Made by a program: the position numbers and the translations under genes | The notes under the pieces: generated by a model | The model's database searches: none | Seen by the model: only the letters and a program-made list of their open reading frames with translations | What the model was told of the DNA's origin: nothing | Assembly (NCBI GenBank): GCA_965112735.1 | Contig: OZ218951.1 | Location: 2,852,001-2,916,000 of the forward strand | DNA from: Phaeosaccion multiseriatum | Taxonomy: Eukaryota > Protista > Ochrophyta, other classes | Direction: 5' to 3' | Length of the DNA: 64,000 nucleotides | Part shown: positions 1 to 64,000 of the stretch, piece by piece | How the letters are laid out: every line of letters starts with the position of its first letter | How positions within the stretch are numbered: the stretch's first letter is position 1

Positions 1-102
1 CAAGAATTCCCCTCCACTTTCTCCTCCTCCTCCTCCTCCTCCTCCTCCTCCTCCTCCTCCTCCTCCTCCTCCTCCTCCTCTGAGGCTCAAGCTGGGTCGG
101 AG

Positions 103-423
103 ATGATGATGCCACGTCACCACCACCAACAACAACAGCAACAACAGCAACAGCTGGAGCTACAGAGTGACTTGAGCATCGACGTCGCTGGAGGTGTGGC
201 GGCTTCTCTCACCACCCTCTTGTCCATTGAGACCCAAGTTTTTGCAGCAGTGGAGAGTAGCAAGGCCAAGGACGACAAGCGAGGAAGGGCTGTCGTACCC
301 GGCTACGCAGCGGCACACGTTCCGGCATCGAAGGAGAGCGTCGTACGGCAGGCAAAGGAGCGGCTCCAGCACCTGACCAGGGAGGTGCAGGAAGTGCTTG
401 ACATTCTTGGTGTGTCTGCTTGA
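103..423 (+). CDS. 3' terminal coding segment of a gene starting left of the window; unknown product
   Basis: Open frame with polyQ and a helical C-terminus (ERLQHLTREVQEVLDILGVSA*), followed by UTR-like sequence; 5' part not visible. Confidence 0.45.
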   Translation: MMMPRHHHQQQQQQQQQLELQSDLSIDVAGGVAASLTTLLSIETQVFAAVESSKAKDDKRGRAVVPGYAAAHVPASKESVVRQAKERLQHLTREVQEVLDILGVSA

Positions 424-694
424 CATGTAGGATAGGATGGGATGAGGGGGGTGCATGCATGATGCAAGAAAGGAGGGGATGATGGGCAAGGCCACAGAGG
501 GAGAGAGAGAGTGAGAGAGAGACGAGAGGGTTCTGGAGGGAGAGAAGAAAGGGAGAGAGAGAGAGAGAGATCTGCTGGCTCACTCATTGATGGTCAAGGC
601 CAGAGAGAGACACAGACAAGACGGTTTTGGAGGGAGAGAGAAATATCTACGGGCTCACTCATTTTGAGCACTAGCTCGAACAATCTCTTTTTAA

Positions 695-922
695 CGCTCG
701 ATTTGCGTAAGAAAAGAATAAAGAATAATCGCCCAAATCGCACCCGATTTTGGACGAACTCCGCAGAATGACACTGGGAAAGCGCTATCGCTCTTCGTGT
801 AGCCCTTTGAGATGCCTACCGACACATAGTCTCTCGTCTTTCGACACTTCCTTAAGCACTCCCCCTTGCCGCCCGATCCCTTAAAAACGGGCGATTTGGG
901 CGATTCTTACGCAAATCGAGTG
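695..922. mobile_element. MITE-like non-autonomous DNA element with TTAA target duplication (piggyBac-type TSD)
   Basis: TTAA(691-694)|CGCTCGATTTGCGTAAGAA...AATCGCCCAAATCGC at left; GCGATTTGGGCGATTCTTACGCAAATCGAGTG|TTAA(923-926) at right; no transposase ORF. Confidence 0.75.
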
Positions 923-953
923 TTAATTTTTTTAAATAACAACCAGTCCATCA

Positions 954-3668
954 TCAATCGCTACTCTGGTGCAGCTTCAACCTCCGTGCCCCTAACTCAA
1001 ACCACAGCGCGGGCTGCCGCAAGACCGCAAAGGAGAAGGTAAGAACCGTACCAGCGAGCAGCAGCACCACCGGCACCACCACAGACACCAATGCCTTGGC
1101 GCCCGACGAGCCCTTCCAAGCGGGGATGGCGGACAAGAGGAGCAAGAGGAGGGTAAACTGGCCCACGCTTTCCCTCAGCACGGCCCTCGCCTCTGGCCCC
1201 CCTCCTCCTGCTCCTTCTGATCCTCCTTCTTCTGCTCCGCCCCCGACTAGCAGGGCCTCCTCTTGACTTGCGCTTCTCCTTCTCATCAGCATCGTCTCCT
1301 CCTGACTGCTGCTCCTCCTTCTCCCAAAGAAGGAGGAGGGGGCGGCGGCGTGCGAGAGCTTTTGCTGCTGTTGCTGCCGCTGCTGTTGGTGATGGATGGG
1401 ATGGCCGTAGTCTGCCCCGTAGAGGTAGAGCGATCGCAGGTACAGCGTCCACAGGAGCAATACTGTAGAGCAGGTCCACGAGATGACCACAAGCCAAGCG
1501 AGCCGAGGTGTGGCTTGCAAGGGGATGAAGCGCAAGCCCAAACTCCACCCCGCGTAAAAGCTCCACAGCGCAACTTGGCTGTGCACGAAGGAGAACACCC
1601 CACCTCTGACGTGGAAATGATGTCCTCCGATTGCCTCACTACCACCGCCACCGCTACCACCACCATCCAACCGTCCCTCCAAGTCACCTACTGACCTTCC
1701 CTCCCCCCCCCCCCCTCCTCCTCCTGCTCCTCCTGCAGCATCTGCCGCACCATCTAAACCTACCCCCCCACCATTGGGAGACGCAGGCCAAAAGTGCCGC
1801 CGGGTAGGGCTGGATGTGCCCATTGATACGTCGTGGCCAAGCATCAGCTTCGCCACTATTCCGTCATCCTCCCCTCCTCCATAGCCTCCCCCCTCCCCTG
1901 CTACGCCCCCCGCTGCCCCTCCACCCCCTCCTCCTCCTCCTCGGCTCCCAAAGGCCCCTCCTCCCGGTGAAGAGAGAGACCCGCGCCCTCGACTCGGATG
2001 TCCTCCTCCACTTGGAAACCCTCCTCCTCCTGGTGAAGAGAAAGATCCACGAGGCTCGGGGGAGCTGGTGGGTGAGCGGTGGTAATGCGCATCTCGTTTC
2101 TGGCGACGACGCTGTGAGTCTTGTCCAGAGCGAAGGAGGCGAAGTGATGCGACTTTGCCGACCAACATGGCACACCAAAAGTAAAAGTGTCTCGACAATC
2201 GCAGACCCTCCCTCGTCCTCAGCAGCAAGTACACCAATGCAGTGCTCAGTATCCAGGGGAGCATCCACCGAAGAGCGTATGCTGCCACCTCCCATCGCCG
2301 CTCCCTCCCACACACGTCATGGCTGACTGCTTCCCACATGTCCACGTAAGGCAAGAAGGGCGCCGCGTACCACTGCCAAGGCTGCAGACCCGCTAGGTTG
2401 AAGGACACGACCACAGCTTCTCGAGCCTTCCACCACTCGGCAACCATGGTGTTTTGCGACCGCACCATGCCCAGCCCACCATTGAGGATGATGAGGAGCA
2501 GGTCGCCCACGTAGCGAGAAGGAAGACGATGACAAGAGTGGTCGACAGCTGCATTGCTCGTGCCTATCCTTGTCGTTATGCCCCCACCCCCGGCCTCCCT
2601 CTTGTTCTGGTGGGAGAGGGCGAGGTGGGGCTTGAGAGGGTCGAAGAGCGCGCAAGAGGCAAAGTCCAAGAAGAAATTGCTGAGAAAGCCCCCCACTCCT
2701 CCGTCAAAGGAGTAGGAGGAGGAATGCTCCTGCTTCTGCTCCTGCCCCTGCCCCCGCTCCTGTTGTTGCTCCTGCTCCTGCTTTTGCAGGGCAGATATCA
2801 TCTCCTCCAGCAGGGCTTGGTTGGGCTGCACTACAAGGAGGGAAGTCTTCATCAGCTCCGATTGGTGCATGCTCGCACACACCCTTCCCCCACAGGCGAA
2901 GAGCTCGTCAATATTGTCAAGCACGAGCATGTCGCTGTCCAGCACAATGAGCTTCTCGTACTGAGTCAGCCCCCAAGCCTGCAGTTTGCTGTACGATAAT
3001 CGCTGTGCGTCGGTTCGGTGGTGGGGCCCACTACTGCTGCTGCTCCTTTGCACTAATGGTGGCACTGGTGATTGTGATTGGGCAGGCCCAGGGATGGACG
3101 AAAGAAGTTGTTCGTTAACTCAAGCATGAGGACCAGGGGGAGGGGAGAGGGTAGCAACGAGGGGCGTAGGCAGCAACTCAACTAGGAGACAAGATCAACG
3201 AATACATTTACCTTGAATGGCGTCTACCGCTTCGACCTTCAAGCCCTCCTCTTCCAGCAGCCGCCTTGTCTCCTTCCCAACCCCTTCCGTGACCATCACA
3301 ACGACGTCCTTTGCGCTTTGCGTGGCCCGTATGGATGCTCCAAGAGTCCTCACGCCAACCGCTCGGTCGTCGTGCAGCAGAGTGACATAAGCGTAGGGTT
3401 CGGTTGTGTGCGGTACAGCGAGGTGGCGGCCCGCAGGAGCAGCGCGGGACGGACGCCTCTCTCCGCCGTCTTGTCGCGGCGGTGACACCGGCATGCCCTC
3501 CGCCGGGAGTGGTCTTTTGCGGGAGCCACCACTCTCTCTCCCATTTTCTCTTCCGCTGGTCTTGCAGTGGGTGTTTCGCACCTCTGTCGATAACAGGAGA
3601 ACTAGCAGCGCACCTCCATAGCGGCACGTCCTTCGCATACCCGACAATCTGTGTGATTGTTGTCGCAT
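954..3668 (-). CDS. Glycosyltransferase family 8 (glycogenin/PGSIP/IPUT1-like) membrane protein, 2 exons (3668-3212, 3064-954)
   Basis: YAYVTLL...GVRTLGASI and YSKLQAWGLTQYEKLIVLDSDMLVLDNIDELF (DxD); several C-terminal TM segments; phase-1 GT-AG intron keeps frame; start codon uncertain. Confidence 0.8.
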
Positions 3669-3795
3669 GTTTCGACTGAAGTCAACGAAAGTCGGAGACT
3701 TCAATTTAAAATCGACCTAGGACTGTAACGGGCCAGAAACAAAAGAGAAAAAAAGAAAAAGGGACAAAAAGAAGAAGATTTTACAACGCAGCAAC

Positions 3796-6581
3796 ATGCT
3801 GCAAGCCATCGAAGGAGTCGACACCCATGGGATGCACACCGCCTACGATCGCCTGCGCCAGAGGGAGAAGAGGCGCAATTCCGAAGCAGCGACGGAGCGG
3901 GATGAGCACGGCCTGCCCATCATGACCCCTGTGGCGATCCGAGAGGCGGCGATAGAAGACGGCGGGTACGAGACTCCGGAACTGAATGACCGCCTGTACC
4001 TTCACTTCAAGGGCTACCGCAGGGTGGAGAATCTGGAGCCCTATACCGAGATCAAGGCGCTGTGGCTCGGCAGCAACGGCCTCAGCGAAGTGGAGGGCAT
4101 TTCCCACATGAAGAACCTTCGCTGTCTCTACATGCAAAATAACCTCATCACTTCCCTCGCCGATGGGGGCTTGGCGGGCTTGGAGCAGCTGGTGCAGCTT
4201 GACTTGTCCAACAATAGGCTCGTGGATGTGGTGGGGCTGGAGGTGTGTCCCAAGCTTCATACTGTGAACGTGGCCAAGAATGCGCTGAGTACCGGGGCGA
4301 GCATTGCTCACTTTGCCGAGTGCCCTGCGTTGACGAACGTGGACCTTTCCGGGAACAATCTGGAGGGAAATGAGGTGCGTATGGGACTTCCTTGGTCTTG
4401 AACAGGGGGTGAGGAAATGCCCTCCGGGGGAGGATGCCCCCTCCGTGTGTGTTGAGGAAGGGCTTTGGCCGACAAGTGTACCCCCCACCCGTTCTTCTCG
4501 ATAGCTAACAGCTTACTCCCCCCTCTCTCTTTCTTCTCTCCCGGTATAACTTGCAACAGGTGTTTGAAACGCTCAAGACGCTGCCCCTCGTGGCCCTCAC
4601 CATCTCCGGCAACCCCATCGTCACCGCCGCGCCTCACTTCCGCAAGAGGCTCCTCCATGCCCTCCCCTCCCTGCGCTATCTCGACCGGCCTGTCTTCGAG
4701 CAGGAGAGGGTGGGCGTAGCGGCATGGGCAGTCGGAGGGGCGGAGGGCGAGGCCGAAGCGAGGAGAGAGTTTGCCAAGCGTAAGGTGCAGAAGGACAAGG
4801 AATCCCTCAACGAGTTTCGAGAGTGGCAGGCAGAGCAACGCCGCAAGAAGATGGAAGAAATTGAGGAGAGGCGTCGCCAAGGTTTGCCCGACGTACCACC
4901 ACCTACCGAAGAAGAGCTGGCCTTGGAAGCCAAGAGGAAGGCGGAAGCCCATGCGGAGGCCGAGCTCGAAAAGAGGATGATCAATGAGGTTGGCGTGGCG
5001 AAAATAGCGGCTCGCTTCTGGGCCAATGGGAGCGACAAGTCCTCGGGAAGGGCGGTGGAGGATGACCTGATGGCGGCGGCCAAGCAGGAGCTCGACAAGT
5101 TGGATAGGGAGAAGGAGGCGGCAGCGGCGGCGGCCGCTGCGGCGGAGCAGCGGAGAGTCAACGAGGAGGAGGGGGAGGAGGAGGAGGATGGTAATAGTAG
5201 AAGCAGCAGTAGAGCTGCAGAAGAAGGGGTGTTCCCTCCGTCACCGCCTCCTGAGGAGAAGGAGTCGCAGAAGGCGAGTAGGGCCATAGAGGAGAGTGAA
5301 GCGGCCGTAGCAGTAGCAGCAGCAGGCCGCACATTCGCGACAGGACAGGAAGAGGCACCAGGAGGTCGAGAGGATGAGAAGGAAGAGGTAGACGTAGCTG
5401 GCAACGAGGAGAAGACTGAAGCCACAGAGCAGGCGGAGGAGGATGAGGACGAGGAGGCGGAGGAGCATGAGAGCAAGGACGAGGAGGCAGAGGCCGAGCG
5501 TCGCGCCCAAGCCGTTTACGAGTCCCTTCAAATCCACAGAGCGCAGATGGCCGCAGAGCAAGAGCAGAAGCAGCGGTTGGTGATACAGTCGCAGGAGCAG
5601 CAGAAGCAGGTGGAATCCACCAGCCGCCGACTCGCAGCGCCGGAGGGGGAGGGGAAAGAGGGACGGGCTGCGCAGGGGACAAGAGGGCAGGGAGATCGTA
5701 TCTTGGAGGTGAGGAAGGGTGAAGCGGTCGACACGTCGCCGGGGCCTCCTCGTCTGCTGTGGTCGGAGTGGATGGATCACCAACTCGCTAGGCTGGTGCG
5801 AAGCTGCACCTTTGACTTTGAGCAGGTCGCTCAGACGCTGCAGAAGGCAGTGGATGACAATCAGCAGCATAGTGACAGCGCGCCTATCACAACAGAGGCG
5901 TGTAGACTGCGCTGGGCTCAGCTAGATGTGGAGTCTTGGGGGAATGATGACGATGAGGGGGATGAGGATGATGATGAGTCTGACGATGAATCTAACGATG
6001 AGGAGGAAGAAGAGAGTAGTGGGGATGAGGAACGACGGGGGGAGGAGAAGAGGGATCAAGTTGATGGCACGAATGGCATGAATCTGCATCAACCCTCGCC
6101 AGACTACATGCAAAACCTAGTGGCGAGTGCCGGCCTGTCGTTCGAGCAGCTGATGCAAAGGGCGGGGAGCGGCTCGAGTAAGCTGCTCAAGAGGCCCGTG
6201 AATCTCCCCTCTGTCCATGACCTCAACACCCCGAGACCGGGGGCAGGAGGAGGAGGAGGAGGAGGATCGATCGAGGCCGACGGTGGTGCTGCTGCTGGTG
6301 CTGCTGGGTATCGTGGTTACCAAGACCATGATGATGATGACGATGATGATGACGACGACGGCTCTGTGGTGCTCAGTAGAGAGCAGATGAAGGCGATCAT
6401 CGCCAGACAGGCCAACAAGATCACCACCGCCCCGGCCTTTATGTACTCGGGCGCTGCCGTGGCTGCTGCGGCCGGTCCCACACGGAACCAGAGGGTGATG
6501 CAAGCAGGAGCAACAGCACGAGAGGCGGCTGCGCACGTCCCGGAGGAGAAGGACTTCTTTGACGAGGATGAGCTTGATTGA
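3796..6581 (+). CDS. DNAAF1: Leucine-rich-repeat dynein axonemal assembly factor 1-like (ODA7/LRRC50), 2 exons
   Basis: [37 protein letters not shown]22-type LRRs, LRRcap ([24 protein letters not shown]); intron GAG|gtgcgt...caacag|GTG in frame. Confidence 0.8.
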
Positions 6582-6639
6582 TTAAGTAGACGTTTGCTTT
6601 GGCTTTCTTTGGGGAGGGGTTGGGTGGCTGGTGGGTGAG

Positions 6640-6820
6640 TTGGTTGGTTGGTTGGTGGGTGGGTGGGTGGGTGGGTGGGTTGGTTGGTTGGTTGGTTGGT
6701 TGGTTGGTTGGTTGGTTGGTTGGTTGGTTGGTTGGTTGGTTGGTTGGTGGGTTGGTTTGCTGGTTGGTTGGTTGGCTGATTGGTTGGTTGGTGGGTTGGT
6801 TTGTCGGTTGGTTGGTTGGG
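6640..6820. repeat. (GGTT)n/(GGGT)n microsatellite
   Basis: Directly visible tandem tetramers downstream of the DNAAF1-like stop. Confidence 0.9.
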
Positions 6821-7412
6821 GGTGGGCTTGGTGGCTTGTGGGATGGAAGGGGTGCGTGCGTGCGTGCGTGGGGGTGAGTGGGTCGTGAGACGAGTGAAGT
6901 GTACCCGACATCGCAGTGCAGCACCAGCACTACTTCCTTTCTTTTACTGTGTACCCTTGCCTTGCCTTTGTCGCTTGTCTCTTCAGCGGGGCGGAATCCT
7001 AAAGGACTCTTATCACTTCACTCAGGACCTCTTGTGTGTGGCGATCACTGATAAAAGAAGAAAAAATAAGCAGATACAATTGTTGAGCTCCCTCTCAGCA
7101 TGTGTGTGTTTGCGTATCATACATTGTTCGCAGGACTTGTCGATCGGTCCAGCCCCCCTTCCAAAAGGAGGCTTCCTGTCGTCAGTCATCCCGTCCTGTC
7201 ATATACATATATGTGTCTGCTCCTCGTCTTGTGCTGCTCTACTCCTTGCGTGTCATGCCATGAATGTCCGATCTATCGTACTACCAACGCACGTACGTGG
7301 GACAAGGGACAAGGCCCACAAAGGGGCCTACTACTTTTACTCCTCCTCCTCCTACTACTAGTACAACTTCTACTACTACTACCCCCTCTAAAGCGTTGGA
7401 GTGCTGAAGCCC

Positions 7413-7933
7413 TCAACCTTCGACAACGGCATACGTCATAACTCCACCACTGACTCTGACAGCTCGTATGCGCCTTAAATGTCTGCACAGAGGGAGAGAG
7501 AGATGGAAAGAGGTGAAAGATAGAGAGAGAGGCGGAGAGAAGAGAGAGTGAGAGATAGAGAGAGAGAAGAGAGAGAGAGCATGAGGGGGCATACATGTCA
7601 CGAGCTGCGGTATGCCTTTCTTCTTCAAAGTTCGAAGCACTCCCTCCCTCACTTCCTCCCTCCTTCCTGCCATATCTCCCTCTTTCTTGCAGTACCGAAG
7701 GTCAACGAAACAGCTCGAGTAAAGCCCCCCCCCTCATCCAATCTAAGGAGCGGATGATGGTGAGCAGTGGTCTGCCTCTAGTGTATTCTCCGCACCCCAC
7801 CACACCCCACCTGAGAGTGACGAAGAAGGCCTTGGAGGTGGCCCCTCCGATACCCTTGAGGGTCTTGCTTTGCCTCCACTCCAGTTCGGTGAGAAAGCGT
7901 TCACCGGCATGCTCTTTCGTTACCAGCTGGGAG

Positions 7934-7986
<53 letters not shown>

Positions 7987-9665
7987 GGAGGAGGGAAGAG
8001 GAGGAGGAGGAGGAGGAGGAGGAGGAGGAGGAGGAGGAGGAGGAAAGAACACAGGCCAGATACAAACACATGTCAGGGAGCAACACTACAAATAGACGCT
8101 ACTATGTACTTTCTCATGTCTCTTGTCATACGGCTGCTGCTGCTTCCGCAGTACCGCCAACTGTGTCACCCACTACTGCGGCTGTATCGCCAACTGCTGC
8201 TGCTGCTGCCTCACCCTCTTGGCGTTCTCTACGAACTTCTTCTCGTTGTCGTTGAGCGTCCTTCTGGGTCTGGCCTTGCTGAGTGCGAGGAGAGCGTACT
8301 TGTCATCAAGCATCACCTGCACCTCTGACACAATACCGTTCACCTGCACAAGAGGGCAAGTGCATTTATTGCGCAGAAAGGATATGAGAGAGAGTAAGAG
8401 GGGGTTCATAGCGTTGCAATACAGACAGGAGGGAGAAACAGAAAGAGATGAGGAAGAGAGAGAGAGGGAGGTTGACAGAGAGAGCGGGTGCTGCTGGGAG
8501 GGGAAGAAACATGATTCACCACGGAAAACAGTTCTATGGTTGAGAGAGAAGAGGGAAGAGGCCCCACCTCACCTCAACTTACTGGCTGACTCACTCAAAT
8601 CACTCACTCACTCACTCACTCACTCACTCACTCACTCACTCACCCACCCACCCCCCCACCCACCCCCCCACCCACCCATTCCGTCCCCTCCCTCCTGCCC
8701 CCTCCTCCCTCCCTCACTCACCTGTTCAAGCTGCAGCCGCCCTCTTGTAGTCTTTGGGACAGACTCCAGCTCCGCAGCTGTCACCAAATGCAGTACCCCT
8801 CGCCCCGCCTTGTCGGTGCTCGCTGCTGTGTGGTCCATCGTGCTACTTGGTCTCGTCTCCCTCTGTCTCCCCCCTCCTCCTCCCCCCGAAGTAGAAGCAG
8901 AAGCCGAACCCTCGTTGTACTCTGCCGCCTTCCCTCGAACAGGACGAGAGTCTCGACTTCGCGCTCTCGCTCTCTGTGTTGCGGGGGCGGTCGCAGCGGT
9001 AGTAGTAGTAGCAGCAGTAGCAGCGGCGGCTACGGCATTATCCCCAGGCAAATGCTGCGGCAAGGCCTTGTGCATGTAGTCTAGATCATGCTGCTGCTGC
9101 TCCACGAAGGGAACGAGGGCCTTGAGCTGCTGTAGGCTGTTCTGCTCGTCCAACAGTGCCCTTCGGAGACCGTCCATGCGGTGCTCGAGCTGCGTGACTG
9201 CGGGCTGCAGAGAGGCCAGATCCGCGCCCAACCTCCTATTGAGGGAAGTCTCTCGATCCTCTCCGGCCTCTGTGGGTGGTTGGGGTGGCGCGCTTGCTGT
9301 AGCCTCGACCACTGGAAGGAGGCTCAGGAGGCGAGTCAGTTGGCGAGCGTCGGCGTCTGAGGCCACGGAAAACAAAGTGGGACAGGAGTAGCAATGGAGG
9401 AGAGCGAGTGTGATGGGGGCGGAGGAGAACGCAGGCGGTGAGCTGAGGGAGAGGAGGAAGCGGCAAAGGGCAAACATGTGGCTTCGAAATTAGAAGAAGA
9501 AAAAGGGGGTGTGGGGCACTTACCGAGAGATTTGACCATGGCAGCGAAGCTCTCCACAAGAGGGGACGGACCCTCATCCGTGGCCACGACCTCGCTTCCT
9601 CCTCTTCTTGCGGCGTCTGCTGTTGGTACATCGCCGCCTTGGTAGCCCCCACTCCCGGTCATCAT
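7413..9665 (-). CDS. SKA1: Spindle and kinetochore-associated protein 1-like, 5 exons
   Basis: N-terminal coiled coil; VTAAELESVPKTTRGRLQLEQ|VNGIV...KYALL; FLTELE; C-terminal TLRHLRRIRAVRVSGGVMTYAVVEG*, resembling the SKA1 microtubule-binding domain; GT-AG junctions in frame. Confidence 0.7.
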
Positions 9666-9765
9666 GGTTTTGTAGGGTCGATCAAATGCCCCAATGTTCG
9701 CGTGTTGATGCTCGCCCTCACAAATCACAAATGGGATATCCAAATGGAGTCTCACAGCACACAAA

Positions 9766-10694
9766 ATGGGGAAGAGAGGGGGTATATCACCCGGGACAAG
9801 AGCTGGGTCGTCCACGGTATTCAGTCTTTTACTCGTAGCGACCCTCTCAGCTCTTGGGGCGAGGGCTTTTGTGGCCCCGACCCCCTCTTTCCAAGCTTCG
9901 CCCTCATCACGAACAGGGGCCTCAGCGTCAGCATCCTCTACCTCTGCGCTATCCTCGAGCGCGGCTTCCGCTTCTTCTCCGGCTGTAGAAGCTGCTACGT
10001 CTAGTGCTCCTCTTCTCTCAGAGCTCGCTGAGGAGGACGCACAAGCGCTGCTCTCCAAGCTAAGGGGCGTCGCCAGCGACATCGATGGTACCCTCACGGG
10101 CAGCGATAGACGAATCCCGCCAGGGGTTCTGCAGGCTATAACTGATGTATTAGATAGGTGAGGGTCCTAACAGCTATGTAGCATTCTCCCACCTTTGGCA
10201 AAACTGACTTTCATACCCTCCTCCCCCACTCTCTCTCTTTCTCCCTCTCTATGCAGCGGAGTGTTCTTCTTCCCGGCCACGGGCAAGAGCCGCGCGGCCT
10301 TTCGGGGGTCCTTGGAGGGCCACCCTCTGGACGCGAGGATCAAAGCCGGGGTCTTCCTCAACGGCATGATCTCGTACGGCCCGGACGGGTCAGTGGAGTT
10401 GTAGCAGAGACCTTTCACCCGGTAGAGAGTAGTAGCTCAATACATTGGTAGAGCAGTGGCTCTGGTAGAGTAGGCAGGTGTGTGTACTCATTTCAGTAGT
10501 AGCTCTTTGTGTAGCAGAGAAGTATTGCTGCCCTGTGTCAGCCCAGATGGCAGTCTACGCTCTCGCTGCTCAAGAGTCGAGCCATCTGCTTAAGTTCTTT
10601 TGCTGATGGACAAATCGTTTAAGTCCTACCACGGACGCTGTGATTGTCCTCCCCATCGGTAATCCCCCCCTCTCATTCCTCCTGACACGTATGC

Positions 10695-10737
<43 letters not shown>

Positions 10738-13245
10738 TGTGGTATGTGCGTTGTGTGTTGTACGGCACGACAGTAAGGTGGTGCATGAGCGCCTCTTGCC
10801 CCTTCCCATCGTTAGGAAGGTGCGTCGCATGCCCCCTCGGTGCCTCCCTTTCCTCTTGTACCTATATCTCCGTTCAACGACTTCCTCTTCCATCCCGCCC
10901 GTCTCTCTTTTTCCCCTCGCTTGCATACCTGACGTCCCGAGGGACCCACCCACACACATACACACACTCGCACACACTCACACACACATACAAACACACG
11001 CGCACACACACATACGTACTGACCCACTCACTCACCCACTCACCCACCCACTCACCCACCACCCACCCACGCACGCACCCACCCCACCCCCAGGTAGTAG
11101 CTTTCTGCATGGAGCAGAATCTTTCCCTCATCGCCTTTCACGGCGACGACATCGTGTGCAGTGAGCGAGACAAGGAGACAGATCGAATCATGCTCTACTA
11201 CGAAAACACCCCCATTGAAGTGGGGCCGCTCGATGCGTTTTACAAAGCAGGGGCCGAGGTGAGTGAGAGTGAGTGAGAGCGTTGATTGGGAGCTCAGGTC
11301 AGATCAATTTTGTGCAAGTTCAGTTCAGTTCATTAGACGTTGCACCATTAGCCACACCATTGACCAACCTTTCGACCCTCCGTCTCCCTCCATCTATCCA
11401 TCCATCCATCTATCTGTCTATCGATGCCTCCACTCTCTATCTATCCATCTATCTACCTATCTATCGATCCCTGCATCTATCCATCCATCTATCTATCTAC
11501 CTATCGATCCCTCCATCTATCCATCCATCTATCCATCCATCTATCTGCATCACTGCCTCACTGCATCACTGCCTCCCTCATATATATCTTACTGTCTCAC
11601 TACCTCACTGTATCCATCTATCTGCCTATCGATCCCTCCATCTATCTACCTATCTTTCTACCTATCGATCCCTCCCCAACCCCCACATGTATCTTTCCGC
11701 ACAACTTCGATCCGTAATACTCATGTCGATCCCATCGATGTCGACCCCGGTGGGTAGGTGAGCATTGGGAGCTCCGGCTGGGGCCTCTCATTTGGCGACG
11801 ACTTCGACAGAGAAGCTGTGCACAAGCTCATCGTGCTGGCACCAGAAGAGAAGATCAAGGCAGTACGGGGAGGCGTGGAGGAGACCGTCGGGGAGGAGGC
11901 GAGGTGAGTGAGTGAGTGAGTGAGCCTGAGTGAGCGTGAGTGAGTGAGTGAGTGGGTGGGTGAGTGAGTGAGTGAGCGAGTGAGTGAGTGAGCCCGTTGT
12001 GGTGCTGGCTGAGCGTTTACCGATTATCCCCAACCAACTATTGCCCCTCTTGTCCATGGCGTGAAGCGGGAGGGAGCGTTACTTTGGCAGGGGGGGAGGG
12101 GGACTGTGGAGAGCAACGAGCTGAGATGAGGAAGACGGGAGATGGGGGGATGGAAGGTTGCGGGAGGAAAGGGGGAAGGACGAGCCGATCTACCTGCCAA
12201 CCTACCTGCGTATCTGCCTGCCTGCCCATATGCCTGACTGTGTTGTCCTTTTCTACATGCTCGCTTGTGCTGGACGGGACCAGTCTCACGCAGGCTTTGG
12301 GAGATATGCTTGAGGTGCTCCCCCGGGGGGGCTCAAAGGCTCAGGGCGTAAAGGCCGTGCTCAAGGCAGCTGGCCTAACCCGAGGTGAGAGAGAGAGGGG
12401 AAACACACACACACGAACACATACATACCTACAAAAAAGCACACATATCCACACGGAGAGGGAGAGGGAGAAAGAGGGGAGGTTTCTTTGCTGTCTGGCA
12501 CGAAGTCAAGCAGGGCAGTGAGTGCCAGTGCTGTTGGAAACTTGTCGTCGTCAAGAAGTAGTCAGTGACTTCGCCCTCAGTGTGGCCATCTATCCTTCAT
12601 GCTTTTCGTGGATCGAGTCGACACTCTCGCTCTCTGCTCTGATTCCCCCCTTGCCACCCCCTCCTCATCCACTGTCATCCTCTACCACTCCTTGCCATCC
12701 ACTGCCATCCCCTACCACTCCCTGCCTTCCACTGTCATCACTTTGCCACCCCTGCCACCCCCTCCCCCTTAGATGAGGTGATGGCGATGGGAGATGCCGA
12801 GAACGACTTGGAGATGCTCGAGCTCGCAGGGGTGGCGCTAGCCATGGGCAACGCACTGCCCTCCGTCAAGGAGGTGAGGAGGAGGGTAGGGAGGGGAAGG
12901 GGAGGAGGAGGGGAGGGGAGGGAGGGGAGGCGAACGGATACGAGGGGAAAGGAGAGGGCGGAAGGGGAGGGAAGAGGCAGGCGGACAGGCATTCGAGCAG
13001 GTCTGTCTATAAGGGCCTGCTCTCTCCACGCTCTACTCTGCTCTGCTTTGGGCTCCTTTGCTTGGGTGTAGCTAGCTATGCCCCCCCTCCCTGTACCACC
13101 GCTTCACCCGTCCTCATCGTCACCTGCTCGCCCCTCCCTGGCCGCCCCTAATCCACGTCAGATTGCTCAAGTCATCGGTCCTCCCAACACGGAAGAAGGA
13201 GCGGGCTTCGCTCTCTCGCTGCTGATGCGATGTCGAGAGCAATAA
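9766..13245 (+). CDS. Cof-type (HAD subfamily IIB) hydrolase with bipartite plastid-targeting presequence, about 8 exons
   Basis: Signal peptide ending ARA|FVAP plus Ser/Ala-rich transit peptide; motif I ASDIDGTL, ATGKS, LEVLPRGGSKAQGV, motif IV AMGDAENDLEML...AMGNA; junctions canonical and in frame. Confidence 0.88.
11388..11670. repeat. Degenerate (ATCC/ATCT)n microsatellite in an intron
   Basis: Visible tandem tetramers. Confidence 0.85.
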
Positions 13246-14933
13246 AAGGCCTCCATCGGGCAAGACAGAGGGCCTTTCCTTCCTCCCCTCCTCAAACACA
13301 TATTTGAGTAAGGAGTGCCTTCTCTCATATATCAAGAGGGTCATCAATCGCACTGGTCTCTGCGTTGTCCTAGGATGGCTTTCACAACGCCTTGTTCCAC
13401 GCTCATCCTACGCTGCTGCCACTCGGGTCGGTCAAGTCTGTCTGGCCTAGCCGGGTATCAGGTACAGGGGTACCGGCGATGGGGTTGCAGGTTGGGGTAT
13501 ATGTAGTCTATGTTTGGCTTATCGACCCTACGCTTCCTGCTGCCTCCGATGAATTGCTTTGCCTGGTCTCTTCTCCCTTTTCGCTGCTTGCCGTGAGTGT
13601 GCCGCATCCTTTCGGACATTTTGCCAACGAAGGGCAAGTCAGTCTTCATCAAAGCCAGATACTTTGGACATGGTGCTTTCCCTGCATAGGCGGAGAAGAA
13701 GCGTAGGTAGAGCATTCGCCCATCTCTGGGGACAATTAGATCTAGATGAGAGCCCCAGACACATGGACCAAGTGATCAACAGGACCGGCCGAACGGAACG
13801 AAGGGCAGAGCTCATAAACAAACACACTCTGAAAGGAAGCTCGCCCCGCCCTACGGCCGCGTACATATATATCCCATCTCAATCATCCACTCCCGGAGTA
13901 GGAAGTCATTACGTCCGAGGAAGGCCCAGGGAAGGCGCCCTTCCGCCTGCTAGGAGCTGCATGGTCGACCTTCGCCTCCTTCCTTCCTTCCTTCCTTCCT
14001 CTGCTCTCTCGCCAGGGGTCGGGGTCCCATGACACACCACGTACGCTGAGTCTGTGTGGTAGGTAGACAGGAGGCGGATAGTTCCCCCCCCCTCCCCTCC
14101 CCTGCCTCTGTCGGCCCCCAACAGCGGTGATGATGAAGGGCACACACTCCATACCTAGGCAACCCGTATCCCAAAGGAGTTGCGTGCGAAGTTGCGTAGT
14201 CTGAGCAGCAGCAGTGGATTGATTGCAGCAAGACCCGTCAACGAGTCAAGCTAACCGTGAACCGCACCGGCCCCGATGGGCGAAAACTGTGGGACTCCGC
14301 CGTGGTACTGCCTCTCCCGTGCGATCGATCGACCCGAGGGCGGGTTTAGTCTCCCCACTCACTCACTCACTCATGCGCCCACATGCCCAGTAAGACGCAC
14401 ATGGCCTACGCTAGCTCTTGCTCTCGCTGGTCGTCGCAAGTAAGCCCGCCGCCTTGTCGAGGAGTGCCTCGCACCATTGATGCGCCGCCCACCCACTCGC
14501 CCAGTTGGTCAGGTTGGAAGGAGGGGCCCTTTAGCGCCCTGTCCACGAAGCAGTGCCTTGCTTCACCCACGCCGAACTCAAAATGCATGGCCCACTTCCC
14601 GCTCCAGAGCGCCAGGCGGCACCTCTATCGCATGACCTCCGCGGTCGTGCCACAGCAGGTAGGGAGGCGAGCACACTCCGTAGTCTCCATGCCTCTCCCT
14701 CTCGCGCACTCTCTCTTCCTCTGAGAGTTGGTTCTCGCGCTCTCTCTCTCCCCTCTGAAAATTGGTCCGCCCCTGTGAGCCAAGCCAAGCGAGTGGCATC
14801 CCACTAACACTCATAAACTAACACCGGCAGGATGCGCGGGATAGATCCGTCGACAGCAAGAAAAGACACCAAAACAGCGACCCGCTCGCCGCCCCGGCCG
14901 CATCCACATTCGCAGCCCCAGCCACATGTGCGT

Positions 14934-17900
14934 TCAGAGCAGCTGCACATCGTCGTCTTCGCCGAACGCCACACCACGGACCGCCCAGGGCGATGCTATA
15001 GAAGCAGCAGCAGCACCACCAGCAGCACCGGCACCACCATCACCAGTAGTAGTAGTAGTAGTTGTCGTAGTAGCAGCAGTAGCAGCAGCAGCAGGAAGAT
15101 ATTCCGACTCAGGAGGAGTATCCTCCCCGACACCTTCCTCGTCGCTGGCCTCGACAGATTCCTGCTCAATGCCTCTACTTTCGGAGGGGCGGAGCCGGGC
15201 ACCGAGCTGTTGCACCTGCCTGTGGCGAGGGAGGTGGAGCGTGGAGACCACCTCAACGCTGGAGGAGCCCTTCCACACCTGGCGCCCCCCCAGACTTCTC
15301 TCATTGGATCCCTTGGCCCCCTCACCCGCCGCCGCCCGTGCTACCCGTGCTTCCCCGTTCCTCTCAGACACGACTGTGCCATCATCGAGGGCACCACTCA
15401 GCCTAGAGCTGCTGCTGTCTCCAGCACCGTCCCCACCGCCCTCACCGCCCCCGCTGTCCCCCCCATCGTCGCCAGCTTTCCTAAGGGGAGCAGCATCTGC
15501 TTCGACAGCAGCAGCCGACGGTCTTCCTGGGGGGTAAAGCTTGGAGAATCCCCTCTCGTAGATGTATGCGTCCTTCGCAATCGTGCACAAGTCTGCACGC
15601 AGGGGAAGAGACAAAGATACAGCAGTACGAGGCAAAGAGCAGTAGTACGCGACAAAGAGCAGTTGTGGGAACAGTAGACAGTGGACATGCGGAGCAGTTG
15701 TGGCAAGTGGCATGACGAGCAGCGATGAGAGAGGTGCCCGAGTGGAGGGACAGCCGGTCTACAAGTAGTAGTAGTCTCACGCGACGACAAAGTCAGATAG
15801 ACGACACCTCACCTACAGTACTGCCACTGCCCAGATCGTTCTCAATTCCAGACGTGATGGCCGCGCACACCACTTCCTTCGCCTCTGCGATGGTCATGTC
15901 TTGCCTGTGTGAAATTAACACCAAGAGAGAGAGAGTGAGTGAGTGAGTGAGTGAGTGAGGGAGTGAGTGAGTGAGGGAGTGAGTGAGTGAGTGAGTGAGT
16001 GAGTGAGGGAGTGAGTGAGTGAGTGAGTGAGTGAGTGAGTGAATGAGTGAGGGAGTGAGTGAGTGAGTGAGTGAATGAGTGAGGGAGTGAGTGAGTGAGT
16101 GAGCGAGTGAGAGAGTGAGTGAGTGAGGGAGTGAGTGAGTGAGTGAGGGAGGGAGTGAGTGAGTGAGTGAGTGAGGGAGTGAGTGAGTGAGTGAGTGAGA
16201 GAGAGAGTGAGTGAGTGAGGGAGTGAGTGAGTGAGTGAGGGAGTGAGGGAGTGAGTGAGTGAGTGAGGGAGAGAGTGAGCGAGTGAGTGAGTGAGTGAGT
16301 GAGTGAGTGAGTGAGGGAGTGAGGAAGTGAGGGAGAGAGTGAGGGAGTGAATGTGTGTATGAGTGAGTGATCGAGTGAGTAAGTGACTAAGTTAGTGAGT
16401 GACCGAGTGAGAGTGAGTAAGTGAGTGAGAGACCGAGTGAGTATGAGTAAGTAAGTGAGTGAGTGATCAAGTGAGAAATCGAGTGAGTTGCGTCCGTCTG
16501 GGCGGACCTGTAAGTCTGCTCTAGAAAGGCCATGGCCGCCAAGCTTCCACTGCCCAGTGCAGCAAAAGCCACCTGTCACAGATCATGAGAACGAACGAGA
16601 GAGAGAAACAGATAAGAGACGCAACCAACGATTGTGTCCTCCTCCTCCAACCCCCGAGGACGAGGGGCACCTCGATCATCACTCACTGTGAAGAAATGCA
16701 TGAATCGCACACTCTCTGTGTCGCCCCATCAATCAATCAGTGCAACTCAATCAATCGACTGCATATGAAGAAGCAAAGGTTACATCATCCCCATTACCTT
16801 GTCGCTGCTGCCATGTTGATGCACTTCGTACAGATGCGGCCCCAGCGCATCCACCCCTCCGAGTACAAAGGTGGCGGAGATGGCACCTCGGTTCTTGAAC
16901 AAGTGACGCTTCATCAGAGCGTGAGCAGTCGACACGCACGTCTGAGTCCGTGCAGAGGTCATGGTCGGTTAGGAGAGGAGAGGAGGAAAGGGGAGGAGAG
17001 GAGAGAGGGGGAGGAGAGAAGAGAGGAGAGGACAGCAGGAGAGGAGAGGAGAGGAGAGAGGGCGAGAGGAGAGAGAGGGGAGAGGAGAGGAGAGCAGAGT
17101 AGAGGAGGTGCAGCAGATACTCGTCAATGAGGGCGATGAAACGCGAGTCCTCCGGCCGATGTCCAGTTCCCAAACAAAAACACACCAAAAGCGAAGTCAA
17201 GTGTGGGAAGAAACAGTGCACATGCCCTACCTCCCTACCCCTCTTTCAACCATTCTCCCAGCGTGCGTCAAGCACACAGACAGTAGCACAAACGGTACCG
17301 CAGAACGCACCTCCGACCATTGCACTGAGGAGAGATCGCACAGGCCTGGGCTGAAAGGTAAGGCGGACTGTGAGGCCCGTGCCCCGCCCTCGAGCTTCCT
17401 CCTGACCGCGGCAGTCACCTGCTCGGCGTCCGCACTCGTACCCGCCCCGCAGCAGGCCATATTGGCCGCCAGCTGGTGCACCTTTTCACAACTGGAAGGG
17501 GGGTGGGGCGGGGAGAGTGGGGTGGGGGGCGATGCAGAGAGGAATTGCAATTTGTTGGAGGGAGCCTTGCTTGCTGGATTAGGAGACAGGCGGACAATGC
17601 GGAGCCAACTCACCATGCCCTCCATCCTTGGGCAACACGCCCTCCCGCTCACAATCCCTCGTCTTACCTCTTGTCGCACACGGTGCTTCCCTCAGTGGCG
17701 CGGGTATCCGCCCCCAGCACCACGGCTCCGTCGCACACCACTCCAACGATAGTGGTGCCCGTCTTACGCAGCAGCTTGGCCTGGTCTGCAGCCAGAAGAG
17801 CATTACTCTGGAGGGTGCTTCCACCGTCTCGACTGCTCTCTGGGCCCAGCCATGTGGAGTAGAAGGAATCAGGCGTCAAAGCGGAAGGTAGAGAGGCAGC

Positions 17901-17945
17901 GACGCCCCCGATCAGCAGCAGCACTGATGCCGCTCCTAACCGCAT
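14934..17945 (-). CDS. PSMB7: 20S proteasome beta2 (PSMB7/Pup1-like) subunit with N-terminal signal peptide and long C-terminal extension, about 6 exons
   Basis: KTG|[78 protein letters not shown]. Confidence 0.85.
15930..16485. repeat. (TGAG)n microsatellite of about 550 bp filling an intron; reads (CTCA)n on the sense strand
   Basis: Visible tandem tetramers. Confidence 0.9.
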
Positions 17946-20581
17946 ACTTTCTTTTTTTTCTCTCTCTGTTTTTCTTCGCCTCTCCTCGCGAGGCCCCCCT
18001 AAGCCAACGAATCACAGAGGCCCCTTGTATGTCAATTAACCCCGATCAATTTTTGTAATTTTTTTTCATCGGGGGCATGTGAGGGAGGAGATGGATACTA
18101 GACGTACGGACTATCCCAGACGAAGCGCTTGCGGGAGCTTGAGGAAAACACAGTGAACTCGGGATTGGGCTGCTGAGAGCGTGCTCGCAGCAGCTTTGTG
18201 GCAAGAATTAGCGGGTGAGCGGCAAAGGTGCGTTTTTCTCCAACCTTGGTTTCGATAGAGAGAGAGGACGGAGGGGGGTATACCCATAGAGATAAGCCGT
18301 GGGCAAGATAGGTTCTCTTCTCCAGGAGTATACGAAACTTTTCATATGCAACGCATGCTCTTCCGCCTCCAGCTCGTTGGCAATTTTGCCCCTGTAACTT
18401 TCCTTCACAGTTGCATGTCTCTGAGACGTGGACGCTGCTCTATTCTACCCATTTTCAGGGCCCATCAGGGCGTCATCTCGTCCGCAGGACACGTCTGATG
18501 ACCCCCGTACCGCCGCTGTCCATGGGCGGAGGGCAAGAGGTCTATCGCAGGTCGTCACCCGAGGTGGCCGAAAAGGTGAGGGCGCACGAGAGGGGGAGAG
18601 GGCGTGAGATGGAAGGCTTCGCCTGGCAGTTACGAGCGGGGCAAGGGGGATCAACATCGCTCATATATAGCCTGGCTTGTGACCAAGTTTTAGCTCCAAA
18701 GTTCATAATCCCATGTGCAAAATCGCATACGTGTACTCCCCTCTCTTTTGCCTTTGAAGGGCCCTTTTTGTGTGGTCATGAGCAGCCGATCCCACGCCCT
18801 GTCAGAGCATCGGTCTTGCTTAAGGGGCGTAATACTAACTCCCCTGCCCCCTGTTATTGCGGGACGTGGGTGGTGGGGCTATCGGGGGGACTTCGACATC
18901 TTCTCCCGAGGTCACTGCACAGCCAGGTGGGGAAATATGAGGGTGGAGAGGAAAGGGAAGGAACCTTGCCGGCAGAGTCAAGGGCGACACAAGGCATGTT
19001 GTGGCATCTAGTGTATGAGTTGTCAGATGTCCAACTTTCAGCTTCAGCGAGCTTAACCAGACATGGGAAATCACCTCGTGTCCACCTCCCTAATTTTGGC
19101 CCCTTCGGTTAGGTCATCACGAGGGTCATTACCGGGGCAGGAGAACGACTGCGGCGACCATCCTGCCTCTCTTCAGGGAGCGAGAAGGTAAGGAGCAAGG
19201 GGTTCACGAGCAGCAGTGGCCAGACGAGCGGGGGGAAGAGAATCAGGCGTCCAGATAGAAGTCAAGCTTATCCGCCTCGTCGTCCACCCCGGGGGACGCC
19301 GTTGCTGCACGATCAGCTGCAGCTCCTCCTGGCTACTGCGGATGAGCGTGCTCGTATTGAAGCCTACCAGCCACGAGTGAGAGAAGCTCAATCAAGCAGC
19401 AGCTGGACGCGCCATCGGCAGCCGAGGCGGCCATGGGAGCTGAGCCGGAGAAAGGGGGAGGGGGTAGCGTGCTGTTCTTGTGGGTGGGTGCTGGTGTTCG
19501 TGGTGGCACATGGTCGAGAAGCGAGAATGACTCAGGGACGACAGGACGATGAGTCGCAAGGCCATATTCAAGTCGCTGACCGCCCTGCAGGCAGAGAAAG
19601 TGGGGTGGAGGCCGTGGGAGGGGGGGTTGGAGCTGCCAGAGGAGGGCTTGGCGGGCTACCGAGACGGATGTCGCAGGTAAGACGGGGCCTCGTGCAGCAT
19701 CTATAGCAGTAGCAGCCGTAGCACCACCGGTATGGGGAGGAGGGGCAGTGTGTGTACAGTTGGAGCTGCCCATGTATTAAATTGGATTGAACAGACGAAA
19801 AATACATACATAGCCTTGTAAACCGCAAACTCGCCAAGGAGAGCATGTGAAGTGTACCGAATCGGCGCATGGTCATGAGCTAGGGAGTACTAACAATCTA
19901 AAACGTAGCCTGCTGATGCTCGGCAACGCTTGTGTCGCTCTCCAGTCACTCCAGTAACTCCAGTACAACATAAACCTTCGAACAGAGAGAAGGGGGAGGT
20001 AGTGGATACACATGATAGAGGATATAAAGCAAGCCAGCCGTACGGGCCTTGGGGGGCGAGAGTAGTAGTGTGTTGCCTGGACGTGGCCTTGCCTGAGGCT
20101 TGGCTTGGGCAGTTGGTTTCGGTCCCAACCTCCGCTGTGAAGAAGGAACGGCGTCTCTCGGGCCGCTTCTCTCTCTTCCTCCCGCATCCTCCTCCGCACT
20201 CCCAACGCGACGTCCGCAGCGGAGTTTGAGTTCAATTTGTGCCTCTACCCGTCCCCCCCGGGTGCTTGGGAAAGGGTTCTCAAGCGAGTGCAGGATGAGA
20301 TCATGAGTGGGAGAGGGCCAGCGTAAAATCAAGATGCGTCGTCTCTTGCGAGTGCTTAAGGGAGAGAGGGAGAGGGTCAGAGAGTGGGGGGGGGGGGTTG
20401 ATCAACGGCCTGGTCTCCTTGCGCTTGATAGTTTGCGGGCTAGGTAGACAAGAGGTGGTAGGTAAGGCGTATGGCATCTCTGTGACTCGGCTCACAGTTG
20501 TCCAAGCTAGAGTCATTGAGGCTTTTTTTCTTTGATAAGTCTACTTCTATAACCCTAACCCCGATAATGTCATACAGTTAA

Positions 20582-20927
20582 GGTCATAGAAATGGGACAT
20601 TATTTTTTCGAAGGGCCGGAATCGAGGTTTCCGACGGTCATTTTTTTTCGTCCTTAGAATTGGAGTTTGAGCTCACTCTCAACTACGTCTCCACGTGTGG
20701 AGGATGCAATCCACTGATGCCTTCGTCGCGTGAGGCGCCGACGAGAATATGACATTAGCCTGTTTTTGCATCGCCCTCAAATGACGACGCGACCAGTGAT
20801 TGCATCATCCGCACGTGGAGGTGTAGTCAAGAATGAGCTCTAATGCTCACTCCAAGGACGCAAAAAAATGACGGTCGGAAACCTCGATTTTGGCCCTTCG
20901 AAAAAATAATGTCCCATTTCTATGACC
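20582..20927. mobile_element. Fold-back/MITE-like element with about 135-bp inverted arms
   Basis: GGTCATAGAAATGGGACATTATTTTTTCGAAGGGCC... is the reverse complement of ...GGCCCTTCGAAAAAATAATGTCCCATTTCTATGACC; pairing continues inward (GAGCTCA..CTCCACGTG..GATGCAATC); flanks are TTAA and ATAA. Confidence 0.8.
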
Positions 20928-21072
20928 ATAAATTTGGGGTTAGGGATAAATTAAAAAAATGAAGTGTTTCTGCTGAATGTGATCAAGAAAACATTTTCGG
21001 GTCTCGGGTAACAGCTTACAGCTGCTCAGCTCTTTGGATATTCTAGAGCTTCAGAGCTTCCTTAGAGCTTGC

Positions 21073-23060
21073 TTAGAGCTTGCTGAGGACGGCCTCAGCG
21101 AAGGACCCGTCGTCCTCCTCAAGGTAAGTCACCTTGTTGTCATCCAGAATGGCGGCGTACCTGAGAAAGAGCAGGGTGATGATGAAGAGGATGGAGGAGG
21201 AGGAGGAGGAGGAGGAGGAGGAGGAGGAGGAGGAGGAGGACGGGGAGGGGGAGGAGGGGGAGGAGGAGAAGGAGGAGGAGGATAATGATGACCAACGCGC
21301 CCACACGGCAAGTCGGGGGAGACGGAACACAACGATGAGGAAGGGGGCGGAGATGAAGAGGAAGAGAGCGTAGCGAACAAGGGCAAGGGTCACGAGGGTA
21401 ACACACAAACGTCGGTCGCCCAGTCAGTCAAAGAGCCTCTTCCTCCTCCTCCTCCTCCTCCTCCTCCTCCTCCTCCTCCTCCTCCTCTTCCTGCTCCCCC
21501 TCCTTCTCCTCCCCCTCCTCCCCACCCGCCCTTCCTCACCTCTTGTTCCTGACGCCCATGCCCTTGTCGAGGAGGTCGAGCTGCAGGCCCATGGCGGCCG
21601 CGAGCTCTCCGCTGCCATCAGCCACCATCGTCACATTCTCGCCGGCCTCCTGGGCCAGTCCCCAGGCCTGGGAGGAGGGGAAGAGAGGGGAAGGATGCGG
21701 AGCATGAGGAGCACAAGAGACGGACGGACGACAAATACTTAAGAGTAAGGCAAGGTAGGAAGGATGGGATGAGATGCGAGATGTATGCGAAGGGAGGCAA
21801 CGCAATTCCTGTTCTTGGACACACGAGACACAAAAACACATTCACATACATACATGCAAACATACACACGTATACACAGACACACTTACACGTACATACA
21901 CATGCACCAAAACGTACACAAGCACTCCCACTCCCACTCCACACACACACATACCTTCATGACGAAGGCGTCGTTGCAGGAGGTGCACGCGATGACATCC
22001 ACGCCCTTGGACTTGAGCTCCGTGGCCTTCTCGATGAAGCCGGGCAGGTGCTTCTCGCTGAAGGAGGGGGAGGGAGGGAGGGGCGAGGGATGGAGAGACA
22101 GAGAGGGGGCGATGAGCAGAAGGAGAGGAGCGGCGCGGCGCCTGGACCGCTAAAAAGGGGCAATTTCCTTAGCACCATCATCATTACAGAGGAGAGTAAG
22201 CAGAGTTCAGCGACTAGCAAGCAAGCAGCGGCAGCAGCAGCGGCAGTACCTGCAAGTAGGGGTGAATGCCCCGGGCACTCCAAAGAGGACGGCCTTCTTG
22301 CCTGTGGTGGGGTAGGGTGCAAAGCCACAGGAGACGACGGAGGAAGAACAGGAGAGTTTAGAGGAAAGAAAGGAGCGCTTTGGGCACTTCTGTACGTCCG
22401 CATAAAGCAGTATTGCTCCTCACTTTGACCCCCTCCATCTCTGCTCGTATACGTGAGTGCACGACATGTCCGTATAAAGCATTGCGCTTCATCCATTCAC
22501 CCAATCGGATGCATCTGTGCGCAACTTAAGTCTGCACTACTGAATGTGACCGACTCCCACTCTGATAACATGCCCACTCTCCTGCGCTACTGTACCTTTG
22601 AAGAGGTCGGTGATAGACTCCTCCTTGACATCGCCGGAGCCGGTGACGTGCTTGACCGTGACGGCGGGGAGGGAGTCACCCGCGGCGAGGGGCTTGGCGG
22701 CGTTGGCGGGGTACTCGAGGCCCATGTTAAGCTTGGATCCGCCTCTGACGAAGCGATGGGAGGAGGAGGGTAAGCAGCAGCAGGAGGAGGAAGAAGAAGG
22801 AGGAGGAGGAGGAGGATGAGGACAGACAGCAGCAGCAGGAGTAGTAGGAGGAGGACCACAGGAACAGCAGCAGGAGGACGGAGGGTGGGAGGGTGAGAAC
22901 ACGCCGTTGTTCCCCGCATTGTCGCGTGCCACCTCAGAGGATCCTCCTGTTCTTCCGGGTTTCCCACGTACCGAACGGCGAAGAGAGCGGCGGGCTGCAC
23001 GAAAGCGAGCGACGAGCTGGCGATGGCGGCGAGGACAGTGACAATGAGGAAGGAACGCAT
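21073..23060 (-). CDS. Type II peroxiredoxin (PRX5/PrxII family), plastid presequence, C-terminal SKL, 6 exons
   Basis: [54 protein letters not shown]; signal peptide SSSLA|FVQP. Confidence 0.92.
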
Positions 23061-23267
23061 ATCTTTAGGGGGAGGGAGTGTGGAGGGGCAATCGGGAAAA
23101 AAAATCAGGAAAATGGTTTCCAGGTCGAGGTATGTACCAGATTCAATTCACCCCTCCCCCCCCTCCCCTCTCTCTTCAAACCTCTACCCACACTACTCGG
23201 ACCGAGCAGCGAAGTAGGAAGACGCTCCATGTGTGCAGATTTCTTGTTCCAGTGGAGCTGGTGAAGG

Positions 23268-26200
23268 ATGTCCAGTGACTCGAGACGACGGAGGAGGAGT
23301 CCTACTTTGGAGCGAGACGAAGACGCGGCGTTTAAACCAGCACCTCCTCCTTCTTTTCTCTCAAAAGGGCTTGACGAAGGCAGAGTACCGTCCACCCACT
23401 CGCTACTCCCGCCCCCCTCGCCGCCACCACCGCGGCATAGCCACGAGGAGGGTCTCTCTGTCATTGCACGGCACATTAAGCGCTTCCGGGAGGAGCCACC
23501 GCGGTCTGCCGAGGAGAGGAGAAAGTCGCGGGGGGCAGGAGCAGCACCAGGAGACGAGTTTTGGTGGATTAGTGGCCGGAAAGGGGTGCCCGCGGGGCAT
23601 GGAGAGGGGTATGGGGAGAAGAGGGCTGGAGGCCAGCAAGGTGGGGTCCAATGGGGGCAGGGAGACGAGGGTGGTGGCGGTGGTGGCGGTGGTGGTGATG
23701 GTAGAAAGGGGGCGCCAGAAGCGAGGAAGAGGGGCACCGTCTATCGCTATAGAGACGCGGTGTCGTCTTCTGATCATAGCGAGGAGGAGGACGTCGACGA
23801 AGACTACGTGGAGGAGACGGAGGGGGGAACGGGGGCAGGGGCCGAAGCGGAGGGTGTGGGAGGCGAGCCCCTCTTCTCTCTTGCCGCTGCGCCGCAAGAG
23901 CCGCCAGCCCGCATCAAAGAAGAAGAAGAGGAGGAGGAAAAGGGCAGCACTGCTTGGGCACGTTTGATCGAGAGGCACAGGCGTGTGCGAACAGCAGAGG
24001 CACAGCCATCATCCAGTGGGGGTGGAGAGGGCCTTCTGCTGTCATCGGAAGACTTAGTCACCGCCATTGGTGGTGGCCCCGTGGCCCCTGCGCCAGCATC
24101 TCGGTGTGAAGGGGCAGCAGGAAGGGGAGGGCGGCGAAGAGGCGGGGTTGGTGGTGGAGGAGGGTGGGAAGGCAGTCGTAATGACACTGAGACCGAGACC
24201 GACACCGGAGACCAGGCTCACGCCACGCCAACACCCTCCCTTGATGTGGACGTTTCATCGTCTCTATCGCGGCTAGACCGTCGAGCCAGTCTAGTGCTGA
24301 AGCAGTGTAGTGCTCTTCTGTCGAGCGGCAGCGACGAGAATGACAATCTGTCCGAAAATGAGGAGGACTGGCGTCACAATGGCGACGAATACGATGATGA
24401 AGAGAGCCGGAAGGACCCTGGCTGGGAGGAGGCCAAGGGATTGGGATTAGGATCGGGATTGGAGAGGAGTGAGTACTACTCAAAGATGCTCGGAACGGAG
24501 GGGAAAGATGACGACCTGGTGCGAGCTTCCCCGGCCAACGACGAGGCTGGGGGGGGGGTGGAGCATGGGAGAAACCCTACCACGGACAGGGTTAGTGCCA
24601 CTACCAATGCTGCTGCGGCCTTCTCGGAGAACACACAAAGGATGTTGGACGCCCTGCTGCCCTGTGTACCACCAACTGCTGCTGCTGCTGCTGCTGGAGG
24701 AGGAGGAAGCACAGTGTTTTCTTGTTCAAGGCAAAGCTACAGCAGCCAGACCACCCCTACCTCATGTGATGTTGCCGCCGCGGTGGAAGAGGCCGTGACA
24801 GCCGTGGCAAGAGGAGGGCAGGCGGCGGAAGCGGAGGAGAGAGACGTAAGCAGCTTGTATGCCGAACTACAAGCTGCTCTCCGCAGCAGCGTAGGAGAGG
24901 GGGAGGCGAGGGAGGAGGGTGATCAGCTGAAGGAGGAGCATGCAGCTACGGCGCGACCAGGCTTGTTTTCGTATACGCCGCCTGCTTTACAACAGAGTGG
25001 CTATGGGAAGGAAGCAACAGTGGAAGACGACGAGGAGGACGAGGAGGAGGGGGGGGGGGGACGATGAGAAGGAGGAAGTGGAGAAAGGAATTTCCGCGTC
25101 CTCAGGAGCTGCAGGAGCAGGAGCATCAGGAGCAGCCACAGCAGGCCTGCTGGAGCATGAACAGCGAGAGCAGCAGCAGCAGCAGGAGGAGGAGCAGGAG
25201 CAGGAGCAGGAGGAGCAGGAGCAGGAGCAGGAGAAGGAGGGGAAGGGCGTGGAGGAGGGGGAGGGTGTGAAGGAGGGAAAGGAGTGGAAGGAGGGCGTGG
25301 AGGGTGTGAAGGAGGGGAAGGAGGATATGAAGGATGGGAAGGAGGAGGAGGAGGAGGAGGAGGAGGAGGAGGAGGAGGAGGAGGAGGAGGAGCTACCGAC
25401 TGTGCTGTCTCCGAGCAACAGCGTGGGCGGCTTGAGCATGACCTCTGCGGGGTCCGAGAGCCCCCGGGGGGCGATGATTCGCATCAGCCACGAGGTGGTG
25501 ATACAAAGTCTGTCTCGTTCACCAAGTCCGTCTTTGTCGCCCTCCTCCTGTCGAGGGGGAGACAAGAGTGGCTTCTCGCTTTACGAGGTAACCAGTGGTA
25601 GTAGTGGTGGTGACAGCGGTGGTGTTATTGGCAGTGGAAGTGGCAGTGGTGGCGTGCACAATGCTGGTCAGGGTGCTGACACGGAAGATCCAACGGGGCA
25701 GCAGCAGGAGGGGGGGAAGCAGGAGCAGGAGGATGGACACCAGCAGCAGGAGGAGGATCAGGGCGTGGAGGAGAGCAAGGGGGCGGACTTGGAGATCGCA
25801 ACGATGCTCGTCAATTGTGGCGTTGACTTCCAAGATCCAAAGTCGCAGCCAACGTCCCCTCTCTTGGAGGCCGAAGTTACAGTGGGAGCAGCAGCGCAAC
25901 GACCATCCACAGGAGGAGGAGGAGGAGGAGGAGGAGGAGCTAGTGGAGAGGAAGAGCGACAAACAGGAGGGGGAAGAGGAGGAGCTGCTAGCGGAGAGAG
26001 GATGGGTAGCGGAGAGGAAGAGGCTATGATTAAGACGCAGCAGGAGGACGAGCAGCACGAGCACAAGAAGGAGAGCGTACTGACCGAAGCGCTGCGTGTC
26101 ACTACTTCGCTCGTGCAGGACCATCACGATGACGAGGATAGTGATGCGCTGCAGATGCAGATGCTGACTCTCTCTCTCTCCTTGTCTCTGACTCCGTCGC

Positions 26201-26739
26201 CCTCACCGTCGGCGTCGCCATCCGGACTACTTCTCCCCTCCTCGCCGCCTGCTGCTATATCACCAACTGTTGCATCTGCGTCTGCGTCGCGAAAGACATC
26301 ATGGCACGAGTGGGCGGAGGGGAAGGGGGGAGGTGGTGGCCCTGATGTCGGGTATGGTGATGCCGCGCCACTCGGAGAAAACCAGGAGGAGGAGGAAGAA
26401 GAAGAGGAGGAGGAGAAGGAGAAGGAGGAGGAGGAGGAGGAGGAGGAGGAGGAGGAGGAGGAGGAGGAGGAGGAGGAGGAGGAGGAGGAGGAGGAGGAGG
26501 AGGAGGAGGAGGAGGAGGATGAGGACGACGAGGAGAAGGCAGGAGGAGAGAGAGATGAGAAGGGTAGTGCTCTCCTCCCGACGACTCCTCAGCAAAAGAG
26601 CGAGGAGGGGAGGCGAGGCGACGCCGGGGTCACAGAAGACGACGACGACGACTTCTCGGATGATGTCATTGTGCAGATGCTGTCCAAGCGTGTCCACGAG
26701 CTCGAGAGGGCCATTCAAGACCTGAGCCTGAAAGCCTGA
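23268..26739 (+). CDS. PROSER3-like low-complexity protein; two overlapping ORFs joined by a 1-nt shift at the G12 run 25049-25060
   Basis: N-terminal IARHIKRFREEPPRSAEER...FWW and C-terminal FSDDVIVQMLSKRVHELERAI resemble the two conserved blocks I recall for PROSER3; acidic composition is continuous across the shift. Confidence 0.55.
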
Positions 26740-28109
26740 TGCCCTCCACATTCCAAACCTGAGCCTAGCATGGCCACTCTCTGTTCTTCTGTCCCATTCA
26801 AGACCTAAGCTTCACCACCTCTGACTGCCCCGTGTTTGTTTGTCTGCCCATGACGGATGGTGGAGGAGCAGACGCGCCCAGCAGGGGGTGGGGCTGCGAT
26901 GAGGTGCTATCCTTGCCCTCTCCGCTGGCTGATTCGGGAGCAGGCGGCGTTCGGCTTCGGAGGAGGAGAATTGGTTTACTTTTATATAAAAATCACTGTG
27001 CATTTATATTTATTTTTGCTCCGCCTCCTTTCGTTTATGGTACATACTCGGAACACGCCTTCTTGGCGTTGGAGGTTGTTTTTGTTTATGGTACACTCTA
27101 CTAACACCTGTGATGCGTTGAGAAAAAAACTATTTTGTACTACCCGTTCCTCCCTGCCTGCCTGCCACACCGCCTGCCCACCACACCGTGTCACCGCACA
27201 CACACACGCTCATGCCCCCCCCCACTGCACACAAGTACAAGTGTCTGTGCACAATGAAGAGACGAAGCGAGGCGCGTGGTGCACTTCGGGCTAACTAACT
27301 ACTCTCTCTAAACGAGCCCCCTGCATGGCTACAGCTAATACTATACCTACCACCCACCCATCCACCCATCCACCCACCGAGGGGTGAGGGGAGCAACTCT
27401 CTAAGAAAGCCACCCCCTCTCAGACCCCTTACGAGGGCCGTGGTAACTCTCCAAGACAGCCACCCCCTACCCCTCATCTCATCGCCTCTATTCTATACTC
27501 AAAATAAATTGTTGCGTTCTCCAACCATCACTATAGCTACCCCCCCCCCCCCCCACCACCACCACCACTTCAACGTAACATTTGCTCTCTAAAAAACATC
27601 TTGTTTCCCCCCGCCAATTCCACCACCCTCCTTGGTCCTCCCCCGCTTAGCTGGACCTGCTGGCCCTGCTGGAACAGAAGGCCCATCTATCTGTCACTAA
27701 AAAGCCCATTCCTCTTCCCATGCTCGAATGTACTCTCTGAGAAAGAACACTCCTCTCTCCTGTCCGCTTACCCTCCCCGGGACTACCACTACCCCTCATT
27801 CCCCTCCCCCTTGCTGGCGTGCGTACCTGTTGCAGTGTACTGAAAACCATGACAAAGAGCAATTCTCCCTTGCCTCCCCCCCTCCCCCCCTCTGTTGATG
27901 TAAAGAGCCATCTCTCTTATCCAACAACCCCTCTATTGACTATCCCTGTCCCTGCCGGACCATCTGGACTTGGACCTCCTCTCCTCTGCTCCGCTCCTCC
28001 CCTGTCTCGCTTCCCTTGCCCTGCTGGACACAATCCCTCTGGTCTACTCCCCCCCCCCCCCTGCTTGGCTGCCCCTGCTCCTCTTGGACCTGGATGGGTT
28101 TGCACAGCT

Positions 28110-31100
28110 CTACTCCCCTCCGGTCTGGCCGTCGCTGCCCCTGCCGCTGCCGCTTGCGCTGAACCTCGCAGACTCCGTCCTCTGCAGACTTGCCTCGTCC
28201 CCTTCCTCCACGCCAGAGAGACGCACGGGAGGATGCCCTCCGGTACCACTGGCGGCACCATCGGCACTGCCAGCCCTCGCCTCTTCGGTGTTATCAAAGT
28301 GCTGCTGCTCCACTCCTGCACCGGAGAGGGCTCGCATGGGGGAGTCCACCCCTCCTCCTCCTCCTCCTCCGAGCTCGACACCATGACCCATCGCCCAGTC
28401 TCCCCCCTGCGCCTGCTGCACCGCCACTGCAGGCGGGCCCGTTGCCACTGCCACTGCCGGCTCTCCCCACTTCTCGGGCAGGGGGGCTGGAGAGGCGGGC
28501 GTAGCTTTGCTGGCCAACCCGGCGGGGACGGACACAGAGTGCTTGGCCTTGGAAGCCTCCAGCGGCGCCTGCTGCCTCGCACCTCCTCCCCTTCGCTGAT
28601 AGTCGGAGAAGATGGGTTCCTCCATCATTGCCTTGCGGTCGACTTCGATGAATGAGTTGCGTCGGTTGTCGTGCAGAGAAGCGTTCAGGGAGCGTATCAT
28701 GCTGCTGCCGCGGCGGTTGGCGGAGTGGCCTGCAGTGGTGTGGTGCTTAAGGGCGCTGCTGCCCCCTGCTGTTCGCGCAATACAACACCAGAAGAAAAAA
28801 ATAAAATAAAAAAGAGAGGAGGAAGGTTGGGTATGTGGGGGAGAGAATGAAGAGTGAGAAAGCATGCGCAAGAGAAGAGACGAGAGAATTGTAGAGAAGA
28901 GCGAACTCAACCCCCCCCCCCCCCCCGCTCCACCCCTACTACTAGACGAGCTCAATTTCCATTTCCTTCCCTCTGCCCAGAGTGTAATGGTGCCATCCAT
29001 GCCATGCCGTGCACAGCACAGCAAAGTCAAAACAAACAACGAGTACGTAAAGACGTACGAAACCTACCTCGACCGTCAAAGGCATCGTTGGCGACTTCGG
29101 CCTCCTCGCCAAAGTTATTGAAGCTTGTCGAGCGATTCTGCACGCTCTTCTGCCTAGCAAGGAGCCGGTCCAGATGCACCTGCTGCTGCTCCCGCTGCTC
29201 TTGCTGGCCCTCCGTCAACGCTCGACCACTACCGGTGGTGCTGTACTCAACATCTCCTCCTCCCCGATGCCCTCCGCCCACGACTCCCTTTCCCCACCCT
29301 GCTCGCTCCATTTCGGAGGTAGGGCTCGCAACGGTGCTGGCACGCCGATGCGAAGGCCCGTTTAGGTTGCGGAAGTGCCTCGGCTGCCGAGCGTGTCTCG
29401 AGCCACTTCCCACGTGGCTACTCAGGCTGGTGACCTGCCCTCCTCCGTTGTCGACGCTCTTGACACCGAGCATCAGTTCCAGGATTGGCAGCGACAGACG
29501 ACCGTTGACTGCCACCACGTCAGGGAACTTGGTGCAGGTCTTCTCCCAAATGTGGTGGGCCAGAACTATAACGGGATGGGTTCGTTGCATTGGGGTGGGT
29601 ACGGTTGGTACGGTTAGGCTGGTTTGGGTGTGGTGTGGCATGGCGTTTGATTGGGTTGGGTTGGGTTGGGTAAGGTGAAGTTGGGTTGGGTTGGGTTGGG
29701 TTGGGTTGGGTTGATTGATTTGAGGTGAGTGTGAGGGGTGAGACAATGCTTTTGAAAGCATGCGCCAAAGATCTGAGACTACTATCTTGTCGACGACAAG
29801 ATAGAGCAGCAGCACGACGCGAGCACAAAACAAAAAAAGCTCCAGCTCACCCATAACTAACTGTCCAGCCCCCCCTCCACCTCTCGCCCCCTTACCTCGG
29901 TACTCCTCGTCCTCACTGAGCTCCATCCCCTCCAACATGGACACGATGGTGCTCGCTGGTGCGTTAGGCTTCTTCTTAAACATTCCAAAGACGCTTCGGC
30001 TGTGGCTAGCGCCCGACAAGTCTCGACCATGCCTCACCGCCTCCGCATCAGCGACCGCCACCGCTAACCGTCCCTCTTCGATCGCCTCGTTTTGCATGTC
30101 CCCGACGGCAGCACCACCAGCAGCCGTTGCGAAAGACATGCCCGCCCGCTCAGGGCGAGGGAGGTATTCGTCGGTTCCGTCTCCAGCTTTGAAGTCTCCT
30201 TCCAGCCGGGTGGGGTCGTACTCCTTCACCGCTTGCTCTCCTCCGAGAAGATAGGCGCCGCCCTGTTCGCTGTCTGCTAACTTCTCTCCCGCGTCGGCTG
30301 GGGGGAGGAGGCCCTCGTTCTGGCGGATGAGAAGGCGCTTGGTCTCCTCGAGGGTCTCTTCGCGCTCCTTACGGGTCAGGGGGCGGCCAATTTCTTCCCC
30401 GTCGTGCTGGTGCTTGGAGCCTGAGGGAAATAAAAGGGAACAAAAAGGGAACGGGGGGGAAATATGAGTGAAGGAAGGGATGAGAGGATGACGCACTGGA
30501 TCAAGTGAATGACGAACTGCACACACAAGAGTAAGTTAAATGGAAGTTTATTGAGGGAAGGGACAAGGGATTGGCGGAATGAAAAAGTGAATAACGGAAT
30601 GAATGGAAGAGTAAATGGTAATGGATGAAATGGGCAGTGACAAGGAAAGGGTAAAAAATGAAGCAAGACTCTCACGAACAGGAAGAGACGAAAGGGACCC
30701 ACCCCTCCCCACCCCCCGCCTCCCCTCTCTAACTCCTGTCTCTTCTCGCGCACACACACACACACACACACACATACACACACACGCTCACTAACCGGAG
30801 TTGCCGTAGTTTTCTTCGGTCGTGTTTCGAATGACGCGCAGCACTCGGGACAGTCGCAGGACACGCAGGAGCACCACCGCCCCCGCTGCGTGCACGGCAG
30901 ACTGACTCACTCCCTTGAGGATCACGGTCAACACAAGCATGACAGCGCTGGGGTGGGGGAGAGATTCGTGGCCAGGCGCATGGGGAATAGGAGTGGGAAT
31001 GTAAGAGGGCAGGTGGGTGGGTACGTGAGTGGGTAGGTGTGGGGAGGAAGAAGCCTGACGACGAAGGCGACAATGACGACAAGAACAACGCCAACAGAAA

Positions 31101-34100
31101 CAACAACATAAAGCAAACAAATCTTACCAAAAAAGCACCCAACACAACGGAAGTGGTGTACCCTCCGAACAGCCACACAAACGCATCATATCATGTACCC
31201 CCACTACGCACCTGACGAGCACGACAAGAATGTCAATGCTCACGAGCTTGTCTCTGAAGAGCAACACATTGCAGAAGCCAGTCACGTACACCGTGAGAGC
31301 CGCCTCCAAGACAAAGAGCGACACCAGCGCCACCTCGGTGTAGAAGATCCAGTTGTCGTTGAGCCCACCGTACTCGTCGTCCTGGTTCTTGACGGTGTCG
31401 GTGTTGAAAGCGATGATGAAGAAGTCGAGAACCACGAGCAGGTTCACGGCCTCCACGGTGTAGGGGTGCCGCAGGAATTGCCTATTGTGTAGCGGTGGAT
31501 CGCATTGGGAGGATGGGTAGGTGGGTGTGGGAAAGAGAGGGAAAGAGGGGGACGGGGGTAGGGAGCGCTTAATATAAAAAATAGAAAAATAAGAAAAAAG
31601 TAAAAACAGCCTGCCTCCACCTCCCTCCCCCCTCCCCCCCCCCTTCCCTCCATCCCACTTACGCGATCCTCTCCTTGATGGGGACGGCGTCGTTCCTCCA
31701 CTGCGCCAGTCGGGTGGCCTGTTTGAGCGTGGGGGGTACGGCTCTGACGTGGAACTTGCGCTGCTGCTTGGCGAGTGCCTCGGAGATGCGCCTTCGGTCC
31801 ACCATGTCGCCAACGTGCGTCACCATGGTGAAGGCGGGGATGACCTGTGTGTGTGCGTGTGTGTGTGTGTGTGTGCGTGTGTGCGTGTGTGCATGCGTGT
31901 GTGTGTGTAGGTGGAGGAAGGGTGCACACAGGGGAGGACGGGGGTTGAGTGACGTCACACAGGGGAGAAGGGGGGTTGAGTGGGGTTGGAACAGGGCGGG
32001 AGGGGCAGGGCCTCAGTGGTGTGTGCGCTCATAGGTTGGGTGTGAAAGTTATTACACACCACGCAGGAGCCACAGTTACATATTGACCCATCACCACATT
32101 TAACCCGAAACAAGTCCCCCCCCCCCCCCCACACACACACACACCATTCCCTAAGATTTACGTCTCATACATTCTTTCATCGCTCCCTCTCTCTTCTTAC
32201 CTGCGGCAGTGTGAGGAAGTAAGTGGCGAGACTGAAGAGGATGGAGAACACCGATACGGCCAGCTCCGTCTTGCCCAAGTCACCGGAGAACTGCACCAGC
32301 AGGGCCACATTGAGTGCCAGCACAAACTGCAGGAATTGAAGACCAGAGATGACGAGCTCGGGCTTGCCGAACCAGAACATGCGCTTCTGGGACATGACGC
32401 CGTCGGAGACAACGGCCATGTCCACTTCGCCGGAGCCAGTGACGGGGCCGTGGAGGATCTCGCCATTGACGAAGTTGTTGTAGATGTGCGCCATCTGCGT
32501 GACAGGAGTGAGTGGAGGGTGGGTGGGTGGGTGAGTGAGCTGGTCCTGTCTTGTTGCGTTGGTCATGTAATGGGGAAAAGAGATGGAACCACATTATTGT
32601 TGTAACAGACTTTGGATGGCACATAAGCGCACTCTCCTCTTCCCTCTCTCCTTTTTGTAATGTCGACGTTATCATCCGTAGCATCGGTGTGATATCCGTA
32701 CCTTGGCATAGATGGCGAGGGTGGCGACGACTACAACGCATCCGCAGAGAGAGAAGAGAGCGAGCCAGCGAAACGAACCCTCATAGGCAGGGATGAGGCC
32801 CTTGATGTACATGTCGAGTGTCAAGACCCAGGCCAGCGCTACCCACACGCCCTCATGCACCTCGACAAGGTCCAGGGCAACGTGCTGAAAGAGGAGGGGA
32901 GGAGCGGAGAGGGAGAGTGGTGAGCGAGGAGGGGATGGGGGGGGGGTTGGAGGGCCAGACATGTAGGGAGGTAGAGAGGCAAGAAAGAAGGGAAGACACA
33001 GACACACAGGCGGGCAAGACAGAGCAACCACCTAACCAACCAAGCAACCAACGAAGCAGCCAACTCAACTAACCTGCTTGCACTTCTTGAGGTAGGTGGC
33101 GAAGTGGAAGTTGGCGGGCAGGCCCATGACCTTGATAAAGTGCAGGCGCAGCTCATGGTAGGACACGTGGTCGGCAAGCTCCCTCCAACGGCGGTACAGC
33201 TTGGGGTGACGTACGATGAGGAACAAGACCCTGCAAGGAGAGGGAGGGGAACAGGGGTGGGTGGGTGGGTGGGTGAGGGGCAAGGCAAGGGCAGGGTTCG
33301 GCAGGGTCCGTAGGGAGAGGGAGAGAGACAGCATGCCTGCATACACACTGGGGAAGGTCATAGTGTACCTGAAGATGTTCATTTGCTCGATCTCCTGGCG
33401 GGTCATGATGCCCATTTGTTCGGCGGTGGTTCTGTGGTGCGCCTTGAGAGTTTTATAGCGCCGCACGTCGATCTGCTCGTAGAGGTCCCAGCAGCGGGAG
33501 ATCTGCAGAGGGCAGGGCGCAGATGTGTGGGGGTGTGTGTATATCAGTGTGGTGAGTGGTGAGTGTGTGTGTGTGTGTGTGTGTGAGGAAGAAATGTCGA
33601 TGTCGATATCCTGCATCGCGTTGAAGTGCATCAGCTGAAATTGAAATTCCACACAAACTGAAACTGAATGGAGCTGGTGCGGTAGCAGGCACCGGCGAGG
33701 CCGGCCCGTTGTGAATAGGAGTGGGTTCCTTCTCCCAAACACACTCCACTGGAGGGCGATACATACGAGGGAAGCGAGGGCGTCTCCTAAACGGACTTCC
33801 GCATATGCTCCCTCTTTCCCTGCCGCGATCACCCCACATACGCACGCAACCCACCAGCTCCTTTTCTGCCGTACCGCCACGAGTAGGCCCACCCACCCAA
33901 GCATGGGACCAAAGCAGGCCCATCACAACCCATCCATCCGCCTACCCAACCACCCAAGCACCCACCAAAAACTAACCTGTCGTGATAGCACCACAATGAC
34001 TAGGATGAGAAGGGCGTAAAACATGGCCGAGAGGAAGAGCGTGAAGTGGATGATCTCGAACAAGTGCTTGTCCGTGGGGTTGAGCTTGATGGAAGAGTAG

Positions 34101-34465
34101 TCGGAGATGGCGAAGAGCGCAAAAGCGATGATACCCAGGATGGTGAGCTCCTTGTAGATGCTCTCGACCATTTCCCGCATGTGCCTTTTATGCCGCACCA
34201 GGGCGTCAAGTTGCCGAGTGAGGAACTGGAGCACGAGCACACCGCCGATGGTGAGCACCATCAGGGCATTCCACTGGTTGCTCACACTACCACTCCCACC
34301 CTCATATGCCCCCGCCGCATACGCCATCTGCGGACCAATACCCCCTCCGCCTCCACCTCCTCCGAGTGGTGAGCTGGATGACGGAAGAAGCAGTAGGCCA
34401 AGCTGAAGCGCCGCGGCTGCTGGCACGACCCCCTTCCCGCGCATGGCGCCTACCATGGCAGCCAT
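28110..34465 (-). CDS. MLO-like multi-pass membrane protein fused to a voltage-sensor domain (S1-S4) and a long disordered tail, 11 exons, about 1195 aa
   Basis: MLO motifs IYKELTILGIIAF, IHFTLF, LPANFHFATYL, FWFGKPEL; VSD LVVLD / LFVLE / IDIL / LRVLRLSRVLRVIR. Exons 34465-33977, 33502-33369, 33230-33074, 32884-32702, 32494-32201, 31844-31663, 31481-31212, 30947-30796, 30420-29851, 29565-29068, 28768-28110; all GT-AG, 3588 nt in frame. Confidence 0.8.
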
Positions 34466-34994
34466 TGAACCCTCCCTCCGCAGTCGAACGCGATGCGTAA
34501 GAGCTCTTCCCCCTTGAGCCGCTGGTGCCCCCTTAAATCTTCCGATTTCTCTCCCACTCTCCTTTTCTACCTCTTTATTTCTCGGCTTCAACGCCTTCCC
34601 CCTGTGGAGGTCCCTTCTCTACTCTTGCCCCCTTCCTGGTTGTTCGTTGTCTCCCGCAAGAAGACAAACAGCCGTAGGGCGGAGAATAATGGTTGTGACG
34701 AGAATCGGCCCGTTTAACACATACGCGTTTAAGAGATGATGGCAATGGATGGCAATGGAGATCGATGGCAATGGATGGCATGTACATCTCCACCTTCTCC
34801 TCTAACCAAAAAAACCACACCAGCGCGGGATGGAAAGTCCTGCTTGAAGTGTCCCTCTCACTCAAGCGAAGAGGATGGCGTCAAGTCCAGGTCGCGAGTA
34901 GGCTTTGCGCTGTGTTAGCGTCCCAGCGGTATCTCCTCGTGCGTTTTGGCCCCGAGTTTCCCCTGCCCCTCTCTCGCGTATAAAGGAAGGAGGA

Positions 34995-37900
34995 ATGGCG
35001 ACATTTCCAGTCAAGGTCGCCGTGGCGGCCATCTTCTGGGCCACTACCACTGCCTCCACCTATCTGTCTAAGGTACGAGAAGCTGAGGCGGGGGCATGGT
35101 CCTACGCGTTTTGTGCCCTTGAGACTCGCTGCTAAGGCTCGCCTTTAGCTTCTCCGATCCTGAGCTCTATTCCACCCTCCTCCCCTCCTCCTCCTGCCCC
35201 TAAGGGACATACTGCTGCTACTGCTGCTACTCCTGCTGCTGCTGATGCCGCCCGCTCTCCCCTATCCCTTCCCCCAGTACCTGATGACTCTCCCCGGATG
35301 GACCTTCTGCATGCCCGTCCTGCTGGCCTGGGTGCAAGCCGGGCTCTGGTGTGGGCTGAGCTGGAGCCAACGGGGAGGCACCAGGCTGGTGGCTGTTACT
35401 GCAGGTGAGGGAACGGAGTGACACTTCGGGGTGAGGTAGCCAAACGAGCCTTGGCGCACTGGGGCCTTCGGGAGCAAAATTAGTGTGCCATGAAAGAGAG
35501 AGAAAGGGAGGGACAGACTGACGACACTGTGGTCCGTTCCGTTGATGGTGCACGGCGCGAAATTAGCAACCAATCAATAAGTATCCAATCACTGCTGCGC
35601 TCTTTGGCTGCTGCTGCTGCTGCTGCTACTTCTTGGTGTTGCTTTTGTTGTTCAGGAGGGTCCCTGTCCGCCAAGGAAGCGACTCAAGGCGGTGCTCAGC
35701 GTGAGCTGCGAGAGGTGGACCTGTCAACACAGGCCGTGGGGGGGGTGCTGGGCACGCTCGTGGTGTACTTCGATCTCAAGTGCCTGCAGCACGTCAACAC
35801 CAGCTTCTTTCAGGTGGGTTAAGTGCACTTATCTCTTTCTCCCTCTACTGCTGCCGCCGCTACTGCTACTGCTACAGAGCAAGAGCAGGAGATAGTGCTA
35901 CTGCTACTGCTACAGAGCGAGAGAAGGAGAGCAATTGCCCAGCTGCTGCTGAGGGGGAGGGGGAGAAGAGAGGGTCACACCCCCCCTGTGCGTCCTGTTG
36001 GTCGGATTGCTTTGCTCTGTGCGTCCTGTTGGTCGGATTGCTTTGCTCGGACTAGTGTAAGGCCTCGCTCCCCCGTTCCGTTTTCGCGCCTCCTTTGGGG
36101 GGGGGGGGGGCGGGGGGTGCCGGCTTTTTGGTGTGCTATTCCTCTCTTCTCTCCCCTCTCCCTCTTTCTCTCACCCCCTCTCCCTCTCTCTCTCCCCATC
36201 TCCCTCTCTCTCTCTCTCTCATACACCATACATACCAAAGGTGGCCCGTGGGCTGGCCTGCCCCATGGTGTGGGCTGCCGTTATGACCCACGCGGGGGCA
36301 GAGGCCAACGCCAACCACCCCTGGGCAGAGCTCTTCAACCTCGCCTTCATCCCCTCCCTTCTCAGTGCCATGGGATACATGGTTGGAGTCACAGCACAGT
36401 CACCAGAGCTCATCCTGGGCAGTGTGTACGGGGCCCTGTCCTGCTTGGCTCTATGCTTCTACACGTACTTCTTGCACAACTTGCTGTTTCCGCCCTGTGA
36501 TGACGAGTATGAGGACGATGAGGACTTGGTATTGGCAGCAAGGGAGGAGGAGGGGCAGGAGCAGGAGTGCGGGGGTCAGTGGTATTGGGGCGGCGACGAC
36601 GCTTACGGTGAAGGAGAAGGCCGTTCTCCCTCTGCTCTTCTTGCTGCTGCTGGTGATGGTGATGGTGATGGTGGTGGTGGTGGTGGTGGTGGTATCGGAG
36701 CCATCATTACTGCTGCGGGGGGAGGAAGAGGCGAAGACGAGAGCTTCGTCTGGGGTATGTTACTACATGGAGGAGGAGCAGCAGGAGGAGGAGAAGGTAC
36801 AGGAAGCATCACTGAAAGTAGGCACAAAGACAGAGATGTGACCGACCACCCAGGGGAGGTGGAGATGCAGACATTGCACATGACAAGGGCCGACAAGGGA
36901 GGAGGGGCATATGGGCAATTTGCAGCAGCAGCAGCAGTTGGTGATACAGGAGCAGAGGCCAAAGGAAGGGGAAGCCGAAGAGACTCCTCCATCGCCGTGA
37001 TGGAAGGAGGACAACAGGAGGTGGTGGAGGAGGAGGATGAGCACGAGCAGGACGGGGACAAGAGCCGGCGAGAACCACACAGAGGGGAGATGGAAGAGGG
37101 GGAGCAGCAAGAGGAGCAGGAGGAGCAGGAGGGGATACTTCGTGCACAGGCGATGGCGATGATCGACATGGAGGTGGGAGAGGTGGGCGGTGGCGAACAG
37201 GAGGAGGCGAGAGACCGTGTCAGAGGAAGAGCTTTGGGAAGAAGAAGTGCTGCAGGACGTATAGCATCCACATCACCACCAGCAGTAGTAGGAGCAGGCT
37301 CCTTAAGAAGGGGAGGGAAGGAGAAGCAGCCGCAGGAACAGCAGCAGCAGCAGCAGCAGGAGGAGGAGGAGCAGCAGCTGCAGCAGCAGCAGGAGCAGCA
37401 GCAGGGGCAACAGCAGGAGGAGCAGGAGGAGCAGCAGCAGCAGCAGCAGGAGGAGGAGGAGCAGCAGGAGATGCACTCCTGTCCCCAGGCGTGCTCGTGG
37501 GACGTGACTTACTACACTACTCGGGGCGGCGTGTGCCTGCTCCTCCCGGTGGTGTTCCGGGTGCAAATACGCGCGGAGGACGTTGTGGTGTTGCAGGGAG
37601 TGTTCGCGACTGGCGTTTTGGCGGTGTGTGCGGGGCTCTTCTCCATGCAGCAAGCGCGGTGAGTGACGGGGGGGAGGGAGGGAGGGAGGGAGGGAGGGAG
37701 GGAGGGAGGGGGAGAGAGGAGGGTGGGAGGGGAGAGAGTAGGAAAGCTCTGTGTTGGCAAGCCATCAGTCGGAGACCACACACTTTCCACCCTAACTGAA
37801 GGAAGACGTCCCCCCCCCCCGCCCCGCGCCCCCCGCCCTTCTTCTCCTCCTTCCTCCTCATCCCCCAACTCCTCCTTCCTCCTCCTCCTCCTCCTCCTCC

Positions 37901-38894
37901 AACACCACCACCTCCTTCTTCCTCCTCATCCTCCTCCTCCTTCCTCCTCCTCCTCCTCCTCCTCCTCCTCTTCCTCCCTCCTCCTCCTCCTCCTCCAACA
38001 TCCTTTCTCTTCCCGCCTACCTTATACCTCTACTTGTGCCCTGTATTACATTTGCCTGTCTGTCTGCCTGCCTACCGCACGCACGCACAGAATGCTATCA
38101 CCCAAAGAGTGCATCATATCAGTGGTGGCACAGCGTTTCTTTCAACACTACCTGGCCTTCTGGGTGTGGGGCAATGCCCCCACGGTGCAGGGGGAGCTCG
38201 GCACGGCACTCGTCTTGGCCGCTCTGGCGTTTCATATGTACGAGACGAAGGGGGCCGCGTGGGTGTCTGCCCACTTCTTCACCAGTGTGGGGCAACTGAT
38301 GGCCCAGTCTTTCAGCAGGAAGCTGAGGACGGAGGCAGACTTTGATGACTTGGTAAGGGGGAGGGATGGGAGGAGGAGAGGGAGGGGAGAGGAGGCGAGG
38401 GGGGAGGAGGAGAGGAGAGGAGAGGGAGGGGAGGGGAGGGAGTGGAGGGAGGGGAGGGAGGGGGAGGGGAGGGGAGGGAGGGGGAAGGGAGTGGAGGGAG
38501 GGAGGGGGAGGGGAGGGGAGGGGAGGGACGGAGAGAGGGAGGGGGAAGGAGGGAATAAGGATGTATCAGTGTGGCCTTTCTTCCCCTACGTCTTATCTCA
38601 CTTCCCCCCTCCCCACCTTGCCATGGCCCCAAACGTGCGATCCTCTACCGCCCTTCCTTCCCTTGATGCCATTCACACCGCACCTCCACAGGAATTGGCG
38701 AGCCTTCCGTTCGCCGGCAGCACGGGCAGGGGCAATGTCAGCAGTGGCAACGGCGGGGGGAGGGGAGTAGCGACAACCACACATCATCCGCACCATCCTC
38801 GCCGAGCCGAGTTTAACAAGGGGCGTAACAGTGGTGAGGCTCAGTCCTCTCGCCGGCGCTTCCCTGACACACGGCGACAGAAGCATCCTCATCC

Positions 38895-38928
<34 letters not shown>

Positions 38929-39345
38929 GCCAGCAGTACGAGTAACAGTAACAAGGCGTTACACCACCGCCACCTCCCTGCTGCCCATGCCCCTGCCCCG
39001 GCCCCTCGTGGCCCAAAGGCAAAGGCAAAGGCGGCGCTCTTTGGCGGGCATTACGGTTTCCTCCAACGCCGAAGCCGGACCCCCCGTGGAAGTGCAAGCC
39101 GGCACCAGTGGGGTAAGCAGCAGCAGCAGCAGTTGGTGATACAGGAGCGTCAATGGCCGGGTCGGCAGGGAGCGTGGGCGGGAGCGCGAGGGGAGGGAGG
39201 GGAGGAGGGAGAGGGGGAGAGCCAGCCCTTCCTGTCTAGAGATGACGTGGCCATTCTGACCCCGTCGACTCTGGCCAGTCGGGCGTCGGAGCTGCATGAG
39301 CGCCGCACTACGCGTTCGCGTCGGCAACGCTGCTTCTCGGAGTGA
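34995..39345 (+). CDS. SLC35/TPT-family nucleotide-sugar transporter-like (closest in motif to the GDP-fucose transporter), about 6 exons, with large low-complexity insertion
   Basis: Hydrophobic helices; STYLSK|YLM and DLKCLQHVNTSFFQ|VARGL resemble SLC35C1 CLKYVxVAFYxVGRSL. Confidence 0.6.
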
Positions 39346-39804
39346 CGACCCTTTGCCTTTCCATCCCTTGTACATAGCTACATTTTTATAGTTTTGTTGT
39401 TTTCCCCCATAACACCAAGACACTCTAACTTTTAATTACACAGCCCAAATAAAAAGCAAACATCCCCCTCCGAATGGCCTGCTCCTCTGCTACCGACGTG
39501 TTGGCGTGTTGAGTGTGCGGTGCATGCCCATGGTCCAATCCCCAAACACATGTTGTGTGTGTGTGTGCTGTGTCGCTCTCTTCAGAGAATCGCCCCCCTC
39601 TACCCCATTACACCCTATACCCTGTCTTCGCTTCGCTCCTAGCAAGGTACGCTCGGGCCGATCTTCTTCCGATCAAAACGGAATGGCCACACCCACCCCC
39701 CCTTCGGTGGTACAGTACAACAATAGAAAGACTGGAAAGGCTCGTGGGAAAAGATGCTGATTCCTTATGCTTCTTTGTGATGGAATTCCTCCCCTCGTTG
39801 TATT

Positions 39805-39848
<44 letters not shown>

Positions 39849-39946
39849 ATATGTGTGTGTGTGTGTTATTGGTGTGTCTCGTTTCGCCTAAGCCTTTTAT
39901 CAACACATGCGGAACCGCTCTCTCCATCCTCTATCCTCTACTCGGC

Positions 39947-40038
39947 CTACTATATCTTCTAATAGTAAGTCCTCTATCCGCCCTAGCCACTGTCTACTAT
40001 ATCTTCTAATAGTAAGTCATCTATCCGCCCTAGCCACT
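39947..40038. repeat. 47-bp tandem duplication
   Basis: CTACTATATCTTCTAATAGTAAGTC(C/A)TCTATCCGCCCTAGCCACT twice, starting at 39947 and 39994. Confidence 0.85.
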
Positions 40039-40112
40039 TCACCGTCTGCTGTTCTTCTGTCATCAGACCGATCGCCTCTGCGCCTTCCTTCTCCTCCCCG
40101 CCCACGTCCTCC

Positions 40113-43100
40113 TCACCCTGCTCCTCCTCCTCCTCCTCCTCCTCCTCCTCCTCCTTCCCTCGCCCCTTCCTCGTGTCCCCACAGGTCCACCGTGACCTCC
40201 TCTTCCTCGTCCCCCTCCTCCTCACGCCCCCCGCATGACGAGGAGAAGAGAGAGGGGGAGAGCCTACCGGGCTGCTCCAAGTCAAGGGCAGCACTCGCCA
40301 GTCGAAACAGATATGCCTTGGCTGCCTGTCGATCCTGCTCCTGGAGCTGCGCCTTACATCCCAGCGTCACCAGGAAGGAGAAAGCCTTGCTACGCGCCAG
40401 GCGGTGCTGAGGCGACGAAAAGTGCGAGGTGGTCGACATCGCCATCGAGGACATCGACCCCGGCAATGTCGCCTCAGCTTTCCTCCATGCCGGAGGCACT
40501 AGCAGCGGTGGGCCCCTGTACAGAGCCGCGCTTCTGCCCCCTTGTCCCCCTCCTCCTACTCCTCCTCTCCCTCTCCCTCCTCCTCCTCCTGCTGCTGCTG
40601 CTCCGAGGTGCTGCATTATCTGCAGCTGCAGCGCCTGGACCGCGCTTGTATCGTGCTGATGCTGCTGCGTCTGCGACGGTGGCGTGACACTGACAGAAGT
40701 AGGAAAGGCGGACGAGGAGGAGGAGGGTAACCCTGCCGTGCCAGTGAGACTGGAAGTTGGGGCGGAGGAGGAGGAGGAGGAGGAGGAGGGCAGGGCCAGC
40801 CCAGGATTAGGAGAAGGGGAAGATCCTGCATCTTCCGCCATTCCCATCCAGCCCAGCAGAGCTGTAGATATGGCAGCACCCCCAGTCCCTCCGCCAGGAG
40901 TGTCTCCACCACCTCCTTCTCTTCCTCCTCCTCTTCCTCCTCCTGCTCCTCCTCCCTCGCCTCGTAGCTCACGCTGCTCGTCGCTACTTCGCTCGCCCGT
41001 CCTCGCTGCCGCTGCCGCTGCGGCAGAGGAAGAGGAGTCATCCTTAAAGGGCCATAGTGACCGCTTCAGCTCCTCCGGAAGGGGAAAGACCTCTGGAAGG
41101 ACCTTCAGGCCGCTCATGCCGCTATTCAAGATGTTGACGACGTCCGGGTAGGGCCACACGATAGACCCGCTGTCACGATTATCATCTCCTCCTCCTCCTC
41201 CTGCTGCTGCTGCTGCTGCTGCTGCTCCTTCTGCTCCTACTGCTGTACCCGCAACTCCTGTATCACCAACTGCTGCTGCCATCCCGCCGCTACCGTCACC
41301 AGTCCTCCTCATATGGCGCATCACCCCCCCCCCAGCAGCCTTGGACGACGATGATGACGATGACGACGACGAGGAGGAGGAGGAGACGGAGGAGAAGGCA
41401 GAGGAGGAGGACGACAAGGAGGAGGCGTAGGAGGTGTAGGACGTGTCGGTGTCCGGCAGAGGAGAGGACGTACGAGGTCGACGAGCCTTGGACCACGGAG
41501 AGCTGTGTCGAGTTACCTGCAGTTGTCATTTGTGAGGTTGAGTGAGTTTGAGTTTGAGGTTGAGTTTGTTGAGAACACTGTACGTACAGCATCGAGCACA
41601 TTGATATGGAGTTGGCTCGTTGGAAAGGTGTAAAGGTCCACCTTACATGAGGTACACCTACCTTGGAGGAAAAAAGATCCTGCACCACTTCATGGCCAAC
41701 CATACCGGCCAGGGCTGCTTGGGTGTAGGGGTGACCCATTCCCAGGACCTGTGTGTTGAAGGAGAGGAGATGAGAAAGAAATCGTCTGATAATATATACT
41801 ACGAAGTATGTAACAGACAACTGTAAAATATATAAACAGAACGCATGGTCTTGCTAACCTCCATTTCAAGGCATACACAACGTTTAGCGTTCTCGCATGC
41901 ATAGACACACATGCACACACATACACACACGTCCTCACCGTGACAAAGAAGGCCAAAGCTTTTTCGAACACGTCCTTCGCGTCTTCCACCCGGCCGGCAG
42001 CCTGCAGATTGTGTGCGTAGGGCAGCAGATTGGCAGTCTCGGCGGCGCACACGTGCGCCATGTCTACTCCTCCTCCTTCTCCGTCATGTTGTATCACCAA
42101 CTGCTGCTGATCGAATTCCAAATCTTGGTCGTCGTCCACTGCTGACGTATCACCAACTGCTGCTGCTGCTGCTGCTGCCAAGTGCGCCTCGACTGCTCTC
42201 TGAAAGAAGCCTGCCGCCTCTACATTCGCTCCCTGGTGACTCAGACACGACCCGACATCTCTCATCAGCGTCCCGATGCGGTGATAAAGACCCAGGGCCG
42301 GGGGGGGGCAGCTTGGATCATCCCGTTGGGGGAGGAGGTGGTTCCAATCTGACCTCCGTTCTCCTCCTCCTCCTCCTCCTCCTCCACCACCACCACCACC
42401 TCCTCCTCCTCGTCCTGAGCCTATTGCGGAGTTGTTCAAACGCGTAGCAGCACTTCTTTGATATGCTGCTGTGTCCGCCTCACTGGCTCATCGCAACGAA
42501 CCCAAGGGAGGGAGGGGGGGGGGAGGGAAAGACGGACGGACGGAGGAGGGAGGGAGGGAGGGAGGGGGGAAGGGAGGGAGGCAGGCAGGGAGGGAGGGAG
42601 GCAGGGCGGGAGGGAGGGGGGAAAGGGTTGGTATGGTGTGGTTTGTTTTCAGGTTTTCGTGTGTGGCGCCGTGTGTGCCAAGAGAGTAGGAGAAACGGCA
42701 AACGCTCAAAAGACGAAGACACAACGGAAGGGAAGGCGTGTTAACACAAGGAAGGCCCGTTAACACAACACCTGAATCTCCGTGCCTTCACGCTGCCCTG
42801 CTGCTCTGGACCGCTACTGCTACAAGCGCAACACAGCTGCTGCTTCTGCTGCTGCTTCTGCTGCTGCTGTTGCTGCTGCTCTCTCCTCCCCTCACCTCTG
42901 GATTGGAAGGCTTCTCTGCCTGCTCCTCCTCTCCTGCTCCTGCCGTTGCCCCACGTGCAGCTCTGCGCTGGTCATTTGTCTGCCCCTCCTCTCCTCCTCC
43001 TGCTCCTGTTCCAAGCGCTCGAGAAGGTCACACGCCTCTTCGTACATCCCCAAACCCCCTTCCCATGCTGCACCTCCTGCCAGCACTAGAAAATCCGCCA

Positions 43101-46100
43101 TTTGTGAAAGCATGCGAGCCTTGAGAGAGACAGGGGGGGGGGGGGGGAGGGAGAGAGAAGGAGAGGGAGGGAGGGAGGGAGAGAGAAGGAGAGGGAGGGA
43201 GGGAGAGAGGGGAGAGAGAGAAGGAGAGGGAGGAGGGAGGGGGAGAGAGAGGGAGAGAGAGGAAGGGGAAGGGAGGGAGAGGGGGAGAGGGAGAGAAAGA
43301 GAGGGAGGGAGAAGGATAGGAAGGGAGGAAGAGGGAGAGAGTGAGGAGGGGGAGGGAAGGCGGGTGGGCAAGAGGGCAAGAAACAGCGCAGCGGCAACGA
43401 AGAGGTGCCACGTAAGATGTGCGGGAAAGGGCAAAGTAAGCAGATCAATCAAATACTCACGTCATCTCACTGACTCAAATCATTCCACCTACTCCACTTA
43501 CTCACTCCATCACTCCCTCACTCACTCACTCACTCACTCACTTACTCTCTCACTCACTCACTCACTCACTCACTCACTCACTCACTCACTCACATACTCC
43601 CTCCCTCCCTCCCTCACTCACTTACGTACTCGCTCCACTCACCATGCCGAGCCGATCACCCTCACTCCTGCCCGAAAGCGCCCAGCGCATACGAGCGAGC
43701 TTGAGCTGGTGCATGTAACCGTCCACAGCAGCCGGGAGAAAGAGAGAGGGCCCCCTTCCCCCCCTTCGGTGGTCATTCCTTTCGGGGTTATGGCGATGGT
43801 CAGCAGCTGGTCTTCCCTCCCCCCGGCCGCCAGCCCCGCCCTGTGTACCACCAACCCCTGCACCTGCAGCCCTTCTCCTGCGCAGTGAGTCAACCCCCGA
43901 GTTCAGTTCAAAAGAAGCAATAGGAGGAAGAAGAGAACCATCACCACCACCAGCAGTTGGTGATACAGCAGCAGCAGACGCAGCGCCGGCACACCGAAAA
44001 CAAACAATGAAAAGAGCCACAAAACCACCAACCAAAAGAGTTTTACCCCCTCGACGCATTCGAACGTCCTTCGTTCAATGCCAATGGAACCTTCCCTCTC
44101 TCTCCCTCCCTCCTCCTCCTCCTCTCTTACATTCACCGCAGGCAACAACCACACTCCCACTCCTCACTCCCTCACCTGAGGTCCCTCTGACCGTGATCCT
44201 CCTCCCCAGCCCCCCAACTCCCGCTGACGTGCCTCCAGCAAATCAACAAGTCCGAGTAACGGCCAAACCCGCCATAGGAGCGAGGCAACAGGCCACACGC
44301 TCCACACAGCCCTCCGCGGGGTACCATGGCCAAGACCTCTCTTTCTGCTGCCACTGCCGCCCATCTGCTCGCCTCTTCTGCTGCGGCTTTTGCGGTATTA
44401 TTGGTCGGTGAAGGAATGAGCATCATAGACAAAGCCTGTCCCGCCAGAGGGGCGAGAAGACTCTCCAGAGTACCAGGGCTTCCTCCTCCTCCTCCTCCTC
44501 CTGCTGCTGCTGCTGCTTCTGCTGTTGCTCCTGATGCTCCCCCTCCTCCTGCTTCTTTTCTTCGTTCCACTTCTACTCCTCCTCCACCACCACCACCAAC
44601 ACCTGAGAGCCCGAGGGGGGAAACAGCCGCGGTCGGAACATCTCCCAGGGGGGGCACACCCGAAGACAGCTCCGCCTGAAGGACGAACGAGAACGGAGAG
44701 AGAGAAAAGAGACACAGGTTCGATGCAGGGATGCAGACAGACAGACAGAGAGACAAACGAACAACAAAAGGTTGGTTGGCTGGTTGGGTGGGTGATTGCA
44801 CAAACAGGTGGTGGGGGGTTGAATCAGAATCAGAGCTGGTATGGTACCGCTCCCTCCCCCTCTCTCTCCCTGCCCCCTCTCCCTCTCTTCTCTTCCTCTC
44901 CCTCCCTCCCTCCCTCTCTCCCCCCCGACTACCCCCTCACCTCCCCTCTCCTCCTCTCCCTCCGTCTCTGTTTTACCAACCTGTAAGATGGCGACGATCC
45001 TCTTGGCCGCGACGTGCCTCTCTTGCCCGCCCCTCCCGCGCCCCGCCAGACTGCGGAGTATGTCATCAAGTACGCTGTTGGGAGAGAAGCGGCAGCAGGC
45101 AGAGGGGGCCCAAAGGGAGCCACACACCGCCACGTGCTGCTGCAGCTGCTGTACTACCAACTGCTGCGGCTGCTGTTTACTACGAGGGCCATGACGAGAG
45201 GACCCTCCTCCTCGTCCCCGTCCTCGTCCTCCTCCTCCTCCTCCTCCATGCCTGCTCATCAACTCTACGCTGTTAAGGCTGCACACCGTCAACAAGCCCA
45301 GACTCAGAAACGTGTTCGTGAGCATCATCGTCTCGCTCTCCTCCTCCTCCTCCTCCTCCTCCTCCTCCTCCCCCTCCTCCTTCTCCTCCTTCTCCTTCCC
45401 CTCCTCCTCTTCTTCTTCCTCCTCGTCCTCATGATCATCATCGTCGTCGTCGTCGTCGTCGTCGTCATCATAATCGTCGTCATCATCTTCCAACTCTTCT
45501 CTGCCTTTCCAGCTAAATAGCTGCCCATCTGACTGATGCTGACGCTGGCGCTGCTGCCGCCCTCTACGGTCGACAACGTCAACGACACCAATCGTCTCAC
45601 TGCTACTTCGACGATGCTTCCTGCCCAGCTCGCTGCTGCCTACTATCGACCCGACCTTGACCTGGCGGCACTGGCGCCGGAAAAGTATCTCGACAGCATC
45701 GATGCCGAACACTCGCTCCCCTCTCTCCCATCTCTCATCTCTTTCGCCCCGCCTCCTCCGCTCACCAAGAGGAGCGGATCCGTCGCGCTTCGGAGGGCCA
45801 CCAGAAGCTTCAGAGGCCTCCGGGGGCGGGAGAGAGCGGGCGCTGCTCCTGCCGCTATGCTTGCGCATCCTCGTGCCTGCGGACCGCCCTCGAGTGCTGC
45901 TGCCGCTACTCCTGGTGCTGTTTCGACCCTCTCGTGACCACCTTTGAATAGGCTGCGTGGACTGCTGCTGCTGCTGCTGCTGCTGCTCTTTCACCAATTG
46001 TTGCTGCTGCTGTATCACCCACTGTTGCTGCTGCTGTTCGTTAGGATGTCGCTCCTTCTGCTGCTGCCAAAGGATGTGCAGAATCTGGGCCGGGATAAGA

Positions 46101-48321
46101 AACCCCGGGGGGAGAGCCTGTCATTTGGGGGGGGGGGGGGGTGAGAGGGAGAGTGGGAGGGGAGAGAGGGAGAGTGGGAGGGGAGTGAGGGAGAGTGGGA
46201 GGGGAGAGAGGAAGAGTGGGAGGGGAGAGAGGGAGAGTGGGAGGGGAGAGAGGGAGAGTGGGAGGGGAGAGAGGGAGAGTGGGAGGGGAGAGAGGGAGAG
46301 TGGGAGGGGAGAGAGGAAGAGTGGGAGGGGAGAGAGGGAGAGTGGGAGGGGAGAGAGGGAGAGTGGGAGGGGAGAGAGGGAGAGTGGGAGGGGAGAGAGG
46401 AAGAGTGGGAGGGGAGAGAGGGAGAGTGGGAGGGGAGAGAGGGAGAGCGGGAGGGGAGAGAGGGAGAGGGAGAGGAAGAGAGTATTGCGTTGTACCCCAC
46501 CCCTCCTCTGATTTCTCTCCTTCCATGTCTCTGCCGCTCTCCTCTGTTTCCTTCTTCCCCGTCGTTCCTTCTCTCTGATTCACTCATTCACTACATAGAC
46601 TAATAGATAAATAGACTTACTCACTCACTCACTGACAAACTGACTGACCACCTCTCTCACTGACTGACTGACTGACTGACTGACCACCTCTCTCACTCAC
46701 TCACCGCCAAGGAGGTGTAACGGCCTATGGCGCCTTCTTGCCCTGCCCGTTCCCCGAGGGTCTCATCTGCGATGGCGAGAGCAGCCTAAACACATGTATA
46801 GGATGATGGGGGATGGCGTGCGTAGATAACAAATGAAGGAGGAAAGACAGGCAGGCACCCGCACGCACATACATAAGAGCCACAAGTAAAGAGTATTGTT
46901 CTCAAGAAGAAGCACTCGATATCGATCGACCTCTTGATTGACAATCACTCGAAAAGTCAAAAGGTCACGTCGAATAAGTTGACACTCAGACTTACCTTTG
47001 TGAGGGATAGCATCGTACATGACATCTGGCGGGTCTCCTCGTCCTCGTGCCGGGTATGATGAGCATCAGTGGACATGACACCATCCTCTCCCCCGCCCCC
47101 TCCTCCTCCTGCTCCTCCTCCTCCTTCTCCTCCTCCTCCTCCTCCTCCTCCTCCTCCTCCTTTTTTAGGTCCTCCTTCATCACTCCGTGCCTCCTCCAGG
47201 CGATCCATCACGTCCAGCCACAGCAGCTCGCTCGTGTCCTCCTCACCCTCGCCCTCGCCGTCTTCCTCTCCGCCCCACCCCTCCTCGTCCCCCTCCCTCT
47301 CCCCCTCCTCCTCCCGCTCCTCCTCCTCCTCCTCCTCCTCCTCCTCCTCCTCCCCCTTCTTCACTTGCTGCTCGATCCCGTCGTCCAACGCCTCCACGTC
47401 CTCTTCCTCTTCTCCTCCCCCCCCCCCTCCCCCCATAAGGCCTTGCTTACCCCCCACTTGCGTGTGCCCTACCTCTCCGCCGTCTAATACCTTACCCTCC
47501 TTCCTCACTTCCAAAGACCCCTTCCGGAGGGTCCTCACCATCCCTCCAGCCATACGGACGGAAAGGGGCCACCACCCCAGCGTGGTGTGGAGGAGAGAGC
47601 GAGCGGCGGGAGGGAGAGTGGTCACCCCGGAGGCATGCATCAACAGTCGCCGCCCCTCCCGTTCAGAGAGAGGGCCCACCTACGGAGGGAGGGAAGCAGA
47701 GGGGAGCAGAGGGGTGGGAGGGAGGGAGGGAGAGGGGGGAGGGGAGGGAGGGGGAGGGAGGGAAGAAGAGAGGGAGATCAGAGAGAGAGGGGGTGAGTAC
47801 ATGCGCACATCCCTCCCTCTCTCTCTTTCACACACATCGACAAACACACGTACTTCATCCCTCACCCCCTCCTTCCCTCTCTCTCTCATACCCCCCCCCA
47901 CAACCCCACCCTCCCCTCTCCCCCTCTCTCCCCCTTCCTCCCTTCCCCTTCCTCCCTTCCCCTCCCTCCCTCCCTCCCTCCCTCCCTCACTCCCTCACTC
48001 ACTCCCTCCCCACCCCTCCTCACCTGAAGCACCTCCGCCCCCACGGCCGTCAACAGGTGTGGCACCGAAGAAGTCACCAACAAATGGCACTGCGTCTCCC
48101 ACAGAGCCCTAACCACCTCCTCCTGCCACACATCATCCAACACCACGAGGCAGCGACGACCCTTCTGTCCGAGAGAGTCACCTCGAATCGCCTCGGCGAG
48201 GTAATTGAGGGCATGCTCGGTGTCTTGGAAGCCTGCAGGGCGCCTATTGCTCGTTCTCATCTTCGTCGTCCTCCTACTACTCCTCATCTTCTTCCCGCTC
48301 GTGTTGTTGCCCGTCTTTCTG

Positions 48322-48352
<31 letters not shown>

Positions 48353-49495
48353 TACTATTACTACTGCTGGTGCGCTGTTCTCGTTCGTCCTCTGACTGCT
48401 CTGAGGCCTTTTCGTCGGGGAGGTGTCTGCAGTGGGAGAAGCAGCAGTCATATAGACAGTTGGTGATACAGCAACACCGCAGCAAGCAGCGTAAGTATGT
48501 ACTAAGTAGAATATTTGCCCCCACCAACACCTCATGATGGATGTATCACCAACACCTCATGATGGATGTATCACACCTTTTGATTGGTGTGTTGTGTTGG
48601 GGGGTATTATCGAAGTCGACATCGCCATGGATAGGGCCTAATACACTTGAAGAAACTCAAACATCACCACCTCCCCTCCTCCCTCCCCACCTCACCACTC
48701 TCACTCACCTCAGGGTGGAGTACCAGAGGTCGGCGGCCAGCTGGTCCAGCATGGGCAGCAGCCTGTCTCCGCCGCTCCTCCCTGCATGCAGCCAGAAGAT
48801 GCGGTCCTCGAACCGTCTCCTAACTGCCGGGCGCTGCACCACAGCGGCAGCAAGGACGGTCTTTCCGCACCCACTTGGGCCCTCCAGGCCGGCCACCTGT
48901 TTTCGTGTTTATGATTTCGGGTGGGTGGGTGTGGATAGATGGCAGTGGATGGCAGTGGATGGATGACGATATCAGTGGATGGCAGTGGATGGATGACGAT
49001 ATCACTGGAAGAGGAGTAAGTCCCCTCCTTTGAAAGAGACGGGTGTAACAGTTGCAGTTGGTGGAGCTCTGCAACTGCTATACACCTCCCCTCCCTACCC
49101 CCCTGCCCCTCCATACCCCACCCACCCCACCAGTTGGGTGATAAACCCCACCCACTCACCCACACCACCCACGCAACCCACTTAGCCCCCCCCCCCCCCC
49201 CCATTGACTAAACTACCCACCCACTTACCTCCATGGGCAAGAAAGGGTGAAGCAGCGTCGTCTCTAACCGCTGCGCCAGGGCAGGTCGCTCAACAAAGTA
49301 TCGAGGTGGAGGCGGTACGTGCGGGAGAGCGCACGCACCCACACTGGTGAGTAAGAGGTTTTGGATGTGGGTGCGCATACAACCCACGAGCTCCGACTCC
49401 TCCTCTACATCAAGACGTTGTTGGTTTTGTTCGGCAGCAAGAGGGGAGGGTAAGCAACGACCACCACCACTGAACGACGTCTTGTGCCGCTGCCT

Positions 49496-49528
<33 letters not shown>

Positions 49529-49711
49529 AGAGCTGTGGCTGCTGCTCTTCTGCTTGAGGAGTGGTGGCGAAACAAAGCCACTCCCACGGCCCTTGCCCGA
49601 CTTGTTGCCTGCCTCCTCTTCTTCCATCACGGCATTCTCACACTTCCCCCCTCTTGTCGGTCGGAGAGCCTCCCTCTTCCTCTTCTTCTTCTCCTTCTCC
49701 TCCTCCTCCTC

Positions 49712-49770
<59 letters not shown>

Positions 49771-52700
49771 TCCATGAGCCATCCGGGAGTGCTGCTTTAG
49801 TAGATACAGCAAAGCCGTCACTCCACTCCCTCGCGTCCATACCACTGGCACTGTCCAGCACAAGCCATTCGGTGCCTTCTTCGCAAGCTGAGAGCTGCAG
49901 GTACACAGACAAGAGGTAGAGGAAGGATGAGCGAAGCGAAGGAGGAGAACGTACGGACGGGACAGGTGGTGCAGATAGGACGGGGGATGAGGAGATTGGG
50001 GAGGAGGAAGAGGAGAAGGATGAGAGGGATACACCCTCTTATACCCTATACCCCGGACCCCATACCCCGTACCCCTATACCTGGGTGATCTTGGTGAGCC
50101 GTTTCAGCCTCTCCGACGAGTAGAGGAGACTCTCCAGCGACCCTATACCCGCCGCACCAGGCGGGGGGCGGTGTGGGGGGGGGAGGTCCACAAGCAAGGC
50201 TTCAAACCTGCCATACGCCCAGCGAGTGCAGCATCCATCAGTTAGGGACACAGTATTGGGCAGGGCCGTCAGTCAACAAGCATGAGTGGCAGGGGAGACA
50301 ATGGCGACGAACTAGCTGTGTCTCATGTGCCTGCCACTGGTACAAGTATCAACCCCCCTTCGTCCTCCTCCTCCTCCTCCTCCTCCTCCTCCTCCTCCTC
50401 CTCCTTCTCCTCCTCTTCCTCATCCTCCACCACCTCCTCCTTCTCGTCCTTCTCCTCCTCCCACGACTCACCTCCTTTGCGCTGCAGGTGTGGGGCATGC
50501 CGGTAGCACCGCCTCCTTGCACGCTGCTCTCTTTCTGCCCTTTCTGCCCTCCTTCTCAGCAGCCCCCCGCCCTCCCTCCTCTCCCTCGTCCTCCTCCTCC
50601 CTCTCGTCCTCCTCTGCCCTCATCAGCGCCACAAACGCCCACGACGGACCACCTCTAGCCCCTCTAGCCCCCCCTCCGCCGCCGCTGGCGCTGCCGCTCC
50701 GACCCCCAGCCGCCTCTCTCAAAGCAATGTTAATAGCCACCGCAGCCCGGAGGTCCACGCCCCTCCGCCGCACCTCCTCGCGCAGCATGGAGAGGCGGAG
50801 GGAGGCAATCTTGTGCACCAAAGGGCAGAGCCTTACCTCCCCCCAGCAGCCAGTTCCCTCTCCATTCATTCCCTCCCCAGGCATGCCTTCCATAGTCTGT
50901 CATGTCAGCACGGGAGGCAGGAGGAGGAGGAGGGGGGGGGGAGAGGGAACTTCAACATTCGCTTCGCACTCACTCAATCAACTTGACGTAATTGTGCATT
51001 CACTTGACTCATTCACTCACACGCAACTCACCGTGGTGAGACGCTTCAGTACAGCTTCAGCGCCATATTCCCGGACGGTTTCTGTGATCTGAACAACCAC
51101 ATCCTCCACTTCGCGCATCACCCCTTCCCTCTTCATAGCCTCGATAGTCAGCGGCTGACACCTCGCTGCCGTCTCCCACAGAGCGGCCAGGCCCTCGCTC
51201 ATCACCCCCAGCGCTGCGGCACAGTCCCTCACGCTCACAGACAGCACCGCCTCCCTCAGAGTGCAGAGCTTCTTGAACAGCGCTCGGGGGGGGTAGGCCA
51301 TTCCCCCTCCTCCTCCTCCTCCTCCTGTGAGAAAACTTGCTGTCCCTGCTGTACCGGCTGCGCCGAGGCTGACGCTGGCGCTCTCATTGCCGATACTGCT
51401 GATGCTACTACTGCTGCTCATCCCTCGCTTCAACGCCCCCCTCCTACTCCCACTGCTGCTACGGCTACTGCTACTGCCGATGCTGTTCGCCGTGCCCACC
51501 GCTGTTGCGGGTCCCTTGGGAGAGGAAAAGGCCGACGGACAAGGCGAAGGTCCAGCGGATGAAAAGGAGGATGAGGGAGAAGGGGAAGCTGTGGTTCCCG
51601 CAGTCCCCCCCGCCCTCCCTCCCCCTGCCGCTCCGCCTCCAACTCCTCCTCCTCCTTCTACCGCGGCAAGGTGATGACAAGAGGCAGAAGTAGAGACCGC
51701 CGAATCATGATCATGATGCAACCCTTCGCCAAAGAAGACGGCATTGGAACCATAGCTGGGGGCCAACACTCTACAGAGGGTTTGAATTCCGCTGAGGGCA
51801 GACGGAAGTTCCTGACACTTGCGCCGACTCGCCAACGCCACCAAGGAGCGCCGTCGCGAAGAGGCAGGTGTCAGGACTGAAGTCGTGCACGTGCCTAGAC
51901 TCTGCTTGCCCTTACTGAGCTGTCGGCGGTGGTCAGCCCTACCGTTGGGTGTTGCGTAGCTCCCCTCCCCTCCTCCTTCTCCTCCTCCGGCGTCGGGGAA
52001 AGCCCCGAGAGAGAGCAAGCGTCTCAGCATCCTCCCCTCCTCCTTCGCAGCAGCTCTAAGATACTGCGTGAAGGTAAGCACTTCCTCCTCCTCCTCCTCC
52101 ACCACCACCACCACCGCCTCCCCCTCGTCGTCGTCGTGCTCATCGTTGTCATCACCAGATTGGGCGTTAGCTCCAACTGCAAGGACGTTCTCGCGTGTCA
52201 AAGTCTCACTCTGCTTGCGCCTCTGGGGCTGATTCAAAGGCTTTCGTTGTTGCTGGTCCAGGAGTTCGCTTCCGCCGCCTTCTGCGGCAGCACGTCTGAG
52301 TTTTTTGGCAGCCACCGCCGCTTCTTTGATGACCACAACAAAGGGGTCCCTCTGCTCAGAGTGTTCCAACACCAGTAGCAGCTTCGTGTGGGGGAAGTGA
52401 AGCAGCAGAGCTGAGGCGGCATCTCGCTTGAGATGCTGCTCAGCGTTACTGTGGCGGGGGTGCCCCATGAGTGTAGGGGGGAGGGGAGGGGAGGAGAGGG
52501 ACGCGATGTGATGAGGGGGAACAAGAGAGAGAGAGAGAAGGACGGGGGCACGTACGAGAAGAGACTAGGCAAAGGCTGCAGTTCAGAGTACGAACCAGAC
52601 TGCCCCAATTCCTTGGCATTCATGCAAGCAAAGACCCTTACCTCAATTTTGGGAGGCTGGAACGCCACCCTCCCTCCTCGTCACCCCACCCCCCTGTGGC

Positions 52701-52931
52701 TGCCTCTCCCCCGTCTCCTCCCATGCCTCCGCTACTCGGAGCCGCCAGTAGTGCTGCTACCGGAGCTGGCTCCACGCGTCGTAACGTGGCCAAGTCTAAG
52801 TTCTTCTGGCCCCAAGGCCATGTAATGCCATCGTGGGTCGTGATGGAGAGCACTGTTTCCCGTATGCCGGCCAAACGAAGCTGAGGGGGAGAGCGAGAGG
52901 ATGGTGGTGGAAGAGTTGAGATGAGGAGTGA

Positions 52932-52966
<35 letters not shown>

Positions 52967-53181
52967 CCTCGAGCGTCATAGGTATCGCTCGGTGGGAGGA
53001 TGGAGATGTGGAGGAATAATTTTTTCGCCCCCTCCTCTCCTTTCTCCTCTCTCCTCTCCACTCAACTTACCTCTGGAAGTCCTCTCCTGTTATACTTCAT
53101 GACTCTCACCCCGCCGCCCATCAGTTCTGTTCTCATCGACGACACCGTCCACGCCATGGCCTCAGGTTGCTGGGGCGGCAT
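40113..53181 (-). CDS. Large multi-exon NLR-like protein: PH-like N-terminus, helical domain, APAF1-type NB-ARC, TPR-like repeats
   Basis: [10 protein letters not shown]; P-loop GPSGCGKT; RFEDRIFWL; Walker [10 protein letters not shown]; LLVTSS; GWWPLSV; [10 protein letters not shown]; TPR-like [33 protein letters not shown]. Both ends approximate. Confidence 0.72.
46143..46465. repeat. 21-bp purine-rich minisatellite, about 15 copies, intronic
   Basis: Tandem GAGAGGGAGAGTGGGAGGGGA units. Confidence 0.9.
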
Positions 53182-53521
53182 TGGATCGGAGGACCCCAAA
53201 TCCCAAACGGCGGCCCTCGATGAAGGATTTACCAACTGCGCCCCTCACGCCACCTCCCTCTGAAACGGGCCTCTCATACTCCCAGGTGCTCTCCCCAATT
53301 ACCCCAGAGGCAAGGCTTCCCTCTTGCCGGGCATGAAGGCCTTCTTGTTTTTTTTATTGGATGGCGAAAATTGTGATAATTTATGATGGGTGTTGACGCG
53401 ATGATTGTTTTTTGTTTTGTTTTTTTCACGAGTTCTCGATTTTGATCCGATTTTCGATTTTCCCTCAGGGGAGGGGAGCGAAGGATATCAGCGAAGGGCA
53501 TCGCAGGAGATCGGGATTATC

Positions 53522-54855
53522 ATGATGCGCAGCAGGGGTGACAGCAGCAGCGTAGGCAACATCGACAGTAGAGAAGAATTTGTTCAGCAGCTGGTGGCGG
53601 AGCTCTCCTCGCAAAACATCAGCACCCCCCCTCAAGACCAACATGACTTGGCGGAGGTGCTGGGACGGTTCGCGACCTTCGATTTCTTTGAGGCGACGCG
53701 GGTGAGGTCGCTTGAAAGATGCACTACCTTCTCGAGCTTCTCTGCCGTCATGTGCTCCTCTGCTTGGGCAAATATACGGGTCTGCGTGACACCAACCGAT
53801 TGACTTTTCCCGGTTGCTCTCCGTACGCTAAAGCACGAGCCACGATTGTACCCTACCGAATGCTCTGCCTTTTTCGAGCAGACGGAGGCATCCTTACTAT
53901 GCTCAGCCCTTCTCCGATATCGCGCTAGCCCCTCCGCCGTGCAGCAGACGGGCGGACGTCCGGACATTCGCCTGTCACAGAAGGTGGTGGAGAATATCGT
54001 TTACGGGGCGACGCGCTCTCTTCCTCCTCCTTCCGGTGGTGCTGCAGCTGCTCCAGCTCCAGCTATAGCCGGAACGCCGAGCCGAGGTAGTGTTCTTACG
54101 CACTGCACTAGGATGTGTTGTGCCTTGCGTGGAGGGGTAGAGGGTAGAGGTACCCAGTTAGCAGCCCCCTGCTCGGAGAAGAATACTGCCGATGAGGACG
54201 GAAGGAAATCGTCTGAAGAGCATGGATGGATAATATGCTGTCGCTTTCACTTCTCGCGCTGCGGAGTGTGTCCGCCATTCGTCTGACTTACACACAAGAA
54301 CGACCTAACTCTTCCTTCACGGGATTCCTTGCAAACCGTGTGATACTAAGCCCATCCCCCTTATCCACATTCGTCTTATTCTTTCCCCGCTCAGAAGGTC
54401 GCAACGGACAAGGCATGGTCGCAACGTCCGTCGACAGTGGAGCTGGAACTGCCCCGGCCACAACTGTGGGAGGAGCCGCACCGGCAGTAGCAGTAGCAGT
54501 TGGTGATACAGCAGCAGCAGTAGCAGGGCCCATGGGAGCGGCCATTCTGACTACAGTCTCGGAGCCTGCCTCTCCGACCCTCCGCGCAGAGCTGTGTGCA
54601 GTCCTTCTTGTGCGGCTCATGCCTCAGCTGCTCCGCTCCGACGTGGCGGCACTGAGGAGAGTATTCGCTGCCTACGATGTCAGCGTCTTGGATGGTCTTG
54701 ATGCTGTCGGGGAGGAGAAGCAAGGAGGAGGGGGGGGGGCAGAGGAGCGGGAAGACGGGCTAGAGGCCAGGGTAGACCGCTTCTGCAAAGCACAGCAGCC
54801 TTCCGCACCAGCGTCGGACAGAGAAGGAGGAGCAGGAGGGGTGGCGTGCCAAAGT

Positions 54856-54889
<34 letters not shown>

Positions 54890-57800
54890 TTGGGGTGGCG
54901 GAGGAGGAGGAGGAGGAGGAGGAGGAGGGGGAGGAGGAGGAGGAGGAGGGGGAGATATGGGCTGCAGAGGAAGACCCTGACGATTTTGTCTTTGAGGACG
55001 GCAACAGCGTCAGCAACGGTGCTACTGGCAGTAGTGGCAGTGGTGCCCAGGAGGACGAGTGGGAGCCGCGCCTGGCGCTCGGGAACCCTCGCAAGAGCTG
55101 GGCGGAGCTGCGCGGGTGTCTTCTGCACCTCATGTCTCAGGTATATGGGCAGGCACGGACATGTGGCGGGGCAGAGGGGTTGGTTCATGCCCTCTCCTTT
55201 GCCCCCTCTGGTTGGCAATCCCTGCTTAAAGTTTCTTTCGCCTACCTCACACTGCCCTTACCATCCATTGCCATCCATTCCCTTCTAAGCTCGCGTCGCT
55301 GTGTCTCTCTCTCTCTGTCTGTGTGTGTGTGTGTGTGTTGCCCCCCTGGGATCGGATCACACGATCGGACATATCTTTTTTTCATGTCAGCTCTCCTTTG
55401 ACGCTCTTTCGGCGTTGCCTACAGACAGGTACGACAAGAACGAAGAGAATGTATTTATCGACTTAAATAGGACTACGATTGTCGGACGCGTTTCCCATGA
55501 GGCTGATTGACGCTGCTGCCCCTCCCCCTCCCTCCTCCTGCTCACAGATGGCTTGCTCTTGACATCGCCGGAGCGGTGCGAGACACCATCACGTGTCTCA
55601 AGGACGGTGGCGGGGGTGCGTGTCCCGCTCTGTGTGATGCAACAGCAGTTGGTGATACACCCCTTGGTGATGCACAAGGAGAAAATGAACAAGACACGAG
55701 TGCAGAGGTCGAGGTAGGGGGCGATAGGATTACAGAGTAGGGTGACGGGCAAGCCAAGCCGCACACATAGACGGAGGAGTCAGGGGAGAGGAGAGTCAGC
55801 TTGTTCCACGCCTCCTCCTCCTCTTCTTCTTCCTCCACCTCCTCCTCCTCCTCCTCCTCCTCCTCCTCCTCCTCCTCCTCCTCCTCACCCTCCGCCCCTC
55901 ACCCCCTCCTCCTCCCTCTCGTGGCAGCTCAAGTCCGTTCGCTTACTCCGGAACGAGTGGGTGCGGTACCTCTATCTCCTTCGCGATGTGGTGATCCACC
56001 GCCCCTCACAGCGCCAGCTCGTGCTTGACTGCCTCGCGCCCGTGCGGGGCTTGTTGCATCAACAGCAGCAGCAGCAGCAGCAGCAGGTGGTGATCAAGTC
56101 CAGGCTCGCTTCCTCCTCTCCAGCCTTGGAGCTGTTGCCCCTACAAGTGAGTGAATACATGTGACAAGTCCGTTTCCCCCGCTGGGCCTAACTACGTCAA
56201 TGAATTGAGTGCATGTGAAGCGTCCATCCTACGATCTTGCTGTAGGTGTTTTTTTTTGCTTTTTTCCTGTCTTCTCCCACTCCTCTCCTCCCCTCCCCTG
56301 ATATCCCCCCCCCCCCCCCGCCTCCTCTTCTGTGCCCTCACTCTTCCCCCCCCCCTGTCTCGTCCTCTCCTGCGCTTTTCAATGTTGAAAAAAAAAATCC
56401 TTCATCCCTCCCTCCCTCCCTCCTTCCTCCCCCTCTCCCTCCCTCCCTCCCTCCCTCCCTCTCTCCCTCCCTCCCTTCCCTCCCATCCTTCCTCCCTCCC
56501 TCCCTCCCTCCCTCCCTCCCTCCCTTCATCTTCCTCCCATCCTCCCTCCCTCCATCTCGCTCCCTCTCTCCTTCTCCCCCTCTCCTCTCTTCCCTCTCTC
56601 CCTCTCTCCCTCCCATTGACTTAGGAGGAGTGCCTCGCGGTGGTGGTTCTAAGCGCCATTTGTGGAAGCGCTCACTTCCGAATGTGTGAGAGCGGTCCGG
56701 GTACCAAGGTGAGGCTGTGTTTCCTGCCTGGATAGGGGTGCCTTGGGGTGCCATCTCTGCTGTCTGGGGGGCTACAGCCATATCTGCTGCCTTGGCGGTA
56801 CCATGGGGTGCCATTGGGTGCCATCTTTCCGTTCCGTGTATGAGAGGCGTTGGTCGTGTTGATTGATCCATCCGCTGCTTCCCCTCTCGCCTCCTCCCCT
56901 CTCGTACTCCTGTTGCTTCCTCCGCTCTCATCTCCTCCCTCTCTCGTCCTCCTCCTCCTCCTCCTCCTCCTCCTCCTCCTCCTCCTCCTCCTCCTCCTCC
57001 TCCTCCTCCTCCTCCTCCTCCCCCTCGTCCTCCTCCTCCTCCTCCTCCTCCTCCTCCTCCTCCCCCTCGTCCTCCTCCTCCTCCTCCTCCTCCTCCCCCT
57101 CCTCCCCCTCCTCCTCCTCCCCCTCCTCCTCCTCCCTATAGACTAGAGATACACCCGAGAGCACAGGGGCGAGGGCGCTGCTTAGAGACGCCCTCATATC
57201 CAGTCTTGGGGACTTGGAGGCGTGTGTCACTCGGTGAGAGGGGAGCGGAGGGGGGAAGGGATGGGAGGGTGGGGGAGGAGAGGACAGGACAGGAGAGGAG
57301 AGGAGGGGAGAGAAGAAAGACCGAGAAGAAAACGATAACACTTGCCCTCTCTTACTGCCTTCCCTCCTCCTCCTCCTCCTCCTCCTCCTCCTCCTCCTCC
57401 TCCTCCTCCTCCTCCTCCTCCTCCTCCCAGTCTGGCTGCGCTTCTCAAGGCCCTGCGCAAGACGAAGACCAAGACTCTTCCTCCTCCTGCTGCTGTACCA
57501 CCCACCGCTCCTCCTCCTCCTCCTCCTCCCTCCTCCTCCTCCTCTGCGGCGCCATCAGCTGCCATCTCCCCCTCCTCTTTGGCCTATGTCCGCCAGCACA
57601 TGGCGAGCCTCACCGCCATTGCCAAGTACTACACGGTAAGAGGAGGAAGGGCAGGCATATGGGCAGGGCAGGGCAGGCATACGGGCAGGGCAGTTCAGGG
57701 CAGGCATATGGGCAGGGCAGGGCAGGCATATGGGCAGGGCAGGGCAGGGCAGGCATATGGGCAGAGCAGGGCAGGCATAAGGGTAGGGCAGGGCAGGCAT

Positions 57801-58879
57801 ATGGGTAGGGCAGTTCAGGGCAGGCATATGGGCAGAGCAGGTCAGGCATATGGGTCAGCAGGCTTTAAACAACCTCACCTTCATTTGCCAAGTACTACAC
57901 CGTAAGAGGAAGGAGGGCAGGCGTATGGGCAGGGTTGGCAGACATGAGCAGGGGCAGGCATATAGCGACAAGGTAGGCATGGGTAGGGGGGGGAGAGCAG
58001 AGCAGGTGCATGAGCATGGAGAGGCGGGGATGGACAGGGGGAGGAAAGCAGAGCGAGGCAAGGAGGGACAATGAGCCGGCGCGTCTAAAAGATTCTTCTC
58101 CTCTCCTCTCTCTCTGTCTCTGTCTCTCTCTGTCCCTGTCTCTCTCTCTTCTCTCTCTTTCTCTCTTCTCTCTCTCTCTCTCTCGCGACACAGGGGGTGC
58201 TGGACAGTGGTCGCTTCTACTCCCTGCCTGCGAGGGGCGTGGAGCAGAGCGGTCTCTTCCGCGCCTTCGTGGAGCTCTGTCTAGAGATCACTGAGGTAAG
58301 TGCGTTCGTGCGTGCGTGCGTGGGTGGGTGGGGGGTGTGCTCGGTGTTGCGGGTGTGTCTTGTCTGCCTGTCTGACCCTCTGTCTGTCTATCTTTCTGTG
58401 TCTGTCTGTCTGTCTGCCTGCCTGTCTGTCTGTCTGTCTGTCTGTCTGTCTCACTCTCTGTCACTCCCTCTCTCTCTCCCTTTCTCCCCCCCCGCCCTCC
58501 TCCCTCACTCCCTCCCTCTCCCCCCACCCCTCCCACTGCCTCTCTTACGGCACCTCAAAGGCCCCCCCTGAATTCTATGAGGCATCGTACCGGCGCCAAG
58601 TGCTCGAGCTTCTCCTTGTGCTCGCTGTGCAGAGCCCTACGTGGGCCTCTTACGCCACCCGGGTAACAAGTGCCAGATGCAGGAAGACGGGGGGAGGGGA
58701 GGAGGAGGAGAAGGAGGGGAGAAAGAGAAAGTGGAGAAGGGGGAGAGGAGAACGAGAATGTGGAGGAGGAGAGCCCCCCCGCCCTGAAAGAAAGCCATGT
58801 CTCTCCCCCCTCACTCAGCTCTCACCGCTGTCCCGCTCTTCTCTGCTTTTTCTCTCTCCCGACGGGGATGTGTGTGTGC

Positions 58880-58917
<38 letters not shown>

Positions 58918-59754
58918 CAGGAGCCCCGCTTCTCCGCCCTCCTGAGCAGCGCGGCCTTCACAAACGACTTCCCTGACCTCGCTTTGGTGTGGGCAGTGGC
59001 TCTCTCCATCAAGACCAAGCCTACGACGAGCACCATCACCACCACCAGCAGCAGCAACGGTAGCAGCAGCAGTAGTAGTAGTAGTAGTAGTAGTAGAGGC
59101 AGTAGTAGCAGCAGCAGGACGGGTGAGGATGGTTGGGCAGGGCGGATTCGAGAGGCTGTGGACGTGGTGTTTCCCTCCGATGCCACAGAGTTGGAGGCGT
59201 GGCGGCGTCAGTCGGGCAAGGAGTCCAGGCTGGCAAGACTGCAGAGGGCGGTGGGGGGGTTGGCTTGCCTGGGGGGGGGTGGGGGGGGCGACTTTTGGGC
59301 CTGGAGCCAGAGTAAGGGAGGCGGAGGAGGAGAAGGAGGAGGAGGAGGAGGAGGAGGAGGAGGAGGAGGAGGAGGAGGAGGAGGAGGAGGAGGAGGAGGA
59401 GGAGGAGGACGTGGTGGTGGTGGGGCGGGAGAAGCAGCAACCCTCTTGGTGGGCAAACTAGGCGCTCTGCAGCAGCTCATTGCCGACGTCAAGGTAGAGG
59501 AAGGGGTCGATCGAGGCATCGGATGGAGCTCCATCGGACGGGAAGAGGAGGAGGAGGAGGAGGAGGAGGAGGAGGAGAAGGGGCGGGGGGGGGGGGGTTC
59601 GAAAGGACGAGGAGGAGGGGGAGGCGGAGAATTGCAAGAGGTGATGAAGGAGAAGGGGGAGGGCGTGGAGAGGGCCTTCCGGGCGGCGGTGGCTTCGCTG
59701 CGGAGGGATCTGAAGGTGCTGTTGAGCCCCCCCGCGTTGTCCAAGACGGATTGA
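53522..59754 (+). CDS. Multi-exon protein of unknown function, helical segments separated by low-complexity tracts
   Basis: Successive open segments bounded by GT/AG sites (e.g. FFEATR|HEPRLYP, NEWVRYLYLLRD, GLFRAFVELCLEITE, DLKVLLSPPALSKTD*); no family recognised; some junctions unresolved. Confidence 0.55.
57648..57855. repeat. GGGCA-based minisatellite (GGGCAGGGCAGGCATAT variants), intronic
   Basis: Visible tandem 17-28-nt units. Confidence 0.85.
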
Positions 59755-60204
59755 CTGATGACGGATCATTCATCTATTCTGATTTTCCATCCTCATACTT
59801 CACGGAACTAAAAAAACAACTTCGAACACCTGCGCGTTGTCAAGACGGCGATACTTGAAGTCGCACCCGAAAGTGTCAAGTGTACCAGAAGGGGGAAAAA
59901 TGTTGCCATTTGTGAGTGGAATTCGTGCTGCCTTCCATTTAAAATTTTCCAACTCTTTGGCATCACTCTGTTTGTTTAGGATTTTGTCACAAATGAACTC
60001 AACACCCTTCCTGTGAAGCACACCGCACTCAATCACTCATCACATTGCACAACAGCACCAAGCGGAGGAGAAGGTCCACAGGAGCTGACAAAGCGTGGAG
60101 AGCGGCCTTAAAGATATTATAATTCTTCCATTTGAAGAACGCTGCTTGAAGGCTCCCTGATCGGAGACGGAACAATACTGGGCCTTGAAGCTTCAAGAAT
60201 AGTT

Positions 60205-62220
60205 ATGGCTTCCAGAAGGAGTCAGCCCATGGCGGTCTCTCGCTGGTGGTCGCGTCGGGTGGTGCCGCTGCTGCTCCTCGCGGCCGCACCACTCTCCGGC
60301 CAAGCACAACAACACAGTGCTTGCCAACCTGGAGGCCAGTACTACTTCGGCGGAGAGAACAGGAATGACGCGGTGGGACTGGCCCTCACGACGAAGGTGA
60401 GTCCTCCGCAAGGCTGCTAAGCGGCTACAGACAGAGCGGCCCCCGCACCCCAGCCGTGCCAGCGTCAAGGTCTAGCGTTCCGTCTCCGTGGCATGCATTG
60501 ATTGGGCTGAAAGGGAGAAGACACGAAAGAGTAGGATCGGAAGGCCCTGTCGGAAGGCCTCAAGACGGCAGGATTTCCCCCGCGGCCAAAGTCAGCCTTC
60601 CTTCCCGGTCACAGCAGGCAGAGTCTGTGCAAAGATTGAGGAGGGGAAGGAAGTCGGAACTCAAAGCAAAGTCTTACCCCAGGCACGACCCCGAAATCCG
60701 CATCAGCACACCCTTTTTACCCCTGTGTGTCATCGTCATCCTCACTTCTCTCTCTCTCTCTGTGTGTGTGTGCTGCCCCTCCTGCCAACCTCTCTTGCTG
60801 CAGGACTTCTTCGACGGAGGGCCGCGCTGGTACGTCCGCATTGAGTTGTCTGCTGCCGACCTGTGGCAGCGAAATCCCTACATCGGTGAGTTCCCTTCCG
60901 TGTGCCCCTTCCTCCCTCCCTCCCTCCCGCCGTCTTTTTCTCCCTTCCTCCCTCCCTCCCTCCCTCCCTCACCCCCCCCTCCCTCCCTCCCTCCCTCCCT
61001 CCCTCTCTTCCTCCTCCCTCCCTCTGCCTCGCCCGCCCTTTCCCGCAGACCGCGTCCAATTCGAGCGATGGAATGGCGGCAGCTGGATCAACATGCACAG
61101 CTGGATGGGGGAGTACGGCATCCGAGAGGCATCACCAAGTACCGCCTTGTACTTCGATGGCCGAACCAACCCCGGTGACACGGGAGGAGACGCGACGATT
61201 CGGTGGAGAGTGCGTTTCTTCGATGACGACGCGGCGACGGGTTGCCCCTCGGGAGTCACTTCGGTGCGAAACATACACTGCAGAGCCGAGCCGCTCCTTC
61301 CCTCTCTCCCTCTCACCCTCCCCTTCCTTCCTCCCTCCCTTCCTCCCTCCCTCCCTCCCTTCCTCCCGCCCTCTCTCCCTCCCTCCCTCAAGGCGGTGAC
61401 CACTTCCCACTTGAGCTTCATCAATGGTCCCGGTGAAATGGCCGCCGTCGGTGCTGGGAACGCGTCTCCGGGCTTCATGCCGAGTTGGTACGCCTTCAAC
61501 GGAGTGCAGGACAACTCACGGTGTCAGGCAGGTGGCTCACTCGCCACGGCCGCAAATCAAACGCCATCACGTGAGTACCATGACTAGATGACGTCCGGGA
61601 GAGGGAGAGACAGAGGGCAGACAGAGACAGACAGATATGTAGACAGAGGGCAGACAGCCGGAGATAAAGTTTGTGGACACTTTCCCCAGGTTGTTGGGGT
61701 GTACATTTCCGCTCACCTCACTCACTCACTCACTTACCCCCCCCCCCTCTACCCACCCACACAAAACAGAGTACCTGAACTTCATCAAGGCGACGAAGTT
61801 GTGTGACTGCCGCTGGCAAATTGACTTCTCCCTCACTGGCGATCTTAGCAACAATCCATACCTCGACTTCATCAGCATGCGTATCTCCTTCTCCGATGGC
61901 TGGGAGTACCCCCGGCTCTTCCCCATCGTCAACCACAACGGGGGCACCATGACCGCCATCACCGCCCAAGCCCCCTGTGATGCGACACACCTCAACGTCA
62001 AGTACTTTCTCTTCTTTGACGAGTACGATGCGTCGCCCCCCTCCAACCCCATCACCCCTGCCAACTCGTGCAACGCCGGTTTCCCGGAGGTGCGTGCGAG
62101 CGTCGTGCGTGCGTGCGTGCGTGTGAGAGGGAGGCATGTGCGTGTGTGCTTGTGTGCGTGCGTGTGTGTACGTGTGTGTGGATGTTCAGGCGTGTGTGTG
62201 CTTGTATATGTTCGCGTGTG

Positions 62221-62252
<32 letters not shown>

Positions 62253-62700
62253 CGTGCGTGCGTGCACTCAAAACTCACCCATAAACCCTCCCCACTGCCT
62301 ACTGCCCACCACCCTGCAAAACACTCCCACCGCACAGGCGATGGCCGACTTCTGTCTGGACGATGGCGTTTCATACTCCGGGGGCAGCATGCCCGCCGCC
62401 GGAATCGCCGCTTGCAACTCTGGCAAGGGCACCACAGAGGGGCGTTACAGCCCCGCCGTCGGAGGCGAGACGTGCAACTACATCGCTGCTGGTGGAGGAG
62501 GAGGAGGAGGAGGAGGAGGAGGAGGGGGAAACTCCGTTACAGTACCAAATCCCCCCGTGGTTGTGGAGAATGAGGGTGCAGATAGGGAGGAGGTCGTGGG
62601 AGCGGGGCAACAAGGTGACGCATGCGTATGCACGGGATGGATCAGCGCGAACACCAGAGAACAGGTGGGTGTGTGGGTGGTTGCGTGCATGGGTGGGTGC

Positions 62701-62731
<31 letters not shown>

Positions 62732-64000
62732 TGTGTGTTTGCACGTGTGTATGTGTGTGCGCGCGCGTGTGTGTGCGTGGGCGGCCTTAGGCTGTGGGTG
62801 ATCCAGCCCCACACACCTACCCTCCTTGCCTTCCCCCTCCCTCTCCTGCCTCCCACTACCCACCCACTCACCCACCCACTCACCCACCCACCCACTCACC
62901 CACCCACCCACTCACCCACCCACCCACCCACTTACCCACCCCCTCACCCACCCACCCACCCATCTACCCACCTACCCACCCACATATTATTATATATATT
63001 TATATATATAACAATATCCCACCCACCCACCCACCCACCAGTGTTGGAGCGACCCCACGTGCCCGTCCGGCCCCGGCTGCTACACGGACATCAATGGCCG
63101 GTCGTGCCGCTACTGTGGTTGGGGTCCTTACCGTGATTGCGGCAGCACCGCCGCCTCTGGAGGAGGAGGAGCGCCCACTCAACCATCACCAACGCCAACG
63201 CCACCAACGCCAACCCCACCAACGCCAACGCCACCAACGCCAACGCCACCAACGACGTCTACTGCCGGTGGGAATACTGGAGGTGATGGGGATTGCGTCT
63301 GCACCGGCATGTTGCCCGGTGGCATCCAACAGAGGGTAAGAGAGAGAGAGCAAAAAGGGTTGACAGACGCACATGCTCACGCGCACGCACGCGCACGTAC
63401 ACACACAAACCGCACACTGCCTTCAACTCACCCCTCCGCCCTGCCTTTGCCTGTCTCCCTCCCTCCCCCTCTCCCTCCCTCTCTCCCTCCCCTCCCTCCC
63501 TCCCTCTCTCCCTCCCCTCGCAGTGCCATACCGATATCACGTGCCTGAACGGTGGCCTCGGTTGCTTCAACAGCAGGCAGGGCACCTCGACATGTCGCTT
63601 TTGTGGCAACGGGGGCCTCCGCGATTGCCCAGCAGGAGGCTCTGCTCCTACTCCGGCTGCTCCTACTCCGGCTGCTCCTACTCCAGCTGCTCCTACTCCG
63701 GCTGCTCCCGCCCCACCTGCTCCACCAGCAGGTATAGGAATGCTTACGTAATGCTTACGCGCTTTTGGTTGGGTGTGCTATGCTTCTTTCGCTTCCCTTT
63801 TCCTCCCTTCCTTCCTTCCTTCCTCGGCCTGCCTGTCACTCACCTTGTCTGTGCGTGTGTGTTCTTGCTCAGGTGGTGGCGGCTCCTGCCTGTGTGACGG
63901 CTTCCGCCCGGGGCCAACAGGGGTCCTTCCTCTCACGGTAAGATCACATGCTTGCACAATACTGCAGTTGCCCTCATTGCAAGAGATCTCTCTCTGTATA
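60205..64000 (+). CDS. Secreted modular protein with two related N-terminal domains, Cys-rich repeats and Pro/Thr/Ala linkers; truncated by the window end
   Basis: Signal peptide VVPLLLLAAAPLSGQA|Q; modules CVCTG...|CWSDPTCPSGPGC...CRYCG and CVCTG...|CHTDITCLNGGLGC...CRFCG; PTPT and APTPA linkers. Confidence 0.7.

Follow-up and report, generated by a model that had tools for sequence, protein, structure and literature searches.

The locus described here raises the question of whether an alga makes one membrane protein in which an MLO-like domain is followed by a voltage-sensor domain (VSD), and what such a sensor might do in that position. It lies in a window of 64,000 nucleotides of Phaeosaccion multiseriatum (contig OZ218951.1), whose positions are used throughout.

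Gene structure and transcript

The gene has a start ATG at 34465, a stop TAG at 28112-28110 and GT-AG borders throughout its 11 exons, which are arranged as follows.

28110..34465, minus strand: whole coding region, 11 exons, about 1180 aa, all in frame
34465-33977, 33502-33369 and 33230-33074, minus strand: exons 1-3, GT..AG
32884-32702, 32494-32201 and 31844-31663, minus strand: exons 4-6, GT..AG
31481-31212 and 30947-30796, minus strand: exons 7-8, GT..AG
30420-29896, 29565-29068 and 28768-28110, minus strand: exons 9-11, modelled tail exons
31482..31662, minus strand: intron 6, at the junction of the MLO and VSD halves; an RNA contig skips 31481-31662 ('skips 181, CT..AC')
30948-31211, minus strand: intron 7, within the VSD coding part

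Exons 1-8 are open over 620 aa with zero stops. The in-frame join of exons 6 and 7 described in an earlier note on this DNA (ATC GC to G CAA TTC) has exactly those borders and no stop, exon 6 ending in ATCGC/GTAAGT and exon 7 beginning at ATAG/GCAATTC. The parts of the protein follow one another in the order signal peptide, 7-TM MLO-like core, basic linker, S1-S4 VSD and mostly disordered tail.

A metatranscriptome RNA-seq contig from run X1 (1988 nt, ~95% identical to the window) is spliced from E1 through E2 and onwards to E9 at the predicted sites, 31663/31481 included. This is the junction at which the earlier note had proposed an RNA check, and since the contig crosses it, both halves are carried on one mRNA. 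A second RNA contig joins E9 to E10; junctions from E1 to E10 are thus RNA-supported and E10/E11 is the sole junction resting on prediction alone. The RNA comes from a close relative in the metatranscriptome, not from this strain, and extra shorter isoforms are compatible with the contigs. Synonymous changes make up 33 of the 40 listed differences between the X1 contig and the window, 10 of the 12 in the VSD exons (the remaining two are L>V and L>F) and all three of those listed in exon 8. As judged from these substitutions, purifying selection acts on the MLO half and the VSD half alike.

An error of the gene model, in which adjacent MLO-like and VSD genes were wrongly joined, is scarcely credible. 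The window alone gives only predicted splice sites, and exons 7-8 begin 181 nt past exon 6, as such an error would have it; against this stands the spliced RNA contig that crosses the junction. Moreover, there is no Met in exon 7, so that a separate protein cannot start there. Homologs point the same way: P0008 holds both halves within one intron-free ORF, and in L001 they are split solely by a 62-nt GT..AG intron, which lies inside the conserved linker motif described below. On the strength of the junction-crossing RNA and the intron-free homolog the artefact was rejected; the locus is one gene that encodes a single polytopic protein.

The MLO-like core and the linker

Exons 1-6 encode the MLO-like core that the earlier note had read in them, with the three motifs quoted there placed at aa 105-115, 246-255 and 361-368.

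31827..34288, minus strand: MLO-like 7-TM core, aa 60-425, exons 1-6 with introns (hydropathy)
Within it, by hydropathy: TM1 65-83, TM2 102-125, TM3 142-160, TM4 273-291, TM5 300-318, TM6 368-390, TM7 399-420
31463..31826, minus strand: cytosolic linker between TM7 and S1, aa 426-486, spanning intron 6 (family alignments)

The window protein was scanned exon by exon, and Pfam Mlo (PF03094; gathering score 24 bits) matches exon 5 at 15.8 bits (E 0.0047, profile 341-377). Membership of the family comes through the collinear homologs P0001 (45.5 bits) and P0008 (34.7 bits), both above the gathering score; the match of P0008 reaches profile position 445 of 483. No solved MLO structure was detectable by sequence.

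The core shares with plant MLO (PF03094) its seven TM helices, an N terminus outside and a C terminus inside, a large second cytosolic loop, FWF in the third, a conserved stretch after TM7 and a disordered C-terminal tail. The topology is predicted: the TM3-TM4 loop of 112 aa would be cytosolic loop 2, and the positive-inside count is 43 K+R in the predicted cytosolic loops against 6 in the external ones. FWFGKPEL lies at aa 361-368, directly ahead of TM6, and appears as FWFG.P or FWLG.P in homologs; FWF in cytosolic loop 3 is an MLO family motif (PMC4824068, motif table). Unlike plant MLO, the protein lacks the plants' four invariant extracellular cysteines (EC1, EC3), its first extracellular loop is short, the invariant Trp of the calmodulin-binding domain (CaMBD) is not evident and the post-TM7 helix is followed by an inserted VSD. 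All Cys residues (aa 167, 258, 307, 309 and 550) fall outside the predicted extracellular loops, and we therefore call the core MLO-like rather than a land-plant-type MLO.

In land-plant MLO a calmodulin-binding helix with an invariant Trp follows shortly after TM7. At the equivalent location the window protein has a conserved basic helix, VDRRRISEALAKQQRKF (aa 434-450), and the aligned homologs have no conserved Trp in it. No part of the protein is better conserved in the family alignment than the TM7-S1 linker to which this helix belongs, and which has the family-invariant motif VG-D/E-x-VDRR..SEAL.KQQR.F...PP.L.QA. Fusions of MLO to EF-hand (calmodulin-like) domains occur in algae, oomycetes and Apusozoa (Kusch et al. 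2016, PMC4824068). They too have a sensor module at the C-terminal, cytosolic side of an MLO-like core, but theirs is a soluble Ca2+-binding domain whereas here it is a membrane-embedded voltage sensor; no VSD appears among the MLO fusions listed in that paper.

The voltage-sensor domain and its relatives

The four helices S1-S4 that the earlier note had assigned to exons 7-8 were located there, its motifs falling at aa 493-503, 532-542, 561-569 and 596-610.

30827..31462, minus strand: VSD S1-S4, aa 487-610, exons 7-8, spanning intron 7 (Pfam, PDB profile)
30827..30886, minus strand: S4 helix, aa 591-610, with Arg 598, 601, 604, 607 and 610

S4 reads LLRVLRLSRVLRVIR, with Arg at every third position five times and no Trp. 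The further charges of the domain are D499 in S1, E529 and E539 in S2 and D563 in S3, and a charge-transfer centre is present, composed of the aromatic-x-x-acid pair F536/E539 in S2 and D563 in S3, with E529 as an additional outer acid. By topology count S1 runs from inside to outside, as in canonical VSDs.

The Pfam profile Ion_trans (PF00520) matches exon 7 (18.8 bits, E 9.7e-4, profile 10-78) and exon 8 (14.6 bits, E 0.019, profile 80-112), each below the cut-off of 25 bits when taken alone; the Mlo match on exon 5 together with consecutive Ion_trans positions over exons 7-8 is more than chance. Two unsplit homologs score 33 and 32.5 bits, the match being confined to profile positions 4-109 of 241, and the collinear homologs thus exceed the gathering scores for both Mlo and the S1-S4 part of Ion_trans, in agreement with the domain assignment of the earlier note. 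Atlas features link the VSD to Ion_trans at 0.94. A search of the PDB with a four-row family profile returned VSDs only, the best being TPC1 VSD2 (3e-6), among matches to the VSDs of TPC1, KCNQ, Ci-VSP (E 1.7e-5), Kv2.1, CaV3 and TPC3; phmmer with exon 7 alone had no match in the PDB.

Fold comparison was made with models of homologs, not of the window protein. The P0001 VSD model superimposes best on Ci-VSP [4g7v, Z 14.2, r.m.s.d. 3.6 Å, 130 residues] and also on the VSD of SpSLC9C1 [Z 11.4, r.m.s.d. 2.3 Å, 110 residues], and the next-ranked chains are mostly VSDs of Cav, CatSper, Kv, Nav, TPC and SLC9C1. Foldseek matched the P0009 VSD model to Ci-VSP (prob 1.0, TM 0.70 by target). Since de novo helical bundles score ~12 as well, the fold alone is weak evidence, and the AF2 models, built from shallow alignments (pLDDT 74 and 71, S4 ~50), are silent on domain coupling. 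With the whole 561-residue model Foldseek found nothing at E <= 1e-3, and an atlas shape search with the VSD-only model gave noise.

As the earlier note had stated, no S5-pore-S6 follows. Hydropathy gives 7 TM plus 4 TM and no TM pair past aa 610, and the Pfam Ion_trans matches end at profile position 109-112 of 241. The idea of a conventional 6-TM channel whose pore exon had been overlooked was rejected because RNA joins E8 directly to E9. The domain is, on its sequence, a canonical, pore-less S1-S4.

In Hv1 and TMEM266, likewise, no pore domain accompanies the VSD, and S1 bears an Asp. The VSD might then itself conduct, as an Hv1-like proton channel or an omega-type cation leak that the MLO domain modulates or localizes. 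D499 lies mid-S1 and is conserved in four of the six family VSDs, the domain is pore-less as in Hv1 and L006 has His at two S4 positions. The Hv1 signature, however, combines RxWRxxR(/K) in S4 with an acidic selectivity residue in S1 (PMC10377628), and the absence of the S4 Trp, already remarked on in the earlier note, makes the proton-channel alternative weak. The window protein further differs from Hv1 and TMEM266 in its fusion to a 7-TM domain and in having no evident S4-contiguous coiled coil; its five S4 Arg resemble those of gating VSDs, in which the gating pore is occluded, and the Hv1 chimera 3wkv (E 0.008) ranks behind the other VSDs in the family-profile search. Conduction by the VSD is accordingly very improbable. 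Membership of Hv1 was rejected on the missing RxWRxxR Trp; the S1 Asp is present, as a candidate counterpart of the Hv1 selectivity Asp.

The earlier note had proposed an architecture search in stramenopile proteomes. Beyond the window gene, the parts stand in the same order in no fewer than five genes from four organisms. Two of them are paralogs in Chrysoparadoxa australica; the others belong to two eukaryotes from metagenomes and to a TARA genome, in which the architecture is one intron-free ORF. The Chrysoparadoxa protein P0001 is 33% identical to the window model over aa 41-873 (E 1e-132), and L004, the second paralog, has its parts in the same order, as does L006; L003 is a single intron-free ORF of 1115 aa. 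With exon 5, an exhaustive phmmer search gave only 8 matches among 1.84 billion representatives, P0007 being spurious and of low complexity; word-index protein searches started from P0001, P0005 and alignment A2 brought up little besides the queries, P0009 and P0016, and did not contain the window's own protein, for which homologs serve as proxies in folding and whole-protein scans. Metagenome scans gave no confirmed further relative. An oomycete Mlo cluster of 558 aa, a lead only, aligns structurally over P0001 residues 42-586 and carries no Ion_trans annotation.

The full sensor signature (Arg or Lys at each third S4 position, four to five in all, F-x-x-E in S2 and an Asp in both S3 and S1) is found in the window gene, both Chrysoparadoxa paralogs and L001; P0001 has four S4 Arg, P0009 three Arg and a Lys, and the charge-transfer centre is kept in P0001, P0009 and L004 and altered in P0008 and L006. 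Two VSDs are degenerate: P0008 has no S1 Asp, two S4 Arg and no Pfam Ion_trans match, and L006 has D>G in S3 and R..P..H..H..R in S4. Such losses in two lineages indicate an old module that does not act as a sensor in every case, and that it can persist without full sensing charges. It could thus be mainly structural, an ancestral appendage for folding, oligomerization, lipid contact or targeting, with sensing absent or incidental. P0008 and L006 keep the module and its flanking motifs despite their degenerate S4 and counter-charges, as this would predict, and the oomycete lead would fit it too. We consider it unlikely, given the full signature in the window gene, both Chrysoparadoxa paralogs and L001 and the almost wholly synonymous changes in the VSD exons. 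Charge depletion tempers the claim of a sensor for the family as a whole, not that for the window gene.

Possible coupling of the sensor and its significance

SLC9C1, the sperm Na+/H+ exchanger sNHE, offers a precedent for a VSD on the C-terminal side of a transport domain (PMC10620092, PMC6052114). There, too, a non-channel membrane transport domain precedes a canonical charged VSD that lacks S5-P-S6, and a cytosolic region comes next in the same chain. The resemblance is one of design only. The N-terminal domain here is an MLO-like 7 TM and not an NHE fold, a disordered tail takes the place of the cyclic-nucleotide-binding domain, and Pfam found neither Na_H_Exchanger nor cNMP_binding on the exons or homologs scanned; the setting is stramenopile algae, not metazoan sperm, and function is here read from sequence.

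We favour, at a probability of about 0.5, the reading in which the MLO domain is under control of the VSD, on the model of SLC9C1. S4, its five Arg facing the F536/E539/D563 charge-transfer centre, would move with membrane potential and relay this movement to the MLO domain via the conserved TM7-S1 linker and/or a conserved post-S4 helix and tail motif. The logic would be close to that of SLC9C1 and the voltage-sensing phosphatases, where a VSD controls a non-channel effector. Plant MLOs have been reported as Ca2+-permeable channels (PMC9810639), but whether MLO domains are pores themselves is still debated (bioRxiv 10.64898/2026.04.10.716904). If they conduct Ca2+ as reported, a voltage-dependent cation flux may result, and it is in this sense that we infer a voltage-regulated MLO channel, as the earlier note did. 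That the VSD directly gates an MLO-type Ca2+-permeable pore is a tentative, somewhat doubtful extension.

The elements that might receive the movement of S4 on its C-terminal side are found in the tail.

28110..30420, minus strand: exons 9-11, 570-aa tail, Gly/Ala/Glu/Ser-rich and mostly disordered; E8/E9 and E9/E10 in RNA
30320..30376, minus strand: post-S4 helix, aa 636-654, pattern R..L.ET..LL..Q, a weak feature seen by eye
29447..29545, minus strand: tail motif, aa 803-835, W..TC..P..AV.G.LS.P.L..MLG, aligned in all family members

The tail of about 570 aa given in the earlier note stands, while its total of 1195 aa becomes 1180 aa. The post-S4 helix was picked out visually in three proteins (that of the window, P0001 and P0009), and the tails of four family members gave no Pfam match.

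This C-terminal region might work as in the voltage-sensing phosphatases, with S4 exposing or hiding tail motifs for partner binding or trafficking and the MLO domain acting as a scaffold instead of a regulated pore. Like Ci-VSP and TPTE, the protein joins a pore-less VSD to a heterologous effector, and the VSP domain is the best structural match of the homolog models; S4 is succeeded by a short conserved helix and, ~190 aa further on, by a motif strongly conserved in every member, and coupling runs through a C-terminal extension of S4 in both VSP and SLC9C1 (PMC13095418). In VSP, however, the VSD is N-terminal to a cytosolic PTEN-like enzyme, whereas here it is C-terminal to a 7-TM domain and the tail has no recognizable enzyme or binding domain. 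Conservation is moreover highest in the TM7-S1 linker, the tie between VSD and MLO domain, and we hold this arrangement to be distinctly unlikely.

Full-text searches and reviews yielded no mention of an MLO-VSD protein. The effectors known to be driven by S4 are pore domains, the Hv1 sensor itself, a lipid phosphatase, one Na+/H+ exchanger and a protozoan channel-cyclase, and VSD reviews name none beyond these few types (PMC13095418, PMC10651576).

MLO carries agronomic weight through mlo powdery-mildew resistance. Its molecular activity was obscure for decades, and Ca2+ conduction is now proposed, with debate. As a Rosetta-stone argument, a conserved natural fusion to a VSD suggests that the MLO domain is electrogenic or relevant to voltage. 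If the VSD did gate an MLO pore directly, the protein would represent a class of voltage-gated channel with a pore unrelated to S5-P-S6 and would be independent comparative-genomic proof of ion-conducting MLO domains. The preferred reading, regulation of the MLO domain by the VSD, offers an MLO activity that may be switchable by voltage clamp; it could suit direct electrophysiology and would be far easier to assay than plant MLOs controlled by receptor kinases or calmodulin. The charge-depleted sensors of the family would serve as natural controls, and as a case study of the decay of a VSD into structural modules.

One spliced gene for an MLO-like domain and a voltage sensor

The minus-strand gene at 34465-28110 encodes a single protein in which an MLO-like domain is followed by a complete, correctly oriented and selectively maintained voltage sensor without a pore domain. 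The exon chain was rebuilt from the window sequence; exons E1-E8, each with GT..AG borders, give 620 aa free of stops, and with E9-E11 the full product is about 1180 aa.

Exons of the MLO-voltage-sensor gene (window positions)
34465-33977, minus strand, exon E1, rebuilt from sequence
33502-33369, minus strand, exon E2, rebuilt from sequence
33230-33074, minus strand, exon E3, rebuilt from sequence
32884-32702, minus strand, exon E4, rebuilt from sequence
32494-32201, minus strand, exon E5, rebuilt from sequence
31844-31663, minus strand, exon E6, rebuilt from sequence
31481-31212, minus strand, exon E7, rebuilt from sequence
30947-30796, minus strand, exon E8, rebuilt from sequence
30420-29896, minus strand, exon E9, continuation of the gene beyond E8
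29565-29068, minus strand, exon E10, continuation of the gene beyond E9
28768-28110, minus strand, exon E11, prediction only; E10/E11 junction predicted

The E6/E7 border (..ATCGC|GTAAGT / ..ATAG|GCAATTC) is exactly that of the earlier note, and all the motifs quoted there are found in the rebuilt protein. Intron 9 (29566-29895, minus strand, 330 nt, mainly CCCAA/CCAAC repeats) is in frame and without stops, so that an ORF finder reads E9, intron and E10 as one 499-aa ORF; it is removed in RNA. (GT/CA)n microsatellites and poly-G/C runs coincide with or adjoin several of the gene's intron ends (30736-30796, 31842-31922, 33545-33590, 32100-32150). Just downstream of the gene's 3' end, a 599-aa plus-strand ORF (24940-26739) includes a long run of (CCT)n/(GAG)n at 26300-26600 (minus strand as read).

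Part of the locus is present in one RNA run, the metatranscriptome X1; three runs covering 95-97% of the stretch are unspliced and hence genomic. A 1988-nt X1 contig aligns to 28560-34550 as E9-E8-E7-E6-E5-E4-E3-(E2)-E1, with joints (30947|31212, 31480/1|31662/3, 32494|32702, 32884|33074, 33229/30|33368/9, 33502|33977) at the predicted junctions. Splicing across 31663/31481, the joint between the two halves, is thus seen in RNA of a close relative. The contig is about 5% divergent from the window; 33 of the 40 listed differences are synonymous, as are 10 of the 12 in the VSD (voltage-sensor domain) exons, where L>V and L>F are the only replacements. The spliced joints and the mostly synonymous differences place the two halves on one mRNA in that relative, both under purifying selection, and exon 7 lacks a Met and so cannot open a separate protein. 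That the union of the halves is an artefact of annotation is extremely improbable.

Another X1 contig matches the window without a difference over 29896-30319 and continues with 11 letters equal to 29565-29555, which fixes the E9/E10 junction. This pair of contigs, one identical and one divergent, points to two strains or two haplotypes of this organism in the X1 sample.

Family assignment and anatomy of the protein

As there is no single reference for the spliced protein, the window protein was scanned against Pfam exon by exon. Exon 5 matches Mlo (E 0.0047, profile 341-377 of 483), and exons 7 and 8 match successive parts of Ion_trans, exon 7 at profile 10-78 (E 9.7e-4) and exon 8 at 80-112 (E 0.019). 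With exon 5 as query, an exhaustive phmmer search returns eight proteins only, and the two long ones keep the order of parts: P0001 [832 aa, from the ochrophyte stramenopile Chrysoparadoxa australica; aa 41-873 of the window model, 33% identity, E 1e-132] and P0008 [1115 aa, from a TARA metagenome scaffold; aa 51-601, E 6e-96]. These unsplit homologues bear out the Mlo assignment with 45.5 (P0001) and 34.7 bits (P0008) over a curated cut-off of 24. Ion_trans is likewise recovered (cut-off 25) in P0001:430-600 (33 bits) and in a further homologue, P0009:30-200 (32.5 bits), restricted to profile 4-109 of 241, that is S1-S4 without the pore.

Searched against all PDB sequences, the family VSD profile matches voltage sensors only: AtTPC1 VSD2 (3e-6), KCNQ3 (4e-6), Ci-VSP (1.7e-5), Kv2.1, CaV3 and, at only 8e-3, the Hv1 chimera 3wkv. 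In a fold search with AlphaFold2 models of P0001:40-600 (pLDDT 74) and P0009:1-190 (pLDDT 71), the top match is the Ci-VSP VSD (4g7v; VIA Z 14.2, rmsd 3.6 A over 130 residues; Foldseek prob 1.0), and the chains ranked next are mostly Cav, CatSper, Kv, Nav, TPC and SLC9C1 sensors. Because a Z of about 12 is reached by de novo four-helix bundles too, the fold corroborates the assignment rather than proving it.

By hydropathy, the protein has a signal-peptide-like segment at aa 12-30 and seven TM helices between aa 65 and 420; a 112-aa loop separates TM3 from TM4, and FWFGKPEL stands directly ahead of TM6. A basic linker of 66 aa and four further helices (aa 487-610) come next. Nothing convincingly transmembrane follows aa 610, in agreement with the claim that S5-pore-S6 is missing. 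Predicted cytosolic segments hold 43 Lys+Arg versus 6 in external ones, a distribution that supports an MLO topology with the N terminus outside and the C terminus inside. It also has S1 running in-to-out, as in canonical sensors. The sensor residues are D499 (S1), E529, F536 and E539 (S2), D563 (S3) and R598, R601, R604, R607 and R610 (S4). Conduction through the VSD itself is quite improbable, since the Hv signature RxWRxxR (PMC10377628) is absent from S4. The tail (aa 611-1180) is enriched in Gly, Ala, Glu and Ser, and the Pfam scan finds no domain in it; VSP-like control of this tail by the VSD is unlikely.

Conservation of the fusion

At L003, the locus of P0008, the entire protein lies in one ORF without introns. 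At L001/L002 a prokaryote-style gene caller has annotated two proteins, P0005 for the MLO part and P0013 (the P0009 sequence) for VSD plus tail; a 62-nt GTAAGT..AG intron within the conserved motif TMVTH|VGDLVDRRR makes them one gene. The second Chrysoparadoxa paralogue (L004 4301-8863) is publicly annotated as a 261-aa fragment, P0016; the DNA 3' of it encodes linker, S1, S4 and tail motif in order, and everything from TM4-7 through linker and VSD to the tail motif is unannotated there. In a fourth organism an intron-rich metagenome contig (L006) carries MLO exons, linker, S1-S2, S3-S4 and tail motif in order.

Conservation across the family peaks in the TM7-S1 linker (VG-D/E-x-VDRR..SEAL.KQQR.F...PP.L.QA), at the position of the calmodulin-binding helix in plant MLOs, and a tail motif (aa 803-835) is kept in all members. 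The window gene, L001 and the two Chrysoparadoxa genes retain intact sensor charges. Two lineages are degenerate: P0008 lacks the S1 Asp, has two Arg only and gives no Pfam match for the sensor, and L006 (about 9440-9700) has S3 Asp>Gly and an S4 reading R..P..H..H..R. They favour a structural or vestigial role for the four-helix module, which we hold to be a minor possibility. In engineered Shaker sensors, histidines at gating-charge positions shuttle protons, and the L006 histidines are a natural case of interest beside them.

P0008 (L003 6001-9348) also has an extra C-terminal region (aa 1000-1115, about 110 aa), folded-looking, with alternating strands and PH-like by eye; it is absent from other family members and has no match in the Pfam scan. 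The family is rare in the protein and metagenome databases searched. It may be wider than found, as the P0001 Atlas model aligns (TM 0.60, residues 42-586) with an Mlo cluster 558 aa long that has 102 members, most of them from oomycetes.

Precedents and a possible mechanism

Reviews list VSDs only in channels, Hv1, TMEM266, VSP, SLC9C1 and a protozoan channel-cyclase (PMC13095418, PMC10651576). SLC9C1, which a 2023 paper calls the one known transporter under VSD regulation (PMC10620092), is the nearest design precedent. Catalogued MLO fusions comprise EF-hand, glycosyl hydrolase, RNase H-like, LEA, mechanosensitive channel and zinc finger partners, and non-plant MLO-like proteins have 2-21 predicted TM helices with no voltage sensor noted (Kusch et al. 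2016, PMC4824068). Nothing relevant to an MLO-VSD protein, or to a Mlo and Ion_trans pairing, was found in full-text literature searches. The gene joins two known designs, a VSD on a non-pore effector and an MLO with a fused sensor.

The fusion described in the earlier note is confirmed, and its interpretation there is supported within the reach of sequence, transcript and comparative data; functional voltage regulation is still something we infer. S4 would move with voltage, and its motion would be passed to the MLO domain by way of the invariant linker, of the post-S4 helix with the tail motif, or of both. Because plant MLOs are reported as Ca2+-permeable channels (PMC9810639) and models show them as trimers around a central pore (bioRxiv 10.64898/2026.04.10.716904), the most economical reading, to which we give a probability of about one half, is that the protein would provide a voltage-modulated MLO-type cation conductance.
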